DNA of 64,000 nucleotides from the NCBI GenBank assembly GCA_016783545.1, contig JADHWJ010000005.1, forward strand, positions 1,605 through 65,604, in the 5' to 3' direction. The DNA comes from Candidatus Aenigmatarchaeota archaeon. GTDB taxonomy: Archaea; Aenigmatarchaeota; Aenigmatarchaeia; QMZP01. The notes under the pieces were generated by a model. The model saw only the letters and a program-made list of their open reading frames with translations, was not told the DNA's origin and did no database searches. Positions within the stretch are counted from its first letter, which is position 1, and every line of letters starts with the position of its first letter. The position numbers were made by a program, and so were the translations under genes. Shown here one piece after another: positions 1-64,000 of this stretch.

Positions 1-810
1 GTTTGTGAATACAAGTGTTGATTTGCTCTTATCAATAACATCTTTTATTTTCCTTATTCTTGCAATAGCTTCAGTGGAAACGAATATCTTGTCAGCATCC
101 CTATTATAGCCTTTTTTTGGAACAGGAAAATCTACTTTCAGTTTCAATGCCTTTGAGCTTATTGTGTTTATTATTTTGCATTTTTCTGAGCTGCCAGAAA
201 GGAAATCAGCAACATCTTCTGGAGAACCGACAGTTGCGCTAAGCCCTATTATCTGCGGTTCTTGGTTTCCAGCTTCCTTTATCAGGTATTTTAGCCTTTC
301 CAGGCCTATTGATAACTGGACACCTCTTTTGCTCTCAACAAGCTCGTGTATCTCATCGATTATAATATGCTTTATGTTTTTGAGATGTTCTCTTAGTTTT
401 TTGCCTGTTAATATTGCCTGTAGTGTTTCTGGAGTGACTATTAGCATGTCTGGTGGATTTTCTGCCTGCATGTTCCTTTCATATGGAGTTGTGTCGCCAT
501 GCCTAACAGAGACACTGAAATCAAGATGGTTTGCCCACCAGAGTATTCTTTTTTGAAGGTCTCTGTTCAGAGAACGGAGTGGTGTTATGTATAAGATGCT
601 ATTTGCATTTGGCTGGTTCTTTGCCCAGAAGTTAAAAATCGGGAGCAAACACGATTCAGTTTTACCGCTACCGGTTTCAGATAAAACTAAAACATTTTCA
701 CCCTTTAATATTTCAGGTATGACTGTTTGTTGTATTGGTGTTGGTTTTTTGAATCTTTCAGCTACTAATTTTCTCAGATCTTTTTCCAATAAATTGAATG
801 CTGATTCCAT
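1..810 (-). CDS. Lhr-like DEAD/DEAH-box ATP-dependent helicase, N-terminal part (runs off the window at position 1)
   Basis: Own translation of the minus strand from ATG at 808-810: MESAFNLLEKDLRKLVAERFKKPTPIQQTVIPEILKGENVLVLSETGSGKTES... It has a Q-motif, Walker A SETGSGKTE, a DEIHE box and GLSATVG. It is absent from the ORF track because there is no stop in the window. Plus-strand ORFs 164..556 and 587..823 are its low-complexity antisense shadows. Confidence 0.85.
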   Translation of the reverse strand, partial: MESAFNLLEKDLRKLVAERFKKPTPIQQTVIPEILKGENVLVLSETGSGKTESCLLPIFNFWAKNQPNANSILYITPLRSLNRDLQKRILWWANHLDFSVSVRHGDTTPYERNMQAENPPDMLIVTPETLQAILTGKKLREHLKNIKHIIIDEIHELVESKRGVQLSIGLERLKYLIKEAGNQEPQIIGLSATVGSPEDVADFLSGSSEKCKIINTISSKALKLKVDFPVPKKGYNRDADKIFVSTEAIARIRKIKDVIDKSKSTLVFTN

Positions 811-933
811 TATATCCCTCTAAACTTACAAGTATAAACCTATTTGCACACTTCTATATAGTATATACGGCTTAAAAACTAACCACATGAAGATTCTGTA
901 TATTTTTTAACATCCAAAAGTAAATAGATACAT

Positions 934-3225
934 ATGAGTAAATATTGGAATATTTTAGTCTGTGCTCTGTTTGGGTCACTCTTGCTAGTATTCCCTGTTT
1001 CAGCTTATGTTGGAATGAATGTGAATCTTGATAGCGATATATTTTCAAAGGGTGAAATCATAAGTGGGGAGATGAGCATAAACTTTGACGAGTTTCCTGC
1101 AAATAATTTTGTGAGTGCTGGAATTGTTGGGGAGAATGCCTCTAAATTAAGGGTTTCTGATTATATAAAATCAGCTGAGAATTATTCTTTCCGTGCAGAG
1201 GACTTTGATTATGTTCTGCGGGTTGAAGGTGTAAACAGTTATACAGAATACCCTGACATTAATTTTAACTTTAAATTAAGGGTATTTACAACAACAGGTC
1301 CTAGTAGAATACCATGGTCTGAGGAAACAACTGTTGTGAATGCTTATATAAGTGGTGACGAGAAACTGAAATTTATTTACAATGTGAGCAAGGCAATAGG
1401 CATGCCAGTGGAGGCAAATGACGAAGATACTGTGTGGTCAATAAAGCACCTAACAGATGCCAGGGTTAATGGAACAATGAGAATGGCGTGCGGAAGTCAG
1501 TTGTATGGTGGATACTATACAAGCTCAAATGGGTGGGCAACAGCAGATCTTTCAGCACTATCACCAACACAGGTAGGAAACGATGCTATATTTTATCTGG
1601 GTGTGAAATTCGATAATGAAAGTCTGAGTGGTGCAGGAAGAACACTTTTTGATGGAAGTGGGGGGGTATACAAAAATGGCGTGTACTTAAGCTCTCCTGG
1701 ATATGCTGAATGGAATGGCTCAGAAGGGAAGATTCTGATACATAATTATGATTACCTTTCAAGATATGAGGTGATTTTCCTTCCGCCGAACGGGCCGCTA
1801 TTCTGTGCCTATACAGATCATTCAGTTCCAAGAACAGAACAATGGAACACAGAAACAACAGTGAACGAAGAAACAAGTTTCACAGAACCATATGAATGGG
1901 TAGTTCCCCAGCAGTTTCTGGACAATCAGGCTCCGGACTGTCCTGGAGGGACAACTGACTGTTCCAAAACAGTCTCAGATTGGAATGCAATTCTTTTGAC
2001 ATCAAGCGTTACTCTGGATTTTAGCGTGGATAAGCCAACCAAAGAAATCTCAGCAGAAACAACAAGAAAAACACTTGATAGGGATTATACCGAAAAGATT
2101 AACATATCGCGTTTTCTGATAAGCTCTGACATAGCTGGACAATATTATCTTGATTTTATCTTATACAAAGATCAAGATCAGCTCTTCAAGTTAACAAAAA
2201 CAATCAACACGTGCGAGGATGCTGATTCTGATGGTTTTTGCATAGAGCAAGATGATTGTGATGATGGAAATCCTCTAAGATATCCAGGCGCTCCTGAATT
2301 ATGTGATAATACAGATAATGATTGTGATGGGCAGAAAGATGAAGAGTTTATGCAGGCTGGAAAAAGGCTGGGCGACCCATGTGGTATAGGTGCTTGTAAA
2401 GGGAGATGGGTATGTGAACCAGGTGGTTTAGATGTCTATTGTAATTCCAGTGCCACTAATATTGTTGATGAGATCTGCAATAATGGTATAGACGATGATT
2501 GTGACGGAACAGTAGATGAAGAATATGATATTGTTGACGATGAAATAATTGAAACCTGCATCTGTAAGGGAGGCGATACAAGAGCTTGTGGAAGCGATGT
2601 TGGTATTTGCACAAAAGGTTATCAGATATGTGTTCTGGGGAATTGGAGCCAGTGCATAGATGATGTCAGAGGAAAAGAAGAGATATGTAATGGAATGGAC
2701 GATGATTGCGATGGGATAATAGATGATATAAACAATGTTACACATGTTAGTTCTACTAGGTGTGCTTGTTCTGGTGGAAATATACCAGCCTTAGAGGACT
2801 GTAATGGTATAGATGATGATTGCAATGGGTTTATAGATGATGGTGTTTCATGCTGTATTGAAGGGAATACAAGGTCGTGTGGTGAAACCGAAGGTGAGTG
2901 TTCATCAGGAACTTCAAGATGTGTTGGTGGTAAATGGGGAGACTGTTTTGGTGCTATAATCCCTGTATCAGAGGTCTGTTATGATAGCCTGGATAATGAC
3001 TGTGATGGAACTGTTGATGAAGGCTGTATCATAGAAGATACCTGTAAAAACAGAATAAAGGACATAAATGAAGTTGGAATAGACTGTGGTGGGGTGTGCA
3101 CAACAATATGTGCTGATCCATTCCCCTTTATGATTATAGCAATTCTTGTTATCCTAATAATAGTAATTTTCGCTGTTTTGCAGATAAAAGGCGTGTTTAC
3201 TGAGTCAGAACAAACTGCATACTGA
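934..3225 (+). CDS. Secreted, membrane-anchored Cys/Asp-rich surface protein with MopE-type repeats
   Basis: N-terminal signal-like hydrophobic segment. At least six repeats of the pattern C-N/D-x-x-D-D-D-C-D-G (e.g. CDNTDNDCDGQKDEE, CNNGIDDDCDGTVDEE). C-terminal GIDCGGVC motif followed by a TM helix (FMIIAILVILIIVIFAVL). Confidence 0.8.
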   Translation: MSKYWNILVCALFGSLLLVFPVSAYVGMNVNLDSDIFSKGEIISGEMSINFDEFPANNFVSAGIVGENASKLRVSDYIKSAENYSFRAEDFDYVLRVEGVNSYTEYPDINFNFKLRVFTTTGPSRIPWSEETTVVNAYISGDEKLKFIYNVSKAIGMPVEANDEDTVWSIKHLTDARVNGTMRMACGSQLYGGYYTSSNGWATADLSALSPTQVGNDAIFYLGVKFDNESLSGAGRTLFDGSGGVYKNGVYLSSPGYAEWNGSEGKILIHNYDYLSRYEVIFLPPNGPLFCAYTDHSVPRTEQWNTETTVNEETSFTEPYEWVVPQQFLDNQAPDCPGGTTDCSKTVSDWNAILLTSSVTLDFSVDKPTKEISAETTRKTLDRDYTEKINISRFLISSDIAGQYYLDFILYKDQDQLFKLTKTINTCEDADSDGFCIEQDDCDDGNPLRYPGAPELCDNTDNDCDGQKDEEFMQAGKRLGDPCGIGACKGRWVCEPGGLDVYCNSSATNIVDEICNNGIDDDCDGTVDEEYDIVDDEIIETCICKGGDTRACGSDVGICTKGYQICVLGNWSQCIDDVRGKEEICNGMDDDCDGIIDDINNVTHVSSTRCACSGGNIPALEDCNGIDDDCNGFIDDGVSCCIEGNTRSCGETEGECSSGTSRCVGGKWGDCFGAIIPVSEVCYDSLDNDCDGTVDEGCIIEDTCKNRIKDINEVGIDCGGVCTTICADPFPFMIIAILVILIIVIFAVLQIKGVFTESEQTAY

Positions 3226-3978
3226 TTGACCATCCTTTGCAACAATTGTCTTTATACCAGATTCCTTTTCTATCCATTTTCCCTCTTTTTCAGCTATTCC
3301 ATTCATCATAAGGAATCCAAAATGCTGAAGAATTGCTAGTTTAGGTTTTACTTCCTTTAATATTTTGACTGCATCTCTACTATTCATATGCTTTGGCCAT
3401 TCACTGTTTCTGGGTCTTAGCAGATTTAGAATAAGATAGTCACAATCACTAAACTGTTTTCCCAGACCATTGAAGTATTCCCCATCAGATGTGTATCCTA
3501 TTGTGCTGCTTCCTTTAAAAATAAAGCCAATTCCTTTTGGGTCTCCATGAATGGTCTTGGTTGCGGTTATCTCTATTTTTCCAATATTAGTTTTGTCCTT
3601 GGGTTTTAAAATTTTATATTTTTCAAGTGCACTTAAATGGTATTTTGAGAAAAAAGATACAAATTCTGGTTCAAGGCCATTAATAATGGTTTCATTTGTC
3701 AATAAAACACCCTTCTTCTTAGTAGTTCCTTGTGTCATTGCCTCTATAACAACCTTTGCATCAGTATAATGATCTGGATGGCAATGAGAAACCAGTATTC
3801 CAGTAAGCTTGCTTAAATCAACTTTGTATTGTTTGGCTCTTACTAATGCGCCTGGTCCAGGGTCTATGTGAAGCATTTCATTATCCATTTTGAGAATCCA
3901 GCCACCTGTAGCATGGATCTGTCTTGATGTGACAAATCTCCCCCCACCTGTACCAAGAAAGGTTAATTTTGCAGTCAT
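3205..3978 (-). CDS. MBL-fold metallo-hydrolase
   Basis: TFLGTGGG at the N-terminus and the HxHxDH motif (SHCHPDHY). Length of 257 aa is typical for the family. Confidence 0.85.
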   Translation of the reverse strand: MTAKLTFLGTGGGRFVTSRQIHATGGWILKMDNEMLHIDPGPGALVRAKQYKVDLSKLTGILVSHCHPDHYTDAKVVIEAMTQGTTKKKGVLLTNETIINGLEPEFVSFFSKYHLSALEKYKILKPKDKTNIGKIEITATKTIHGDPKGIGFIFKGSSTIGYTSDGEYFNGLGKQFSDCDYLILNLLRPRNSEWPKHMNSRDAVKILKEVKPKLAILQHFGFLMMNGIAEKEGKWIEKESGIKTIVAKDGQSVCSLF

Positions 3979-4148
3979 AGTATCTATTTGGTTAATTCAG
4001 TTATATTGATTATATCCCTCTAAAAAGACAATATAAAACCAAACCCTATTGATTTCTAGCACTGTGGTGTGATGCTGAAATCAATTCCGAATGGAACAGA
4101 AGGGGGAGTTCTGCAGGGTTTGATTGAGAATCAACAGCCTTCATAGTG

Positions 4149-4376
4149 CTAATCGCAGACAGAAGCCAGAAGGTTGGTAGCTTTTGCATCATCCACTTCG
4201 ATCGCTGCCAGCCTTTCTGTCCTATCGATTTGATGGTAGGCTTCCAGGCACGCTCGGCATTTCCCGCAAGCCACGCCAGTGTTCTCTGATTCTCTGCAGC
4301 CAGGTATTGCGATACCTCTTAGCGCTTCCCTGACGAGAGCAACATGTTCGACTGCGTCTACTGTTGGCATTGTCAT
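4149..4376 (-). CDS. Hypothetical small Cys-containing protein in GC-rich island 1
   Basis: 75-aa ORF with protein-like composition and a Cys cluster (GCRE...ACGKCRAC). Preceded by ctgaaagg...ATG. No family recognised. Confidence 0.35.
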   Translation of the reverse strand: MTMPTVDAVEHVALVREALRGIAIPGCRESENTGVACGKCRACLEAYHQIDRTERLAAIEVDDAKATNLLASVCD

Positions 4377-4393
4377 TTACCATACCTTTCAGG

Positions 4394-4585
4394 TTATGCC
4401 TCTTCTTCGGACGGCTGGATGATTCCTTTCTTGGTTTTCCTCACAAATTCGGTAACTGTGACCCCACTGGGTGTGGCCACAGATATTCCTCCAATTGGCC
4501 TTGCCTTTTCAAGAATTGGACAACGCCAGGGAGCCCTTCCCTGCTTACTCCCTGGCTTCTTCTTTGCAGCTATTGCCATTGGCAT
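4394..4585 (-). CDS. Hypothetical small basic protein in GC-rich island 1
   Basis: 63-aa ORF (MPMAIAAKKKPGSKQGRAPW...). A strong AGGAGG lies about 5 nt upstream of the ATG. It sits in tandem with 4149..4376. Confidence 0.35.
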   Translation of the reverse strand: MPMAIAAKKKPGSKQGRAPWRCPILEKARPIGGISVATPSGVTVTEFVRKTKKGIIQPSEEEA

Positions 4586-4762
4586 TTATCCTCCTAATCT
4601 TATAGGTACATAGCCTTTGCACACACGCACACACAAATGGTTCACTGTTCGCTGGTTCATCATTGCCACGAAAAGGCCAAAGAGAAAAGCCGTGAGCATG
4701 ATGAAGAATAGCCAGACAAGGAATCAGACTGCATATCCCAGTTTCGTCATCATAACTCCCCC

Positions 4763-4921
4763 CTATAGCACACTATGACTATGCGGTGAAACCACATACA
4801 ATATACCAACAATCAAAAGGCATATCATAGGCAAAATCAGCCCCCAGGGCCATGTGATAACAACCACAGTCCAGAAAGCCACTATGAAAAGAAATGCGCA
4901 GAAAATGATAAAGTTTTCCAT
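4763..4921 (-). CDS. Possible 52-aa two-TM membrane peptide
   Basis: Own translation: MENFIIFCAFLFIVAFWTVVVITWPWGLILPMICLLIVGILYVVSPHSHSVL. It falls below the ORF-track length threshold. Hydrophobic pattern only. Confidence 0.25.
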   Translation of the reverse strand: MENFIIFCAFLFIVAFWTVVVITWPWGLILPMICLLIVGILYVVSPHSHSVL

Positions 4922-5059
4922 TTCTCATCTCCTAACTCAGAAAAGACAAGAAGAAAGGGTCAATATTCCCAGATAGGTCTAAACAGTTCCCCATTCTCTT
5001 GGAGTTGGTGAATTGTGTAAAATGTGTAAATATGATATAAATTCTTCTATTTAGAGTTT

Positions 5060-6463
5060 TTAAACCTTCCATTTAGGCCCCTCTGGACCATCCTCTATCT
5101 CAATACCTTTTTTCTTGAGTATGTCTCTTATCTTATCAGCTTCTTTGAAGTTCCTTTCCTTTCTAAACTCCTCTCTTTCCAGAAGAAGCTTTTTTATATC
5201 AGAACTTGCTTCTTTTAGACTTCTCCAGCTTTCTGTTTCTCCAAGGTTTAATCCTAATACAGAATCAAATTTGAGCAGTGTTTTAGCTGCCTTTGGTCCA
5301 GCGCCAATCTTATTGGCTTCCTTTAGAAACTCAAAAATAGCAGCTAGAGCACCTGAAATATTAAGGTCGTCATCCATTGATTTTTCAAATTCTTTCTCTA
5401 CTTTACTGATTAGCTTTTCTATACTTTTGTCATCCTTACCTTTTTTTGCTCTGCCTAAGAAATCATTAAATTTTTTCAGGACTTCGTCAGAATCCTTTAT
5501 ACCCTGTTCAGTGAAATTCAGCTTGGTTCTATATTGAGCTGAAAGCAGAAGATATCTTATTGAGAGCGGATCATAGCCTTTTTCCAAAAGGTCTTTTAAA
5601 GTGAAGAAATTACCCTTTGATTTGCTCATTTTCTCTCCATTAACCATAAGGTGCCTTGCATGCATCCAATACCGGACAAACTTCTTTCCATTTGCGCACT
5701 CAGATTGGGCTATTTCTGCTTCGTGGTGAGGGAATATGTTGTCCTCTCCTCCTGTATGTATGTCTATTGTCTCTCCAAGATACTTCATGCTCATTGCAGA
5801 ACATTCTATGTGCCAGCCAGGATAGCCCTTGCCCCAAGGGCTTGTCCACTGCATGATGTGATTAGGGTCTCTAAGCCAAAGCGCAAAGTCTCTGGGGTCT
5901 TCCTTTTCCGGATGTGCCTCTAAACGGGCACCTACTTTTAATTTATCAAGGGTATTCCCTGAAAGCATGCCATATTTACTAAATTTCCCTCCTCCTACCC
6001 TAAAGAATACATTTCCATTCTTTTCATATGCAAAGCCCTTTTTTATGAGTTTTTCTATGATAGCTATCATCTCTTTCACATGTTCTGTTGCCTTTGGTCT
6101 TTTGAATGGCTCTTTCATGTTAAGGGAATTCCAATCCTCTAAAAAGGCCTTTGTATAGAATTCAGCTATTTCCAGTGGGGTTTTCTTCTCTTTTTTTGCA
6201 GATTCTTCCATCTTGTCCTTTCCTGTATCAGCATCAGCTACCATGTGCCCAACATCTGTTATGTTCATTATCTGTTTTACTCTGAGACCCTTATATTCCA
6301 GATATCTTCTGAGAATATCAGCAAACACAAATGCCCTATAATTGCCTATATGTGCATAGAAATAGACTGTTGGACCGCAGTTGTAGATTGTAACAAGTCC
6401 TTTTTTCAATGGTTTGAACACCTCTTTCTTGTTTGTGAACGTATTATAAAATTTTAATACCAT
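5060..6463 (-). CDS. cysS: Cysteinyl-tRNA synthetase
   Basis: Class I aaRS signatures HIGNYR (HIGH) and KMSKSKGN (KMSKS). The CysRS-typical WHIECS motif is present. 467 aa. Confidence 0.95.
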
Positions 6464-6543
6464 TTCGACACCTATAAAGTATTTATATAGTATTCTATTA
6501 AAATAAACAGATAAAGTATTAACATTCAGTTAAAGAGGTTGTT

Positions 6544-6804
6544 ATGGAAGCGACAATATCTAATTTCAGAGGCGGAAAATCCACTCAGAAACCAAACCAA
6601 ATGATTTTGATAATTGAAGGTATAGACAATAAATCAAAGGCGTCACAGTTTATAGGTAAAAAAGTGTCATGGAAAAGCCCTGCAGGCAAAGAGATTAATG
6701 GAAAGATTGTTTCTGTTCATGGAAATTCAGGTGCTCTTAGAGCAAGATTCACTAGAGGTCTTCCAGGAGAAGCACTGGGAAAGAAAATAAAGATAGTGGA
6801 ATAG
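6544..6804 (+). CDS. rpl35ae: Ribosomal protein eL33 (L35Ae)
   Basis: 86 aa. The C-terminal GKIVSVHGNSGALRARFTRGLPGEALG is typical of archaeal L35Ae. GAGG lies upstream of the start. Confidence 0.85.
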   Translation: MEATISNFRGGKSTQKPNQMILIIEGIDNKSKASQFIGKKVSWKSPAGKEINGKIVSVHGNSGALRARFTRGLPGEALGKKIKIVE

Positions 6805-6863
6805 GTGTTTTGATGTCAAAATCTAGTGTTCAATAGAACACATCTCATAAATACATCTTTAGG

Positions 6864-7079
6864 TTGGTATATATGAATTTACGATCAAATATTATTTTAG
6901 GTATCATATTGATTCTAATAGGAATCATAAGTCTTTTATTCACACTTGGTTTTCTTTCGATTGAGACAATAAGAGATATTGCAATTTCAAGTCCTATTGC
7001 TGTTATTATAATAGGAATTATACTACTTTTCATTAGGAATGATTCTAAAATAGAGCAAGTAAAGGAAGAAAAGGTTTAA
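6864..7079 (+). CDS. Small two-TM membrane protein
   Basis: Two long hydrophobic helices followed by a charged tail. The start may instead be the internal Met at 6873. Confidence 0.5.
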   Translation: MVYMNLRSNIILGIILILIGIISLLFTLGFLSIETIRDIAISSPIAVIIIGIILLFIRNDSKIEQVKEEKV

Positions 7080-7197
7080 AAGAAAGGAAACAATAAGAAA
7101 ATATGGACGATGATCCAAAGAACTTTATTTTGCTGGCAATAGTTGCAATATTATTTGTGGCAATGGTTCTGATATTATATTTTCAAGGAGGATTAGT

Positions 7198-7512
7198 ATG
7201 ATCATAACAAATACAGAGACAGTTCCTGGCAAACAGATAAAAGAAATTCTTGGTATATCCATGGGAAACACTGTGAGAGCAAAGCATATAGGAAAGGATT
7301 TCATGGCTGGACTAAAACAGATAGTTGGTGGTGAGATAGGGCAGTATACAGAGATGCTATCAGATGCAAGACAGGAAGCCATTAATAGAATGATAAACAA
7401 TGCCATAGACATGAAAGCAGATGCTATTGTAAATGTTAGGTTTACAACATCTTCAACAATGGCAGGCGCTGCTGAACTGTTGGCATATGGAACAGCTGTA
7501 AAATTGAAATAA
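7198..7512 (+). CDS. YbjQ/UPF0145 family protein
   Basis: 104 aa. Matches the family pattern (ITTTETVPGK...GGEI..Y...L...R..A...M...A...GA.AIV..RF). Confidence 0.85.
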   Translation: MIITNTETVPGKQIKEILGISMGNTVRAKHIGKDFMAGLKQIVGGEIGQYTEMLSDARQEAINRMINNAIDMKADAIVNVRFTTSSTMAGAAELLAYGTAVKLK

Positions 7513-7540
7513 TATTAACCAACTAATCCAATTATATTCT

Positions 7541-8287
7541 ATGTTAGAAGTCTGGCTATATTCAATATTTAGTGTGATAATAATAAGCCTGATAGCATTT
7601 ATTGGCATATTTACAATATTTCTAAGGATGGAGCAGCTAAGAAAAACACTTCTTTATATGGTAAGCCTTTCTGTAGGTGCTCTATTTGGTGGTGCGTTTA
7701 TACACCTATTACCAGAAGCAGCTGAAGCCGGCTTTACAATTGAAGTAAGCCTTTATGTTCTTTCAGGTATTGTTGTTTTTTTTATAACAGAAAAACTTAT
7801 TCATTGGAGGCATTGTCATGTTCCAACATGTGAAGAGCATCCACATCCATTTGCTTATATGAACCTTGTTGGTGATGGTGTTCATAATTTTATTGATGGT
7901 CTGATTATAGCAGCTAGTTATTTAGCTGGATTACCTGTTGGCATAGCAACCACAATAGCTGTAATACTTCACGAGATACCACAAGAGATTGGGGATTTTG
8001 GTGTGCTTATACATGGTGGATTTTCAAGAAAAAAAGCACTCTGCATGAATTTCTTGACAGCGCTTGTTGCACTTGCAGGTGTTGTTATTGCTCTCATTGT
8101 AGGAGGTTTTGTTGAAGGTCTGAGTACATTCTTACTACCTTTTGCAGCAGGCGGTTTTATCTATATAGCTGGTTCAGATCTAATACCAGAACTGCATAAA
8201 AGAACATGCGAATCAAAGTCTTATTTGCAATTGGCTGCGATAGTAATTGGAATGTTTTTGATGTATCTGTTGGTCTTCTTAGAATAA
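7541..8287 (+). CDS. ZIP-family zinc/divalent metal transporter
   Basis: Multi-TM protein with HNFIDGLII and HEIPQEIGDFGVL metal-binding motifs. Confidence 0.9.
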   Translation: MLEVWLYSIFSVIIISLIAFIGIFTIFLRMEQLRKTLLYMVSLSVGALFGGAFIHLLPEAAEAGFTIEVSLYVLSGIVVFFITEKLIHWRHCHVPTCEEHPHPFAYMNLVGDGVHNFIDGLIIAASYLAGLPVGIATTIAVILHEIPQEIGDFGVLIHGGFSRKKALCMNFLTALVALAGVVIALIVGGFVEGLSTFLLPFAAGGFIYIAGSDLIPELHKRTCESKSYLQLAAIVIGMFLMYLLVFLE

Positions 8288-8318
8288 TTCTTTTATTATA
8301 AAAACATAATTATATATA

Positions 8319-11300
8319 ATGAATAAACAAGTTATCACTATTCCAGTAATACTGATTCTTTTTATTTATATGAGCCTAATGCAGATATCTGCCCAGCAAA
8401 ACCCATGCATTGAGATTGACGGTTATGCTGAACAGCACAGGGACGAGTGCTGCGGACAGGATGAAGATGAAGCAGACCCAGCATTCGTACCAGAATACGA
8501 TGACTGCACCCAGAATCAGCCCTGTTCCAAAGAAGCTCCATGCATGGATATGAAAAAATGCAACCCGGAAACACTGTCATGTGGAGTGGCTGATGATACC
8601 TGCAACAAAGGATGTCACAAAAACTTCCCAGAAGAATGCTGGGAAGCGCCGGCATGCGTAGATGGCGGATGCCTACCTCCTTCTGAATCTGTTTTCAAGG
8701 AAAACGTGGACTGTACGCACAAAAACAATGGAGAGGATATAAGCTTTCTGGAATGTGAAAAGGACAAGGGCAAATGCAAAAAGAAGCCGGATGGTTGGGA
8801 TGATAAAACTGACGGAGAATGGCAGTACTGCCAACCTGTTCCAAAGGCTGACGGTACAGTTTGTACAGTAGATAACAATCCATGCACTGAAGATGTATGC
8901 TATAATGGGGAATGCGGAAAACCAAAGAATGTGGGTGATGCATGCAAAATAACATCCACTGAGACCAGTTGGTTTGCCCCAAAAGACATCGGAGATATAG
9001 ACGGTGTATGCACAACCCCTGACATGTTCCCTGAACCTTTCCCTTCAATTGAGTCTGACATGGTATGCTGCCCGGATGAGGACAAAGACGGCTTTTATGA
9101 TGACATGTGCGGAGGAAATGACTGCGATGACAGTATGACAGATGACCCATATATAGATTGCCCAAACCCCTCAATTCCTATTTGTGCTAAGCCAACAGCT
9201 AGCTGCGCTTTCTGTACAAATCCAAATTCAGAAGAGATATGCGCCAATGATATTGATGAGAACTGTGACGGCATAACCTTTAATGGTGTGGAAATAATCA
9301 CCACCCCTGGTGATGGACAGCAACTAAGAGACCCAAAACATCCAACTACTGTTCAGACTCTTACATGCAAAGCCACAATAGAAAAAACTCCAGATATAGA
9401 AAAGTCATCGTTGGGCTTTGTTTTTGACATAGTAACGCCTAAAAAATCCTACCAAAAAATCATGGGACACGATGAAATTGAATGTTCTGATGATGGAACA
9501 GTCTGCTGGGCAGATCATAAAATATCCCAGACATTAACAAGGCTTGGTGAGGATGTAACATGTTCTGTCAAAAGCTATCGCATAGTCAATGGCAACAAAG
9601 AATACAGCAAATCCTGTGAATCCAAGCTGGCAGTGCCGATTTGCCCCCCTGACGCAGGCCATAAGAAAATAAAGCCAGAAGAGATGGAGGTGGATGATAA
9701 TGGAAACTGGAAAGACCAAAAGGAATTATTCACTGTTTGCGCTCCTGGACTGGTAAAATTTATAGATGAAGCAGAGGACAGCTGTTCCAGTAAGGGGCAA
9801 TCTGAGGCAATCTACAAGACTTGCCTGATGGATTATATCCTAAAAGAGGGATTGGGACCCGGAGCAAAATTCATGAGAGGGTATTTTGCCCAGGAGATTT
9901 GCTGCAAAGGTGGTGATTTCATTGGACCTGCAGCAATATATCATTGTGATACTGTTTCAGCGTTTGGACTGGGAGATTTTTGTACAGCTAAAGATGTTCC
10001 AGAGAATTACAAACCTCTTGATTATGACAGTTTAAACTGCATCAAGAAAGAAGACCAGCCAAATAAAAAGGTATGGATTACCAACGGGCCTGGCTGGAAA
10101 ACAAAAAATTCCTGTTATTTCGAACACCTTCCTGCCACTTCAAGCTTGTTAGTCCTGGGTACTGACAAGGGGAGCGGGCAGGGCACAGGAACATGTGTTG
10201 ATTATTCTATTGCTGTCACCACATTATTGAGAATGGGAGGGTTCAAACCAAATGAAGTCTATACTTCATTTATTATTCGTCATGCGTTCAACATTGTAAA
10301 AAAACCAGGTGAGGAAAAATTCAGCGTTGTGGATGTCACTGGCAACAAACCTCCGTATGCGTATGAAAAGATGCCAGGTGATATGTGTCTTATTAAAGAT
10401 ATCATGAATGACGTTAAGAAAATGACTCTTAATATTGCGGAAAATGATTATAATCTCTTCGTAAAAGGCTGTCTTCCAGAAGGAACAATTGTCTGCGAAA
10501 ATATAAAGTATAATGCAGTAACAAGCGGAGGTGAAATTAAGTTATCTCCAGATTCCCAAAAAACTTTAGAAAATGAAATCAAGAAGAATGGGGATGTTGA
10601 ATTGGAGAACATCGAAGATCTTAAATGCTTGACTAGTCTAAAATTGAAATTTCTTTCGATTTCAAACATAGACCCGCTGAAAACTCTGACAAACCTTGAA
10701 AGTTTATATCTATCCTCTAACCAAATCTTAGACATAGACCCACTGAAAACACTAACAGGCCTTCGATATTTACATCTAAGCAACAACCAGTATCAAGACG
10801 ATAAACTCTCAAACATAGACCCGCTGAAAACACTAACAAGTCTTCGACACTTAAAGCTAAACAGTAACCAAATCTCAGATATAGACCCACTGAAAACTCT
10901 GACAAACCTTGAATATTTAGCTCTATACTACAACCAAATCTCAGATATAGACCCGCTGAAAACCCTGACAAACCTTAAAGAATTATATCTATACGGCAAC
11001 CAAATATCTCCCCAGGACTGCGCTGATTTGGAAAATTATTTCAAGGGCAAGGGTCAGCCAGTTATTATTGATGGATGCCCAACAACCCAACCCCCAATCA
11101 CTGGGAACATGATTACAGGCAACACAATCCAGAAAGCAGCCCCTTCTGAAATCTTCAGCTTTGAGGTTTCAGAACCTGAACTTAGCGATTCTGAAAAAAT
11201 ATATGACATTATGATAACCCTGAGAAATCCACATGACAGCGAGACAGATATCACCTACTTTGTAGATCAATTAAACTTTGAAATGGAAACCATACCTAAT

Positions 11301-11834
11301 GTTGATTATGACTGGTATTACTTGGATGATTATGGCGCAAAAGTTTTTGAATTTACTGAAACATTAGGATCTGATGAAACAGTTGAGAGGGATTTCTCAA
11401 TAAGCGTGAACCAGCTGGGTGAAATATATTTCCCAATCAGTGTTGATTATGGGAATGAAGTGAGCCATTCAGAAACCATAATCATCACAGCTGAATGCAA
11501 CCAGAATAGTGTTTGTGAAACAGACCTTACTGAGAATTATTTCAACTGCCCGGATTGCCTGTCTGGCTCAGAAGATGGTGTCTGCGACCTAGTAAATGAC
11601 GGGATAGTGGACCCGGATTGTATAGAAGGCTCTGATTTTGACTATGTTATAGATGCCTGTTCCGATGGGATGCTGAGTGGCGATGAAGAAGGTGTAGATT
11701 GTGGTGGTACTTGTCCTGAATGCTTACCAACTACAAAAGAAGATGTTTTAAAATCAGTGAACTTTTGGATATTGGGGGAAAAGATAATACAAGATATTAT
11801 AGAAACACTTAGGCAATGGATTGGCTGGTTCTAG
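8319..11834 (+). CDS. Giant secreted protein: Cys-rich N-terminal region, transglutaminase-like core, leucine-rich repeats, Cys-rich C-terminus
   Basis: Signal-like N-terminus. Cys/His/Asp triad pattern GTCVDYS...RHAFNIV...VVDVTGN. About six LRRs (LTNLESLYLSSNQILDIDPLKTL...). C-terminal GVDCGGTCPEC motif. Confidence 0.8.
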   Translation: MNKQVITIPVILILFIYMSLMQISAQQNPCIEIDGYAEQHRDECCGQDEDEADPAFVPEYDDCTQNQPCSKEAPCMDMKKCNPETLSCGVADDTCNKGCHKNFPEECWEAPACVDGGCLPPSESVFKENVDCTHKNNGEDISFLECEKDKGKCKKKPDGWDDKTDGEWQYCQPVPKADGTVCTVDNNPCTEDVCYNGECGKPKNVGDACKITSTETSWFAPKDIGDIDGVCTTPDMFPEPFPSIESDMVCCPDEDKDGFYDDMCGGNDCDDSMTDDPYIDCPNPSIPICAKPTASCAFCTNPNSEEICANDIDENCDGITFNGVEIITTPGDGQQLRDPKHPTTVQTLTCKATIEKTPDIEKSSLGFVFDIVTPKKSYQKIMGHDEIECSDDGTVCWADHKISQTLTRLGEDVTCSVKSYRIVNGNKEYSKSCESKLAVPICPPDAGHKKIKPEEMEVDDNGNWKDQKELFTVCAPGLVKFIDEAEDSCSSKGQSEAIYKTCLMDYILKEGLGPGAKFMRGYFAQEICCKGGDFIGPAAIYHCDTVSAFGLGDFCTAKDVPENYKPLDYDSLNCIKKEDQPNKKVWITNGPGWKTKNSCYFEHLPATSSLLVLGTDKGSGQGTGTCVDYSIAVTTLLRMGGFKPNEVYTSFIIRHAFNIVKKPGEEKFSVVDVTGNKPPYAYEKMPGDMCLIKDIMNDVKKMTLNIAENDYNLFVKGCLPEGTIVCENIKYNAVTSGGEIKLSPDSQKTLENEIKKNGDVELENIEDLKCLTSLKLKFLSISNIDPLKTLTNLESLYLSSNQILDIDPLKTLTGLRYLHLSNNQYQDDKLSNIDPLKTLTSLRHLKLNSNQISDIDPLKTLTNLEYLALYYNQISDIDPLKTLTNLKELYLYGNQISPQDCADLENYFKGKGQPVIIDGCPTTQPPITGNMITGNTIQKAAPSEIFSFEVSEPELSDSEKIYDIMITLRNPHDSETDITYFVDQLNFEMETIPNVDYDWYYLDDYGAKVFEFTETLGSDETVERDFSISVNQLGEIYFPISVDYGNEVSHSETIIITAECNQNSVCETDLTENYFNCPDCLSGSEDGVCDLVNDGIVDPDCIEGSDFDYVIDACSDGMLSGDEEGVDCGGTCPECLPTTKEDVLKSVNFWILGEKIIQDIIETLRQWIGWF
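10620..11010 (+). repeat. In-frame periodic DNA repeat encoding the LRR units
   Basis: gacccRctgaaaacNctRacaaRNctt recurs at about 10671, 10737, 10818, 10884 and 10950, a spacing of 66, 81, 66 and 66 nt. Confidence 0.8.
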
Positions 11835-12112
11835 ATATCAATACCGAACGCATTAGAGAACTCTTCAATCTTTTCAAATTCTTGCATGAACTTCTTTCCT
11901 CTTTCAGTGATTTTGTAAAGCATCCTTTCATCTTCTAGTATTTCTTCTATGAACCCCTTTTCCAAAAGAAACTCCAAGTAGCTTTTTAGCCTATCATGGG
12001 AGAGGTTTGAGCCATACATGATGTGCGTGGGCTTTGCTTGTCCACCTTTTTTAGCAATAGAATTAAGCATATCTAGAAATATTCTCATCTTGGAACGTCT
12101 TTCTGAGCTCAT
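11831..12112 (-). CDS. Winged-helix DNA-binding protein (archaeal HTH_45-like)
   Basis: 93 aa with the pattern MRIFLDMLNSIAKKGGQAKPTHIMYGSNLSHDRLKSYLEFLLEKGFIEE. Its start overlaps the stop of the upstream membrane gene by 4 nt. Confidence 0.75.
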   Translation of the reverse strand: MSSERRSKMRIFLDMLNSIAKKGGQAKPTHIMYGSNLSHDRLKSYLEFLLEKGFIEEILEDERMLYKITERGKKFMQEFEKIEEFSNAFGIDI

Positions 12113-12789
12113 AATCGCTCTAATATTGAAGGCTTTTTTCTAATTATTCTTATCAAAACAGTTAGAAGGCTGAGGAATCCCAGCACAAGTATGAAATGTG
12201 CCAGTACATATATTTCTTTGCTGAAAATGTTCAGCAATAATATAGTATGGAAAGCACCTATTGAAAGGAACGCAGCGAATACTGAAAGACTGTTATAATT
12301 CTTTGCTTGCAAAAATCCAACCCAGCTTCTAAAAACAACATATGCTATTAGGAATATGGAAAACATATGAAAGAATGGAAACATGACAAACCATAGAGGT
12401 GCAACAGAGAACATTTTCTGTTTGTAATCTTTTCTATGTAAAGGTAGATACATTAAAACAAACAATCCATATGCAACCAACGATGAGAGATAATATATGT
12501 AATATCCAAAATCAATAACATCAAAGGACTGGTCAAATAGAAGAGCATAGCAATTGTGGATGCAGGAGACTCTTAATGCAAAGAATGTATAAAATCCTGA
12601 TATACTTAGAACAAAAAACCCCATACTGAGTACAACAAAGCCCAGGTAAAGGAAAAAATGCGATCTGTTTGAAGTAAAGTTATGCATTTTAAGTGCATAG
12701 AATGCGACAGTGAAACCTATTACAGAAGCTAACAGGTATATCACTGCATCAAATCCTATGAATGAAAAGGGAACCAAAAGCTGTGGCAT
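12109..12789 (-). CDS. Polytopic membrane protein (about 7 TM), unknown function
   Basis: Seven hydrophobic segments. Translationally coupled to the wHTH gene downstream. Confidence 0.7.
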   Translation of the reverse strand: MPQLLVPFSFIGFDAVIYLLASVIGFTVAFYALKMHNFTSNRSHFFLYLGFVVLSMGFFVLSISGFYTFFALRVSCIHNCYALLFDQSFDVIDFGYYIYYLSSLVAYGLFVLMYLPLHRKDYKQKMFSVAPLWFVMFPFFHMFSIFLIAYVVFRSWVGFLQAKNYNSLSVFAAFLSIGAFHTILLLNIFSKEIYVLAHFILVLGFLSLLTVLIRIIRKKPSILERL

Positions 12790-13242
12790 GCTTTATAATT
12801 GAATGATTATTTTTTATAGTTTCAGCTCTTAAGATATAGACCTATCGTCTATATTTTTTGTTCAGATTTAGCCTTCACAAAAGAGGTTAATAAGCAAAAC
12901 AAAGTAATGATTAGAACTGTAGTCAAGAATTGCAGTCAGATGCGACTGGGGGTGAGCCAATGCCTTTTCAATATCCAGCGGTGAAATACGAGCGGTTTCC
13001 GATGATTCCAATTTTTTGGAGGAGGAAGCTGAATAGGCTTAATGCTTAAATACTTTCTTTTCTAATCATTATATAGCAAGACAAAGTGTAATAGCTTGTC
13101 TTACTTTCACAACTCATTGAACCATTTCAAAGAGAACAGCGAAACACTTATTCTTGAGTATATTGTTAGCCGAAATCTCCTCGTCTTTTGAAAGAAATTT
13201 GCATGGAATTGCAAGAACCGATTCTCTGAAAGGAGGAACAGC

Positions 13243-13374
13243 ATGGCAAAGAAAGCGGCTAAGAAGGATCCTAGGGTGAGATCGGATTTCTTTGGCCGTC
13301 ATCTCACCATCAAAGCCTGTGCAAAGAAGTACGGGTTATCGATCTGTGCTGTGAGGAGAATACTCGGATATTAG
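13243..13374 (+). CDS. Possible 43-aa HTH peptide in GC-rich island 2
   Basis: Own translation: MAKKAAKKDPRVRSDFFGRHLTIKACAKKYGLSICAVRRILGY. AAAGGAGG lies 6 nt upstream. The HTH-like segment resembles transposase or resolvase N-terminal HTHs. Confidence 0.3.
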   Translation: MAKKAAKKDPRVRSDFFGRHLTIKACAKKYGLSICAVRRILGY

Positions 13375-13940
13375 TAATGTGTGCGCATTGGCCCTTCCGA
13401 TGGCGATTGGAGGAAGTGTATGATGGCTGCGTTCTTGGCGTTAAGGGTCGAGACGAGCTGAACAAGAAGAAAAAGTAAAGCTCTGGAGTAGGGAGTATAA
13501 TCGATCCGATCGCAACTCCCTGCTCCGAACAGATTCACCTCTGGTAATCCCGCTCCCGTGGCCTGCTGTACCCAAGGGGCGCAGGCGCTCGCCGGATTGG
13601 AAGGATTGCCATATGAAGAGGATAAGATATGCGCCTGCGCCCTGAAAACTCAATTTCCAGACAACAGTGGCCTCTGATAGACTGAAAGGAGGTGAATGCT
13701 TTTGGCGAGGAAGGCAGCTAAGGTCCGAAGAAGTCGCAGAGCCAGCAAGAGGAGATAGGCCAAGAAGAAAAAGTGCGGTCTGTCTTGTGCGTGATAGAGA
13801 GAGTCTCTGACTCGCTCTAACAATCTCTACTCGCAGGGGCAAGCAGCGCACGAAGAAGTATGTGCCACTTCCTGTTGCCCCTTTATATTGTCTATTAAGC
13901 GGGATATAATGTAAGATATTGTTATGAAAAAAATCTAAAA

Positions 13941-14219
13941 TGCAACCGCCGGGATTTCCGAATTTTTTCTGGAAGGCCTTGACCTCTTTATTCGAACCCG
14001 GATCACAAGCTATCTTCTTTTTCTTGGAAGCGATCTGATTTCGAAGAAATCAGGAAGCTCCTTTTTGATGAAGCTTTTTGTTGAAAAAGCTTCTTGGAAG
14101 GCTTGGGTCCTTTAATGGAATGTTTTGGAAGCCATAATTTTTGCGAAGCAAAAATAGGCTCCTTTCTTGCTAAAGCTTCTTTGTTGAAAAGAAGCTTTCT
14201 ACCATTAGACTACGGTTGC
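13941..14219 (-). tRNA. tRNA-Gly(UCC) interrupted by about three intron regions (D-loop ~89 nt, canonical 37/38 ~83 nt, T-loop ~36 nt)
   Basis: Manually assembled exons:
- Acceptor GCAACCG/CGGTTGC with discriminator A.
- D arm GTCT-AATGGTA...GGAC.
- Anticodon arm CAAGC-CTTCCA[intron]A-GCTTG.
- T arm CCGGG-TTCGAAT[intron]-CCCGG.
Exons total 71 nt; 71+89+83+36 = 279, the gene length. Oligo-T follows the 3' end. The exon sequence resembles archaeal tRNA-Gly. Confidence 0.75.
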
Positions 14220-14240
14220 ACTATTAGAAATAATTAGTTT

Positions 14241-14300
14241 TATTTTATAAATAAAGATTTCCACTGATCTTGGATCAGTGGTTATTATTTAGGAAAATAT
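14241..14300 (-). promoter_or_regulatory. tRNA-Gly promoter (TATA/BRE about 29 nt upstream) plus a conserved upstream block shared with tRNA-Pro
   Basis: tttataaataaagatttccactg ... tattatttaggaaaata is shared with 16923-16984. A perfect hairpin ccactgat-cttg-gatcagtgg is present in this copy. Confidence 0.5.
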
Positions 14301-14375
14301 CTTAATTATCATGCAAATAATAGGTTAACCAATTGGAACATCCCATCAATCTATTGAACAGTGATAATTGAGATA

Positions 14376-16004
14376 CTATGCTGCTTCTATATAGACAGGG
14401 GTCTTTCCCAGCTTGATTTTTATGGGATTACCTCTTATTTCCTCAGATTTGAAGTCTTTATTATACTTTACCTCAGCACCAACTGCTTTCTTTGGAATAG
14501 TTTCTGTGACCAAAGCGCTGTCAAAATTCAGTCTGATTTCTGACTGTTTCTTTTCAATACAGTCTTTCTCACATTTATTCACACAGTTATCCATTCCCAT
14601 ATAATCTCCCTTATTTTCATTTATGCAGCTATTAACGCATTTTTCATTTCTTGGGCATTTTTTCCACCAGTCCCACCAGGCAACAATCACTGTTTTCCCA
14701 TTTTTGCTGAATTTGTATGCATATGCATCCTTGGGCGTGTTGATAGTTTCGATATTATCCCAATCAGAGCCTCTTAACATCTCTATGAGTTTCTTAAAAG
14801 AATAATAGCTGAGTTTTTTTACACCCCATCCAGGATCTGGGCAGGGATTCCAGGTCTTGGGGTCGCATTTTTCATCCCCTTTTCCGTTTGGGACTCCATT
14901 ATAAATTAGTCCCATGTTATTGAATTTCACATGTAGGTCACCCTGATATATATCATGCTCGAAAATGGTTGACCAAGGAATTTTCTTTGCACCGTTTGCG
15001 ATATTAAAAACAAATTTCTTGACAAGATATTCTGCTTGGTCATGTTCGGTCTGGTAGGTGCTCATAAATTCTTTTCTTTCTTCAAGGTCTATGCCAGTGT
15101 ATGTTGCACCAGCTCTTATCAGAACCTCTTTTTCTCCATAGTCGTATTTCTCTAGGAAATCATAGATATCCTGAACAGTAACATCCTTTAGGTTATTTTG
15201 GTAGGTGTGGAGCCATCCAAACCAGTGATTCTCAAAGTAATCAAAAACAGCGTATTCGGTATCTGAAGCTTTTAGTTCCTTAAAAACTGCTTCATAGAAA
15301 ATTATATCACCACTGTTTGGGGTAAGAATATCAAAGCCTTCTGCCAGTCCGCCCAGAACGATTTTTGATTTGGGCGATAGTTTTCTTATAATCTCAGCAG
15401 AATCAACAGCAAAATTCACATAGGCTTTGGCAGCACTTTCAGTGTCTCCAAACGTTGATTTATACTCTGATTTTATCTCATTGAAGAGGTTCCATCTCGC
15501 GACATACCATTCAGGATTATTAGATTTCTTTTTTCCATAATCATTCACATGGTTTATAAGGGCTGTCAGATAGTTTCTGTAGGCCTGTCTTGAAACAGGG
15601 CCGTCTGGATGAAAGCTTTTTCCTCTCTCCCTTTCCTTGCCGTCAGTGAATTCGTTTTTGGTTATGGGATGCAAAACTATCCATAGGTTCGCATTTCCTT
15701 TACCAACAACCTCATCAATTAGTTTGTCAGCGTCGCTGAAATCATATCTCACTTTTTTGCATTTCTTATTTTCGCATATTTCCTCTTCTTTACGACTTAA
15801 AGAATCAACAACAAAGCCGGCTTCGCCATTGGTTTCACTTAGACCAAGATCTAATAGAACATCTCCTAATTTGTTTAGGGGTTCCCTTCCCTCATTGTGC
15901 GTGGTTGGGTTGCTTAAACCAAACGGCATTTCTGTCGATTTTTCTATCTGAACACAGCCACTGACCAGAACTAATAATATCAAACCAAAGATTATAAGTT
16001 TCAT
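14376..16004 (-). CDS. Secreted lipoprotein, clan GH-A-like glycoside hydrolase (tentative)
   Basis: Lipobox-like LVLVSGC after the signal peptide. WNLFNEI (NE acid/base-like motif) in a TIM-barrel-sized domain. Cys-rich segment near the C-terminus. Confidence 0.55.
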   Translation of the reverse strand: MKLIIFGLILLVLVSGCVQIEKSTEMPFGLSNPTTHNEGREPLNKLGDVLLDLGLSETNGEAGFVVDSLSRKEEEICENKKCKKVRYDFSDADKLIDEVVGKGNANLWIVLHPITKNEFTDGKERERGKSFHPDGPVSRQAYRNYLTALINHVNDYGKKKSNNPEWYVARWNLFNEIKSEYKSTFGDTESAAKAYVNFAVDSAEIIRKLSPKSKIVLGGLAEGFDILTPNSGDIIFYEAVFKELKASDTEYAVFDYFENHWFGWLHTYQNNLKDVTVQDIYDFLEKYDYGEKEVLIRAGATYTGIDLEERKEFMSTYQTEHDQAEYLVKKFVFNIANGAKKIPWSTIFEHDIYQGDLHVKFNNMGLIYNGVPNGKGDEKCDPKTWNPCPDPGWGVKKLSYYSFKKLIEMLRGSDWDNIETINTPKDAYAYKFSKNGKTVIVAWWDWWKKCPRNEKCVNSCINENKGDYMGMDNCVNKCEKDCIEKKQSEIRLNFDSALVTETIPKKAVGAEVKYNKDFKSEEIRGNPIKIKLGKTPVYIEAA

Positions 16005-16053
16005 TACTTAATTATTGTTTTTTTTATAATAAATTTACGTTTCCGCGGTTCAG

Positions 16054-16635
16054 CTAAAAATTAAAGTCAATTTCTTCCAGTTCTTCTTCTTTCTTTGATT
16101 TTTTCTTTGCTGGAGAAAAATCTGTTTTTTCTTTAACAGGTTTCTTTGGTTCTGGAACTGCTCTTTCAACCGCTTCTTCAATACCCTTTTCTATGTCACT
16201 TGGGTTTTCAAGTTCAGCAGATTCTATTTTTTCTGCAATCTTATCAAGCATTTCCTCATTCATTTTTTTGACCTGTAAAACAGCTTCAATGCTTACAGGA
16301 CCTTCATTTGCAAATCTTGGTATTACATGAAAATGTACATGTGGAACCATCTGACCTGCTACTGCACCATTACTTTGAACAATATTAGCTCCCTGAGCTT
16401 TCATTGCATTTATTGCTTTCACAGCAACATTTCTAACACTCTGAAAAACATTTCCTATGTCTTCATTTTTCATTTCAAAAATAGTGCCTGCATGGTCCTT
16501 TGGTATAACTAATGTATGTCCGGGGTTTCTTGGATTTATGTCTAAAATTGCAATTACGTATGAATCTTCATATACCTTTTTAGCAGGTATTTTACCTGCA
16601 ATTATACCACAAAATATACATTGATTTTCTGTCAT
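16054..16635 (-). CDS. HIT-family nucleotide hydrolase/transferase with an extended charged C-terminal tail
   Basis: CIFCGII at the N-terminus and the histidine triad HVHFHVIP. About 55 aa of extra Lys/Glu-rich tail. Confidence 0.9.
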   Translation of the reverse strand: MTENQCIFCGIIAGKIPAKKVYEDSYVIAILDINPRNPGHTLVIPKDHAGTIFEMKNEDIGNVFQSVRNVAVKAINAMKAQGANIVQSNGAVAGQMVPHVHFHVIPRFANEGPVSIEAVLQVKKMNEEMLDKIAEKIESAELENPSDIEKGIEEAVERAVPEPKKPVKEKTDFSPAKKKSKKEEELEEIDFNF

Positions 16636-16720
16636 ATCTATCCTCTCAAATCGAATAGTATCAGTTGTTATTGATATTTATAAGCTTTACTTAAAAGCAT
16701 TCTCATACTTTTTAGTAAAA

Positions 16721-16899
16721 TGGGACTACCCGGATTTTCAGTTTTGCTGAAAATGTTTTGCTTCAGCAAAATAATTTGAACCGGGGTCTCGAGCTGTTTT
16801 TGAGCCATTCTTTCTTTTCCTTGAGGCTTTCTTGCGAAAGCTTCTGAAAGAAAGGCTCACCCAAAGCTCGGATGCTAGACCAAACTACACTATAGTCCC
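16721..16899 (-). tRNA. tRNA-Pro(UGG) with two introns (canonical 37/38 ~64 nt, T-loop ~40 nt)
   Basis: Manually assembled exons:
- Acceptor GGGACTA/TAGTCCC.
- Anticodon arm CGAGC-TTTGGG[intron]A-GCTCG.
- GAGACCCCGGTTCAAAT[intron]CCGGG matches archaeal tRNA-Pro.
Exons total 75 nt; 75+64+40 = 179, the gene length. Oligo-T follows the 3' end. Confidence 0.8.
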
Positions 16900-16920
16900 T
16901 TATAATAAAATATTATGTTT

Positions 16921-16984
16921 TTGTTTATAAATAAAGATTTCCACTGGTTAAGACTAGTGACTATTATTTAGGAAAATACCTTAG
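16921..16984 (-). promoter_or_regulatory. tRNA-Pro promoter plus conserved upstream block (second copy), abutting the tRNA-Thr 3' end
   Basis: Shares 23 nt and 17 nt identical segments with 14244-14300. TATA-like tttatttataaa lies about 28-30 nt upstream of the tRNA-Pro 5' end. Confidence 0.5.
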
Positions 16985-17090
16985 AGCCCCTGAGGCGATT
17001 TGAACGCCTAACCTACTGCTTACGAAGCAGTTGCTCTGGAACGCAAAACTGTGTAAAAAACAGAGTTTTGTACCGTTGAGCTACAGAGGC
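16985..17090 (-). tRNA. tRNA-Thr(CGU) with a ~34-nt intron at the D-loop/D-stem junction
   Basis: Manually assembled exons:
- Acceptor GCCTCTG/CAGGGGC (one G-U pair).
- D arm GCTC-AACGGTA[intron caaaactctgttttttacacagttttgcgttcca]GAGC.
- Anticodon arm ACTGC-TTCGTAA-GCAGT.
- T arm AGGCG-TTCAAAT-CGCCT.
- Discriminator U. Confidence 0.8.
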
Positions 17091-17123
17091 ATATTATTTA
17101 ATTAACAAAATCAATTATAAAAT

Positions 17124-18230
17124 ATGCCCGTTCCTTTCAAAAAAGCCCTTTTCTGGAAGAAATCTATTTTTAAGACAGTTCAATGTCAACTTTGCCCAAG
17201 AAATTGTAAGATAGCTGAGAACCAAAAAGGTTTTTGTAGAGTAAAGGAAAATATACAGGGTAATCTATATTCTTTGGTTTATGGAAAACCATGTTCAGTG
17301 AACGTTGATCCAATAGAAAAGAAGCCATTATTTCACTTTGCTCCTGGAACACAGTGTCTTTCAATAGCCACTGTTGGATGCAATCTTAATTGCAAATTCT
17401 GTCAGAACTGGGAGATCTCAAGAGCTGAAGAAATTACAGAAAATGAAGTGGGAGGGTTTTTGGCTCCACAGACTTTTGTTGGAAGCCCTCAGGCTCCAAA
17501 AGGCTGTGATGAAATGAACCCAGAAGCTGTTGTGGAATTTGCAAAAAAATACAATGTACCTGGAATTGCATATACATATACAGAACCCACCATAGCACTG
17601 GAATATTATTTAGATATAATGAAACTTGCAAGAAAGGAAGGTCTTTACAATATATGGGTATCTAATGGTTATATTAATCCACTTCCAGCAAAGAAGGCTG
17701 CAAGATTTTTGGATGCAATAAACATGGATCTAAAGGGAGATTCTTTCTTTTATCAAAGCCTTTGTGGAGTTCCTAATGAAAATCCAATGAAAAATGCATT
17801 GAAAATATACAAAGAAAACGGCGTTTGGATAGAAATAACTAATCTCCTAATACCTGGTTTCAATGATAAGAAAAACCATATAGAAAAACTAGTAAAATGG
17901 GTCAAATCAAATCTTGGTATTGAAACACCTATTCATTTTTCCAGGTTTTATCCTCAATATAAAATGGTAAATAAAGAAAAAACCCCTCTAGAGACATTGA
18001 AGATGGCAGCGAATGTTGCTGATGATCTCTCTATGTGGCATGTTTACTTGGGAAATATTCAAAAAAATGCTAGAGAAAGCACATATTGCCCACATTGCGG
18101 AAAACTGGTAATAGAGCGGTTTGGGTATAAAATAATGAAAATGAATTTAAAATCCCTTAATAAAAAGAACTGGAAAAAACCGAATTATATGTGTAATTTT
18201 TGTGGAAAAAAACTTTTAATATTTGGATAA
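17124..18230 (+). CDS. amrS: AmmeMemoRadiSam-system radical SAM enzyme (PFL-activase-like)
   Basis: N-terminal CQLCPRNCKI...GFCRVKEN Cys cluster plus the radical SAM motif GCNLNCKFCQNWEIS. C-terminal CPHCG...CNFCG zinc ribbon. Confidence 0.8.
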   Translation: MPVPFKKALFWKKSIFKTVQCQLCPRNCKIAENQKGFCRVKENIQGNLYSLVYGKPCSVNVDPIEKKPLFHFAPGTQCLSIATVGCNLNCKFCQNWEISRAEEITENEVGGFLAPQTFVGSPQAPKGCDEMNPEAVVEFAKKYNVPGIAYTYTEPTIALEYYLDIMKLARKEGLYNIWVSNGYINPLPAKKAARFLDAINMDLKGDSFFYQSLCGVPNENPMKNALKIYKENGVWIEITNLLIPGFNDKKNHIEKLVKWVKSNLGIETPIHFSRFYPQYKMVNKEKTPLETLKMAANVADDLSMWHVYLGNIQKNARESTYCPHCGKLVIERFGYKIMKMNLKSLNKKNWKKPNYMCNFCGKKLLIFG

Positions 18231-18256
18231 TTTGATAATATTGTGTAATCTATCTC

Positions 18257-18284
18257 CGCGATATATTATATTGGATATGTCGCG
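18257..18284. promoter_or_regulatory. 28-nt imperfect palindrome, copy 1 (88 nt upstream of the cyclase-STAND gene)
   Basis: cgcgatatattatattggatatgtcgcg. The arms CGCGATAT and ATGTCGCG are complementary. 24 of 28 positions are identical to the reverse complement of 55890-55917. Confidence 0.5.
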
Positions 18285-18371
18285 AAACTCTTTATTTTTG
18301 GATAAAAGCCTCTTAATCTATCGAATATAGACAAATTTTATTTAAAAACCAATTATCTATTTTATTAACAT

Positions 18372-21356
18372 ATGGTAGTGAAAATACGCAGAAAACGCAA
18401 TGTAGCAGTGTTTTTAGGGGATATAGAAAGCTCTAGCACTAAGATTAGCGAAGCATATGATGCAGGCGGTTTAGGTCTAGTAGAAAATGTTGTTGAAGTT
18501 TTTGATATGCTTTTAGGGAATGGTGTAGATGGAATGGGTGGCAACATATTAACTACAGAGGGCGATGCTTTTGTAGCTTCTATTGGTGCAAATCGTGTGG
18601 GAAATCTCACAAAGAGAGCAGATGATGTACTTTCAGCAAGCTTGCATAGATCCTTGGGGTTTGGTGATGTTTACTGTATTGAAGAATTTAATGAAGGTGG
18701 GCTTGAGTACAGATTGGTTTATGGAAGTGCAATCAGAGATGCAAAAGAAGCAAGAGGTAAAGGAATAGATGAGCTGAGAATAGGAAATAACTTTCAGGAA
18801 GCGCTTAAAACCGATAAAGAGGTCAGGAAAGTTTCTTTTGATGACATGGGTGATAGTGAAGATATTTTACCGCTTCATGTGTGTGATACAGCCATGTTTG
18901 CATGTCAAATACCACTTCCTGATAATCCAGATAATAGTAATTTAGAACAATTGGCAGGTGCCTGTTCAGCTATAAAAGGAGTTGCTGATAAAAGAGGAGG
19001 TGTTCTGCATAAAAAAATAGGAGATAATCTTCTCATATTCTTTCCATATGATAACCCAATAGAAAGTGCGGCTTTATGCGGAAGCGAGGTATTGGATATT
19101 CTAGATGATTTCGGTGAAGCAAATTATGGTGTTGTTGGTTATGGAAAATGCTTTCAGGTGGAATTCTTTGAAGATCTGTTAGGAATAGGCATACGTGAGG
19201 TTTTGGGAACAGGAATACATGAAATCTTCAATACAATCAAAGATCTGAGAAAAGGGGGTGTAAAGCCCGGGTTATTTATCAGTGAAGGTGCATATTCTGT
19301 ATCACCACCAAATATTGATTTCTATGATAGGAGCAAAAAATTCCATCGGGTGAAAGACATTTCTGAATCTGGTCATTGGGAACATCGTTTTGTTGGAAGA
19401 GAGAGTGAATTAGATGAACTAGATAACTGGTATAATGGAAATAGCTCTTTTGTAAACGTTTATGGTATATCTGGAATAGGTAAAACCACTTTTTTGAATG
19501 AATTTGTAAAGCATTTGGATGGTGTTAAAAAATATAAAATAAATAGGTTTGCTAATCTATTGGCAGAATTTGGCGTATCTATTGCAGATGCTCCAAACAT
19601 AAGGAAATTAAAGGAAGGTATATATGAGGCAATAGCTTCTAATGATGGTATTCTTGTTGTTGATGATGTTGGTATTGACAGTGATTTTATTGATTTTTTC
19701 AAATGGGTTTCGAAAAAGGAGACAAAATTAAGAACAGTGGCAATAAGCAGAGAAGATTTGGGTATAGGTACAGATGAATACAGGCTTGGGACACTTAGTA
19801 GACACGATGCATTGGAATTGGCACAGGGTGATGAAACAGTATTAAGTGAACTAAAACATACGGGATACAGCCCTGCACGTATACTTTTGAGAGCAGGAAA
19901 GGATTGGAGGGTTGCAGATGTCAAGGCTGAGATAATGGCAAGGGATGTAAGAAGCCTAAGTTTTGATGCTGCCAGGGGACTAACAAGATTAGCTGTTGCT
20001 TATGATAACAATAACATAACAGTTGAAGAAGCAGAATCTATTGGTGTTGGTTCTGAATTATTGGATGAGGCTGTTGAAAAAGGTGTTATGGTTCTGAATG
20101 ATTATTCTTATTCATTTAATGACCCAGCACTTGTTGATGTGTTAGAAGACAACATAATGCCGTCTGTCTCAGAAAAAATACACGATGAGATGTTTGATAG
20201 AATAGAGACTGAATATGAAATTGAAGTTCCGTTATCAATAGAAAGTCTAAGTGAATATGTTGCAAGATGTAAAAGAGTAATGAAAATATCAGATTTGACT
20301 GAGTTAGCAAGGCATGGGAGAGGCACTGGGAATACAATAAAACTATATGCTTCTACAATGGCTGCTGGAATAAGACTAAGAGAATTTGGGCTTTTTGGTG
20401 AATCAGAGGCTTTGTACGAAGATGCATTAGATAGACTAAGTAATTATTTCATTTTTAATAGGTTAGTAGAAGGTAATTTTGACACAGAAACATACGCTGC
20501 TTTTCATGCATATGTTGGTATGTTGAGCGGTCTTACAAGAGTATGTTCTGATATGGACAAATATGAGAAAACAGATACTATTTGTAAACGTGGAATAAAA
20601 ACAACTGAGACTGTGCTGAGAAATATCAATACTAATGACCCTAAACATTCGAAATTCCTAAAAAGAGGGGAACAATTGCTGTTCGACTCTCTTCATAAAC
20701 GAGGGGTATGTAGTTTTGCTAGTATGGATTACACTTCAGCAGAAGCTGACTTTTTATCTGCATTGCACCACCTTGAAAGGATATCTGAAATAGATCCGGA
20801 TTCATATCAATATTTGCAAGAGACTGGTCTAAAGATACATAATTCTCTTGGAAGGTTATTTGAGATGCAGGGCATGTATGAAGAGGCTAGGGAAGAATAC
20901 GTGTTTGCATATGAATCAGCAAATAGTTCTGGAAACCCAATAACTAGTGTAAAGGCTGGGTTATATCTTGATACAATGAATATGGTATTGGGTAGAGATA
21001 GTGATTGTTCTGAAGATGCTGAAATAATGCTTAAAAAAAGATTATCTAAAGGTGACAGAGTACAGATATATGATCTCTTGACAAGAAAATATCTTGTTCA
21101 TGCAAGCAGGTTATCTGGTCCAAAAAGAGAGAAAACGTTAGGACTTGCAGAGAGATGTGTTAAAAAAGTTATTACAATGGAAAGAGATGCTGAGAATGAA
21201 TATGCATATAAAGTTGCAAAGGTTATGCAATCAGCCATAAACTTGGTTTCTGGTAGAGATGGGGAAGGCTTTTATAATTTGAGAGAAGAGCTACAACAGG
21301 ACGATAGATTTGGAATACTTGATTATATAGATAGAATAGTATCTTTATATGATTAA
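18372..21356 (+). CDS. Tandem class-III-cyclase-like domains, STAND P-loop NTPase, TPR-like helical repeats
   Basis: CHD-like 1: VAVFLGDIESSS...TTEGDAFVASIG. CHD-like 2: AMFACQIPL...KKIGDNLLIFF (first metal Asp missing). Walker A VYGISGIGKTTFLNEF and Walker B ILVVDDVG. The C-terminal ~400 aa is helical-repeat rich. Confidence 0.7.
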   Translation: MVVKIRRKRNVAVFLGDIESSSTKISEAYDAGGLGLVENVVEVFDMLLGNGVDGMGGNILTTEGDAFVASIGANRVGNLTKRADDVLSASLHRSLGFGDVYCIEEFNEGGLEYRLVYGSAIRDAKEARGKGIDELRIGNNFQEALKTDKEVRKVSFDDMGDSEDILPLHVCDTAMFACQIPLPDNPDNSNLEQLAGACSAIKGVADKRGGVLHKKIGDNLLIFFPYDNPIESAALCGSEVLDILDDFGEANYGVVGYGKCFQVEFFEDLLGIGIREVLGTGIHEIFNTIKDLRKGGVKPGLFISEGAYSVSPPNIDFYDRSKKFHRVKDISESGHWEHRFVGRESELDELDNWYNGNSSFVNVYGISGIGKTTFLNEFVKHLDGVKKYKINRFANLLAEFGVSIADAPNIRKLKEGIYEAIASNDGILVVDDVGIDSDFIDFFKWVSKKETKLRTVAISREDLGIGTDEYRLGTLSRHDALELAQGDETVLSELKHTGYSPARILLRAGKDWRVADVKAEIMARDVRSLSFDAARGLTRLAVAYDNNNITVEEAESIGVGSELLDEAVEKGVMVLNDYSYSFNDPALVDVLEDNIMPSVSEKIHDEMFDRIETEYEIEVPLSIESLSEYVARCKRVMKISDLTELARHGRGTGNTIKLYASTMAAGIRLREFGLFGESEALYEDALDRLSNYFIFNRLVEGNFDTETYAAFHAYVGMLSGLTRVCSDMDKYEKTDTICKRGIKTTETVLRNINTNDPKHSKFLKRGEQLLFDSLHKRGVCSFASMDYTSAEADFLSALHHLERISEIDPDSYQYLQETGLKIHNSLGRLFEMQGMYEEAREEYVFAYESANSSGNPITSVKAGLYLDTMNMVLGRDSDCSEDAEIMLKKRLSKGDRVQIYDLLTRKYLVHASRLSGPKREKTLGLAERCVKKVITMERDAENEYAYKVAKVMQSAINLVSGRDGEGFYNLREELQQDDRFGILDYIDRIVSLYD

Positions 21357-21357
21357 A

Positions 21358-22266
21358 TTACACAGGTACGTCACCAGAATCTCCTTCTGGAAGAGATGCT
21401 ATTTGTTCTGCTGTACAAGGATTTCCATACGCATCAAGGGTACCATCGCCTAAAATGCTGCCCTCGCATGGATTAGTTCCAATACATTCTGGCTGGTTTG
21501 GATCAATTTCACAATCTGCAGGTATTGTTGTGTATGTACAAGAACCATCATCCATTGTTGCTTGTGGGTTAAAGTTATTAGCTGCGGGGTCAATGCATCC
21601 AGAATATGTACAAGAACCATCATCCATATTAGCAATTGAGTTATAGTTATTAGCTGATGGGTCAGTACATCCAGAATATGTACAAGAACCATCATCCATT
21701 GTTGCTTGTGGGTTAAAGTTATTAGCTGCGGGGTCAATGCATCCAGAATATGTACAAGAACCATCATCCATTGTTGCTTGTGGGTTAAAGTTATTAGCTG
21801 AAGTATCCATACAACCAGAGTATTGACAGGAACCGTCGTCTACATTAGCCATTGAATTCCAGTTATTGGCCATGGAATCTGTACAACCTAAATATTCACA
21901 GGTTCCATCATCCATATTAGCAATTGAGTTATAGTTATTAGCTGATGGGTCAGTACATCCAGAATATTGACAAGAACCGTCATTGAAATTTGCTTGTGGA
22001 TCATAATTATCAGCATTTGGATCATCACAGCCCCAATATTCGCACATATTTGGATCATCTATATTGGCAAATGCATCATAATTATTTGCCATAGGGTCCA
22101 TACAGCCTGTTACTGGTGTTACGCACTGATCATTCTGAACCATACATGATGAACAGGAATCTCCAATAATATTACCTGTGAAATTGCCTGAAATAACGCC
22201 TAGTATTAGAATTGCAACTACAAGTAAACCAAAGAATAAAAGTTTCTGATCTTCAGTTTTTGCCAT
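21358..22266 (-). CDS. Membrane-anchored or secreted protein made of eight 24-aa two-Cys repeats (GCxDPxAxNYNxxAxxDDGSCxYS)
   Basis: N-terminal TM/signal segment (LLFFGLLVVAILILGVI). Eight consecutive repeats, followed by an acidic C-terminal tail. Confidence 0.8.
   Translation of the reverse strand: MAKTEDQKLLFFGLLVVAILILGVISGNFTGNIIGDSCSSCMVQNDQCVTPVTGCMDPMANNYDAFANIDDPNMCEYWGCDDPNADNYDPQANFNDGSCQYSGCTDPSANNYNSIANMDDGTCEYLGCTDSMANNWNSMANVDDGSCQYSGCMDTSANNFNPQATMDDGSCTYSGCIDPAANNFNPQATMDDGSCTYSGCTDPSANNYNSIANMDDGSCTYSGCIDPAANNFNPQATMDDGSCTYTTIPADCEIDPNQPECIGTNPCEGSILGDGTLDAYGNPCTAEQIASLPEGDSGDVPV
21532..22107 (-). repeat. 72-nt in-frame tandem repeat array (8 units, several near-identical)
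   Basis: For example, tgtacaagaaccatcatccattgttgcttgtgggttaaagttattagctgcggggtcaatgcatccagaatat recurs almost perfectly. It generates the spurious alternative-frame ORFs 21450..21767 and 21455..21646. Confidence 0.85.
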
Positions 22267-22344
22267 TATTTCTTTATTGGTTCAGCTTGTTTATAAATAT
22301 TTAACATAAAATAAGCTTATAAGTAGAACAATAAAATTGTTTTT

Positions 22345-22767
22345 ATGGAAAAAGATATAGGAAATAAGCTTAAAGATGGTTGGGTAAAAGTAGTTGCAAT
22401 GATAGAGGTTCTGGCTGTCACAGAAGAAACAGCAAAATCTTCTTTGGAAAAGCATATAGAGGGACTTGAGAAGGAAAAAAATGTGCTTCTTTATAGAAAA
22501 GATTTTCAAAAAATAGAAAAAGTTGAAAAACCAATACAGGGGATAGAAGTAGCTTATTCAAATCTTGTCGAAGTTGAATTTGTGGCAAAGAATCTTGATA
22601 CACTTGTTAAGATTGTGATGAATTATGCTCCTTCAAGTATAGAGATTATTGAGCCAGAAAAACTGAAAATAGATATGGGAGAAGCTCAGGGTGTTCTAAA
22701 TTCTATTGCAGAGATGGTGCATAAGTTCGCTGCTGCGGGTTTGGGTGGAGTAATTATTAACACATGA
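22345..22767 (+). CDS. Hypothetical protein
   Basis: 140-aa ORF with balanced composition, divergent from 21358..22266. No family recognised. Confidence 0.55.
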   Translation: MEKDIGNKLKDGWVKVVAMIEVLAVTEETAKSSLEKHIEGLEKEKNVLLYRKDFQKIEKVEKPIQGIEVAYSNLVEVEFVAKNLDTLVKIVMNYAPSSIEIIEPEKLKIDMGEAQGVLNSIAEMVHKFAAAGLGGVIINT

Positions 22768-23100
22768 GATAATAATTATAGGCATTATTAGATGATATGC
22801 AATACTAATTGCTATAACATTTAACAATCAACGAACCATATGCTTTATTAGATTTTACATGCAATAATATATTATGCAGCAAATCCTAGGTATTTGGGAG
22901 AATTTCTTTAAGATGTACCTAGGAGTAAATACATCTTGTCCAAGATATTCAGTTATTAAATAATCTTGGGATGATTCCTTTCTTGGATGACCATCATAAT
23001 TAACTTCTGATAATTCATTTGCGTTGCACATGTTCAGCTATGAAAATATGGTCAGCCGGTCGGTATCTCTGATCAACTGACTAAGCTGACCTGTGTTTTA

Positions 23101-23267
23101 GCCCAGGCTGGTGAACATATGTAAGGTTCATATATGCGACTTTCCCATAGCTAGGAGCCCTTATGCTTTGCAGCATATGTCACGAAGATAAGCCCTAAGA
23201 GCTATTCTTTAGACTGGTATGAAAAGTGGGACATGCCAGTAATTGCGTCTTCTTCACCCCCTGGGTA
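23101..23267 (+). ncRNA. GC-rich structured RNA candidate, possibly a divergent or expanded 5S rRNA
   Basis: - Closing helix: CCCAGG (23102-07) pairs with CCTGGG (23260-65), and GGTGAA (23110-15) pairs with TTCACC (23253-58).
- Internal hairpins: TATGCT-ttgc-AGCATA, and CTGGTATG...CATGCCAG.
- CACGAAGATAAGCCC (23181-95) closely matches my recollection of the archaeal 5S loop C/helix III segment CACGGAAGAUAAGCCC.
- TTAGACTGG resembles the loop E region.
The strand call rests on the 5S-like motif. Confidence 0.4.
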
Positions 23268-23273
23268 TTTTTT

Positions 23274-23942
23274 TTATCTTATCGTAGTACCTATAAATTC
23301 GTTTCCGTTTAGAAATTTTTCCAGGTTTTTCAGATTATTTCCATTCAGAATTATTACTTTCAGCTTAAGCTTCTCAGCTTCTTTGCTTGCAATAGGATCA
23401 AATGGAAGATTCGAACCAGGATTCCATTCATCACCAACGAGTTTTCTAAACCCTTTCCAATCTATTTTCTTTACTGGCTTTGCATCTTTGAATTTGTTTG
23501 GGTCCTTGTTGCATACATAGTTAATATTCGTCATGTTTATTATTGTTTTCACATCAATACTTTTAGCAATTAATACAGCATCCATATCAGAAGAGAATCC
23601 AGGCTTCCAGCCAGATGCTATTATAATGGGTTTATCTGATTTTATAGGTAATGTTGGGTTCTTTATGATTTTATCATGTGCTTTGTTTTCAAAAATTACC
23701 CTGAGAAGTTCTGCATTCAGTTTTGTCGAAGCAACTCCAATCCAATCCAGATCTTCAGTATTTGCATCAATAAGCTTTTTCGTGGCTTCCTGGTATTTTC
23801 TGCATACTTTTCCACCACCGGTTATTATCACAAATCTTTTCTCTTGCTTCAGAATAAGATTTCTAAATTTCCTTAAAAAATCTATGTCTATATCATCAGG
23901 TATTATTAAGGAGCCTCCAAGGGAGATTATAATGATTTCCAT
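23274..23942 (-). CDS. pyrH: Uridylate (UMP) kinase, archaeal type
   Basis: Amino-acid-kinase fold: IIISLGGSLI, VIITGGGKVCRKY. 222 aa. Typical archaeal PyrH architecture. Confidence 0.85.
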   Translation of the reverse strand: MEIIIISLGGSLIIPDDIDIDFLRKFRNLILKQEKRFVIITGGGKVCRKYQEATKKLIDANTEDLDWIGVASTKLNAELLRVIFENKAHDKIIKNPTLPIKSDKPIIIASGWKPGFSSDMDAVLIAKSIDVKTIINMTNINYVCNKDPNKFKDAKPVKKIDWKGFRKLVGDEWNPGSNLPFDPIASKEAEKLKLKVIILNGNNLKNLEKFLNGNEFIGTTIR

Positions 23943-24016
23943 GTTTGTATATTATCATATAGAGACTAAATAGTTTTTAAAAATTCTTTTAATAGTATTT
24001 AACTAAATATATAATC

Positions 24017-25897
24017 ATGAATAAAGCTCTATTAATTTTTACTACATTTTTATTATTATTTTCTATTTCAGGTATTGTAACCGCTGATCCTAAAATACAT
24101 GAAAAGGTAACTGTCAATGTTGAAAGTAACTTTAATAATCTTCCTATTCCAGATGCATATATAAAATTTAAAAATGCAGGCGATATATGGCATAGGGGTA
24201 TAGTAAAAAAAACAGATGGGAATGGTCAGGCCATATTTTCAAATGGTGGTGATGGGATATTTGATTATCCTGATTGTAACTCTTATTCTACTAAAGCAGA
24301 ATGTTTTTTGACAAGATATTGTCAGTGGGCTGATTCTAGTTGTTCCCACGTCAGCAGTTCAGCTATTTCTTATCCGACATGGGACATTAACTTTCCCCCT
24401 AAACTCGTGCTTAGATATAAAGATATTGTAGTGGTGCAGAGGGTATATCCAGAAACTCCAATAACGGTTCCAGGAGAATATGAAGAAACAATTAAAATAG
24501 ATGCTGGAAGAGTTCATTATTGTATAAAAGTTAATGATAATGATGGATTTTCAGTAGAAGATGCTGATGTAAGACTGAGATTTAAAAACGGTGGTATTAT
24601 GATTAATATTGGCGGTTCTATAAGAAGTGCTGGCGCAAAAATAGTATTCTATGATGGTAGGGATACGCCAGGAGTGAACGGGGAATGGTTAAGTGATTTT
24701 GCTGGCCATTGGTACTTTAAAGGAACTAGAAGTAGATATGGAAAACCAAAGGGTCATACGTTTGCTGCATATTGGTATCCTTTTAAAACAGATGAAAATG
24801 GTATGTTAGATGTAGCGGTTGATATTCCATATTGCATAAAACACAGATATGATAATACAATACATGGTCCAAATATATTACACCCTCTTGACCGTTTTCG
24901 TGGAGAATTTAAACCACTTGAGTGTTTCAGAGAGGCAGAAGCACAGGTGGTGAGAATAAATGATGGTGGCGGTGTTGATATTTTAACAAATTTTAAAAAA
25001 CTATCACATCTAAATGATTGTTCTTCAGGATATACTACATTTACTATAACTGATGAATGTTCTAAAGAATATGTATATGATATAACAGGTGGTGGAGATC
25101 ATACAAACGAGATACATGCAGAATTCATAGAAAGTGACTTGGGTTGTGTTAGATTATATGATTGGCCTGCTCTTGGTTTAAATGAAAAAATGACAGCTGA
25201 TCTCATTTATACCTGTCCTTCTGGAGAAGAAATAGAAATAGAATCATTTGAGTTTGGACCTACAACATATCAATGGTATCTAAACACTAATTGTAATACA
25301 GGTTTTGTTCTAACCAATGTAAGGAATGATATTGGCTTTGATAGGTTCAAATTAAGGGCAAAAGTAACTGGTGGTGTAAATTACAATCTCAATAAAGAAT
25401 TTACAGTACTTCCTGGAAAAAATAAAAGAAACTATCTTTATTGGCGTATATCAACAGGTATATGTGATGACCTATGTGTTAATGGCCTAGCAGAATCTGG
25501 ATTTGCAAGTTTTAGTACAGGTCTATCTAGTGTTTGGAACTGTAAAGAATCAGTATATGATATTAGCAAGAAGGGTGGTGGAGAGCCTTTAGGTGAAGTG
25601 GCATACAACAACGCTATTGAAAAACTAAAGAGCATAGCTAGGGACTCGCAGTACGAAGATGCTAGAAAGAGCTGCACAATAGAAACACATATTTCTTCAA
25701 GGGAAGAAGTAGGGCAGCCAAATATTAGAATTATAAGAATGAAATCTATTCCAAAGGTTCAGGGACATTCATCCATGGAAGATTTTTCAATTATAAGAGC
25801 AGTACTTTTTAGAAAATTGGTTCAGATTTTAAATGCAATGGTAGGGTTCACAAATCCAATACCAGACATATTCATAAGCATTGGTAGGGACATATGA
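24017..25897 (+). CDS. Secreted protein, unknown function (first of three coupled surface-protein genes)
   Basis: N-terminal signal-like segment (LLIFTTFLLLFSISGIV). Cys-containing. Its stop overlaps the next gene's start by 4 nt. Confidence 0.75.
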   Translation: MNKALLIFTTFLLLFSISGIVTADPKIHEKVTVNVESNFNNLPIPDAYIKFKNAGDIWHRGIVKKTDGNGQAIFSNGGDGIFDYPDCNSYSTKAECFLTRYCQWADSSCSHVSSSAISYPTWDINFPPKLVLRYKDIVVVQRVYPETPITVPGEYEETIKIDAGRVHYCIKVNDNDGFSVEDADVRLRFKNGGIMINIGGSIRSAGAKIVFYDGRDTPGVNGEWLSDFAGHWYFKGTRSRYGKPKGHTFAAYWYPFKTDENGMLDVAVDIPYCIKHRYDNTIHGPNILHPLDRFRGEFKPLECFREAEAQVVRINDGGGVDILTNFKKLSHLNDCSSGYTTFTITDECSKEYVYDITGGGDHTNEIHAEFIESDLGCVRLYDWPALGLNEKMTADLIYTCPSGEEIEIESFEFGPTTYQWYLNTNCNTGFVLTNVRNDIGFDRFKLRAKVTGGVNYNLNKEFTVLPGKNKRNYLYWRISTGICDDLCVNGLAESGFASFSTGLSSVWNCKESVYDISKKGGGEPLGEVAYNNAIEKLKSIARDSQYEDARKSCTIETHISSREEVGQPNIRIIRMKSIPKVQGHSSMEDFSIIRAVLFRKLVQILNAMVGFTNPIPDIFISIGRDI

Positions 25898-27528
25898 GAA
25901 AAACAAAGAATTGGAATAGGATAATCGTGGCTGTAATGATTTTAGTAGCTCTATCCATTTCAGTTTTATATGTTACTATAGCACCGCAGGGATGGTTTAT
26001 GGGAGCTGGTTTTGGAATACAAACATATCCATATCATTCTGTTTTTTGTCCTGATATACATAATGACCAAAGCATAGATCTATATTTTCCAGACCATGTT
26101 AGTAAAGATATAAGTACTGTAAATATTGAAATTAGAAATGGTGGTGGAACCGTAGAGTCTTATTCATGTCCAAAAGAACAGGATAGTCAAGGTAATGAAA
26201 TCTATTATTGTAAACCCCCATCAGGAAAGACTGTTTTTTCAGTTCCAAGATCAACATCTATTGAGCTGCATGAGTGTGTTCTTATTGTAGACTTTGTTGA
26301 TGCTGCTGGACAGGAATATCCAATGGATCTTTTTAAATTCTTTGCCACACCATGTGAAAGCGGTGCAAATCCAGATGAAGAAGGATTTTGCCCATGTTCT
26401 CAAGACCTTAGAATACCAGCACCTAGAACAAAACCTAATATGCAAATAAATCCATTTGGTCCTGGTTATGAATCAATAACAAAGCTTTTGGATAGTGATA
26501 GATGTAAAACAAATATACCTGACACATCACTTTCATGGTCATGGTGGGAGAGCAAACTATGTGGGGAAAAGGAAATATTCAGCGAAGCTGATGCACTAGA
26601 ATGTGAGAATACAAAATTTGATGATGGTGATGATGTTGAAGATTGTGAAGTTTATCCTTCTTTAGGAGGATTTAGTGATTGTGTGGGTTCTAATAGTGTT
26701 GATATTAGTAATATTGAAATAGAGCAAGGTATTAATAAAATAAATCCCAATGACAAAGGAATATATGATATTGAAAAAGAAGATACATCAATTAGTTTCT
26801 TTTTGAATGTAATGACAAATTTCAATAATCCTCAAAGTGTACCTGAATACAAACTCAAAATTGAAAATCTATTAAGATATAATGATAGAGATGTGGATGA
26901 TGATTTTGAAGTTAAATTGAAATCACCGATTATAGACGGGACTTCAGGATCCTGTACCTTTGCAACAACAAATCAAATCCCTTTTGATATGTGGATGCAT
27001 ATCTATCACTGCCAATTTGATATTAGAGCTCCTACAGATATCGCTCCTGGAACTGAGATAGATATTACAGATAATAGCAATACTGAAACAAAATCATTTT
27101 TAGAGCTTGGTAATGATATTGCATTACCAATTGAGATTGAGGTTGAAGCATATAAAAGTACAACAGCGATATATGATTTCAAGAGCATTGGTTATATCAG
27201 TACATTAAAATTTAGGGTTTATAATATAGCTCCTGATATACAAGCAAGTACTCATGATACAGCAATTGGTTCAGATGAATTAGCTGAAGTTTTGGATGAT
27301 GCAAAAACTAATGGCGAATATGATGGAAAAAACTTTGCTATATCATTTACTATAGAAGGTGGAGAAGACGTTCAGATGCCAAGTGTTCTTAAAAATGATT
27401 TTAGTACACTTAGTTCTGGAAATCCTTTAGCTGTGAACACTATTGACAATAATGTGGTTAGTGGTGTTAATACTCAGATTGAAAATGATTTAAAAACTAT
27501 TACAAGGGTTGATATATTCCATGGATAA
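25894..27528 (+). CDS. Membrane-anchored extracellular protein, unknown function
   Basis: N-terminal TM (IIVAVMILVALSISVLYV). Acidic, Cys-containing ectodomain. Overlaps both neighbouring genes. Confidence 0.75.
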   Translation: MRKTKNWNRIIVAVMILVALSISVLYVTIAPQGWFMGAGFGIQTYPYHSVFCPDIHNDQSIDLYFPDHVSKDISTVNIEIRNGGGTVESYSCPKEQDSQGNEIYYCKPPSGKTVFSVPRSTSIELHECVLIVDFVDAAGQEYPMDLFKFFATPCESGANPDEEGFCPCSQDLRIPAPRTKPNMQINPFGPGYESITKLLDSDRCKTNIPDTSLSWSWWESKLCGEKEIFSEADALECENTKFDDGDDVEDCEVYPSLGGFSDCVGSNSVDISNIEIEQGINKINPNDKGIYDIEKEDTSISFFLNVMTNFNNPQSVPEYKLKIENLLRYNDRDVDDDFEVKLKSPIIDGTSGSCTFATTNQIPFDMWMHIYHCQFDIRAPTDIAPGTEIDITDNSNTETKSFLELGNDIALPIEIEVEAYKSTTAIYDFKSIGYISTLKFRVYNIAPDIQASTHDTAIGSDELAEVLDDAKTNGEYDGKNFAISFTIEGGEDVQMPSVLKNDFSTLSSGNPLAVNTIDNNVVSGVNTQIENDLKTITRVDIFHG

Positions 27529-29125
27529 TAAAATATTTTTCGGTGTGGCAGGTCTGGTTTTTATATTACTAGCACTACCTGTATATGCAACAGATGTTTC
27601 TGTTGATGTGTTAACTGTTTTACCAGATACAATAACCTCCCCGCAAGAATTCAGTATAGATGTTAACATAACAAATATAGATGAACTTGAACCAGCATGG
27701 GATATGAATGTGGTAATAGAAGGATTTATACTGGAAACAGGTGATTATTATTTAATCAATAAAACAAACATAAGTGTTCTATATACAGGTGACAGTGTTC
27801 TTTTAGAAGATATTGTATGGAATGTTAATAAGTCAGGTGAACATCTTCTTATAGTATCAGCAAGCCTGGAATATGATATAAATCGCAGTAATAATATAGT
27901 TACTAAAACCCTGAATTTCACTCCAGATGGTATGGATATAGCCACTGAAATTGTTTATGATGATATATTAAAATTGGGCGAGAGGAATATTATTCCTATA
28001 TATTTGACAAATCTAGGATCAGTATCCGGTTCTGTACAAGTTATATTGAATATGCACTCTATTACTAATGAAACACTTTTTGATGAGATAATTAATGTAG
28101 AACCTGGAGAAGAGCTCTATCTATACGCTAATTCAACACCAACCACTGAAGGGCTGTATCTGTTTGAACTCATGGCTATAAACGATAGTGATGTTATTCA
28201 AGAAAATAATTTTCAAAATAAGACATTAACAACTGTTGAAAATCCAACTATTGATATATTTGTAACAGATAGAAATGACAATAATGTTGCTGATAATATA
28301 TATGTGGAAATACCAGATTACCTGATTAATCAACATGTAGAGAATAATATCTCTTTAGAACTTCCTGAAATAGGACACAATTTTTATTTGAAAAAATACC
28401 ATGAAAATACTGCTGTTGTTATCATAACATTTGATGATGTATATCCAAACGAAACAATGAGACTTGTATTTGAAGATGTGGTAGAGACAGAATTGGAGAT
28501 AATTGGTTTCAAGCCTAGCTGGAATTATTCTAAAATAAATATATACATACTAGGTGCGAATCAATATCTAGAAAATATAAGTAATATAGATCTGCATATC
28601 TGTTCTGCATGGAATTTTGGATCAAATACCTGTTCTAATTGGCAGCAGATTGAACCAACTATTGAACAGACCATACTATTTTATAGTAGTATTGAGATGA
28701 TACAAGGACTAAAACTTACTGAGAACATAACACATGAATCTGAGCCAGTAACACAAGGAACACCCGGTAGCACAGGAACCACAGCACCTCCAAGTGGCGG
28801 CGTAATACCACAGACACCTAATACAACCAATACAACTAATGTTACTACTAATGTTACTACTAATATAACAGAGCCTGTAGCAAATATAACAGCACCAGTA
28901 TGCGCTGAAGGTGACAGGGTCTGTGCAGGGAATAGTCTTCAAACATGTAAAAACAATGAATGGAAAATAGATGTTTGTCCTAATGGTTGTAATAGTCTAA
29001 CAAAAGTCTGTAAAGAAAAGCCAATAGAATCAATAGTACAGGATAATACATGGGTATTAGTCATTATTGGCATTGTTGTTTTGATTGTAGCAGTGATTAT
29101 GATGTTTAGAAAAAATCTATTTTAA
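27509..29125 (+). CDS. Surface protein with CARDB-like domains, Thr/Asn-rich linker, Cys knot and C-terminal TM anchor
   Basis: Signal peptide. VSVDVLTVLPDTITSPQEFSIDVNITN-type beta-sandwich repeats. Linker TPNTTNTTNVTTNVTTNITEP. Cys-rich CAEGDRVCAGNSLQTCKNNEWKIDVCPNGC. C-terminal TM helix. Confidence 0.75.
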   Translation: MIYSMDNKIFFGVAGLVFILLALPVYATDVSVDVLTVLPDTITSPQEFSIDVNITNIDELEPAWDMNVVIEGFILETGDYYLINKTNISVLYTGDSVLLEDIVWNVNKSGEHLLIVSASLEYDINRSNNIVTKTLNFTPDGMDIATEIVYDDILKLGERNIIPIYLTNLGSVSGSVQVILNMHSITNETLFDEIINVEPGEELYLYANSTPTTEGLYLFELMAINDSDVIQENNFQNKTLTTVENPTIDIFVTDRNDNNVADNIYVEIPDYLINQHVENNISLELPEIGHNFYLKKYHENTAVVIITFDDVYPNETMRLVFEDVVETELEIIGFKPSWNYSKINIYILGANQYLENISNIDLHICSAWNFGSNTCSNWQQIEPTIEQTILFYSSIEMIQGLKLTENITHESEPVTQGTPGSTGTTAPPSGGVIPQTPNTTNTTNVTTNVTTNITEPVANITAPVCAEGDRVCAGNSLQTCKNNEWKIDVCPNGCNSLTKVCKEKPIESIVQDNTWVLVIIGIVVLIVAVIMMFRKNLF

Positions 29126-29139
29126 AATAATATTAGCTT

Positions 29140-31131
29140 TTATTGCTTGTATTTTTCTATGTTTCCCTTTATCATGTCTTTTTCTTTTGAATAAACAATA
29201 ACTGCAACGATTATGATAATTACTATGATAATAATCCAAGTGATGTCTGTTTGTTCTGTTCCACTAGGTGAATTTTTATCTCCTGCAGCAGTGTATTTAC
29301 CTTCTGGACGTACTTCTGGTTCGGTCTCTCTTGTTGTGTCAGCACCCGGGCTGGTTTCTACACTAGAAGGACTAAAAGGTTCTGGCTCAGAAAGTTCGTT
29401 GTTGTCATATTTAACTACTGTATTCTCTACAAGGTCAATGCTTTTGCCGTCAACTTCTATTTCTGGTGTTCCTTCAATAGAATAGATTTTAATACCATTC
29501 TCTGTATCTTCAATGAGAACAGATGATTTTATTTTTATTATCAATGGCGAAGCACTTGAAGTGACTGGTCCGCCTCCCTGAAGGAATCGCATTGCAACAC
29601 TCACTGGGAAGGATATTATTTTTCCTCCTATACTGGCAATTTTCCCTATGAGAAAAGAAAGCCCTTTTTTACCTGCCTTATCTTCTATGTCAAGCATTCC
29701 TATATATGATTCCAATTCCCTTACTGTAAGAGGCTCTGACAAAGACATTGCACTAGCTGGAAGCCAGGATTCAATTTCTATTCCATTGAAGTACTCTAAT
29801 TTTATATAGCCTCTCTGTGGTATGCTAATTACATCACTTGGGCGTATTATCATGTTTTCCTTTACTGGTATCTCTCTACCGCCTCTAAAGACCCGAACAC
29901 AACCAACAGATGTTTGTGCGCAGTTTGGAATATTTTCAAGCTTTTTTAGGTAAACAACGTGATCTATTGTAAATTCCTTTTCTCCTAGAAGTTTCAAATT
30001 ACGGTCTCTTACAAAAGCAAATAATTTTCTGTTCAATGCATCAAATACATCTAAACCATAATGTTTGCCCCAGTCACCACGTATTGGAAGAAATATTGTG
30101 CCTTCACTGCCGCAAAAATGATCTTTCCCAAGACTTTTACCCATTATAAGCAGACTGACATCAAAGCATTCATTATTTGTTGGTGTCTTGCTCCCTACTG
30201 ATGTTATTTCAAGTTCCCAGTCATGTGTTAATTTAATATCAAATTTATAATCACTGGTTTCCTCTATACAGGTACCGTCTTTGCAGACATAGCCAGATCT
30301 ATGGTCATTGCAGTCAATTGCTAAGGTTTTTTCCACACTGACACCAGTGCAGAAGTTTTGCTGTAGGCTATTATCCCAGCACCTGTCCTCAAACTCTGTT
30401 GAGCTACCAAGCATTGTATAAGTAACTACACCTTTTACAAAAGGATCGTTATCTGGGTCATTGTCAGTGCAGCTTACCTGCACTTCCTTTTCCACACATT
30501 GACCATTTTCGCATTCCTGGTCAGAAGAACATTGCATAACAGTTGAAGCAGATTTCCCATCTTGGCATATATAATGATTAACAGATGAACTGCTAGCACA
30601 CTCGTCATGGAGTTCCACTGTTGATCCATTATCATACGAGACAATAACAGATCCGGTAGTGGTGTCACTGCAGTCTATTACCTCTCCTTCTTTTTCAGGA
30701 CAGCCGTCTGCTTTCAGAATTTTGTTACCACTATCAGTATCATCACAATCACAGTCAGCACTTATCCCATCACTGTCTTCGTCTGTTGGAAAAGGACCAA
30801 AATCGTACGAGTAATGCCAACTTTCAGTATATTGGCAATCTGGAACTAACGCTGCACGTATTTCCTGGCCATTTTGAGTGGGCCAATTTACAGTACTTTC
30901 CAATGTTTTATATCCACTTTTGGTGACTGTGTATGGACAATCCACTCCAAATTCAAAAAGTCCTAGGTAGCAATTGCCATCATCATCGATTGTGGTTGAC
31001 TTGCCGCATGCGGATACACTGGCTCCAGGAGTTGACCATCTGCACGTGATTGGAAGTTCTACTTTTGCATTAACCATTGGGAAAACAAGTAAGCAAAAAA
31101 TTACAAATGTTATTAATAATATATTTTTCAT
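29140..31131 (-). CDS. Secreted Cys-rich protein with C-terminal TM anchor
   Basis: Signal peptide (LLITFVIFCLLVFPMVNA). Multiple Cys-rich modules. C-terminal ITWIIIIVIIIIVAVIVY. Convergent with the 24017-29125 operon. Confidence 0.75.
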   Translation of the reverse strand: MKNILLITFVIFCLLVFPMVNAKVELPITCRWSTPGASVSACGKSTTIDDDGNCYLGLFEFGVDCPYTVTKSGYKTLESTVNWPTQNGQEIRAALVPDCQYTESWHYSYDFGPFPTDEDSDGISADCDCDDTDSGNKILKADGCPEKEGEVIDCSDTTTGSVIVSYDNGSTVELHDECASSSSVNHYICQDGKSASTVMQCSSDQECENGQCVEKEVQVSCTDNDPDNDPFVKGVVTYTMLGSSTEFEDRCWDNSLQQNFCTGVSVEKTLAIDCNDHRSGYVCKDGTCIEETSDYKFDIKLTHDWELEITSVGSKTPTNNECFDVSLLIMGKSLGKDHFCGSEGTIFLPIRGDWGKHYGLDVFDALNRKLFAFVRDRNLKLLGEKEFTIDHVVYLKKLENIPNCAQTSVGCVRVFRGGREIPVKENMIIRPSDVISIPQRGYIKLEYFNGIEIESWLPASAMSLSEPLTVRELESYIGMLDIEDKAGKKGLSFLIGKIASIGGKIISFPVSVAMRFLQGGGPVTSSASPLIIKIKSSVLIEDTENGIKIYSIEGTPEIEVDGKSIDLVENTVVKYDNNELSEPEPFSPSSVETSPGADTTRETEPEVRPEGKYTAAGDKNSPSGTEQTDITWIIIIVIIIIVAVIVYSKEKDMIKGNIEKYKQ

Positions 31132-31169
31132 TTAACTCTAATAATAATTACTCATAGCCATTATTTAAA

Positions 31170-32363
31170 TTAAAAGAAATCACCAAGTCTTCTTTGCTTT
31201 AGTAACTTACTTCTTGATACATACTCATTCATGCTTATTCTGAGCTTGGAATCTGCATAGTCCATTGCCTCTTTTAATGTTGAAAATTCTTTTTTCTTCT
31301 TGTATGCGCTTCTTGCTGTCTGCCTCACCACCCATACACCTAAAGAGATGTTATATCCTTCATATATTTCCCTAAAAACAATAACCCTTGCCTGTCTTTT
31401 CATTTTTGAAAGCTTTTCCACGCAGGCTATCCTTGATGCATAATAACCGCCACCTTCCTGGTCTGCATATTTGGTTTTGCCTTTAAATGGTTCATATTCC
31501 TCTACTATCTCCATCTTCTTTAAACCTCGGCTCCACATGGAACCAGGCGCCCAGGCCTCGAAGTTCTCAAATTCCCAGTTACCTGGCATCATTAGAATAA
31601 CAAAATGATTGTCCAGATATTTGGACTCGAAAACAATGTAATTGTTTATAGATGGATACTCTCTTATTTTCTTCATGAGATCTTTTGCTATAAGATCATC
31701 GATTCCTGTTATTGACCAATGAGTTGGGACAATCTTTTTATTTTTTTCTAGTCCAAGAACACCAGAGCTTAGTATGGTTGAAAGTTTGTAGACATCTGTT
31801 CCTTTTTGATATAGAATATTAGCGGCCTCGTTTGCTTTCAGGTCGTCTGAAACTATCTTTTCTAATTTTTGCGGTATTTTTGGATTTTCCGCTATCCTGA
31901 GCTTCTTTAATGTTCCTGATGGTCCCATTGGCTGAGTCACATCAGAGAAACTTACATTATATGATGGCTTATTCTTAAATAAAACCTCTATATCGGTGGG
32001 TTTGCTTGCTAAGGCAAGTTCCTGTGCCTCCAGAATGTATCTAGAGTCAGACTTTACGTTTTCCTGGCGTCTGGAACGCAGGAGAAGGCTTCGAATTTCT
32101 ATTATCTCACTGTACTTTAAACCTAGCCATTTCTCTGGGTTGTCCATATTTGGACGTTCTTCTATTGCTGCCATAGGGCCTAATGAAACATTAGGATAGC
32201 CAAATCTACCTACAAAGAGATTATAACTTGGGCCAAAGAAATCTTCAGATATCTTTTTCTTTATTTCAGGTGCCATTTTGAATCTTGGTATAAGAGGGCA
32301 TGGGTTATTTCCGCAAAGAGCTCTCCCACCCTTACACATAAGGCATAGCCTTGTAGGGGACAT
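31170..32363 (-). CDS. Archaeal Nre-family (DUF650/DUF651) putative DNA-repair protein with a C-terminal PIP box
   Basis: N-terminal Cys cluster CLMCKGGRALCGNNPCP. About 400 aa. The C-terminus QRRLGDFF fits the PCNA-interaction consensus QxxLxxFF. Confidence 0.6.
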   Translation of the reverse strand: MSPTRLCLMCKGGRALCGNNPCPLIPRFKMAPEIKKKISEDFFGPSYNLFVGRFGYPNVSLGPMAAIEERPNMDNPEKWLGLKYSEIIEIRSLLLRSRRQENVKSDSRYILEAQELALASKPTDIEVLFKNKPSYNVSFSDVTQPMGPSGTLKKLRIAENPKIPQKLEKIVSDDLKANEAANILYQKGTDVYKLSTILSSGVLGLEKNKKIVPTHWSITGIDDLIAKDLMKKIREYPSINNYIVFESKYLDNHFVILMMPGNWEFENFEAWAPGSMWSRGLKKMEIVEEYEPFKGKTKYADQEGGGYYASRIACVEKLSKMKRQARVIVFREIYEGYNISLGVWVVRQTARSAYKKKKEFSTLKEAMDYADSKLRISMNEYVSRSKLLKQRRLGDFF

Positions 32364-32387
32364 TAAAAAGAATTGGATTCAGGAATT

Positions 32388-32780
32388 TTATTCTTTATCT
32401 TCTGGCTGTCTTGAACCTGTGGTATCCCATAATTTTATAGGAAAGGTGAAAGCATCAGTAATACCACCAGCTCTTTCAAATGCAATTGTTCTGTCTCCTA
32501 TATAGCTTTCAGGATAATCTTTAATGTCTGTTTCTGGAATAGCTTCATTACGTCGAAAGCTAACCCCAAGCTTAGTCCCAATCAGTTCAACAGAATCAAC
32601 ATTACCAACCAGACTTATATGTAATGGTATTTCATCTGGAGAAGCATACAATTCCTTATTAGCAGGGCAGCCAAAACTTAAACCAAATTCTTCAGCTACT
32701 TCCATAACACATGTTCTATATTCATCCAATTCAGGACACCCTATTACATATGTACCTAAAGATCTTACAGCTATTAACAT
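32388..32780 (-). CDS. Hypothetical protein, co-oriented 24 nt upstream of the Nre-like gene
   Basis: 130-aa ORF. A single HxS motif (PLHISLVG) is reminiscent of half a 2H phosphoesterase. Not assignable. Confidence 0.5.
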   Translation of the reverse strand: MLIAVRSLGTYVIGCPELDEYRTCVMEVAEEFGLSFGCPANKELYASPDEIPLHISLVGNVDSVELIGTKLGVSFRRNEAIPETDIKDYPESYIGDRTIAFERAGGITDAFTFPIKLWDTTGSRQPEDKE

Positions 32781-32838
32781 AAATTAAATTTAATAGTAAA
32801 TTTTAAATATTCAAAGCTTTTAAACAGAAAACTGAACT

Positions 32839-33078
32839 ATGTATATGGATATAGACCCTAACAAGGATTTCTTCATGGCGGTTCATGATGAATTCGAAGA
32901 ACCAGAAAGCCTGTACGTCTATGTTACTAGTAGGAAGTATGATATTGGTAAAAGGAATCATAAATATGATCATCATATAAAAGACTGTGATGTGTGCAGA
33001 AACTATGCATTACCTGAAGATGAGCATAACGCTTTAGTATTAGGCGTACTAGCAATAAAAAAAGAGGTAATAGACTAA
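32839..33078 (+). CDS. Hypothetical small protein
   Basis: 79-aa ORF. No recognisable motifs. Confidence 0.4.
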   Translation: MYMDIDPNKDFFMAVHDEFEEPESLYVYVTSRKYDIGKRNHKYDHHIKDCDVCRNYALPEDEHNALVLGVLAIKKEVID

Positions 33079-33169
33079 GTTTAATATATAGGTTTTTAAT
33101 AATAAAGATATTCGGAGATATTATGAAACATGAAAATTCAGTTTTCATGAACATAATATCGGAGATATT

Positions 33170-33856
33170 ATGAATTGTCCACAATGCGGAAATGGAATTG
33201 AAATGGGGTGGCACTACTGCCCCAACTGCGGTCTTAGCTTTAGAAAACAGTCTTTCTCTAACATATTCAAAAAGGTTTTCAATGATGTCAAAAGGGAGAT
33301 GGGTGTTACAGACAGGACAATGGAAAAGGATATAGAAGCACTTGATCTTTCGCCATTTTTCGAGAATTTTAATAAAGGCATGGAAAAACCCACCAGAAGA
33401 ATAATGCTACCAAAGAATAGGTCTGGTTTTTCTGTTAGAATAACATCTGGAACCGGTCGACCACCAAAAGTCTCTGTAAGAACATTTGGTAATGTTGACA
33501 GGGAGAATATTGAAAATCAGCTCAAAAAACAGCTGGGTATGAGGCAGCTTCAGGTTGCAAATCAACATGCAAAAACAGTACAGTCTAAACCCCAAGGAAT
33601 GGTTTTTAAGGAGCATAAAACAACTGAAGAGCCAAAAGAAAACATAAAAAGAACAGCCAATGGTTTAATTGTTGAGTTGGACATGCCTGGTGTGAATTCT
33701 GAGAATGATATTGAGATAAAAGAATTGGAAAACTCTGTTGAAGTTAAAGCAGTTGCAGGTGATAAGGCATACTTTAAAATTCTTACAAAACCTGAAAAAT
33801 TCCACCTAAAAGGAAAGAGCTTTGAAAACGGTAAATTGCTTCTAAAATTCGCCTAA
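33170..33856 (+). CDS. Zinc-ribbon / Hsp20 (alpha-crystallin domain) fusion protein
   Basis: N-terminal CPQCG...CPNCG. The C-terminal LIVELDMPGVNSENDIEIKELENSVEVKAV...GKLLLKF matches the ACD pattern. Confidence 0.7.
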   Translation: MNCPQCGNGIEMGWHYCPNCGLSFRKQSFSNIFKKVFNDVKREMGVTDRTMEKDIEALDLSPFFENFNKGMEKPTRRIMLPKNRSGFSVRITSGTGRPPKVSVRTFGNVDRENIENQLKKQLGMRQLQVANQHAKTVQSKPQGMVFKEHKTTEEPKENIKRTANGLIVELDMPGVNSENDIEIKELENSVEVKAVAGDKAYFKILTKPEKFHLKGKSFENGKLLLKFA

Positions 33857-33889
33857 AAACGCTTTTAAGTACCTATATTAAGATAATTT

Positions 33890-34609
33890 ATGATACTACA
33901 TAATTTTGGAGAAGAACCAGTATTTGAAAGAGATGGATTAAAAATTACTAGATATAGTGCTGATCCACAACGTATACAAAAGACTTCAGCAAATTATGGT
34001 ACATTCATATATGTTTCAGGTCCTGCTAATCTTTGGACTGGAGATTATAAGTGTTCTCTTCCAGAAAAGGGTGTTTTTGGTATAGTAAAATCAGACCAAG
34101 AATATGTTTTTCAGGCAAGAAATGACTCTGATCTATATGTTTTTGATGTTTTTGATATGGCAGAAGCTGCAAAAATATCTGAGTTTCCTGTTATCGATAT
34201 GAGAGAATGGAGTGATGAGATGTGGATATCATCAGATGGTTCTGTTGTAATGTATCCAGATAGTTCCAGAGTATTGCCAGATGGAGGAAGATCAGGATGG
34301 TTTACACATGCATATAAAGGAACTCATATTGGAATAGCTGATGCTGAATGGGAAGAAATAAGAGAAAATGAAGATCTTCATTATCATAAATTTACAGCAG
34401 AAGGTAGGATTACACTTGAAGGTGGTATGAAAGTGGCATGTGCAGGACAGGTAATAGATGTTCCAAGAGAACATATGCTTGTACTTGATCCTAAGTCAGG
34501 AGCACAGAGAATAGTAGAAATAGAAACACCTCACAGACATGTAGCTTGGAGCTGGCCTTCTTATCCAGAAGATCCAAATCTTGAGCCAGATAAGATAGAG
34601 ATAAAATAA
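33890..34609 (+). CDS. Hypothetical protein
   Basis: 239-aa ORF with normal composition. No family recognised. Confidence 0.55.
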   Translation: MILHNFGEEPVFERDGLKITRYSADPQRIQKTSANYGTFIYVSGPANLWTGDYKCSLPEKGVFGIVKSDQEYVFQARNDSDLYVFDVFDMAEAAKISEFPVIDMREWSDEMWISSDGSVVMYPDSSRVLPDGGRSGWFTHAYKGTHIGIADAEWEEIRENEDLHYHKFTAEGRITLEGGMKVACAGQVIDVPREHMLVLDPKSGAQRIVEIETPHRHVAWSWPSYPEDPNLEPDKIEIK

Positions 34610-34897
34610 TTAAACATTCCTACAAAGATCTATTATCTCACCGGTTGCATCGTCTATATTTAACTCTCCATTGGCAACCTTTTCAGCTATCTTTTCAATG
34701 GCTTCTCTTAGCTCTGGCTTTTCATCAAATATTGCTGCATGACCCCTTGTATCTCTCTTATATTGAGAAACAGCTGGCTGAGTTATTCTCAGTTTTTCTG
34801 CAATATCTTTTTGATTCATCCCAGAAGAAATCATTTTCTTTGCTATGATAGCACGAGCTGCAGGAAGAACTTCTATGAGCACTTTATCATAGGTCAT
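34610..34897 (-). CDS. Small HTH transcriptional regulator (archaeal COG2522-like)
   Basis: The HTH segment MNQKDIAEKLRITQPAVSQYKRDTRG. 95 aa. Confidence 0.75.
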   Translation of the reverse strand: MTYDKVLIEVLPAARAIIAKKMISSGMNQKDIAEKLRITQPAVSQYKRDTRGHAAIFDEKPELREAIEKIAEKVANGELNIDDATGEIIDLCRNV

Positions 34898-34941
34898 AAT
34901 ACACCTCCCGCCTTTATGTATACATTTGATGCGGGTAATTA

Positions 34942-37900
34942 TTATTTGTTTTTGCTGGTATAAATAACGCTGTTATTGTTTTTCTTTTTCTTCAAAATTA
35001 TTACTAAAATCGTTATTATAACTATAGCTATAACAGTTGCAAGACCAGCAATTGTCTCTGTTCCCATGCCAAAGAACGCACCAACAGGACTTGAAAGCTC
35101 TTCTTTTGGTTCTTCAATACATGCATTGTTTTCGCATTTATAATCACAGGTTTCTACAAGAGACCATTCATATTCATCTAAACATTTTTCCAAAGAAACC
35201 CCAGAGCATCTAAGTTCATCTTCTGTACATATTTTTGGTTTTTCTTTACAGGCTTTATTTTCACAACCATATTCACAATCTTCAGAAACCTGCCAAGAGT
35301 TATTGGAGCATATGTAAAGACTCTCATCACATTTTAATTCAGATTCTGTGCAGATAACTTCGATTACAGGAGCTGCAGCAGAGCTTCCAACAGTACCACC
35401 TGCACTACCTCCTCCTACATTAGGAGTAGCAGGGGCTGCCAAAGGATTTGAACCAGCATCATATTCAGCACCATCATCTGTTCCATCTCCATCTGTATCT
35501 GCAGTAGTTGGGCTTGTTCCTAGTTCTGTCTCTAAAATTTTAACAAGGCCATCAGAATCAGTATCAGAGAAATCATCATTTGCTTCTGTAAAATTATCTG
35601 TTCCGTTCACAAAATTATTAAAGAACCAAGTAAAATTACCTCCGGTTATGTTATTCACAGCGTTTATTATATCTGTATTGTTGTATCTGGAATTATAGAA
35701 ATTTTGGTATAGATATAGCATCACATCATTAAAGCTTTTATTAGTGGTATTTGAAGTTATGTTTTTATTCCAAAGATATGTTAACACAGCACCCTTTGAA
35801 TAATAAATTGTTTTGTAATTTGCTTCACCAACAACTCCACCCGAATCACTATTTCCTGCATCTATTAGAGAGACATTTAGACTGGAATTCGTTCCTGTTG
35901 CATTATTGAATGTGTCATACCAATCGCTCAGGCAGATATAATATTGCTTTCTATTGTAAAGACTGGAATTATATCTTGCAAGGCACGAATAATATTCAGT
36001 TACACCTTCTGCGAACCATTGTTCTGAGCTACTGTTAGCAATGAAGATATCTGAATTCCATAAATGAAATATCTGATGGCTTGTTGAATGCTCAATATCA
36101 TATGGTGTTGCATATACTGAATATCCGTTGCTATCTCCGTTTAAATCACTTCCAATAAACAAAGGATAGAAAACAAGTAGTTTACTGTTCAGACTTTCAT
36201 TAAATATGTCTACGTACACAGAATAGAAATTATCAGCATATGAAGAATTTGAGAAATCAGGTAGCTCTCCTGCATTGTTTTCATAATAGTATGTATTGTT
36301 ATGATATGTTCTGTTTGCATTTGAAGGATATGCAACTGTTATATTTGTTCCATTAACCAAAGTGCTGCTTACAGTTAGGTTTCCGATTGCAATAATGGAC
36401 TCTAACCCTTTGTTTGAATATATTGAATATGTGCTATTGGTATGGTTTAATGGAATGGCTATTGTCCAGTTCTCTGGCACACTGAACACCATAGAGGTTG
36501 AAAAGTTTATGCTTCTATTTGATGGATAAAAGAAACTGGATTTTCCAATGATTAATCCATAATCCAGATCAAATGCATTTCTTCCAAGTGAGTATGAGGT
36601 ATTTGACTGATTTATTTGCGTAACATTTACGCTATATGAAACAATTGCCTGACTAAAGCTGGTTGTATTAATTACTTTGAGACTTGAATTGCCTGTCACA
36701 TTCAGTTCTGTTGAGTTATCTGTGACATTAAAACCTATTATATAATCAGGTGTTGGTATGGAAAAATTGAATTGTGATATATTCAGATTAGTTATGTTTA
36801 TAGTTACATTAAATTCTGTATCTGAGAAATTGTTTATTGTGATGTTATATAACAGATCAGGCGTATAAACTGAAAAAGAGATGTTTGAACTATTGATGTT
36901 CCCAGCAGAATCATTCGCATAAATAGTTACAACTGAAACCTGATCATCTAATGAACTGAAACTGGAATTGGAGCAGTTCTCCAAGCTTGTGCTTGTTCCA
37001 TTATATTCGTACCAGCAGGAGTCCAAATAGCTTTCATTAACTGAATAATTCAAATCTAATAATAAGGCATTATAAACATCATCTGAAGGTGAATCTATTG
37101 TTATTCTTGGAGCTGTTGTGTCAATAGTAACGATATTGGTTCCTGAGATATTTGTAACAGTGTCATTGGAACAGTTTATGTGCCATTCGTAAATAGATTC
37201 AGATATATTAAGGCTGAATACTGTTTCTATATTTAAAGAGACAGTATCATTTGTCTGGTTTAATGTATTGTTTATATAAAGGCTGCAATTAAGAGCAGAA
37301 TCTATTGCCCTGGTAGCATTAAATGAGAATAAGACTGTCTGATTGTTTGTGAAACTATTGTTTTCAGGGGAAATTAGTATTATGGATATATCTGGCTCGT
37401 TTATGGCATATGTCCAGGAGTCTGTTGAGTTTACATTCCCTGATGTGTCATTTGCATACCATTTGTAGCTATAATTTCCTAATGTAAGATTAAACATATT
37501 GTAATAGTATTCATTTCCTGTTCTGTTTTCAGCAGTATAATTTGTTCCATTGAATTCAAAGATAACAACATCTATTGTAAATGAATCTGACCAAGTGATA
37601 TTGAACTGGTAACTTTGGTTTTCAGTATATAATCCACTGGAATTTGGACTTGTTTTATTATCAGACCATAGAGGATTACCCAGATCATTGAAAATCAATG
37701 AGTATTCTTGAGGCGCCTGGGGCATACTAGTTCCGTTAACAATAACTGTATAATTACCAGAGGATGCGTTGTTGATAATAATTTGCTCTATGTTGTTAAT
37801 ACTATCATTTCCTGTTGTGGCTGGTTGTGTTAGATTGCTGAGATTTAAAATCCATGGGTAGAATCTATCACCAGTTGAATTTTCAATCCAAAGGTCTAGA

Positions 37901-39570
37901 TTATTGATAAGCTTTTTTGGTGCACTTAATGTGCCTTGATAATCTGACCAAACAAGAGTTAATTTTATCTGAGAATTGTTTTCTGAAACAAGAATAGTAT
38001 ATGTATTATTTGTTCCATCAGAAAGGCTGCCATTCTTAATAATACCTGAATAGTTCTTATCATCAATTATCTTGTTTATTGCAGCAGTTGCATTGACAAG
38101 TCCCCAGCCCATCTTAAAGTCAGGACCAGTATTATCTAAATCTTTTGCAGTATGTATAAGAATTGCTTTTACAGTTGAAGGGGTAATGTTTGCATTATTG
38201 TGCGTATTCCTATAAGACTCTACCATAAGACCTATTATACCAGAAACAACAGGAGCGGCCATGGAAGTTCCATCTAATTCTGTATATGTCTCTCCAATGT
38301 ATGTAGACTTTATATTTACACCAACAGCAACAACATCTGGCTTTATTCTTCCATCGTCTGTTGGTCCCCATGAACTGAATGATGCCATATTCTCAGAGTC
38401 ATCAACCGCACCAACAGTTATTGTATTCTTTGCGGTTGCACCAGGACCTAGGCTTGTATTGTATGTGTGACTACCTTGGGAAGCTGCACCGCAATAATAA
38501 AGTCCAAAAGAATCTGTTGTAGTTGCCCTTTCATTTCCTGCTGAAAATACAACAGTCATGGGTTTTGGAGTTGTTGTTCCCCTTACTATTTTATCATATT
38601 CTTGGGAATCAGAATCATAGTCTCCAAGCTCTGAGCAGTTGTGTACATTCCACCCCCAACTGTTTTGGGAGAGTACAGCACCATAACTTGTAATGGATTC
38701 GTTTATTTCAGTGTATGTGCTGGCCTGCGGCCAGAAATAATAGCTTACAACAGTTGCATTCGGTGACATACCTTTCCATTGAAATGCTGTTCCGCCTTTG
38801 GATTGGCTAAGACTGCCGTTACTAACCATTATTCCAGCAACATGGGTTGCATGATAATTCTCAGCTACATTATTACCTATGACCCTTCTTGCGTTATAAT
38901 CACTATGATTTGCCAGTCCGCCATCCCACATTGCAAGCGCAACACCTGCACCAGTTAGATTATAGGGATTTGCCTGTACGGTATTAACACCACATGTTGA
39001 CCTTGCACCATCATTCAATAATATTGGTATGCGTATCTCCTCTATCCATTTAACATCATCTTCTGATGCCAGCCTTTTTATCAGGTTCTCAGTTATCTGA
39101 ACGACAAAGGAATTCGAGTTTTCACTTACTACAGTACCATACTCTTCAATTGTTTCTTTTCCCCCATCAGCAAAAAGAATAACCTTTAGTTTTTTGAGTT
39201 TTTGGCTATCTGGATTTGGCTTAATTCCAGGAGATAATTTATCTTCAGGTAAAATCTCTCCAACATATGTTATATTAGGATTTTCCAAAGTCAGCTCATC
39301 AGAAACCTTTGCAATCCATGTTTTTTCTGGTATATAGTCTATAAGCAATAGGCCACTTGCTTCCATTTCCAGTTTTTCTTCGTTTGATGGTATAAAATTA
39401 AACTGAACAATATAATGATTTCCAGTCTCAATGTCAAATGGAAGTGCTTCAGTTATCTCTCTTGATTCTAATATTATGGGTTCTTTGAGCTCAGAATTAT
39501 CCTCGAGCTGTAGAGCTGGTTCTGCTAACAAAACAAATGCTATTATGGTTATTATTAATATTTTTTTCAT
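34942..39570 (-). CDS. Giant (1542 aa) membrane-anchored subtilisin-like (S8) protease with sequon-rich beta domains, a degenerate M1-like module, TSP3-like Ca-binding repeats and Cys-rich C-terminal repeats
   Basis: S8 catalytic triad contexts AMWDGG, HATHVAGIM and GTSMAAPVVSG. Dozens of NxS/T sequons. HQIFHLW...WFAEGVTEYY. DTDSDG...DTDGDGTDDGAEYD. Two CxxxELxCxxxx...C repeats. C-terminal TM helix. Confidence 0.9.
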   Translation of the reverse strand: MKKILIITIIAFVLLAEPALQLEDNSELKEPIILESREITEALPFDIETGNHYIVQFNFIPSNEEKLEMEASGLLLIDYIPEKTWIAKVSDELTLENPNITYVGEILPEDKLSPGIKPNPDSQKLKKLKVILFADGGKETIEEYGTVVSENSNSFVVQITENLIKRLASEDDVKWIEEIRIPILLNDGARSTCGVNTVQANPYNLTGAGVALAMWDGGLANHSDYNARRVIGNNVAENYHATHVAGIMVSNGSLSQSKGGTAFQWKGMSPNATVVSYYFWPQASTYTEINESITSYGAVLSQNSWGWNVHNCSELGDYDSDSQEYDKIVRGTTTPKPMTVVFSAGNERATTTDSFGLYYCGAASQGSHTYNTSLGPGATAKNTITVGAVDDSENMASFSSWGPTDDGRIKPDVVAVGVNIKSTYIGETYTELDGTSMAAPVVSGIIGLMVESYRNTHNNANITPSTVKAILIHTAKDLDNTGPDFKMGWGLVNATAAINKIIDDKNYSGIIKNGSLSDGTNNTYTILVSENNSQIKLTLVWSDYQGTLSAPKKLINNLDLWIENSTGDRFYPWILNLSNLTQPATTGNDSINNIEQIIINNASSGNYTVIVNGTSMPQAPQEYSLIFNDLGNPLWSDNKTSPNSSGLYTENQSYQFNITWSDSFTIDVVIFEFNGTNYTAENRTGNEYYYNMFNLTLGNYSYKWYANDTSGNVNSTDSWTYAINEPDISIILISPENNSFTNNQTVLFSFNATRAIDSALNCSLYINNTLNQTNDTVSLNIETVFSLNISESIYEWHINCSNDTVTNISGTNIVTIDTTAPRITIDSPSDDVYNALLLDLNYSVNESYLDSCWYEYNGTSTSLENCSNSSFSSLDDQVSVVTIYANDSAGNINSSNISFSVYTPDLLYNITINNFSDTEFNVTINITNLNISQFNFSIPTPDYIIGFNVTDNSTELNVTGNSSLKVINTTSFSQAIVSYSVNVTQINQSNTSYSLGRNAFDLDYGLIIGKSSFFYPSNRSINFSTSMVFSVPENWTIAIPLNHTNSTYSIYSNKGLESIIAIGNLTVSSTLVNGTNITVAYPSNANRTYHNNTYYYENNAGELPDFSNSSYADNFYSVYVDIFNESLNSKLLVFYPLFIGSDLNGDSNGYSVYATPYDIEHSTSHQIFHLWNSDIFIANSSSEQWFAEGVTEYYSCLARYNSSLYNRKQYYICLSDWYDTFNNATGTNSSLNVSLIDAGNSDSGGVVGEANYKTIYYSKGAVLTYLWNKNITSNTTNKSFNDVMLYLYQNFYNSRYNNTDIINAVNNITGGNFTWFFNNFVNGTDNFTEANDDFSDTDSDGLVKILETELGTSPTTADTDGDGTDDGAEYDAGSNPLAAPATPNVGGGSAGGTVGSSAAAPVIEVICTESELKCDESLYICSNNSWQVSEDCEYGCENKACKEKPKICTEDELRCSGVSLEKCLDEYEWSLVETCDYKCENNACIEEPKEELSSPVGAFFGMGTETIAGLATVIAIVIITILVIILKKKKNNNSVIYTSKNK

Positions 39571-39992
39571 AGCTCTTCAAAACTCTCAATTTCAATAAAG
39601 TAAAATGCACCTTTTTTCCATGTACCTGTAACCCTATAATTTTTCCCTGCTTTTAGCGGGTGGCAATTTATTGAGCATTCTGAACCCTCACATCCAGTTC
39701 TTGATTGGTTATATTCACCAAAAAGAAATATTTCATAACCACTATACGCAAGCGCAAGATGACCTGCACAGGTATTGCAGCATGGGTTTTCTTCACTACA
39801 AAAAATAGTTGTGCACATTGTATTTACAACCTTGGTTTTTCCTTCAACAGAAACTCTCTGGTCTACATATTTAGTTGGTTTGTTTGCAAGATCAGAAACC
39901 GTAACTTCTTGAGCAACGCAACCACTAATAAAAACTATAGATAATAATAATATAATCCAGATCTTCATGATTAAATATATATAAAAATTCAT
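39567..39992 (-). CDS. Cys-rich lipoprotein-like protein, translationally coupled to the S8 protease
   Basis: Signal segment plus SGC lipobox-like motif. 4-nt overlap (ATGA) with the protease start. Confidence 0.65.
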   Translation of the reverse strand: MNFYIYLIMKIWIILLLSIVFISGCVAQEVTVSDLANKPTKYVDQRVSVEGKTKVVNTMCTTIFCSEENPCCNTCAGHLALAYSGYEIFLFGEYNQSRTGCEGSECSINCHPLKAGKNYRVTGTWKKGAFYFIEIESFEEL

Positions 39993-40008
39993 ATATTAAC
40001 TTAGTCTT

Positions 40009-40332
40009 ATGTTAACAGGAGAAGAGGTAACGATTCTGAGAAAGGATTATAAAATTAATTACATAAAACCATGTAAAACAGATAGTGATAAAAGAATGGC
40101 AGAGGCAAACCTATTAAACTTCAAAATGGATTGCAAAGACATGTATGATATATTGAAGAAATCAGGTCTTTTTGGAACAGTTAAATTATCTGAAAAAATC
40201 AATACAGTAAGGGCAGAAAACCCTGGTTCTGTTACTATTTTTGATACAGGAAAGCTAAGCTTCAAGAGAATGGAAGAAGGAATGGTATTGGATCTTGTGG
40301 ATGGGTTAAATATGTTATTAAGAAAAATATAA
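40009..40332 (+). CDS. Hypothetical protein
   Basis: 107-aa ORF. No family recognised. Confidence 0.45.
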   Translation: MLTGEEVTILRKDYKINYIKPCKTDSDKRMAEANLLNFKMDCKDMYDILKKSGLFGTVKLSEKINTVRAENPGSVTIFDTGKLSFKRMEEGMVLDLVDGLNMLLRKI

Positions 40333-40359
40333 AATACACTATTAATTTTGGATCAGAGA

Positions 40360-42384
40360 CTAAATTATTTTAGCTTTTTTGCATTCGGTTAGAATATCAT
40401 CGGTTGTAGGGACTTTGCCATCTCTAACATATAACCCTAATCTATTAAAAAGCCTTGATACCTGATCATATTCAGACCCAGACCAGGAATGCAATAATCT
40501 ACTCAATGAACGTCCACCGTTGCAAGTTCTTAGTGCCTTTAAAAACTCTATTTTCTCTCCAGGTTCTAGATATTCTGTTGTTGCAATATCCAGAGCAAAA
40601 TCATCAGCCAATTTTTTTGTGCCTTTATCTTTAGTGTCAATTGCTCCATAGACATCATCCATAAATCCAGATTCATCAAAATATAAATCATGAGTTTCTT
40701 CGTCAGCAGAAGCTTCGGCTCTTTTTCTTTCTTCTCTAGCTCTTTTTCTTTCTTCTCTAGCCTTTCCTTCTTCCTCTAATACACTTTTAGGTGTTGGGCC
40801 ATAAGTTTCTGCTTCCAGTTCAGCACTATATCTTGCTAGTTCATCTTTATCTGCCCTATAGGTCAATAACAACTCACCATGCAGATCACCAGTATCTGTG
40901 CCAGCTCTCGCAGCCTTTAACCTCAGTTCATAGTACCTTTCTCCTGAAAGTGCTTCTCTCTGACTTTTTGGAGTTCCGAACATTTTTCTTGGTTTTGGAT
41001 TCTCGTATTCAGTCTTTTTCAATAGTTCAGCAACATGTGTCAATATTCTTTTGGATTTCTCTAAGAACCATTTTTCATATTTTCTATATTGTCTTTCTGT
41101 AACTCCAATAGCATTTTTTCCTCTAAGACTCTTTTCTCTGATATCCTTTTCATCAATGATCCTATCATTATAATCAGGAGGCGGTTCTCCCAATGACACT
41201 GCAAAATGAAGTTGATCTTGACCTGGTATTGCACGAAATGTATCTTTCCATTCATCAAAGGTTCTGGTATCTTGATCTAAGCTAAATAAATCCAAAAACA
41301 TTGGAGATCCGTCATCTTTTACATATCTAAATCTTTCAACTTTTTTTGGAAAATAAGGTCTTTCTGATTCAGCTATAAGAGCTACTGCAAAAAGAATATT
41401 TTCAAAACCCGATTCTTTAAGACTCTCTTTCAATCTAACTGACATTTTTTCTTCTACACAGCTGTAGTTGACTATAACATTTCCATCGGATACTATTCTA
41501 GATAATTCTCTTCCTAAAAAATAAGGATCTAAATCTTCATGTCTTATATAATGACAAAGTTCTGGAGATATGTCTCTAAGAGTTCTAATCTCACCTGAAT
41601 CTTTATCCAAAAAGAAATATACATCTCTTAAAAGATTACTAGAGTACGTCCTTAAACATCTTTTAGTTTCTCTAGCCGTCTCTTCTGATTCTAATCTCTT
41701 CATAAATTTATCCCAGTCATCTTCAAAATCATCACTACCTATCACTTGGTATCCAGGATCAAGTTGAAAAATTCTTGGTATATACATATTGCTCTTTCCA
41801 CGTCCAAGAATTTTCAGAACAAATCTTGTTATTCCAATATCTTTATACTCTTCCATATCCATATCAATCTCTTCAAGAAATCTTGCAATTATTCTTCTGC
41901 GAGGTTCATAATCATCACCAGCCCTTTCTTCGTCTTCATTCATCCAGACTTCGAGTCTATCTGCTTGTTCTGGGCTCAATGATCTTGTATAATTAAATAA
42001 TACATCATCATCCTCTTCTTCCCCATGAAAATTAGTCAGAAATAATCCTTTTTGGCTTAAAAGCTGTCTTCCTGCTATTATTGTTAGTGATCTTAAAGCA
42101 TCATCGTCAAGCTGCTGTTCATAATCAAAGCTTATTATATCAAACCTATCATCAGTCTGTCTGAAAAAATCTACAGGATTTCCTTCTATCCCAACTATAT
42201 TCCCTCTTGGAATTCCCAGAGGATCATATACCTCAGAAATCTCTTCTTCTCCAGGAAAGCACGCAACCTTTAATCGCTTAGGTGATTTTCCTAGCCATTT
42301 CATTTGACTACTAAAGAAGCGTAGCTGCTCCTTTCTTGCTAATTCTTTGATTTTTGTGTCATAACTATTCATATTTACCACCAA
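40360..42384 (-). CDS. Operon gene 6: 674-aa protein with an N-terminal degenerate Rossmann/methyltransferase-like domain
   Basis: LKVACFPGEEE (motif I-like), IVGIEGNPVD (motif II-like), RFDIISFDYEQQLDDD (motif IV-like), LFLTNFHG. This domain is paralogous to the C-terminal domain of 44030..45385. Contains the duplicated AREERKR heptad. Confidence 0.8.
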   Translation of the reverse strand: MVVNMNSYDTKIKELARKEQLRFFSSQMKWLGKSPKRLKVACFPGEEEISEVYDPLGIPRGNIVGIEGNPVDFFRQTDDRFDIISFDYEQQLDDDALRSLTIIAGRQLLSQKGLFLTNFHGEEEDDDVLFNYTRSLSPEQADRLEVWMNEDEERAGDDYEPRRRIIARFLEEIDMDMEEYKDIGITRFVLKILGRGKSNMYIPRIFQLDPGYQVIGSDDFEDDWDKFMKRLESEETARETKRCLRTYSSNLLRDVYFFLDKDSGEIRTLRDISPELCHYIRHEDLDPYFLGRELSRIVSDGNVIVNYSCVEEKMSVRLKESLKESGFENILFAVALIAESERPYFPKKVERFRYVKDDGSPMFLDLFSLDQDTRTFDEWKDTFRAIPGQDQLHFAVSLGEPPPDYNDRIIDEKDIREKSLRGKNAIGVTERQYRKYEKWFLEKSKRILTHVAELLKKTEYENPKPRKMFGTPKSQREALSGERYYELRLKAARAGTDTGDLHGELLLTYRADKDELARYSAELEAETYGPTPKSVLEEEGKAREERKRAREERKRAEASADEETHDLYFDESGFMDDVYGAIDTKDKGTKKLADDFALDIATTEYLEPGEKIEFLKALRTCNGGRSLSRLLHSWSGSEYDQVSRLFNRLGLYVRDGKVPTTDDILTECKKAKII
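40720..40761 (-). repeat. Perfect 21-nt tandem duplication inside operon gene 6
   Basis: tctttttctttcttctctagc occurs twice (40720-40740 and 40741-40761). It encodes the duplicated heptad within ...REERKRAREERKRA... Confidence 0.9.
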
Positions 42385-42441
42385 ATAGTGAATTTTGGAA
42401 AGTTCTACTTAAAAATCAATATCTAATGACTATGAAATATT

Positions 42442-43584
42442 CTATAATTGGCAATGACATGTTGGCTTTTTTCTGTCAAGTTCCAGGCCAACCGCAGTCC
42501 ACATATCATCTGTTTCTTTACAGAGGCCAATACTAATATCACCTTCTGCCCTCTCTCTTATACAATCAACAATATGTCTGTATAAATCCACTCTTATGTC
42601 ATCCCTATATCTATATCTATGGTCTTCATCAGGATCATCAGAAAGCAAATCATCATCAAATAACACTGTATTTGGGAATCTTTGTGTTGCTGATGCTCTT
42701 ATTGTTGGATGAAATCTCAATGAACCCATTGTTACTCTTTCTGGTCTAAGATCCCTAAAAACAGCATCCATCATTCTATTGTATCTCTTCTTCCAGTCCC
42801 CCCTTCTCCATTCTTTTCCACTTAAAAGAAGTAATGGGTCAAATCTCAGTCTCAAAGGATATCCAGCTTCTTGGGCCTTTTTAGCCGCTCCTATTCTTCT
42901 ATATAAAGGGGCTGTATCAAGTTCAATATTCCTTGTCACATGGTCAGAGTTTATGCTCCATGAAACAATTGTGTGTTCATTGTGTTCTAAGTCTAGTAAA
43001 TTATCAACACAATCACTCTTTGATAAAAGCAAAAGCCTTGCATCTTTTCTAGCAAAAAACGGAACCAAAATTCTTGTTAATGGATAAATATAATCAAAAG
43101 CTAGGCTATCCTGGTTTTCACCCATATGATAGACCTGTGTTCCTAAAACAGCCCTTTCTGCAATATCCCTATCAATCTCTTTTAAAAGTTTTTCCCAATT
43201 TAAATTAAACTTTACTCTTGGATGTCTTCCCCTATACGTTCCTTGCATAAAGCAATACTGGCAAGAATAATGGCAGCCATTTGAAATTGGTATTATCTTT
43301 CTTGGGCCCTTGCAATAATGAACAGGTTGACCTTTCGAAGGTGAAATAAATTTTTGAGCTTCTCCTAAGACTAGAGTTTTCTTTCCCCAGTCAACTAAGC
43401 TACCAATTTCCCTATCTTCTAAATCATCTCCAAAGCCATCTTGACTATCAGTAACTTCTATATGCGCATCTGGATACCTTTCCCTAACATTTTCAGTGAC
43501 TTCATGATACTCATAGCCTTTTAGTACAAATATCCTCTCTGGTCTATAATTATCTATGGTTTGTTTTCTTGTCATATTTTTCAC
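42442..43584 (-). CDS. Operon gene 5: radical SAM enzyme, spore-photoproduct-lyase/COG1533-like
   Basis: CxxxCxxC motif in ISNGCHYSCQYCFMQGTYRG. 380 aa. The overall layout resembles the SplB-like DNA photolyase family. Confidence 0.8.
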   Translation of the reverse strand: MKNMTRKQTIDNYRPERIFVLKGYEYHEVTENVRERYPDAHIEVTDSQDGFGDDLEDREIGSLVDWGKKTLVLGEAQKFISPSKGQPVHYCKGPRKIIPISNGCHYSCQYCFMQGTYRGRHPRVKFNLNWEKLLKEIDRDIAERAVLGTQVYHMGENQDSLAFDYIYPLTRILVPFFARKDARLLLLSKSDCVDNLLDLEHNEHTIVSWSINSDHVTRNIELDTAPLYRRIGAAKKAQEAGYPLRLRFDPLLLLSGKEWRRGDWKKRYNRMMDAVFRDLRPERVTMGSLRFHPTIRASATQRFPNTVLFDDDLLSDDPDEDHRYRYRDDIRVDLYRHIVDCIRERAEGDISIGLCKETDDMWTAVGLELDRKKPTCHCQL

Positions 43585-44037
43585 CTAGTATATTACCTCT
43601 CCATTAGGGTTCCATATTATTGTTGATGGTGAAGTACAACCTCCTCCCTCTTCAATCACATATTCTAATGTCTGGTCTCTATATTCATCTGTTTCAAGCA
43701 ATTCTTTTGCATCTTCTTCCATTGCATCTAACATTTCTGGTGGAAAGGACATTCTTTCTTCGTTTTCTCTATTAACATCTTCATCTGTTAATCTAACTCT
43801 TGCACTTCCGCCATGACCCATTCCATATATGCAAAAATCTCTTTCACTATCTCTAGTTATCACAACCGCAAAATCTGGAGCCTGTCCTTTGTAGACATGT
43901 CCGTGCGAAGTTATGATGGAATGTGCCTCTTCTCTTTGAATCCATTCCAAGAAATCAGCAAGAGTGGTGTCTTCAGGATGATCAGTATAAAGCCTGACCA
44001 GATCAGGAACCTCTGCTAAAGGAATTTTATCACTCAT
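43585..44037 (-). CDS. Operon gene 4: 150-aa His-rich acidic protein, unknown function
   Basis: HSIITSHGHVYKG...GMGHGGSARV. Abuts the radical SAM gene start and overlaps the upstream gene by 8 nt. Confidence 0.7.
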   Translation of the reverse strand: MSDKIPLAEVPDLVRLYTDHPEDTTLADFLEWIQREEAHSIITSHGHVYKGQAPDFAVVITRDSERDFCIYGMGHGGSARVRLTDEDVNRENEERMSFPPEMLDAMEEDAKELLETDEYRDQTLEYVIEEGGGCTSPSTIIWNPNGEVIY

Positions 44038-45385
44038 TTTTTACCCCCTTACTCAAACTTACTGGAACTGAAATTCCAGATTTTCTTTTTTCAAATCTGA
44101 AACCCAATGTTTCCATATCACTAGTATCTGCATATTGTGATTCTGTTTCACTTAAAATCACTTCACAATCAAAATCATGTTCTGCACATCTTTCTTCAAT
44201 AAACCCAAGGCATGTTACTTCTTGATCTGTTGTTTCATAGCCTGCTACTTTACTACCCCTTCCTCTTTCGAATCTTGCTATCTCTAATGCTGATGTGTTC
44301 AATGTTACAAATACAACCGCAGGATCATCAAGATGATCATTTTCAAAGAGATTTCTAATTGCTCTTTCTTTGTCAGGACCCCAGGAACTCAGATAATCAA
44401 GCCAGACAAAATTAAACTTGCCATCTTTTATGCCTCTTTTACCAAGGGCTCTGTCCATAAATCCTTCATATAATCTTAATCCTTGGAACATTTCCCCACC
44501 ATCAATTATGTCCCAGTGTCTTATTATTGACTGCATTATATTTGCTTCTTTTCTTCCTCTCTCAACAGCTATACTTTGCTCAGGATCGATTCCAAACCTT
44601 TCATGTAATAGTACATAGTCAATAAAATTAACAGCAGGCATGCCCAGATATCTCAGGTTCCTCGGATTTGATAGATTCTTTCTCACAGCATCACATATAA
44701 GATCTCTATCATATTGCTTTCCTTCTCTTTCTCCTCCTCCTCCTCCATAGAATACGGCATCAAGTATTGGTTGGGTTGTTATGGCATCAACAGAGCCTAG
44801 ATTATCTGCAACCCAGCCTCCATCTAAAAGACCAGAATCCAGAAGAAAACTCTCCATCACAGCCTTTTTGTATGGTTTTCCAAGCTTGCTCACAATATCT
44901 CTGATTATAAGCCTATGTGGTGTTTCACCACCTTTCTGCCTTTGTATCTCAGCGCTGTTTGCATGTTCTTTATCCTCTTCAAGGAAGAATTTTTTTATTG
45001 GTTCATAATTATCCTTTATCTTTTTTGCTCTTACATCCTTTCCAAAATTATGCCAATGTCCATTATAATCAGCTTTTATTTCTTCTGATCTTGGGATATA
45101 ATAACCATTCCATCTTCCACCATATTCATCTACTAGAGAGTTCCACTCCTCTTCTGTAAATTTTGGGCCAAGTATATTTTCAAAAGTAGTACCTATTTCT
45201 AGTAATTTTCCTTTTGTAGGTTTTTTTGGTTCTTCAGGAACCTCAGTTTCAAAGACATATTGTCCAGCTTTTATCTTATATTTTCTATTTCCGTCATACA
45301 TTTCTTTAAGCAAATCCATGATAGGAAGTCCAAATTCAATTGCTGTTTCACCCAGTGAAACGTATCTACTTGGCATTTTATTCAT
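44030..45385 (-). CDS. Operon gene 3: 451-aa protein with an N-terminal excisionase-type HTH and a C-terminal degenerate methyltransferase-like domain
   Basis: RYVSLGETAIEFGLPIMDLLKEMYDGNRKYKIKAGQYVF (HTH_17-like). LRYLGMPAVNF, IAVERGRKE, LYEGFMDRAL and FNFVWLDYLSSWG (MTase motif I-IV-like order). Confidence 0.8.
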   Translation of the reverse strand: MNKMPSRYVSLGETAIEFGLPIMDLLKEMYDGNRKYKIKAGQYVFETEVPEEPKKPTKGKLLEIGTTFENILGPKFTEEEWNSLVDEYGGRWNGYYIPRSEEIKADYNGHWHNFGKDVRAKKIKDNYEPIKKFFLEEDKEHANSAEIQRQKGGETPHRLIIRDIVSKLGKPYKKAVMESFLLDSGLLDGGWVADNLGSVDAITTQPILDAVFYGGGGGEREGKQYDRDLICDAVRKNLSNPRNLRYLGMPAVNFIDYVLLHERFGIDPEQSIAVERGRKEANIMQSIIRHWDIIDGGEMFQGLRLYEGFMDRALGKRGIKDGKFNFVWLDYLSSWGPDKERAIRNLFENDHLDDPAVVFVTLNTSALEIARFERGRGSKVAGYETTDQEVTCLGFIEERCAEHDFDCEVILSETESQYADTSDMETLGFRFEKRKSGISVPVSLSKGVKNE

Positions 45386-46406
45386 CTCCTTTGAAAGTTT
45401 GCATTTTCATAACATCTTCACGAAGGTATATTTTAGCTTTACGTGCTCCAGTATGAGTTTTTATTTTACCATCAATATAGGTCACACCAGCTCCTTTTAC
45501 CAATTTACGGAAGTCAGCCATCACTTCTTTTGGATATTTGCCTCTCTCATCTTTTTCAGCACCAGGGAATAGATATTTCAAGACATCTCCCTGGGAGAAT
45601 GCTTCTGCCTGGGTATATATCTTTTCGTTGAGTCTTGTAGCTAATTCAGGTATCGGTTCTGTTGTTGGACTTGTTTCCAAAAGAGGATAATCAATATCTG
45701 AAACAACAACAAAACTAAGGTTTGCTTCATCAGGCCATCTTGGGTTTCCAGTTCTTAATCTATCTGACAGTTCTCTTCTTATTTCATCCCTATCAAGTTT
45801 AGATTTTTCTGCAGATATTCTCACATAACCATCAGTTTCTTCTGGTAAACTTATTTTGAATCCAGCAGATTCAGAAGTTGCCATGCAATACTCTAATAAA
45901 TTCAACATTAGACTGGGGTTTGCTTCAATATCTTCAAAAAGTATTGTTGGCAAAAGATATACCACTTCATCCATTTCTAGAATAAAAACACCAGCTTCTT
46001 TTCTTTGTTCTAGAGAGCTTCTCCTTTCAGCGGCTTCAAGAGTCCTTTCATATGCTGTTTTTGTTTCTTGAGCTTCAGTATAACTTTCATCTAAGGCTGC
46101 TTTTACTTTTGGCTTCAGGGATTCAAGGGCTGTTTCTTCATATTCAGTTATAAATTCTATGGCATCTTTTCCATCAGCTTCTAATTCAGTTGTCAATTCC
46201 TTTATATCAGAACCTGATAAAGAAGCAAATGTTTCATTTCTCTCGTGGAGAGCCTGTGCCATATCTTTTGAAACTTGAATTAATCTTGAATGTAACTCAG
46301 TGTCATATTCACTCAATAACATATCTACTCTTTCTCTATATTCAGAACTAAGATTTCCTAGAGTCGTTCCTATACCAGAATCTTCCTTGTGTTCATATTG
46401 AGACAT
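45378..46406 (-). CDS. Operon gene 2: 342-aa acidic protein, unknown function
   Basis: Long acidic helical N-terminal half. The C-terminal segment IYTQAEAF...IYLREDVMKM may be HTH-like. 8-nt overlap with gene 3. Confidence 0.75.
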   Translation of the reverse strand: MSQYEHKEDSGIGTTLGNLSSEYRERVDMLLSEYDTELHSRLIQVSKDMAQALHERNETFASLSGSDIKELTTELEADGKDAIEFITEYEETALESLKPKVKAALDESYTEAQETKTAYERTLEAAERRSSLEQRKEAGVFILEMDEVVYLLPTILFEDIEANPSLMLNLLEYCMATSESAGFKISLPEETDGYVRISAEKSKLDRDEIRRELSDRLRTGNPRWPDEANLSFVVVSDIDYPLLETSPTTEPIPELATRLNEKIYTQAEAFSQGDVLKYLFPGAEKDERGKYPKEVMADFRKLVKGAGVTYIDGKIKTHTGARKAKIYLREDVMKMQTFKGDE

Positions 46407-46414
46407 ATTATCAC

Positions 46415-47053
46415 CTATTCAGCAACAAGATCATCTACTTCTTTTGTGGAATAAAGCACATCTCGACCTCTATTTCCTAATTTTTTGATTTTTCCTGTTT
46501 TTGACATATGTGCAAGTGCACCAGCACCAATACCAAGCTTAGATCTTACCTGTTCCCCTGTATATACAGATTCTCCTTCATAGTCTACTGATTCACCAGC
46601 TAGTTTATCTACGTCTTCTACATCATAGTATGTGTGTTTCCCGTCATTTCCTAGTTTTCTAACCTGCTTTTTCATTGTGAGCCATGCAAGGCTTGCTGCA
46701 TTAATACCGAGCCTAGTTCTTATATGTTCCCCTGTATATGCAGGATTTCCCTTGTATTCTACTGCTCCATCTGGTATATCAGCAGTTCTTTCTGATATAT
46801 CAGCAGTTTCAGCTTCTGGGATTACTGGCCTTTTTGGGCTATCAGCAGGTATTTCTGCTAATTCCATTGAAAGTTCTGTTGAAAGCTTTGTTAGTCTTTC
46901 TTTCATACCATTTAATTCTGTGTATTCTGCTCCTAATTCTTGTAGATATCCTTTAAGACTTCCAACACCACTTGTTAATCTAGATGCTGCTGCTTCTATT
47001 TCATCTAAGGCATCTGATACTTGTTTTAAATAGTTAGGCATATTTACCTCCAT
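46415..47053 (-). CDS. Operon gene 1: coiled-coil protein with two tandem excisionase/MerR-type HTH (HTH_17-like) repeats
   Basis: Repeat 1: YKGNPAYTGEHIRTRLGINAASLAWLTMKKQVRKLGNDGKHTYYDVEDVDKL. Repeat 2: YEGESVYTGEQVRSKLGIGAGALAHMSKTGKIKKLGNRGRDVLYSTKEVDDL. Confidence 0.75.
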   Translation of the reverse strand: MEVNMPNYLKQVSDALDEIEAAASRLTSGVGSLKGYLQELGAEYTELNGMKERLTKLSTELSMELAEIPADSPKRPVIPEAETADISERTADIPDGAVEYKGNPAYTGEHIRTRLGINAASLAWLTMKKQVRKLGNDGKHTYYDVEDVDKLAGESVDYEGESVYTGEQVRSKLGIGAGALAHMSKTGKIKKLGNRGRDVLYSTKEVDDLVAE

Positions 47054-47208
47054 TATCCTATAAATTAGAGGTATATTATTTAAAGTTTACTATTGAAGAA
47101 TAGTCGCATATTGCCGATTTTATGGTTAATTGAGAATATGAGCCAGATCTTAAGATAGACCAGTTCTTTTTATATAATAATTTATTTCTTGAAATTAAAA
47201 AGATAGAT

Positions 47209-48015
47209 ATGAGTATTCAGAAAAACATACCAATAATAATTATCCTTATACCCCTTATACTATTCGGAATCACTATGACTCCTAATCCTGAGGGACAGAA
47301 TCTTACAGGAATGAATACTAATCTTGTTTCCCGTGTAATAGATGGGGATACAGTTGAGCTTGGAAATAGTGAAAGGGTAAGACTTCTTGGAATAGACACA
47401 CCAGAAAGGGGCCAGTTCCTGTTCAAGGAATCAACTGAATGGCTCAAAGACAAAATAGAAGGAAAGAGAGTTAGGCTGGAGTCAGATATCGAAGATAAGG
47501 ACAAATATGATAGGCTTCTAAGGCATATCTTCTTGGGAAATGAGCATATTAATCTGAAATTAGTTGAACTGGGTTATGCGAATACGCTTTTCTATGGGAA
47601 TGAAAAATACAGAGAAGAACTTTTAGCAGCAGAAGCAGAAGCAAGGGATAAAGGAACAGGTATATGGCATTTTAACAGGAACCTATTTTGTATAGGTATA
47701 TTCCAATTGCATTATAATGCAAAAGGGGATGATAATGAAAACCTTAATGATGAGTATGTTATTCTCAGGAACAAGTGCGAAAATCCGGTCAGTATGGACA
47801 AATGGCTATTGAAAGATGAATCCGGCATAATGTATGAGTTCAAAAACCTTTTAGTGAAAGCAAAAGCTAAATTTACTTTACATACAGGGCAGGGTAATGA
47901 TAACGAAACAGATATCTATTGGAATAGGGCAAGGGCTGTCTGGAATAATAATGGGGATATATTGAAAGTATGGAATGCTAATAGAGAACCTGTTTTAGAG
48001 TACCAATATCCATAG
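47209..48015 (+). CDS. Membrane-anchored or secreted staphylococcal-nuclease-like thermonuclease fused to a lamin-tail domain
   Basis: N-terminal TM/signal segment. SNase motifs VIDGDTVEL and RVRLLGIDTPE. C-terminal LTD-like EYVILRNKCENPVSMDKWLLKDESG. Confidence 0.85.
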   Translation: MSIQKNIPIIIILIPLILFGITMTPNPEGQNLTGMNTNLVSRVIDGDTVELGNSERVRLLGIDTPERGQFLFKESTEWLKDKIEGKRVRLESDIEDKDKYDRLLRHIFLGNEHINLKLVELGYANTLFYGNEKYREELLAAEAEARDKGTGIWHFNRNLFCIGIFQLHYNAKGDDNENLNDEYVILRNKCENPVSMDKWLLKDESGIMYEFKNLLVKAKAKFTLHTGQGNDNETDIYWNRARAVWNNNGDILKVWNANREPVLEYQYP

Positions 48016-48098
48016 GTTTTTATATTGAATGGAAGGGAGCAGAAACGCGTTGATTTAAGCAAAAATACATTTAAATATCCGTTTTAAGAAGTTAAACT

Positions 48099-48731
48099 AT
48101 GCAAAAAGGGGATTTCATCTTAATTGATTTTGTAGGAAAGATAAAGCTTACAGACGAAGTTTTCGATCTGACAATAGAATCAGAAGCTAAGAAAGCAGGT
48201 ATATACAATGAAAAAAAGGAATATAAGCCTGTTCTTGTTATAATGGGAGCTGGAAACGTTGTTTCTGGTGTTGAAAAGCAACTTGAGAAAATGAAACCTG
48301 GTGAAGAAAAGAATTTTTCTGTAAATCCAGAAGATGGTTTTGGGAAAAGAAATCCTTTATCTGTAAAAATAGTTTCTATTAAAAAATTCCTTGAAAAAAA
48401 CATAAACCCTGTTCCAGGAATATATGTTGATATAGGCGGCATTCCCTGTAGGATACAGAGTGTTTCTGGTGGAAGGGTAAGGGTTGATTTTAATCACCCT
48501 TTAGCTGGAAAGGAATTGGGATATAATCTCAAGATAGTGAAAAAGCTTTCAGGTGCAAAGATTCAGATAGAATCCATACTTGAAAAATTTGAAATAAAAG
48601 GAACTGTAACTGTTAAAGAAAAGAACGTGGATATAAAATTGGAAGGCAAATCAAAACCAGAACTTAACAAGCCTATTTCCGAATTTATTAAAAAATGGGT
48701 AAAAGATATTAAAAAAATTAACTTTAAATAG
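48099..48731 (+). CDS. FKBP-type peptidyl-prolyl cis-trans isomerase (archaeal long type, SlyD-like)
   Basis: GDFILIDFVGK, an insert-in-flap region, and FNHPLAGKELGYNLKIV. Confidence 0.8.
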   Translation: MQKGDFILIDFVGKIKLTDEVFDLTIESEAKKAGIYNEKKEYKPVLVIMGAGNVVSGVEKQLEKMKPGEEKNFSVNPEDGFGKRNPLSVKIVSIKKFLEKNINPVPGIYVDIGGIPCRIQSVSGGRVRVDFNHPLAGKELGYNLKIVKKLSGAKIQIESILEKFEIKGTVTVKEKNVDIKLEGKSKPELNKPISEFIKKWVKDIKKINFK

Positions 48732-48807
48732 GTTTTGTCTTATAACACAAACCTTTAAAAAACTTACTTCTATAGATTAATTGTAATATTTTGAGGTAAA
48801 AAAATAT

Positions 48808-49938
48808 TTGGGAGAGACTTTTATGGCAGATTTTAATGATTCACAACCAACTGAGGTAACAGAGTTTTCTGAGACTCTGGGAGAAAGAGCAAGTGAGATA
48901 GATGACGAGCTCAGAAAAATTCTTGAGTCCAGAAAAGCAGAGATAAAAGTGGTTGGTGTTGGTGGAGCAGGTGGAAACACAATTTCAAGATTAATGCAAG
49001 TTGGTATTGTTGGTGCAGAGACAATTTCTATAAACACAGACGCACAGGATCTTTTATACACGGATTCAGATAGGAAACTTCTTATAGGAAAAGACATAAC
49101 AGGCGGACTTGGTGCTGGAGCTGACCCAAAAATAGGTCAGGAAGCAGCAAAAGAAAGCAAAGAGGATATAAAGAAAGGTCTGGAAGGCGCTGACATGGTT
49201 TTTATTAACTGCGGACTTGGTGGCGGAACAGGAACAGGTGCTGCTCCAATAGTCGCTGATATTGCAAAGAAACTTGGTGCACTAACTGTTGGTATAGTTA
49301 CACTACCATTCTCAATGGAAGGGAAGCAAAGAGGCAGAAATGCACAGGAAGGTATGGAAAGCCTTGAATCTATTCTTGACACATTGATTGTAATACCAAA
49401 TGACAAGCTTTTGGAAATAGTTCCTGATGTATCTGTTACAACAGCTTTCAAAGTTGCTGATGAGATTCTTGTTAATGCTGTAAAAGGTATAGCAGAGCTT
49501 ATCACAAAGCCAGGACTTGTAAACCTTGATTTCGCTGACATAAGGACAGTAATGAGCTCTGGTGGACTTGCAATGATAGGAATGGGTGAATCTGACACAG
49601 AGAACAGGGCAATGGAATCTGTTGAAAAAGCACTGAATAACCCATTATTAGATGTTGATATTGAAGGCGCTGCAGGTGCACTGATAAATGTTTCTGGTGG
49701 TTCTGATATAACAATAAAGGAATGCCAGGAAATTGTTGAGGGTGTGAGCTCCAAGATAAACGAAAATGCAAAGATAATATGGGGAGCACAGGTAATCAAA
49801 GAGCTTGGAGATACCATAAGAGCAATGCTTATTGTAACCGGTGTAAAGAGTTCTCAGATATACGGTCCTGAAAAGACAGTAACATCAGAAAAGAAAAGAG
49901 AAATTGAGCAGATTCTTGGCGTTGAGTTTGTAGGTTAA
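48808..49938 (+). CDS. ftsZ: Cell division GTPase FtsZ
   Basis: VVGVGGAGGNTISRL, NTDAQDL, and the tubulin signature GLGGGTGTGAAPIVA. The true start may be Met at 48823. Confidence 0.95.
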   Translation: MGETFMADFNDSQPTEVTEFSETLGERASEIDDELRKILESRKAEIKVVGVGGAGGNTISRLMQVGIVGAETISINTDAQDLLYTDSDRKLLIGKDITGGLGAGADPKIGQEAAKESKEDIKKGLEGADMVFINCGLGGGTGTGAAPIVADIAKKLGALTVGIVTLPFSMEGKQRGRNAQEGMESLESILDTLIVIPNDKLLEIVPDVSVTTAFKVADEILVNAVKGIAELITKPGLVNLDFADIRTVMSSGGLAMIGMGESDTENRAMESVEKALNNPLLDVDIEGAAGALINVSGGSDITIKECQEIVEGVSSKINENAKIIWGAQVIKELGDTIRAMLIVTGVKSSQIYGPEKTVTSEKKREIEQILGVEFVG

Positions 49939-49965
49939 GTTTATTTAAGTCTTATTATTCGTTTT

Positions 49966-52620
49966 TTAACTAAAAACTTTATTCTTTATCCACATCACAC
50001 TTATACCAATCAATGCTATCAATACAACTACACCCCAGTCATAAAGCCCAATAGGTACTGTCTGGAATATTCCCTGGAAGAATGGTAAATAAACAACAGC
50101 AATCTGCAACACAACTGAACCTAATATAGCATATATCAGTTTCCTATTAGCAAAGAAGCCTACTTTGTATTTTAATCTTACCCCCTGCACCCTTGCCATC
50201 TCAAAAACAACAACCATTGTGAAGACTACGGTCCTTGCCCTTGCTGCTCCCAAAGGAAGCTCTGACCAGAATAGCCAAAGTCCTGCCACAGCCATTATTA
50301 TGCCTATAATGAACATGTCAAGGAGCATGCTCTTTGACATTATCTTCTCTTTGGGGCTTCTTGGTGTTTTTTCCATTATATCCTTTGCACCAGGATCTAC
50401 ACCCAATGCCAGAGCAGGCATCCCATCTGTAACAAGATTTATCCAAAGTATTTGTATAACTGTCAAAGGGACCAAGAACTGACCTGTGACAGGATCTGAA
50501 AATCCTATTAACATTGCAAGGAATATTATAAGGACCTCGCCAAGGTTTGCAGAAAGCATGTATTGTATAAACTTTTTAATATTGTCATATATTATTCTCC
50601 CTTCTTTGATGGCTATAACTATTGTTGAGAAGTTGTCGTCTTCCAATATTATTTCAGATGCCTCTTTCGCAACATCAGTTCCCTTTATTCCCATTGCAAT
50701 GCCTATCTGAGCTTTTTTTAGTGCAGGTGCATCATTAACACCATCCCCTGTCATTGCAACTATATGTCCATTGGATTGCAAAGCCTCTACAATTTTCAGT
50801 TTTTGTACAGGTTCAACCCTTGCATAAACATCAATCTCTTCAACTATTTTCCTGAACTTCTCCTCTGGCATATTTTTGAGGTCTTCACCAACCAGCACAT
50901 TGTGTCCTTTACCTGTTATTATTCCTAGGCTTTTTGCTATTGCTTCTGCAGTGTCTGCATGGTCTCCTGTAACCATAACAACTTTAATACCAGCCTTTCT
51001 GCAGATTTCTATATCCTTTTTGACTTCCTCCCTTGGAGGATCTATCATTCCAACAAGACCGATAAAAACCAGATTATCTTCTTTCACATCCTTTGTTTTG
51101 GTTTCCTTGTATGCTAGAGCCAGTACTCTTAAAGCCCTCTTGGCCATTGCTTTGTTCTGATTCAATATCAGTTTCTTGTCTTTCTCTGTTATCCCTAAAA
51201 TCTTGTCATTTTTCTGTATCTTTGTGCACCTATCAAGTATTGTTTCAACAGCACCTTTTGATAACATAAACATTTTCTTTCCAGAGACATTCACAGTGCT
51301 CATCATCTTCCTTTCTGAGCTAAAAGGTATTTCTGCCTTTCTTGGGCTATTTTTCAGTATTTCATTCACATTTAGAGCTTTTTTAGCAAGTACTAGTAGA
51401 GCAGCCTCTGTTGGGTCTCCAATGAGTTTATTATCCTCAAATTCCGAATTATTGCAGAGAACTCCTGTTTTCAGAAGAACAGACAAGGCTTTATCCTTTT
51501 CAGCGTTTATTGCTTTTCCGTTTAGGTGTATAGAGCCTTTTGGGGTATATCCAGAACCAGTAACCATGTAATTGTTGTTATTTACGAAAACCTCTTTCAC
51601 TGTCATTTCATTTTTTGTCATTGTTCCTGTTTTATCAGCACATATAACTGATGTGCTTCCAAGGGTTTCAACAGCAGGTAGCTTTCTTATTAATGCATTC
51701 TTGGTGGCCATTGTTTTCAGGCCTACAGCAAGAGTAATTGTGACAACAGCTGGAAGCCCCTCTGGTATGGCTGCAACAGCCAGGGCTATTCCAGTAAGCA
51801 CCATTTCCATTACCTCTCCGCCTCTTGCTATCCCTAAAACGATTATTATAGCGCATATACCAAGTATCATCAAACCAAGATTCTTTCCAAAAACTTTGAG
51901 TGTTTTCTGTAACGGTGTGAGCTTTTCCTCTTCCTGAACCATTTTTGCTATTCTTCCCATCTCTGTTTTCATACCCGTTTTTACAACAATACCAAGTCCT
52001 CTTCCATATGTGACCACAGTACCTAAAAAAGCAGAGTTTTTTCTGTCAGCAAGGGCAACTTCTTTGAATTTATCTACAGTTTTTTCAACAGGAGCTGACT
52101 CTCCTGTGAGCGAAGCCTCATCTATTTTTAGGTTAATTGATTCAATAAGCCTTAGATCAGCTGGTATTGCTGTCCCCTCTTCCAGAACAACAATATCCCC
52201 TGGTACAAGGGTTTTGCTATCTATCTCTTCCTTTTTTCCATTCCTTATGACAATGGTCTTTGGTTTTGTAAGCTTTCTTAGGGCTTCCATTGCTTTTTCT
52301 GCCCTAAATTCTTGAACAAACCCAAATACACCATTCAGTATAATTATGATAATGATAACTATTGTGTCCAAAAGGTTTCCTATCAGAGCAGAAATAATTG
52401 AAGCAACTATTAAGATAATAACAAGTATAGAGGTAAACTGTCTTAGAAATATTCCAATTCCGCTTATTTTCTTTTCTTCTCTGAAAACATTAGAACCATA
52501 TTTATGAAGCCTTTCCCTTACCTGCAATCTGGAAAGCCCGTTTTTGGATGTCTGTAATTTTTCCAATGTTTGCTTAACTGATAATTGATAATAAGGTTTG
52601 TCTGTCTCTTGTTCAGGCAT
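49966..52620 (-). CDS. P-type ATPase, type II (Ca2+/cation-transporting, SERCA/PacL-like)
   Basis: DKTGTMT phosphorylation site, PEGLPAV, TGDHADTA, TGDGVNDAPALKKA, and about 10 TM segments. 884 aa. Confidence 0.95.
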   Translation of the reverse strand: MPEQETDKPYYQLSVKQTLEKLQTSKNGLSRLQVRERLHKYGSNVFREEKKISGIGIFLRQFTSILVIILIVASIISALIGNLLDTIVIIIIIILNGVFGFVQEFRAEKAMEALRKLTKPKTIVIRNGKKEEIDSKTLVPGDIVVLEEGTAIPADLRLIESINLKIDEASLTGESAPVEKTVDKFKEVALADRKNSAFLGTVVTYGRGLGIVVKTGMKTEMGRIAKMVQEEEKLTPLQKTLKVFGKNLGLMILGICAIIIVLGIARGGEVMEMVLTGIALAVAAIPEGLPAVVTITLAVGLKTMATKNALIRKLPAVETLGSTSVICADKTGTMTKNEMTVKEVFVNNNNYMVTGSGYTPKGSIHLNGKAINAEKDKALSVLLKTGVLCNNSEFEDNKLIGDPTEAALLVLAKKALNVNEILKNSPRKAEIPFSSERKMMSTVNVSGKKMFMLSKGAVETILDRCTKIQKNDKILGITEKDKKLILNQNKAMAKRALRVLALAYKETKTKDVKEDNLVFIGLVGMIDPPREEVKKDIEICRKAGIKVVMVTGDHADTAEAIAKSLGIITGKGHNVLVGEDLKNMPEEKFRKIVEEIDVYARVEPVQKLKIVEALQSNGHIVAMTGDGVNDAPALKKAQIGIAMGIKGTDVAKEASEIILEDDNFSTIVIAIKEGRIIYDNIKKFIQYMLSANLGEVLIIFLAMLIGFSDPVTGQFLVPLTVIQILWINLVTDGMPALALGVDPGAKDIMEKTPRSPKEKIMSKSMLLDMFIIGIIMAVAGLWLFWSELPLGAARARTVVFTMVVVFEMARVQGVRLKYKVGFFANRKLIYAILGSVVLQIAVVYLPFFQGIFQTVPIGLYDWGVVVLIALIGISVMWIKNKVFS

Positions 52621-52690
52621 ATTATACTTTTGTTTAATTGGTTAATATTCATTTATATTTCTTAGTATCAATTTCTATAATTGTGATTAT

Positions 52691-53260
52691 ATGCCTAACG
52701 GAAGAGTTACTAACGTAACAAGAAGATATATTGATTTTGAAAGTAGTGGTAATAATTATTCTGCAGAACTTAAAGATGTTAGAGATCTTGATCTTTCCCA
52801 GGGTGACGTTGTTAATTTTACACATGCCAGTGGTCAAAGTGTTGAAGGTTATCCAAGAGCAATTAACGTCAGTCTTGTAAGAAAGACTGCTCACCTTGGA
52901 ATTCAACCAATTGTTACTGAACCTGAAAGAAAATATGAAAGCCCTTTAGATGCTGCTAAAAAGGCAGAAGGCTTGCGAATGGATGATATTATTGATAATG
53001 TTATTCTTGGTGATGATAGATATGTTGAAGTTGGAAAACAAACTGTTTTTGTGGACAGGTGTAATTATACTCTTAATGGCAAAACAACAGAATTTAATCC
53101 TGATGCAATGACAACAGCAGTCAGAATAACAAATAGTTATCCATCTACTGAGAAAGTAGAAAGAAGAAAGGGGAAGGGTGTTAGAGGAAGCCTGAAAATC
53201 AAAGGAAACAGGGGAACTGATTTTTTGGCCGATTTTAAGGCACTAACTTTTGATTTATAA
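52691..53260 (+). CDS. Hypothetical protein
   Basis: 189-aa ORF. No family recognised. Confidence 0.5.
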   Translation: MPNGRVTNVTRRYIDFESSGNNYSAELKDVRDLDLSQGDVVNFTHASGQSVEGYPRAINVSLVRKTAHLGIQPIVTEPERKYESPLDAAKKAEGLRMDDIIDNVILGDDRYVEVGKQTVFVDRCNYTLNGKTTEFNPDAMTTAVRITNSYPSTEKVERRKGKGVRGSLKIKGNRGTDFLADFKALTFDL

Positions 53261-53440
53261 AGTTTATTTCTAATTTTTTTTCAGCCAATTAGAAGTTAAT
53301 AGTCTGATTGGTTATTCCATTGTTTTTATCCAAAGAGATATGCAAACTTCGTTTGCATGTACTTTGAAAAAGATTTCAAAGAGAACCTGAGAGAACACTA
53401 GTTCTAGCTCTGCTCTTTGGAGAATATAAGCGTCTACTAA

Positions 53441-53794
53441 ATGTCTTTGGAGGAAGAACCAATGATTCATAAGGTCATCTTGACAGTGACCTTTCTTATT
53501 TTGCTGTTCTTTGCATACCTGCCGATTTTATACTCACATGATTGGCAGATGGGAATAGCAGTCGTATTGTTTTTCATTCCATTCGGAGTGTTGGTGGCCG
53601 CAGTAATTGATAAGTTGAATGCCAGACCACATGTGTTGGCTCCTTTGTTCATATTTTTCCTTGGCACTTTCCTGTATTTCATTCCTCTTTGGGATGGGCC
53701 ATGGACTCACCCGATACTTAGCATTGCGTGCTGCTGTGGAATGGGCGAGATCATCTGGCAACACTTAAAGGAAAGGGTATCGAAGTATTTCTAG
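53441..53794 (+). CDS. Membrane protein (3-4 TM) in GC-rich island 3
   Basis: Hydrophobic helices in a locally GC-enriched segment. An alternative start is at 53462. Confidence 0.5.
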   Translation: MSLEEEPMIHKVILTVTFLILLFFAYLPILYSHDWQMGIAVVLFFIPFGVLVAAVIDKLNARPHVLAPLFIFFLGTFLYFIPLWDGPWTHPILSIACCCGMGEIIWQHLKERVSKYF

Positions 53795-53803
53795 GGGAGA
53801 ACC

Positions 53804-54343
53804 ATGCTCAACGCTATCTGTTTCATCATCATATGCAGCGTAGCGCATATCCTAGCCCCTAATGGACTTAGTTATGGGCTAATGTTGACACTGGGATTCA
53901 TCTCTGCACCAATGCAGACACTCTTCCACACCAAACGTGGTAAAAAGGGAGCTTTTTGCTACGCTATCGGCTTGCTTGCACTCTCTTGTGCGATTATGAT
54001 GAACTTTACCACGCATATGAAGCATTTTAGGGAGAGTGGTGGCGTCCTACTCATACTTTACACATCCTGTTGTTTGGGAGCTGGGTATGCTCTATGGGAG
54101 ATGGTAAGACCCATTATGAGAAGAATGGCCTCACGCAGACCATTCACACTTGAAGCATGGGAAAACCGTCTTACTAGGATAGGTTGGAGGCTAAAAGAGG
54201 CATCAGTGAAAAATGGGTACCGGATCCTGTGGGTGTTGTCTATTTTTCTGCTGCTTCTTTCGTTCTTCTATTCTGTATCAATGATAGCCATAGCAGGTAT
54301 GCTTTACCTGCTCTCGTATGGAGGAGAGACCGATGAATGCTGA
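53804..54343 (+). CDS. Membrane protein (about 5 TM) in GC-rich island 3
   Basis: Hydrophobic helices. Begins 9 nt after the previous ORF. Confidence 0.5.
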   Translation: MLNAICFIIICSVAHILAPNGLSYGLMLTLGFISAPMQTLFHTKRGKKGAFCYAIGLLALSCAIMMNFTTHMKHFRESGGVLLILYTSCCLGAGYALWEMVRPIMRRMASRRPFTLEAWENRLTRIGWRLKEASVKNGYRILWVLSIFLLLLSFFYSVSMIAIAGMLYLLSYGGETDEC

Positions 54344-54442
54344 GAGATATGTAACTGACAGGTGTGTCGCCGTTTATCGCCTTGAAACAGGGAAGAGATC
54401 TTCAAAGTTGATCGCAGTAATGGAGGAGGCCTTCGGGCCTTT

Positions 54443-54484
54443 CTTATGTCTAATAAAAGGGAGTCTTTTTAGAGGGAGTTTTTC
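54443..54484. repeat. Left copy of the direct repeat flanking the AAA ATPase gene (with a 15-nt insertion)
   Basis: tcttatgtctaat[aaaagggagtctttt]tagagggagttt compared with tcttatgtcttattagagggagttt at 55777-55800. Confidence 0.6.
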
Positions 54485-55695
54485 TTAAGCATCCATTTCC
54501 ATACAGGAATCAAGCTTATTTTTTTTCCTTTGATTATTAATTCATCACCCTGGTTATATGTTAGAATAATTCCCTGTTTCAAGTTGAATTCTTCCATTGC
54601 TTCTAACAATCCGTTTATTTCTCTGTTTTTGTTTTCTTCATTCAAGTTATAGCAAACCTGAAAAGCTTTCCTAATTTTTGTATCATCCCTGACAACAAAA
54701 TCACATTCACCATTTTCCCTGAAAAAGAATATATCCTTATATCTTTTCTTTAGCTCAATGAAAACAATGTTCTCAAGCATTCTTCCATTATCTTCTGAAA
54801 AAGAAATAGAATTGACAATTGACATCGCATTGTCAATAGAATATATTTTCTTTGGATTCACTATCTGTTTTTTCAAGGAATATTCAAATTTCGGCACTGA
54901 AAAAAGCAGATAACTGTCTTCAAAATATGAAATAAAAGATATAACAGTATTGGTTGATCCTAATTCAAATATTTTCTTAAGGCTGTTATAAGAGAACTCT
55001 TTTCCTGTGTTTGTTAAGAGATAAGAAGCCATTTTTCTCAGAATTTCAGTATTCTTCAACCCATATCTGACAGCAATATCCCTCATAATTATATCATTCA
55101 AAAGCTCCTGTAATATTTCTGCTTTTCCTGTTTTAATATATTCCGGAAAGCCGCCAATCTTTAGAAAATATTCTTCAAAAGATTTTACAGAAGGCTTCAG
55201 ACTTCTAATCTTTAGAAACTCAGTAAATGAAAAAGGGAAAAGTTCATATGTAAGATGTCTTCCAGTGAGCCTTGTCCCAAGCTCCTTGCTCAATAAAGAA
55301 GCATTTGAACCTGTAATAAAAACATGATTTTTTCTATCAAGTAGTGTCCTAACAAACAATTCCCATTTCTCTGCATTCTGAATTTCATCAAAAAAATACT
55401 GTTTGCTATCGCCATATTCCTCATGGAAAACCTCATCAAGTCTTTGAAAATCAGATACATCAAATCCAACCGCCCTTGGATCCTCAAAATTGAAATAATA
55501 GAAATTCTCGGTTTTTTTCATGAGCTGTCTTAGCAGTGTGCTTTTTCCTGATCTTCTTATTCCTGATACAATCACTGCAAAAGACATATCCAGATCAATT
55601 TCTTTGATTTTCTCTCTTTCTATACCTTCTTCAAACTGGGAAAGATTTTCTTTCTGTGATTTGACTATATTCCTTAGGGTTTCTTTTAATATCAT
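54469..55695 (-). CDS. AAA-family ATPase (AAA_14 + DUF4143 type)
   Basis: Walker A GIRRSGKSTLLRQL, Walker B-like YFFDEIQ, and a C-terminal DUF4143-like region ending in a PD-(D/E)xK-like CDFV. Typical multi-copy archaeal ATPase. Confidence 0.85.
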   Translation of the reverse strand: MILKETLRNIVKSQKENLSQFEEGIEREKIKEIDLDMSFAVIVSGIRRSGKSTLLRQLMKKTENFYYFNFEDPRAVGFDVSDFQRLDEVFHEEYGDSKQYFFDEIQNAEKWELFVRTLLDRKNHVFITGSNASLLSKELGTRLTGRHLTYELFPFSFTEFLKIRSLKPSVKSFEEYFLKIGGFPEYIKTGKAEILQELLNDIIMRDIAVRYGLKNTEILRKMASYLLTNTGKEFSYNSLKKIFELGSTNTVISFISYFEDSYLLFSVPKFEYSLKKQIVNPKKIYSIDNAMSIVNSISFSEDNGRMLENIVFIELKKRYKDIFFFRENGECDFVVRDDTKIRKAFQVCYNLNEENKNREINGLLEAMEEFNLKQGIILTYNQGDELIIKGKKISLIPVWKWMLKKNSL

Positions 55696-55776
55696 ATTAA
55701 ATTATTGTTATTTCTGCTTAAAAAGCTTTCATTGGTAATGAATAGTTTTGTTCATTATAAATGAACAGTTTAGTAT

Positions 55777-55802
55777 CTTATGTCTTATTAGAGGGAGTTT
55801 AT
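55777..55802. repeat. Right copy of the direct repeat flanking the AAA ATPase gene
   Basis: See 54443..54484. This copy repeats the last codons (KNSL-stop) of the ATPase gene about 85 nt upstream of its start. Confidence 0.6.
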
Positions 55803-55889
55803 TAAACGGGACATAGAATTTTTTATCTAAATTTTAAAGAAAAAAACTCTCACGGCCTAATTTTCGCATTTTCGGACATATTTAGACAT

Positions 55890-55917
55890 CGCGACATATC
55901 TAATATGATAAATCGCA
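55890..55917. promoter_or_regulatory. 28-nt imperfect palindrome, copy 2 (about 195 nt upstream of the AAA ATPase start)
   Basis: The reverse complement tgcgatttatcatattagatatgtcgcg matches 18257-18284 at 24 of 28 positions. It has the same orientation relative to its downstream gene as copy 1. Confidence 0.5.
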
Positions 55918-56136
55918 TGGTTTTAATATTTAAAACCAGTTGAAATCTTAATACGTTGCTCTCCAACTACTGGATCCTCAAAAAGAGCATATATGTCAAA
56001 AGCCTTGGAATCACATTCTGAATCTTCTACACGTAATACTGTAAATATTGGTACATCCATTCCTAGTTCACCCATACGTATGGATAGTCTAGTTTCACCC
56101 CAACCCTCTTTTATAATTGGTAAAAGTTATTTAAGC

Positions 56137-56934
56137 TTATTTAATAGTAGTTCCTAACCCCTCTTCACCGAGTATTGCTCTTTTTAGATTATCTTCTTTT
56201 AGACCACTTATTATCTGGGTCTTTATTCCATTTTCAGCAAGCTCTAGAGCCTGTTCAACCTTGTGTATCATTCCACCAGTAACGTCTATATTATCAGATC
56301 CAGACAAGCACTTTTTAATTTCATCAAAATTCTTTTTTGTTATTTCAGGTATTAACTTTGCGTCTGGATTTACAATAGGATCTGCTCTAAATACTCCACT
56401 AACATTTCCACAGAAAATAATCTTCTTTGCACCAAGCTTTATTCCTAAGAATCTTAGAATCTCTTCTGTAGAGATTATACAACAACCTTGAGCTAGATCA
56501 AGACCAACATCACCATAAGGAACGGTAATCATATCATATTCTAGTGCTTTTTCTATTGGTTTGGTATACCATTCTGTTATTTTTTTACCTTCAGCAATAC
56601 AAGAAGCTGAAGGCATTATATTAAATGGCTTTTCACCAACATCTAAGAGCGCTTGTACAAATATTCTATTCAGTCTTGCAGCATCGTTCTGGACTTCAGC
56701 AATTCCTCTATAACTTTCTTCATTTTTCACTCCATGTTGGGTTTGATACCTATGCGCTGACTGGTGTGGAAAACTGCCACCACCATGTCCAACTATAACC
56801 TTTGCTCCAGATTCTTTCTTAGCTTCATATATCTCTCTAGCCAATCTTTCAATTATTTCAGGTTTTGGAGTATATGGTTTAGACTTGTCAGTAATTAAAG
56901 AACCACCAAGCTTGATTAAAATAAGGTCTTCCAT
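56137..56934 (-). CDS. ipk: Isopentenyl phosphate kinase
   Basis: Amino-acid-kinase fold with LIKLGGSLITDK and VGHGGGSFPH. 265 aa. Sits in a mevalonate-pathway gene context. Confidence 0.8.
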   Translation of the reverse strand: MEDLILIKLGGSLITDKSKPYTPKPEIIERLAREIYEAKKESGAKVIVGHGGGSFPHQSAHRYQTQHGVKNEESYRGIAEVQNDAARLNRIFVQALLDVGEKPFNIMPSASCIAEGKKITEWYTKPIEKALEYDMITVPYGDVGLDLAQGCCIISTEEILRFLGIKLGAKKIIFCGNVSGVFRADPIVNPDAKLIPEITKKNFDEIKKCLSGSDNIDVTGGMIHKVEQALELAENGIKTQIISGLKEDNLKRAILGEEGLGTTIK

Positions 56935-56993
56935 AGACTATTAATAATTAGATATATTCTTATAAATTATGATTATTTTAGTACAATTGACGA

Positions 56994-58148
56994 TTATCCG
57001 AGCTCTTCAGAGACAGTGTGTATTATATTACTTAAAGAAAGATATCCACCATGCTCTACCTCTGCTTTTGCTAATTCAAAAAACCTATCATTTACTCTTA
57101 CTGAATCATCTGCTGTTGATGGATATAATGCATCAAACATACTATAATCCAGCCTTAATCTGGCTACCAAATTCTCTAATGATGAAAAGTAAGCTGTCTG
57201 CGGTTCACCCTCTTTTAAAGCTTCAATAGCAAGTTTTGATGATAATAATGCGTGTCCTATTCCACCACCACTTATAGTACTCTCCAAAAAATCTGCATCT
57301 CCCACTGGCAAAAAAAATTTATCAGTTAGCATATCTTGTGTTATTGGTCCTCCAGAACACATTAATTTTGAAAAAGTTCTTCCTTTCACAATTTTTACAT
57401 TACCAAAAACATTGTGTGGATTAGTATCAATAAATCTATTAAGATTATCACTACCTCTGGAAGCTTTCCATGGTTTAAAAACAACACCAACATTAGCTTC
57501 TACTAATCCAGTATCTGATTTTGGAAATATATAATAATATATTACATTCGGATCATCTGAAAGATATAATACTTTAGCATTTCCCAGTGCCTCAATATTT
57601 ACGTCTGTCATAGTATGTTGATAACCAGTTATGAAACAAATACCACTATCATCAGATACTATTCTTTTTGTTGCTTTACTGGTTCCCCATGCACAAAGAA
57701 CATAGGCACCTGGATGTATTTCTTTAATTTCATCAACGTCTTCTACCCCTTCTCCAAATCTTATTTCAGCACCATTTGTTTTAGCCAGATCTAGATAATA
57801 ATCTTCAAAAGCTGCTCTATTAATAAACATGTATGGATCTATATCACCATGAAGCTCACCTAATATTCCATTATCACTCATTCTTCCTAGAATAAGCTGA
57901 TTTGTACTATTTTCAATACAGGACTCTGGATCTTGTGGATCTATAAAAAGTCTAGCATTTTCTAGTTTTCTTTGCCAGATGCCTTCACCACATTTTCTTC
58001 CTCTAAGAGGATCAATATACCATTTATCTTCTGATATTTTTTCATACACAGTAACATCATATCCTTCTATAGATGCTAGATAAGCTGCATAAGATCCTGC
58101 AATACCTGCTCCTATAATTACAACTTTTGCCATAATAACCACTACCAA
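56994..58148 (-). CDS. FAD-dependent oxidoreductase, geranylgeranyl-reductase family
   Basis: Dinucleotide-binding VVIIGAGIAGSYAAYLA...VTVYEK. About 380 aa. Isoprenoid gene context. The probable start is MAKVVIIG. Confidence 0.7.
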   Translation of the reverse strand: MVVVIMAKVVIIGAGIAGSYAAYLASIEGYDVTVYEKISEDKWYIDPLRGRKCGEGIWQRKLENARLFIDPQDPESCIENSTNQLILGRMSDNGILGELHGDIDPYMFINRAAFEDYYLDLAKTNGAEIRFGEGVEDVDEIKEIHPGAYVLCAWGTSKATKRIVSDDSGICFITGYQHTMTDVNIEALGNAKVLYLSDDPNVIYYYIFPKSDTGLVEANVGVVFKPWKASRGSDNLNRFIDTNPHNVFGNVKIVKGRTFSKLMCSGGPITQDMLTDKFFLPVGDADFLESTISGGGIGHALLSSKLAIEALKEGEPQTAYFSSLENLVARLRLDYSMFDALYPSTADDSVRVNDRFFELAKAEVEHGGYLSLSNIIHTVSEELG

Positions 58149-58171
58149 TAGGCTATATTAAAAAAATGAGT

Positions 58172-58696
58172 TTAAATACGTTCTTCAAGAACTATTAATT
58201 TACTAGGCTTTTTGAGGTACCACTTCAGAATCTCCCTAGCATATAATGGGAACTTGCCTGGATTTTCCTTTAGAATTCTTTCTATATCAGATCTACTATG
58301 AAACTTTGCTTCTGAAACTTCGCTATCTTCTGGTTTAATTTCACCATCATATCTAGCTTCAAAAAGAACTGTTATCATAAAGTCTGTTCTCTCATAGACC
58401 ATTCTGAACTTTGCAAGTCTTTTCACTTCTAGTTTTATTCCAAGCTCTTCCAGGAGCTCTCGCTTTACTGTTTTCAGGTAACCATCTCCTGAATTAACAT
58501 GACCAGAAAGAGAGAGATCAAACTTTCCAGGATACTTGTCCTTTTTCATGCTTCTATGCTGAATGAGTATCTCATCTCTACTATTAAGAAGAATAACATG
58601 AACGCCTCTGTGCCATTGCTGAGAGTTGTGAATCTCTTTTCTAGAGGCTTTTCCTATTACTTTATCATTCTCATCTACAATATCTAGAAGTTCCAT
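58172..58696 (-). CDS. Nudix hydrolase (IDI-type-1-like fold)
   Basis: Nudix box GHVNSGDGYLKTVKRELLEELGI. WHRGVHVILLN resembles the IDI1 N-terminal strand. Confidence 0.8.
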   Translation of the reverse strand: MELLDIVDENDKVIGKASRKEIHNSQQWHRGVHVILLNSRDEILIQHRSMKKDKYPGKFDLSLSGHVNSGDGYLKTVKRELLEELGIKLEVKRLAKFRMVYERTDFMITVLFEARYDGEIKPEDSEVSEAKFHSRSDIERILKENPGKFPLYAREILKWYLKKPSKLIVLEERI

Positions 58697-58724
58697 AATA
58701 GAAATTAAAAAAGATTATTTAAAT

Positions 58725-59102
58725 TTACAAAACTTTAACATCGTTGCCATTAACCTCAATTTGAGCACCATCTTTTATCTGTTCTATATCTACCTTATCA
58801 ACGCATGGAATCTCAGAGATTATTGCTCCAACAGCAACAATTGTTTCGCACTCTTTGTTTACTATTGCTGCAGGTGCTTTTCCATTCTTTTTCAGTCTGT
58901 AAAGAACATAAGAGCCCACTGTAGAACCCTTTCCTTCTGGGAAAACTAATACCTTTCCTGTTATTGATTTACCTTCTAATGGATGACCTTTTTCTATTAC
59001 AACTCCTGTCTCAGGATCCACTCCACCATAGAAGCTTATTCCTTCTGCTGAGACAATTGCCTCTGCTTTTGTATTTCCCTTGAATATAATTCTTCCGTTC
59101 AT
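58725..59102 (-). CDS. Phosphomevalonate dehydratase small subunit (aconitase X swivel domain, DUF126)
   Basis: 125 aa with GGVDPETGVV and LVFPEGKGSTVGSYVLYRL. 4-nt overlap with the large-subunit gene. Confidence 0.8.
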   Translation of the reverse strand: MNGRIIFKGNTKAEAIVSAEGISFYGGVDPETGVVIEKGHPLEGKSITGKVLVFPEGKGSTVGSYVLYRLKKNGKAPAAIVNKECETIVAVGAIISEIPCVDKVDIEQIKDGAQIEVNGNDVKVL

Positions 59103-60271
59103 TTCAATGCCTCCTCAATACAACCTTCAATACTTGCTATCTTTGTCTTGAAATCGTTTTTTCCACTACCATAAAAACATCCTTTTGCTGAATCAGTGCA
59201 AAGAACTTTGAATCTTCCCTTTATTGGAGCAACCACACAACAGGTATCACAAGCAAACTTGACTCCAGAATCTTCTATTGTTCTTGTATATCCCATCTGG
59301 TCAGCTATTTTCTTAATAGGTCTTGCAGTTGTTATCCAGACCTCTTTGGTTACTTTCTTCCCTTCAAGAAGTTTTGCAACTAATGCAATCTCTCTTATAG
59401 AAGCATGAGGACAACCAATTGAGACAAAATCTGCGTCTTCGCCTGTATTCATTGATTCAATTGCCTTCTTTATCTCTTCTTCTGTAACTTCAATTGATTC
59501 TTCTGGGATATCTGTTTTGTTCGGTGTTATACCTTCAATATGATAGAGTGCTGTTCCACCATAAGTTGCTATTGAGGCTGAAAAAGACTTAAGTTCTTCC
59601 ACACTAGCCTCTTTTATTCCTTTTATGTAGGCTATTTTGTTTCCTATTTTTTCTCCAATAACCTTTCCTAGTGCACCAAAGTTCATTGTTCCTTTGATTT
59701 CAGTTTTAACATCAATAGCTATCTTAGCCTGTCTATTCTCTTCTAGATGATATCCATATTCAGGTGTGAATCCTGTCAGAGCAGCTGCAAGAGCTGAAGG
59801 TCCACCTTCCCTATTTGTTTTTGCACCAAGAACAGAGTTTGAAAAGCATACTGCAGAACTCTCTGCCCATGCTATATGTTCACCAAATCTTACAAGATTT
59901 CCAATAAAATATGGTGTGCATGTGCATGTTGCTATAATACCCATTTTTTTGAAAGCGTCAATAACTCTTCCCTGATTCTCTGCAAACTCTTTGCTTATTC
60001 CAAGAGCTTCCCAGTTCTCCATATCCATACCAGCAGGGTTTAGTGTTGTAAGAACCTTTACTTTTCCATCTTCTGCCATAGTACTTAGGAATTCTAATCC
60101 TGCTTCTCCAAGATTATCATAACTAACACCAGCTATCTGAACAGAATTTACAGGAATAAGTTTTTTTGCTCCGTATATCTCTCCAAGAGCTGTTAGAATT
60201 TCCATTGCTTTTTTCACAGCCTTTCCATGCTTTCCTTCAAGCATTTCCTTTTGTTCTGCTGTAAGTTCCAT
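59099..60271 (-). CDS. Phosphomevalonate dehydratase large subunit (aconitase X catalytic domain, DUF521)
   Basis: 390 aa. The N-terminus MELTAEQKEMLEGKHGKAVKKAMEIL is typical of DUF521. Conserved Cys residues are present. Adjacent to the DUF126 partner. Confidence 0.85.
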   Translation of the reverse strand: MELTAEQKEMLEGKHGKAVKKAMEILTALGEIYGAKKLIPVNSVQIAGVSYDNLGEAGLEFLSTMAEDGKVKVLTTLNPAGMDMENWEALGISKEFAENQGRVIDAFKKMGIIATCTCTPYFIGNLVRFGEHIAWAESSAVCFSNSVLGAKTNREGGPSALAAALTGFTPEYGYHLEENRQAKIAIDVKTEIKGTMNFGALGKVIGEKIGNKIAYIKGIKEASVEELKSFSASIATYGGTALYHIEGITPNKTDIPEESIEVTEEEIKKAIESMNTGEDADFVSIGCPHASIREIALVAKLLEGKKVTKEVWITTARPIKKIADQMGYTRTIEDSGVKFACDTCCVVAPIKGRFKVLCTDSAKGCFYGSGKNDFKTKIASIEGCIEEALK

Positions 60272-60272
60272 A

Positions 60273-61595
60273 TTAATCTAAAAAATCCTTAACATTGACT
60301 TTTGGGAATTCAGCCTTCTCAAAGTTCTTTCCTTCTGAAACAGTTAGCGGCTTTGTAAGATCAAATCCCATTTTATGGGTCATTTTTGTTCCTGGCTCTC
60401 CGCTTGGATCCAAGCTGGAACCAGGTTCCATTCCCCTTATAACAATGCGCTTATCTCCTTGGAATCTTGTGGCCATTGCCCACTCAACCTCCAAAGGATC
60501 CAGTATATTGATATCACTATCCACTACAAACGCATGCTTTAGGCTTGAATGCCCATCAAAGGCAGCCACTAGGGCTTTTTTGCCGTCATCCTCGTTTTGC
60601 TTGTCTATCTTTATTATAGAGTGTAACCATGAACATCCACCAGGGTTTATTGAGACATCAAGGCACTTGATTCCTGCTTCATTTACCTTTTTGAAAATAG
60701 TAGGTTCTCTTGGCATTCCCATCATAATTTTATGTTCTAATCCACCTGGCAATAATGCATACCAAATTGCATCCTTTCTATGAGTTATTTTTTTAACAGT
60801 GAAAACAGGCTCCTGCCTTACAATATCTTGTGTTTCTGTAAGATCAACAAAAGGACCTTCATTTGCTTTTTCTTCCAAAGAAATTGTTCCTTCAATAACA
60901 AACTCAGCATCAGCTGGTATCATAAGATCTGAAGTTTTTGCTTTAACAACTTTTAGAGGTTCTAATGCATTTGCTATCTCTAATTCATCTTTTCCCTTAT
61001 CTATACTTGTTGCTGCTGAAAGCAGAACATTGGCACCACATCCAACACAAACAGCTATGTCCATCTTTTTCTGGTCTTGTAAAAACTCATCAAAATGTCT
61101 TTTTGAAACAACTCTTACTGAGAATTTGTTTTTATCAATCTGCATCATTCTATGAAAATCAATGTTCTGTCCAAAATCAGGATGCTTTGCAATAACCACA
61201 CCAGAGCTTATGTAGTTTCCACCATCATTCTGGCAGTGGAATAGTATAGGAACTTTGTCTAGGTCCACTTCATCCATCTCAACTTCTTGACAGGGTGCTT
61301 CTTCTACTACTTCTGGTTTTGATGGATTACCTATAGCATCAATTATCTTTGGAATAAGCTCTTCTGGTTTTATTCCAAAATAAGAAGCAATCAATTCTTT
61401 TGAACCAAAAATATTACCAACAACACTGAAATCAGATTCCTTGATATCATTAAGTTTTAGCACTTTTGTCTCCAGTGCTTTTAGAAGTCCAGAAGCCTCA
61501 AGACGTCTTGAAACAGGTTTCTCTACATTAACAAGTTTTCCTTCCTTATCCAGTTTTTCAACAAACTCTCTGAATGACATAATTATCCACCCCAC
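60273..61595 (-). CDS. UbiD-family decarboxylase (anhydromevalonate phosphate decarboxylase candidate)
   Basis: 440 aa. UbiD N-terminus FREFVEKLDKEGKLVNVEKPVS. Located between the AcnX and UbiX genes. Confidence 0.85.
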   Translation of the reverse strand: MGWIIMSFREFVEKLDKEGKLVNVEKPVSRRLEASGLLKALETKVLKLNDIKESDFSVVGNIFGSKELIASYFGIKPEELIPKIIDAIGNPSKPEVVEEAPCQEVEMDEVDLDKVPILFHCQNDGGNYISSGVVIAKHPDFGQNIDFHRMMQIDKNKFSVRVVSKRHFDEFLQDQKKMDIAVCVGCGANVLLSAATSIDKGKDELEIANALEPLKVVKAKTSDLMIPADAEFVIEGTISLEEKANEGPFVDLTETQDIVRQEPVFTVKKITHRKDAIWYALLPGGLEHKIMMGMPREPTIFKKVNEAGIKCLDVSINPGGCSWLHSIIKIDKQNEDDGKKALVAAFDGHSSLKHAFVVDSDINILDPLEVEWAMATRFQGDKRIVIRGMEPGSSLDPSGEPGTKMTHKMGFDLTKPLTVSEGKNFEKAEFPKVNVKDFLD

Positions 61596-62170
61596 CTCTT
61601 GTATTCTTTGTTTTCAATTCCAAGGCAATCCAATATCTTTCCTATCATAAAGTTGTATATATCATTTATATTCTTTGGCTTTCCATAAAATCCCGGGCTT
61701 AATGGCATAATAATTGCTCCGTATATTGAGAGTTTCTTTAAATTATCTATTGTAGGTGTGCTTAATGGTGTTTCCCTTAAACAAACTATAAGCTTTTTCT
61801 TCATTTTCAGCATATTATCAGCACATCTGCTTATCAGTGTGGATGTATGAGCATGAACAATCTCTGAGACTGTTTTTATTGTAGAAGGAACAACTACCAT
61901 TGCATCTATTGGGAATGAACTGCTTGATACTGCAGCTGCCATATCATTGTTTGAGTAGATAAAAGAAGCATTTTTCCTAATCTCTTCGACTTTATGATCA
62001 GTTTCCAGCTCTATAACCTTCTCAGCCCATTCACTAAGTATAAGATGCGTTTCTACTCCTTTTTCTTTTAGTGTTTTCAGAAGTCCTATCCCATATTCTA
62101 CGCCTGATGCACCTGTAATAGCAACAATAAGTTTCATAAGGAATGTTTGGGAAAACTTTAAATATTTCAA
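61583..62170 (-). CDS. ubiX: UbiX flavin prenyltransferase (prFMN synthase)
   Basis: KLIVAITGASGVEYG and the flavoprotein fold. The likely true start is MKLIV at 62137. Confidence 0.9.
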   Translation of the reverse strand: MKYLKFSQTFLMKLIVAITGASGVEYGIGLLKTLKEKGVETHLILSEWAEKVIELETDHKVEEIRKNASFIYSNNDMAAAVSSSSFPIDAMVVVPSTIKTVSEIVHAHTSTLISRCADNMLKMKKKLIVCLRETPLSTPTIDNLKKLSIYGAIIMPLSPGFYGKPKNINDIYNFMIGKILDCLGIENKEYKRWGG

Positions 62171-62199
62171 CGAAAATAAGTTCGACTGATGTCGATTAT

Positions 62200-63132
62200 T
62201 TAACCAACACTAGTTCTTAATGTAGTAAATCCTTCATCTTCAAAGGCTTTTGCAACCTTTTCCTGAAGCTCTTTTCCTGGTGTTAGAGCAATCATATATC
62301 CACCACGACCTGTTCCTGTTAGCTTTGCACCCCAAGCACCATTATCCTTTGCTACCTTAACAAGGTGTTCTAATTCATCACAAGAAACACCAATTTTTTG
62401 AAGAAGTTCATGGTTTTTATCCATTAATTCTCCAACTCTTTTCCAATCACCACTATTTATTGCTTTCACTGCACTGTTATAAACTTCAATATATTCATCA
62501 GTAATTGCTTTGAACTGTTCTTCATCACTCTCTTTAAGTTTGAGAACATCTGCAACCACAACCTTTGTTTCTTGAGTAATACCAGTACTTACCATAACAA
62601 TTTCCACGGGTTTACTAACTGAAAGTTTTTCAATTTTATTAGGCCCGCCTTCTTTATTCTTTTCGAAGGTTATGAAACCACCGAAAACAGAACATGTATT
62701 GTCTATACCAGAAGGTGTTCCGCTTCCTGCTTCCTCTGCTAAATATGCTACTTTATTTATTTCTTCATCATTGAGATTGAGATTAAGTTTCTCATTAAAT
62801 GCTCTCGCTGTACTTGCAGCCAGAGCAGCACTTGCACCAACACCACTACTACAAAGCAAGTCACCAGCTAATGTTATTTTAATAGGGGTTTCTTCTGGGT
62901 TAATCTTGAAATAATTAAAGATTGCTTCAAACTGTCTCTTCATTTCTTCGCTCTTTTTTTCTCCATAACCAGGAACTTGTGGTCTATTATCAACTAATTC
63001 AAAACCTTTCTGACCATCTTCAAGCGTTGCTATGGTTTGACCAGATATTCCACTAGCTATACCAGGAAGATAATAAACTACAAAATGTTCTCCAAAAAGA
63101 ATGACTTTTCCAAAACCTTCTCCTTTAGACAT
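62200..63132 (-). CDS. mvk: Mevalonate kinase
   Basis: GHMP kinase motifs GKVILFGEHFVVY and SSGVGASAALAAS. 310 aa. Confidence 0.9.
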   Translation of the reverse strand: MSKGEGFGKVILFGEHFVVYYLPGIASGISGQTIATLEDGQKGFELVDNRPQVPGYGEKKSEEMKRQFEAIFNYFKINPEETPIKITLAGDLLCSSGVGASAALAASTARAFNEKLNLNLNDEEINKVAYLAEEAGSGTPSGIDNTCSVFGGFITFEKNKEGGPNKIEKLSVSKPVEIVMVSTGITQETKVVVADVLKLKESDEEQFKAITDEYIEVYNSAVKAINSGDWKRVGELMDKNHELLQKIGVSCDELEHLVKVAKDNGAWGAKLTGTGRGGYMIALTPGKELQEKVAKAFEDEGFTTLRTSVG

Positions 63133-63216
63133 AGTGATTAATTGTAAGAAAGGCTTTTATATTAAAATGTTCGACAAGGAACGAAGGCTTTTATTTTCTT
63201 AAAGAAAACCTATAGT

Positions 63217-63915
63217 ATGAATAAAAAGTTAAGGGAGATAAAACTTATCATTTTTGGGTTTGATGAAGTAATGATATCAGATAGTGAATATCATATAAAA
63301 ATCTCCAAAGATGTTCTTAATGATGCAAAGGCACATTGTACAACGAATGAACTGTATTCGTTATTTGAGCTTCCTGAATCCGAGATGATAGAAGCTGCAC
63401 TTGACAGGAAAGGTATCCGAGACAAAGAAACAATTGAAAAGACCATAAAAAGAAAAAGAGAGCTAATTGCAAAATCCTTAAATGGGAAAAATCTTCTTAC
63501 AAAAAACATAAAGGAAGCTATTCAGATTCTGAAAGATAATGACTATAAACTGGCATTATACTCAGAGCTTAGTAAAGACCAGATAACCAAGCATATAGAT
63601 TTCATTAAAATGTTTGATCTTGTTGTAACAGAAGCTGAGATAAAAGAACTTATAGAAAAGGGGCTGGATCCAAAACCGTCAGGTGATATTCTTTTCCATA
63701 TATCAGAACTCTTGGAAATTCCTCTGAAAAACACAGCATTTGTAGGAGGTACTGTTACTGACATGGTAGCTGCAAGAGCTGCAGAGATGCTTGCAATAGG
63801 TATTGGAGAGGAAAAAATAATGAGAAATATTTTGTTAGGGTATGCTGAATTCACATTTAAAAATGTATGGGAATTAGCAAAACTATTAACAAAAGAGGAA
63901 AATTTTAGAGTCTGA
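63217..63915 (+). CDS. HAD-superfamily-like hydrolase with a non-canonical motif I
   Basis: C-terminal FVGGTVTDMVAARAAEM (motif IV-like). Motif I reads FGFDEVM instead of DxDGT. Confidence 0.55.
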   Translation: MNKKLREIKLIIFGFDEVMISDSEYHIKISKDVLNDAKAHCTTNELYSLFELPESEMIEAALDRKGIRDKETIEKTIKRKRELIAKSLNGKNLLTKNIKEAIQILKDNDYKLALYSELSKDQITKHIDFIKMFDLVVTEAEIKELIEKGLDPKPSGDILFHISELLEIPLKNTAFVGGTVTDMVAARAAEMLAIGIGEEKIMRNILLGYAEFTFKNVWELAKLLTKEENFRV

Positions 63916-64000
63916 CAGTAACACTGTTTTTTCTTCTATTATTAAAATTTCCCCAACCCATCTTCTCCAGAATTAGTTGTGTGTATACAGTAAGGTTCAA

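Follow-up and report, generated by a model that had tools for sequence, protein, structure and literature searches.

A conserved gene cassette combining a spore photoproduct lyase-like radical SAM enzyme, a methyltransferase-like partner and helix-turn-helix proteins in an Aenigmatarchaeota genome: a possible DNA modification module

Introduction

Spore photoproduct lyase (SPL, SplB) is a radical SAM enzyme that acts alone and is represented by crystal structures from Geobacillus thermodenitrificans (4FHC, 4RH0). In the solved Geobacillus structure the position equivalent to Clostridium Cys77 lies 4.2 A from the lesion, and Tyr98 is strictly conserved in SPL (PMC3467042). Another SPL-like radical SAM enzyme is the isomerase gp53 of phage M6, which installs a DNA hypermodification in the thymidine hypermodification pathway of this phage and for which an identity of 13% to SPL was reported; the pathway also needs 5-hmdU, the kinase 5-HMUDK, aGPT-Pplase and a PLP decarboxylase (PMC8989533).

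A close analogue of the locus described here, not named in the initial annotation, is the pair formed by an SPL-like radical SAM enzyme and TcmP ("three-Cys-motif partner protein"), an adjacent Rossmann methyltransferase-like protein. These pairs occur in Thermoproteota, Asgard archaea, Chloroflexota and Ignavibacteria, often in restriction-modification or prophage settings. In the current study, we analysed a gene cluster of Candidatus Aenigmatarchaeota archaeon and compared it with these systems.

Results

Gene organization of the cluster

The ORF list of the window (the whole stretch of 64,000 nucleotides that was analysed) bore out the six co-oriented minus-strand genes described initially:

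46415-47053, minus strand, g1, ORF of 212 aa
45378-46406, minus strand, g2, ORF of 342 aa
44030-45385, minus strand, g3, ORF of 451 aa
43585-44037, minus strand, g4, ORF of 150 aa
42442-43584, minus strand, g5, ORF of 380 aa
40360-42384, minus strand, g6, ORF of 674 aa
47054-47208, no strand assigned, intergenic region common to the cluster and a divergent nuclease gene

With the longest ORFs, the junctions claimed earlier also hold, with 8-nt overlaps at 45378-45385 and 44030-44037, abutting genes at 43584/43585 and gaps of 8 and 57 nt, and all of the peptides quoted at that time were found (NGCHYSCQYCFMQG, YLGMPAVNF, LDYLSSW, VACFPGEEE and FDYEQQL). In the deposited annotation several genes start later (g1, 208 aa; g3, 448 aa; g5, 377 aa; g6, 670 aa), which turns the g2/g3 overlap into a gap of 1 nt and leaves 9 nt between g4 and g5; gene packing is tight under both sets of starts. 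The true start of g1 is likely the ATG at 47041, which is preceded by GGAGGT. On the minus strand of the intergenic region, the A/T-rich, TATA-like stretch TTTAAATAATATA (about 47072-47084, 19-31 nt 5' of the first g1 ATG) may serve as the archaeal promoter of the whole cluster, while g6, which begins 57 nt downstream of g5, possibly has its own promoter.

In the window, the cluster is surrounded by genes with housekeeping functions (FtsZ, FKBP, a P-type ATPase and an S8 peptidase). The divergent secreted nuclease noted earlier is present in the window, but it is not kept beside the cassette elsewhere. The suggestion that the cluster is cargo of a mobile element found no support, since no tetranucleotide or GC deviation was detected (z -0.8 to +1.0), neither repeats flanking the cluster nor an integrase were present, and g3 has no relatives in phage or plasmid collections; IMG/VR yielded a single g5 relative, which is 32% identical and lacks adjoining g1-g3.

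Conservation and distribution of the core genes

The genes g1-g2-g3-g5 form a conserved four-gene cassette to which g4 and g6 are local additions, and the six-gene unit proposed initially is thus retained only in this reduced form. The order g1-g2-g3-g5 was found again in five further contigs, namely L001, L006 (=L008), L007 and a JGI contig whose gene order was judged from gene sizes alone, and the g3-g5 pair recurs in a sixth contig, L074. The co-occurrence of these families is therefore conserved elsewhere. Identity to the window proteins is 55-66% for g5 and just 29-40% for g1-g3. The contigs range from 28 to 46% GC, and the cassette type was detected in only 1 of 185,579 species-representative genomes, as would be expected of an accessory gene set more than of a housekeeping one.

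The tight clustering of an SPL-family radical SAM enzyme with methyltransferase-fold proteins and HTH modules was confirmed, as was the lack of a match to any named system in Pfam, NCBIfam, PHROGs or PADLOC, the last of which gave nothing beyond weak HTH matches. The cassette is not conserved together with hallmark DNA-modification enzymes (such as a kinase, glycosyltransferase or base-exchange enzyme) or with a nuclease or another effector, and none of the M6 pathway enzymes was found by Pfam in g1-g6 or the two flanking genes.

The radical SAM enzyme g5

Assignment of g5 to the radical SAM enzymes of the SPL family is supported by PF20903 (105.6 bits, cut-off 27) and by the CxxxCxxC motif, with cluster cysteines C104, C108 and C111. 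Its PDB relatives are SPL crystal structures only (E 6e-19 with the single sequence, 3.5e-37 with the profile). Features in common with SplB include CxxxCxxC, the Tyr before the third Cys, (K/R)YxYRD, Tyr96 and a Cys at the Clostridium-type H-donor position; this residue, C91, is invariant and, in the alignment with the S76C variant of SPL (4RH0), coincides with the engineered Cys76, which corresponds to the Clostridium Cys77 position. Nevertheless, g5 is not a true SPL, considering that it scores 107 bits against TIGR04070, for which the equivalog cut-off is 400, and that Glu156 occupies the site of the donor Cys140 of Bacillus-type SPL. Identity to SplB is about 25-30%, Tyr98 is replaced by Phe, and an extra, invariant C-terminal cysteine trio (C355, C376 and C378) has no counterpart in solved SPL, the profile alignment stopping about 20 residues before the SPL chain C-terminus and well upstream of C355. 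Unlike SPL, g5 is found in non-sporulating archaea, and its gene is invariably accompanied by those of a methyltransferase-fold partner and of HTH proteins. Neither a SPASM or twitch domain nor a RiPP-recognition element was detected with Pfam and NCBIfam.

The partner proteins g1, g2 and g3

The conserved core opens with g1, in which a helical/coiled-coil N-terminal segment is followed by two tandem 58-aa HTH_17-like repeats. The tandem repeat reported earlier is real, as the two units align and DNA 46511-46602 is 72% identical to 46685-46776. One unit matches HTH_17 with an E-value of 7.9e-5 (23.3 bits, under the Pfam cut-off of 27), and g1 matches the PADLOC mad1 HTH at 1.4e-4. The g1 family HMM picks up the first gene of L001, L006/L008 and L007, and the L001 homologue is also recovered by BLASTP (2e-14). 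The second protein, g2, begins with a helical segment and ends in a variable C-terminal part, with NPSLMLNLLEYC as the signature of the block in between; it has no match in Pfam or PDB. Its homologues hold the same position in L001, L006 and L007, the L001 protein being 36% identical (E 3e-51) and carrying HTH_17/MerR modules in its C-terminus. The HTH_17 match of the g2 family (1.1e-5) is limited to one member, and the HTH segments proposed for the C-termini of g2 and g6 received no significant support in the window's own proteins.

The protein g3 combines three parts: an N-terminal excisionase/MerR-type winged HTH, a region similar to the homing-endonuclease-associated repeat and, at the C-terminus, a Rossmann methyltransferase-like domain. 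In L001, L006/L008, L007 and L074, the SPL-like gene always follows g3 directly. Residues 220-368 pass the Pfam cut-off for PF20553 (Methyltransf_35, "putative O-methyltransferase"; 35.5 bits, cut-off 27) while covering the first half of the model (positions 11-145 of 309), and PF20553 is matched by two of the four g3-family members. No PDB sequence relative was found for g3, whose structure model is too poor for use (pLDDT 47.7); this low-confidence model gives the N-terminus an HTH topology, and BldC is matched weakly (probability 0.93 over 47 columns, E 1.2).

The local additions g6 and g4

The methyltransferase-fold domain common to g3 and g6 was supported by hhalign of the two families, which aligned g6 aa 7-150 with g3 aa 212-369 (profile-profile probability 85.7%, E 5.5e-6), in agreement with the confident g6 model (pLDDT 84.1, pTM 0.74), and is not detectable by BLASTP. 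The two proteins had been called paralogous, a description that holds as distant homology of this one domain and not beyond it. All 50 of the 50 best PDB matches of the g6 model are class I methyltransferases, and the fold matches of the domain include the RNA methyltransferases 2ift and 2fpo (RsmD-like, probability 0.99), TrmR and MnmM. As modelled, the g6 domain resembles class I SAM methyltransferases such as RsmD in the class I fold, the acidic residue after strand 2 and the motif IV Asp, whereas the GxGxG glycine-rich loop is absent from g3 and g6. Both domains had been regarded as degenerate, a misleading term given that the odd motif residues are invariant or nearly so within each family (in the g3 alignment, YLG(M/L)P(S/A)xNF, AVE, FLD(Y/F) and TLN), and this invariance suggests that the pocket is functional, though atypical.

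Besides the methyltransferase-fold domain (aa ~10-130; CFPGxE, GIE, DFF, LDY), g6 has an alpha/beta domain in its middle part and ends in helices, and it has no Pfam coverage. The family comprises about 300 clusters (308 relatives in an exhaustive search, 124 below 1e-10), and the source names of the sampled members (Aenigmarchaeota, Woesearchaeota) are of DPANN archaea alone. The closest relative (35% identity) adjoins FtsY without a cassette, so that g6 is not a stable cassette member; it adjoins the cassette here alone, and no cassette was found beside its relatives elsewhere. One family member, P0061, is fused to a radical SAM domain. The protein g4, encoded between g3 and g5, was described as His-rich, which is wrong; it has 5 His in 150 aa (3.3%) and is strongly acidic (pI 4.3). 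No family matches were found for g4 in Pfam, NCBIfam, PHROGs or PADLOC, nor any homologue in the fetched loci, and it is lineage-specific and outside the conserved core.

Pairs of SPL-like enzymes and TcmP

A TcmP gene (TIGR04474, 64-151 bits, cut-off 53) was found beside g5 relatives (24-41% identical) in 16 of 57 loci, adjacent in all but one case, which lies within 5 kb. The TcmP-linked radical SAM enzymes belong to the same clade as g5, with Glu at the Cys140 position and C91, C355 and the CxC conserved. The pairs resemble g3-g5 in composition but lack g1 and g2, and TcmP, unlike g3 and g6, keeps the canonical FAGxG and DPxG motifs. Neither g3 nor g6 matched TIGR04474; hhalign of TcmP with the g3 family found nothing (0.3%), and profile comparison with the g6 family was weakly suggestive (7.6%, E 0.0046). 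Genes near the pairs encode an MmeI-like restriction-modification enzyme, a ResIII helicase, ParB_N proteins, an EVE modified-base reader domain and an SPP1-type portal, the last being a sign of a prophage.

Discussion

The initial annotation is upheld for the cluster itself, the coupling of enzymes to HTH modules and the lack of a named system, but not for the six-gene unit, the degeneracy or the mobile element. Concerning function, SPL is the sole characterised family matched by g5, and the cassette could encode a DNA-repair lyase complex in which g5 cleaves spore photoproduct or a similar pyrimidine lesion of the methylene-bridged or alkyl type, g1-g3 serve in lesion search and recruitment, and the methyltransferase-fold domain merely flips and holds bases. 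The invariant Cys filling the Clostridium-type H-donor position, the retained Tyr96, the SSB gene adjoining a g5 relative in Desulfobulbia and the ATP-dependent DNA ligase gene that follows one cassette agree with this reading, which we nonetheless consider unlikely in view of the low TIGR04070 score, the Phe at Tyr98 and the unmatched cysteine trio. Known SPLs act alone, leaving the obligate methyltransferase-fold partner unexplained, and neither the extremely patchy distribution nor the restriction and prophage contexts of the relatives are typical of a repair enzyme. A conflict system (defence or anti-defence) is a further reading, with an unusual modification marking host or element DNA and being read by a separately encoded or unrecognised effector, or with an unrecognised DPANN mobile element carrying the cassette to escape host restriction. 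Related SPL-like/TcmP pairs lie near the MmeI-like enzyme, ResIII helicase, EVE, ParB_N and phage portal genes, an AbiEi/AbiEii pair is one gene away from the L001 cassette, and the distribution is sporadic with flanks that differ between all instances. Such a system seems rather improbable, however, as PADLOC gave weak HTH matches alone, no nuclease or effector is conserved with the cassette, the window has no compositional anomaly, repeats or integrase, and the searches gave no g3 relative in phage or plasmid collections and only the isolated g5 relative in IMG/VR.

Many archaeal pairs of radical SAM enzymes and methyltransferases act on RNA, and modification of tRNA or rRNA by g5 and a Rossmann partner would be in line with the fold matches of the g6 domain, the best of which include RNA methyltransferases, and with a stand-alone g5 relative (45% identical) that adjoins the RNA polymerase operon and AspRS. 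We regard this as distinctly unlikely, because the accompanying HTH_17/MerR/excisionase-type modules are duplex-DNA binders, housekeeping RNA modification genes are less rare and patchy than the cassette, and DNA is the substrate of both of the closest characterised g5 relatives. Protein or peptide maturation, in which a RiPP-type g5 would modify g1 or g4 and the HTH-like repeats would be substrate motifs, is very improbable: the (A/L)xxY(K/R)AHxTMG-type motif of g1 homologues and g6-family C-termini that suggests it falls within modules matching HTH_17 or HTH_23 and is degenerate in g1 and g6 of the window, g4 is not conserved, and g5 lacks the accessory domains of RiPP enzymes.

The explanation that we favour, tentatively and with more doubt than confidence, is that the cassette is a DNA-directed radical (base-)modification module. 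In its favour are the conserved gene order, the SPL relationship of g5 with its Cys at the Clostridium-type donor position, the invariant motifs of the methyltransferase-fold partners, the HTH modules, the restriction, prophage, ParB_N and EVE neighbours of the TcmP pairs, the SSB neighbour in Desulfobulbia, the radical SAM fusion of P0061 and the rarity of the cassette. Against it, a repair lyase would require the retained H-donor Cys just as much, the HTH modules may do no more than regulate transcription, the glycine-rich loop is absent from g3 and g6, and the conflict-system context comes from relatives of just 24-41% identity, with TcmP not demonstrably homologous to g3. Moreover, the window has housekeeping surroundings, and hallmark DNA-modification enzymes are not conserved with the cassette. 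In the proposed module, the HTH modules of g1, g2 and the g3 N-terminus would bind duplex DNA, the coiled-coil segments would drive assembly of a complex there, and the g3 Rossmann domain, through its atypical conserved pocket, would bind SAM or a related nucleotide cofactor and prepare or present the target base. The [4Fe-4S] cluster at the CxxxCxxC motif of g5 would then cleave SAM reductively, and the 5'-deoxyadenosyl radical would take a hydrogen from a base, probably a pyrimidine, that has been flipped out. Return of a hydrogen from Cys91 would close the reaction, as in Clostridium-type SPL, with a carbon-linked group being installed, rearranged or removed. The role proposed for g5 resembles that of phage M6 gp53, which modifies a base within DNA instead of repairing damage and shows that the SPL-like fold is usable for DNA modification. 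Overall, the pairing of radical SAM enzymes of the g5 clade with methyltransferase-fold partners is recurrent and general.

Organization of the gene cluster

The six co-oriented minus-strand genes were confirmed in the ORF list of the window, and the overlaps, the abutting junction and the gaps between the longest ORFs all match those reported in the initial annotation, whose quoted peptides were each found in the cluster ORFs.

46415-47053, minus strand: g1, coiled coil with two HTH repeats
45378-46406, minus strand: g2, core protein of the cassette
44030-45385, minus strand: g3, HTH with a PF20553 domain
43585-44037, minus strand: g4, acidic 150-aa protein
42442-43584, minus strand: g5, radical SAM enzyme related to spore photoproduct lyase (SPL)
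40360-42384, minus strand: g6, 674-aa protein with a predicted methyltransferase fold

The gene calls deposited for the same contig have slightly later starts, so that two of the proposed coupling junctions become gaps of 1 and 9 nt, and the tight packing of the cluster holds with these starts too. The tandem HTH_17-like repeats proposed for g1 were recovered as two 58-aa units that are also detectable at the DNA level, one of which matches Pfam HTH_17 below the cut-off (E 7.9e-5). The description of g4 as His-rich was wrong, its composition being acidic (pI 4.3). No matches were obtained for g2, g4 and g6 across Pfam, NCBIfam, PHROGs and PADLOC, and the g2-family profile showed no significant match to PDB sequences.

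The suggestion that the cluster is the cargo of a mobile element was not borne out, as neither GC nor tetranucleotide composition deviated (tetranucleotide z -0.8 to +1.0), no flanking repeats were found around the cluster, and integrase, capsid and replication genes were not found at it. Besides, tblastn of g3 against phage and plasmid collections returned no match. Regarding known systems, Pfam domains for the 5-HMUDK kinase, aGPT-Pplase and PLP-dependent decarboxylase were absent from g1-g6 and the two flanking genes, and the enzymes of thymidine hypermodification (phage M6 / ViI type) were absent from the pre-computed Pfam calls of related loci. PADLOC-DB 2.0 gave nothing for g3, g5 and g6 and weak HTH-type matches for g1 (mad1, 1.4e-4; AbiEi, 2.8e-3), none of them significant.

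Three other features of the window were recorded.

34942-39570, minus strand: predicted surface protein of 1542 aa, very rich in N-x-S/T sequons, with a subtilisin (S8) domain and a membrane anchor at the C-terminus
47209-48015, plus strand: nuclease with SNase and lamin-tail domains and an N-terminal hydrophobic signal-like segment
16985-17090, minus strand: 106-nt tRNA found by Rfam (56.6 bits) and missed by ARAGORN

The surface protein gene lies just downstream of the cluster, with two small ORFs between. The divergent nuclease is recognised by a candidate model of PADLOC, C3a212 'SNc+LTD' (E 1.4e-21), and was rejected as part of the system because it is missing beside every other instance of the cassette. 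The tRNA is probably an intron-containing archaeal tRNA.

Conservation of the four-gene cassette

A homologue search with g3 detected a single relative, at 40% identity, on the 10.8-kb contig L001, where the gene order is g1-like, g2-like, g3-like and SPL-like, and word-index searches with g3, as a single sequence and as a profile, returned g3 itself and one relative, nothing more. Further cassettes were located starting from the relatives of g5. The four-gene order is repeated in L006 (the same locus as L008, from an archaeal MAG) and in L007, and also on a JGI contig, where it was read from gene sizes alone; on contig L074, which is truncated upstream, a g3 homologue (E 1e-129) overlaps the SPL-like gene by 4 nt. 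Across the cassettes, identity to the window copy is 55-66% for g5 and just 29-40% for g1-g3, and the GC content of the contigs ranges from 28 to 46%.

The six-gene operon proposed in the initial annotation was therefore upheld in part: conserved co-occurrence was found for g1-g2-g3-g5, while g4 has no relatives in any compared locus and g6, with none in the compared cassette loci, is not a constant part of the cassette. One g5 relative at 45% identity occurs on its own, next to an RNA polymerase operon of archaeal type, and g1, g2 and g3 are absent from all 56 further loci that carry g5 relatives at 24-41% identity. Only one of 185,579 species-representative genomes contained the cassette type, and metagenome scans returned nothing with g3 patterns and one 1.6-kb contig, no more, with tight g5 patterns. 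Altogether, the cassette is both conserved and very patchy in its distribution.

The radical SAM enzyme and spore photoproduct lyase

The cysteines of the radical SAM motif CxxxCxxC (C104, C108 and C111) are present and invariant in g5, which matches PF20903 at 105.6 bits (cut-off 27) and has the SPL structures as its sole relatives in the PDB. It fails the SPL equivalog cut-off (TIGR04070, 107.1 bits versus 400) and scores 67.8 bits against TIGR03886 (cut-off 437), which places g5, as judged from these profiles, outside the SPL family proper.

The differences extend to the predicted active site. The position of the hydrogen donor of Bacillus-type SPL, Cys140, is occupied by Glu156 in g5, whereas the donor position of the Clostridium-type enzyme (Clostridium Cys77, equivalent to Gt Ser76) would correspond to Cys91, a residue that is invariant and aligns with Cys76 of the engineered S76C SPL variant 4rh0. 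In the SPL structure, this Clostridium-type position lies 4.2 A from the lesion (PMC3467042). Tyr96 of SPL is kept in g5, while Tyr98 is replaced by Phe; this residue, Phe112, occurs in all cassette-type proteins, and Tyr, Ile or Val is found there in more distant relatives. Three additional cysteines, C355, C376 and C378, do not vary within the clade and are also frequent among distant relatives, and their SPL counterpart is not evident because the profile alignment between g5 and the solved SPL stops about 20 residues before the C-terminus of the SPL chain, well upstream of them.

Some readings of these residues were abandoned. A second [4Fe-4S] site built from C91 together with C355/C376/C378 was set aside because C91 is better explained as a Clostridium-type hydrogen donor. 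Retention of the SPL beta-hairpin residues Arg304/Tyr305 was dropped, as the RYRYRD segment of g5 aligns with SPL KYVYRDE instead, and the archaeosine enzyme RaSEA was dropped as a g5 relative since no evidence for it was found.

The methyltransferase-fold domain of g3 and g6

Amino acids 220-368 of g3 match PF20553 (Methyltransf_35) at 35.5 bits, against a Pfam gathering threshold of 27, the match covering model positions 11-145 of 309 and no further; at E <= 1 this model matches two of the four g3-family members. The g3-family profile had no significant match to PDB sequences. Similarity between g3 and g6 was detected neither by BLASTP nor by hhalign of the g3 family against the single g6 sequence, and the homology emerged only once a g6 family profile was built. 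For g6, an exhaustive search yielded 308 relatives (124 below 1e-10), with those sampled coming from Aenigmarchaeota and Woesearchaeota MAGs, and none of the 43 family members scanned had a Pfam match on the N-terminal domain. Alignment of the two family profiles by hhalign reached a probability of 85.7% (E 5.5e-6), spanning g6 amino acids 7-150 and g3 amino acids 212-369 with the motifs in register, and the g6-family HMM also retrieves two g3 homologues.

The AlphaFold model of g6, obtained with a 120-sequence alignment, had a pLDDT of 84.1 and a pTM of 0.74 (pLDDT 93-98 over amino acids 10-130). All of its 50 best PDB matches were class I SAM methyltransferases, at E values of only 0.03-0.2 and with probability reaching 0.99 for RsmD-like proteins, and a BFVD search gave the same picture. 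The model of g3 was made from only two sequences and was of insufficient quality over the catalytic domain (pLDDT 47.7), and its fold search was for this reason left unused, except for a weak N-terminal match to BldC. For g3, a Rossmann-type methyltransferase fold is predicted from its homology to g6 and from PF20553.

These results support the shared domain that had been described as paralogous in g3 and g6, since both hhalign and the g6 model indicate that it is real, but the relationship is only distant. The same domains had been considered degenerate. The glycine-rich motif I (GxGxG) is indeed absent from both families, where it is replaced by CFPGxE (g6) and YLG(M/L)P(S/A)xNF (g3); however, motif I, the acidic residue after strand 2 and the motif IV LDY vary little or not at all within each family. 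Conservation of such unusual residues argues against decay and for a predicted working pocket of an atypical kind.

The closest relative of g6 (35% identity) is flanked by FtsY, and four other family members lie in unrelated gene contexts. One member, P0061 (L066 3891-6899, 1002 aa), carries a fused C-terminal Radical_SAM domain (amino acids 767-942, 30.3 bits) in which the cysteines are spaced unusually (CxxxCxxxC) and similarity to the g5 family is weak (hhalign E 3e-4). The fusion provides a modest independent hint that the g6-type domain works with radical SAM enzymes; an IS-type transposase is located near this gene. In another Aenigmarchaeota MAG (L067 5431-9320), the gene of a 439-aa member follows, on one strand, genes for an HTH_3 protein and for a 577-aa protein that matches GHKL/HATPase_c_3 weakly and below the cut-off (22.5 bits); the three genes possibly form a system of their own around this Rossmann domain. 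Additionally, a short, strongly conserved and often duplicated motif of the type QLxA(Y)(K/R)AHxTMGxYG occurs within HTH-like modules of the g1 homologues of L001 (1443-2162), L006 (1135-1668) and L007 (99-746) and at the C-termini of many g6-family proteins, such as P0029 and P0033, and is degenerate in g1 and g6 of the window.

Genomic context of the distant relatives of g5

[quoted passage not shown] The enzymes associated with TcmP share with g5 24-41% identity and the diagnostic residues C91, GE at 155-156, C355 and the C-terminal CxC, and g5 belongs by these residues to the same clade. TcmP itself is Rossmann methyltransferase-like, with FAGxG and DPxG motifs, and TIGR04474 matched neither g3 nor g6 at E <= 0.1. 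Homology of TcmP to g3 was not supported by hhalign (0.3%), and homology to g6 is only hinted at (7.6%, E 0.0046, motifs in register).

The neighbours of the TcmP/SPL-like pairs include an MmeI-like restriction-modification enzyme, a ResIII helicase, ParB_N proteins, an SPP1-type portal and an EVE domain, which is a modified-base-binding domain. Two loci from MAGs of Nitrososphaerota and Desulfurococcaceae, L055 (4071-13146) and L056, have their SPL-like radical SAM gene flanked on one side by an MmeI-like restriction-modification enzyme (about 1070 aa) and on the other by a ResIII/DEAD helicase; L055 also has a TcmP gene 4.6 kb upstream. This arrangement resembles an uncharacterised restriction or defence island. 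The Desulfobulbia locus L013 (9112-12890) and about nine others have a fixed order of family-2 glycosyltransferase, SPL-like radical SAM enzyme, SSB (149 bits) and DnaJ/CbpA-type protein, which suggests a chromosomal, DNA-related role for that subclade. The only 'viral' contig with a g5 relative (32% identity), L065 (IMG/VR UViG_3300031673_016560), has the same neighbouring genes as the Sedimentisphaerales MAG contig L010; it represents a prophage or else a cellular contig that was classified wrongly.

Discussion

Our analyses established a conserved four-gene cassette and a radical SAM enzyme of an SPL-like clade that recurrently pairs with methyltransferase-fold partners. The cassette is a new form of a known, uncharacterised kind, the combination of an SPL-like radical SAM enzyme with a methyltransferase-like partner, and it lies outside the TcmP family. 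No functional study of PF20553, TcmP or SPL-like systems was found in the literature.

The cassette is more likely to act on duplex DNA than on RNA or protein substrates, because the HTH modules that go with it are of the excisionase/MerR type and because both characterised relatives of the fold, SPL and gp53 of phage M6, which installs a DNA modification (PMC8989533), act on DNA. Moreover, the gene neighbourhoods of the relatives are of restriction, prophage, ParB, EVE and SSB character, which points to DNA and to its modification. DNA repair is a serious rival, and the retention of a putative hydrogen-donor cysteine in g5 speaks for it; nevertheless, a repair enzyme that works alone would not be expected to have an obligate partner and so patchy a distribution, and we infer modification to be the more likely activity. 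In its most specific form, which we put forward tentatively and consider rather unlikely, DNA modification would be carried out by a predicted four-subunit machine, comprising an SPL-type radical SAM lyase, a Rossmann partner lacking the glycine loop and two DNA-binding subunits, that writes or erases a novel carbon-linked base modification in DPANN chromosomal DNA and is the most elaborate member of a wider class of SPL-like radical SAM enzymes with methyltransferase-fold partners, including the TcmP pairs of archaea, Chloroflexota and prophages.

To our knowledge, SPL-fold radical SAM enzymes are known to act on DNA in only two ways, by repairing spore photoproduct and by catalysing one step of a phage hypermodification. 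The evidence points to a broad, unstudied SPL-like clade that, in archaea, bacteria and prophages alike, recurs together with a methyltransferase-fold partner, and of which the DPANN cassette is a four-protein elaboration. If this clade repairs DNA, radical DNA repair would reach beyond spore formers. If it writes a DNA mark instead, that mark would add a chemically new class to the epigenetic or protective modifications of DNA, and a function would be provided for TcmP and for a family of about 300 clusters without Pfam coverage, whose named members are from DPANN archaea.

Follow-up and report, generated by a model that had tools for sequence, protein, structure and literature searches.

An archaeal mevalonate operon in an Aenigmatarchaeota genome: a probable lower pathway of mosaic ancestry with an inserted Nudix/GGR-like gene pair

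Introduction

A string of eight co-oriented genes in a genome assigned to Candidatus Aenigmatarchaeota archaeon raises the question of whether this DPANN-type organism encodes the lower half of the archaeal mevalonate (MVA) pathway in one place, and whether such an arrangement is exceptional. The question bears on a published genomic survey, according to which Aenigmarchaeota are unable to build membranes de novo (PMC8407114). The window, i.e., the whole stretch of DNA that was analysed, measures 64,000 nucleotides and lies on a 69 kb contig of an 886 kb genome, which is 70% complete with an estimated contamination of 0.11%. The string very likely encodes the lower half of a pathway already known from archaea, the trans-anhydromevalonate-phosphate mevalonate pathway, in the form of an ordinary operon with mosaic ancestry and an inserted module. 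This reading is based on the identities of the genes, the residues of their active sites, the conservation of the operon and the phyletic profiles, from which we infer enzyme activities and co-transcription.

Organization of the gene string

All eight genes of the minus-strand string, which spans positions 56137-63132, were recovered as open reading frames with matches to the families that had been named for them in a first-pass annotation (Table 1), and five of the eight proteins exceed curated cut-offs. From the mevalonate kinase (MVK) gene to the isopentenyl phosphate kinase (IPK) gene, the intergenic gaps are 62, 2, 1, -4, 28, 38 and 59 nt. The tight packing originally described is thus confined to the UbiX, UbiD and two AcnX subunit genes, while the remaining gaps amount to 28-62 nt. 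Two gene overlaps had also been reported: the one at 59099-59102, where the start of the AcnX small-subunit gene overlaps the stop of the large-subunit gene (ATGA), is real, while that at 61583-61595 is an artefact, because the longest-ORF GTG start had been used for UbiD. Homologues of this UbiD protein are 430-441 residues long and their alignments begin at the ATG at 61580, preceded by a 2-nt gap from the UbiX stop; the probable starts of the UbiX and GGR-like genes are at 62137 and 58133, respectively.

A hairpin is found 3' of the MVK gene, and the 28-62 nt spacers contain T-runs and AT-rich boxes, such that the string may be split into several transcripts. A sigma-70 promoter scan, the model of which is unsuited to archaea, returned 30 sites against 28.4 expected. 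The GC content of the string (0.34-0.365) equals the window average, and by this comparison with the rest of the window no compositional sign of recent transfer was seen. Next to the string lies a HAD-family hydrolase gene, whose product is a candidate accessory phosphatase and possibly a member of the pathway; HAD genes recur within or beside the MVA clusters of relatives and of one Iainarchaeum.

Table 1. Genes of the string and the adjacent HAD-family gene, with positions in the window and family matches
Feature	Coordinates	Strand	Family matches
Mevalonate kinase (MVK), 310 aa, first in string	62200..63132	-	TIGR00549 (220.7 bits; cut-off 163); N- and C-terminal GHMP domains
UbiX flavin prenyltransferase, 184 aa from ATG at 62137	61583..62137	-	TIGR00421 (209.7 bits; cut-off 108.9); PF02441
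UbiD-family decarboxylase	60273..61580	-	TIGR00148 (368.9 bits; cut-off 244.9); all three UbiD Pfam domains (UbiD_N, UbiD, UbiD_C)
AcnX large subunit, putative phosphomevalonate dehydratase, 390 aa	59099..60271	-	PF04412 (504.9 bits); PDB 7cnr_A
AcnX small (swivel) subunit, 125 aa	58725..59102	-	PF01989 (129.2 bits); NF003046 (184.8; cut-off 163); PDB 7cnr_B
IDI-like Nudix protein, 174 aa	58172..58696	-	PF00293
Divergent GGR-family flavoprotein, 379 aa, rare subfamily	56994..58133	-	TIGR02032 (73.6 bits, under cut-off 158.8); GGR motifs
Isopentenyl phosphate kinase (IPK), 265 aa, last in string	56137..56934	-	NF040647 (203 bits; cut-off 120); PF00696
HAD-family hydrolase, divergent from MVK	63217..63915	+	PF13419; PF00702

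Enzymes of the predicted pathway

The MVK protein is 51-65% identical to the MVKs that head equivalent clusters in relatives, Iainarchaeota and Asgard. UbiX enzymes make the prFMN used by UbiD-type decarboxylases. The UbiD protein shares 59-82% identity with cluster-linked archaeal homologues, which score 640-820 bits, the values for the homologues in two genomes of its own family (G007 and G009) being 73-82%. Its N-terminus (MSFREFVE) may be compared with that of the Methanosarcina mazei AMPD (MTYRDFIG, as read off a primer; PMC12547664). Its placement in the AMPD clade is putative, with strong indirect support from genomic context and phyletic profile.

For the dehydratase, the closest match of the large subunit in the PDB is that of Thermococcus kodakarensis (7cnr_A, E 8.5e-107, versus 5e-60 for type I). 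Based on the residue roles reported for TkAcnX in cluster ligation and mevalonate-5-phosphate binding (PMC8184944, PMC10040528), 13/13 cluster-ligand and substrate residues are kept. Cys118, Cys287 and Cys344 align with Tk Cys110, Cys283 and Cys342, the [4Fe-4S] ligands, and all ten substrate residues are present, i.e., Gly48-Val49-Ser50, Asn53, Asn79, Glu129-Ser130-Ser131, Lys361 and Tyr365 in Tk numbering. The small subunit best matches 7cnr_B (TK1248; E 8.4e-39) and retains the GKGST motif with its catalytic Ser and substrate Thr. The presence of separate large- and small-subunit genes, the T. kodakarensis match and the kept residues together confirm the type II assignment that had been proposed for this AcnX. 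The T. kodakarensis large subunit is itself annotated as a DUF521 domain-containing protein.

In the proposed pathway, MVK would phosphorylate mevalonate, and the two-subunit [4Fe-4S] AcnX would dehydrate the resulting mevalonate 5-phosphate. The UbiD-family enzyme, with prFMN made by UbiX, would decarboxylate the AcnX product to isopentenyl phosphate, which IPK would convert to IPP. The earlier assignment of the string to the lower pathway is upheld by the conserved residues, by the conserved operon structure and by the phyletic profiles.

Pathway genes elsewhere in the genome

A search for the upper pathway and for downstream lipid genes had been recommended, and it yielded genes for thiolase/HMGCS/DUF35, HMGR, GGPPS, G1PDH, GGGPS and two further GGRs, while for a DGGGP-synthase-type UbiA the 70%-complete genome gave no strong match, only a weak UbiA-family hit. 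Given these upper-pathway and ether-lipid genes and the string itself, the organism is probably self-sufficient for isoprenoid ether-lipid precursors, as judged from its gene content.

An alternative, though an improbable one, is continued reliance of the organism on host lipids, with a pathway that is incomplete (lacking IPP isomerase and DGGGP synthase) or that serves small needs such as glycosylation carriers. The genome is tiny, neither IDI1 nor IDI2 was found in its assembled contigs, the UbiA-family hit is weak, and the survey cited above (PMC8407114) denies Aenigmarchaeota de novo membranes. However, the assembly is just 70% complete, and the closest relatives sharing the operon, G007 and G009, carry a canonical IDI1, while UbiA-family genes occur in 41/41 genomes of the order. 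Furthermore, the genes of the string are all intact with their catalytic residues kept, G1PDH, GGGPS and the two further GGRs are present, and the survey made its claim before the AcnX/UbiD route was widely annotated. Together with the upper-pathway and ether-lipid genes, the string makes it very probable that this DPANN-type lineage produces its own isoprenoid precursors, contrary to the survey.

Distribution of the operon

The phyletic profile covered 41 genomes of one order. AcnX and UbiD occur in the identical 13 of these, UbiD being found in none of the 28 others, and IPK occurs in the same 13 genomes plus three more. The GHMP decarboxylase (TIGR01240) is encoded by 26/41 genomes and never together with AcnX (Fisher p 6e-9, ignoring kinship), and it has no match in the 70%-complete genome under study. 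UbiD and AcnX adjoin MVK and IPK in every AcnX-bearing relative. The gene arrangement is far beyond chance and is kept in 12/12 AcnX-bearing relatives as well as in Iainarchaeota, Asgard and some Chloroflexota (Anaerolineaceae) contigs.

These data bear on the possibility that UbiD/UbiX and AcnX act on another substrate, e.g., as an HmfF-like furan or aromatic acid decarboxylase and a hydroxyproline-type AcnX, and are chance neighbours of MVK and IPK. The nearest solved UbiD structure is indeed that of HmfF (6h6v, 235 bits), some UbiD homologues carry the JGI label '2,5-furandicarboxylate decarboxylase', and the AcnX large subunit scores below the cut-off of the NCBIfam type I (hydroxyproline dehydratase) model, type I being the only large-subunit AcnX model on offer there. 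Such a role is nevertheless very improbable in view of the two-subunit composition of this AcnX, its far better match to the Thermococcus mevalonate-5-phosphate enzyme and its full set of substrate residues. The perfect co-occurrence of UbiD and AcnX beside MVK and IPK, their mutual exclusion with the classical decarboxylase and the lack of any other enzyme for the decarboxylation step in this genome likewise argue against it.

The first-pass annotation had regarded these genes as usually scattered in archaea, a view that does not hold: the same string is present in the 12 relatives, Iainarchaeota and Asgard, the gene IDs of PMDh and AMPD in M. mazei are consecutive (PMC13198327), and MVA genes are described as usually clustered, with the archaeal type in most DPANN (PMC11052028). 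The string is a standard archaeal mevalonate operon and therefore not a rarity, one ordinary representative of an operon family with a wide distribution.

Ancestry of the genes

Phylogenetic trees and AU tests, performed in line with an earlier suggestion to look for operon transfer, gave differing affinities along the string: MVK, UbiX and UbiD resemble Iainarchaeota sequences, and the IPK gene is native. In the UbiX tree, the protein groups with Iainarchaeota and Asgard UbiX, apart from others of its own family, and in the IPK tree it groups with relatives of families f1 and f2, apart from G009 and Iainarchaeota IPK. G007 and G009, both of the same family, have an identical gene order. The cluster is accordingly of mosaic ancestry. 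That the contig is instead foreign to the bin, e.g., from an Iainarchaeote, so that the cluster is not this organism's, deserves hardly any credence, since, although MVK, UbiX and UbiD group with Iainarchaeota and not with several same-family members, G007 and G009 share the gene order and 73-82% UbiD identity, IPK groups with f1/f2, regional GC equals the window average, contamination is estimated at 0.11% and the contig extends over 69 kb.

Approximately one third of the species of the order possess the archaeal route and two thirds the classical one, never both, which makes this group a compact natural system for the study of pathway-segment replacement. The AcnX/UbiD/UbiX/IPK and PMK/DMD sets may have been swapped repeatedly, by transfer, beside a constant MVK.

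The Nudix and GGR-like gene pair

The sole unusual part of the cluster is the Nudix and GGR-like gene pair, an inserted module that sits between the dehydratase and IPK genes. The families first given for the two proteins are correct, but neither is among the standard enzymes of the pathway.

The Nudix protein scores below the cut-offs of both IDI1 models (TIGR02150, 61.3 versus 105.8 bits; NF002995, 71 versus 127), and its nearest structures are YfcD (2FKB) and DR0079 (1Q27). Ser63 aligns with the catalytic Cys of IDI1 (E. coli Cys67; human IDI1/IDI2 alignments), and a Met occupies the position that we take to be Glu116 of the E. coli enzyme. Its Nudix box (G64-HVNSG-D-GYLKTVK-RELLEELGI) departs from GX5EX7REUXEEXGU by one conservative E-to-D change. 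The notion that it is the missing IPP isomerase was rejected, as the catalytic Cys and Glu116 are lacking and a hydrolase Nudix box is kept. A homologue is present in 16/16 IDI2-less genomes (p 3e-5), an association explained, in the nine checked, by separate canonical Cys-containing IDI1 genes, which relatives encode in addition to the Nudix protein. The Nudix protein is probably a diphosphate hydrolase with an isoprenoid diphosphate as its substrate. Homologues adjoin MVA genes in at least nine relatives. A general role as DMAP supplier for UbiX is contradicted by the occurrence of the same Nudix family beside PMK and DMD in relatives without UbiX/UbiD; in the present genome the protein may be a dedicated supplier of this kind.

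The GGR-like protein belongs to a subfamily with approximately nine known members: a search of 5.8 billion proteins gave only eight homologues, 37-47% identical to it, and 40 relatives have no orthologue. Invariant across the subfamily are RxCGEG, YxYxFPK...GVG, GDA and SGGGIG. Homologues lie beside prenyl synthases in 4/6 contexts and beside an IDI-like Nudix gene in two. As a pair, the two genes are met again next to prenyl synthases, of both the cis and the trans type, in unrelated small-genome organisms.

Judging from these sequence features and neighbourhoods, the most likely role of the module is the tailoring of a prenyl diphosphate, which would be hydrolysed and have its double bonds reduced, outside IPP synthesis. 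Hydrolysis by the Nudix protein would turn a prenyl or polyprenyl diphosphate into the monophosphate, which the GGR-like reductase would then saturate; the product could be a reduced lipid precursor or a glycan carrier resembling dolichyl phosphate. The pair would have entered the operon at a recombination joint. The joint proposal, namely that the pair is a portable prenyl-diphosphate-tailoring module and that the step from phosphomevalonate to IPP is an exchangeable cassette within one DPANN family, is put forward tentatively, as a possibility with the odds somewhat against it. The pair nonetheless provides a concrete lead to new isoprenoid-tailoring enzymes.

Comparison with known systems

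The string resembles the archaeal pathway of Aeropyrum pernix and M. mazei (MVK, PMDh or AcnX type IIb, AMPD of the UbiD family, UbiX and IPK) in its enzyme families, subunit number and [4Fe-4S] Cys ligands. As in M. mazei, the decarboxylase gene adjoins the dehydratase genes; neither PMK nor the GHMP decarboxylase is present. It differs from both in that all five predicted functions and two extra genes are joined in one co-oriented string. The dehydratase is akin to T. kodakarensis AcnX type II (7CNR/7CNS; TK1248), sharing the 13 large-subunit residues and the small-subunit GKGST, but has a 9-residue insertion (residues 83-91) in its large subunit.

With HmfF, the 2,5-furandicarboxylate decarboxylase (6H6V), the UbiD protein shares full-length UbiD architecture and a prFMN-dependent family, but its gene lies in a mevalonate pathway setting rather than one of furan catabolism, and the match of 235 bits contrasts with 640-820 for the cluster-linked homologues. 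With IDI1, YfcD and DR0079, the Nudix protein shares the IDI-like Nudix fold; it has His residues aligned to IDI1 His25, His32 and His69 and a neighbourhood of isoprenoid genes, and is set apart from IDI1 by the Ser and Met substitutions and the complete hydrolase-type Nudix box. Finally, the GGR-like protein shares with the geranylgeranyl reductase family (digeranylgeranylglycerophospholipid reductases) the FAD Rossmann motif, RxCGEG, YxYxFP...GxG, GDA and GGGIG, yet is 28-32% identical to the GGRs of relatives, and is encoded in a genome that already has two ordinary GGRs.

Organization of the gene string

The gene families of the eight co-oriented ORFs were assigned by profile searches and are listed in the table below, together with the other features discussed here. 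The starts of the UbiX, UbiD and GGR-like genes were set by sequence inspection and homologue lengths, and the UbiD overlap at 61583-61595 that the first-pass annotation had proposed is therefore an artefact of taking the longest ORF; the ATGA overlap that it also proposed is real.

Features discussed in the text (window positions unless another contig is named; genes of the string in order of transcription)
Feature	Coordinates	Strand	Profile	Score (bits)	Cut-off (bits)
Eight-gene string	56137-63132	-
Mevalonate kinase (MVK)		-	TIGR00549	220.7	163
UbiX	start 62137	-	TIGR00421	209.7	108.9
UbiD-family decarboxylase (all three UbiD domains)	start 61580	-	TIGR00148	368.9	244.9
AcnX large subunit (AcnXL)		-	PF04412	504.9	31.5
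AcnX small subunit (AcnXS)		-	PF01989 / NF003046	129.2 / 184.8	27 / 163
Nudix protein		-	PF00293	66.7	21.1
GGR-family flavoprotein	start 58133	-	TIGR02032	73.6	158.8 (not reached)
Isopentenyl phosphate kinase (IPK)		-	NF040647	203	120
ATGA overlap	59099-59102
Hairpin in MVK-UbiX spacer	62182-62195
50-aa ORF (MGELGMDVPIFTVL...)	55923-56075	-
HAD-family hydrolase	63217-63915	+
tRNA match (106 nt)	16985-17090	-	Rfam tRNA	56.6
861-aa GGR-family ORF (outside the window)	C8:65393-67978		TIGR02032	174.5 (insert removed)
Cys-less IDI1-like proteins	G011:C5:26450-27400 (L064); L077/L078 4737-5288 and 2797-3348; L081 42-593

The intergenic gaps, in string order, measure 62, 2, 1, -4, 28, 38 and 59 nt, with tight coupling only within UbiX-UbiD-AcnXL-AcnXS. 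The longer spacers are AT-rich and contain T-runs and, together with the hairpin after MVK, suggest that the string may be split into several transcripts. This hairpin, of 5 bp and containing GC, is followed by a T-rich tail inside the 62-nt spacer, and T6-T7 runs lie 3' of AcnXS and of the Nudix gene; all are possible internal transcript ends. The 50-aa ORF, which could be assigned to no family, is co-oriented with IPK in the 440-nt spacer downstream of that gene. The HAD hydrolase gene diverges from MVK, and HAD genes inside or beside mevalonate clusters also occur in five relatives (G001, G024, G025, G029 and G034) and on one Iainarchaeum contig, which suggests a recurrent phosphatase partner of such clusters.

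Evidence for an archaeal-type lower mevalonate pathway

The AcnX large subunit matches the structure of the type II AcnX of Thermococcus kodakarensis (PDB 7cnr) with an E value of 8.5e-107, compared to only about 5e-60 for type I hydroxyproline dehydratases, and it retains the three cysteines of the cluster as well as each of the ten mevalonate 5-phosphate contact residues seen in 7cnr. The roles of these residues have been described for the T. kodakarensis enzyme (PMC8184944), and those of the cluster cysteines were confirmed in that of A. pernix (PMC10040528). The small subunit, whose GKGST motif is intact, matches its T. kodakarensis counterpart TK1248 (E 8.4e-39). Among solved structures, UbiD comes closest to the furandicarboxylate decarboxylase HmfF, with a score of only 235 bits; the putative assignment of UbiD as the mevalonate-pathway decarboxylase therefore draws on its context of co-occurrence and neighbourhood, which is strong. 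The M. mazei decarboxylase (gene ID 1479868) is one of the characterised AMPDs, and the M. mazei pathway is reported to have been run in an E. coli lycopene reporter given mevalonolactone at low oxygen (PMC12547664). The closest public UbiD (82% identical) lies on a contig labelled Candidatus Aenigmatarchaeota, which is that of G007, a relative of the same family.

The assembly (886 kb, 18 contigs, of which the window is C5) is 70% complete and 0.11% contaminated and, as far as it shows, the upper pathway and lipid genes are present: HMG-CoA synthase with an adjoining thiolase and DUF35-like protein, HMG-CoA reductase, a prenyl synthase of the short-chain/GGPP type, a G1P dehydrogenase gene lying immediately 5' of that for GGGP synthase, and two GGR genes of the ordinary kind. 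One of the latter, on contig C8, has its GDAAG...GGG region split by about 530 residues containing a LAGLIDADG-like segment; removal of this insert by hand brings the protein over the TIGR02032 cut-off, and the insert looks like an intein. Neither IDI2, canonical IDI1 nor a strong DGGGP-synthase-type UbiA (best match 54 bits) was found in this 70% complete genome. Because canonical IDI1 is encoded by both G007 and G009, which are the nearest relatives sharing this operon, the gap is most simply ascribed to assembly incompleteness. The tRNA match covers the full Rfam model and is absent from the ARAGORN output; an archaeal tRNA with an intron is the probable explanation.

The gene string is thus confirmed, and the first-pass reading of it as an archaeal lower mevalonate route is supported by the AcnX residues, the co-occurrence of AcnX and UbiD, and the remainder of the pathway in the genome; none of the outcomes named as refuting it, such as absence of the upper pathway and prenyltransferases, was observed. 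This gene set is at odds with a published account in which the pathway is said to be missing from Aenigmarchaeota (PMC8407114).

The Nudix and GGR-like genes

The Nudix protein is IDI-like: YfcD and DR0079 are its best structural matches, and human IDI comes next. A role as IPP isomerase was rejected, since the catalytic Cys of IDI1 is replaced by Ser, the residue that we take to correspond to Glu116 (mapped through an E. coli sequence) is Met, and the hydrolase Nudix box is complete. At least nine relatives, drawn from both pathway types, have a homologue next to PMK, DMD, IPK or IDI2, for which reason a general role as DMAP supplier for UbiX was also rejected. These residue changes and neighbourhoods thus point to a predicted isoprenoid-linked hydrolase, and hydrolysis of prenyl diphosphates by plant Nudix enzymes provides a precedent (PMC8857926). 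Of note, the Cys-less IDI1-like proteins of other contigs keep a Glu-x-Glu pair and lack the catalytic Cys (NTASSHP, LTNSHP, SITSHP); some adjoin GGR-like and prenyl synthase genes, and they may form a non-canonical IDI-like subfamily.

The GGR-like flavoprotein keeps the GGR motifs, has no orthologue in the 40 relatives and only eight homologues (37-47% identity) in a large protein database. A trans- or cis-prenyl synthase stands beside the homologue in four of six readable contexts, two of which also hold an IDI-like Cys-less Nudix gene, in the arrangements GGR-like, two cis-prenyltransferases, Nudix, and Nudix, GGR-like, polyprenyl synthase. Judged by these neighbours, the Nudix and GGR-like pair looks like a recurring module that would act on prenyl diphosphates; this uncharacterised pair is of modest interest.

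Two lower routes within one order

Across 41 genomes of the order (the present one and 40 relatives), AcnX and UbiD occur in the same 13 and in no others, and IPK in those 13 and three more. A GHMP-type mevalonate (di)phosphate decarboxylase is encoded by 26 genomes, never alongside AcnX (Fisher p 6e-9, uncorrected for relatedness), and two genomes have neither type. In one relative of this second type, phosphomevalonate kinase (TIGR01220, 250 bits) is encoded in the neighbourhood, and in G001 the decarboxylase passes the cut-off of the diphosphomevalonate decarboxylase model; taken together, the two results indicate the classical route. The lower route is polymorphic within the order; the present genome's own family includes six genera with the archaeal route and 17 with the classical-route decarboxylase. 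Two relatives possess other combinations: G018 has two weak decarboxylase paralogues and IPK, possibly a Thermoplasma-like route, and G034 has a decarboxylase and IPK, perhaps a haloarchaeal-like one.

Mosaic ancestry of the string

Phylogeny had been suggested as a test for operon transfer, and the trees of the string, small gene trees taken alone with no species tree of the order, conflict with taxonomy and with one another. For both UbiD and UbiX, the copies from the present genome, G007 and G009 cluster with those of Iainarchaeota and Asgard archaea, and a fully supported split sets them apart from the copies of three other members of the family (G010, G022 and G031); AU tests reject family monophyly (UbiD p 2e-41, UbiX p 2e-81). 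For MVK, an Iainarchaeum sequence is the sister (98% SH-aLRT), and the clade that holds the two also takes in the MVKs of G024 and G014, relatives with the classical route. IPK shows the opposite pattern, grouping with G010, G022, G031 and a second family (f2), not with G009 or Iainarchaeota, and a clade of the present genome with G009 is rejected (AU p 8e-5). These groupings argue that the string is a mosaic, whose apparent joint coincides with the insertion site of the Nudix and GGR-like genes; the lower-pathway module would then be mosaic and exchangeable inside one DPANN order.

Comparison with known mevalonate clusters

The notion that these genes are usually scattered in archaea was not borne out. 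The same genes are grouped in all twelve AcnX-bearing relatives, within the limits of contig breaks. The order MVK-UbiX-UbiD-AcnXL-AcnXS(-IPK) is found in the present genome, G007, G009 and two Iainarchaeum contigs, and MVK-UbiD-AcnXL-AcnXS-UbiX-IPK in ten relatives, often with IDI2 directly after, and, without IPK, on Asgard contigs. Two MAG contigs labelled Anaerolineaceae (L009 and L016) carry UbiD-AcnXL-AcnXS with 58-62% identity to the window's proteins, and their UbiD branches beside Asgard sequences; Chloroflexota could have mevalonate genes of the archaeal type, or the contigs could be mis-binned. The clustering is not unusual, and the string joins a well-known, common operon family: mevalonate genes have been reported to be usually clustered, with the archaeal type in most DPANN (PMC11052028), and the dehydratase and decarboxylase genes of M. 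mazei, whose system has been characterised, bear gene IDs that directly follow one another (PMC13198327).
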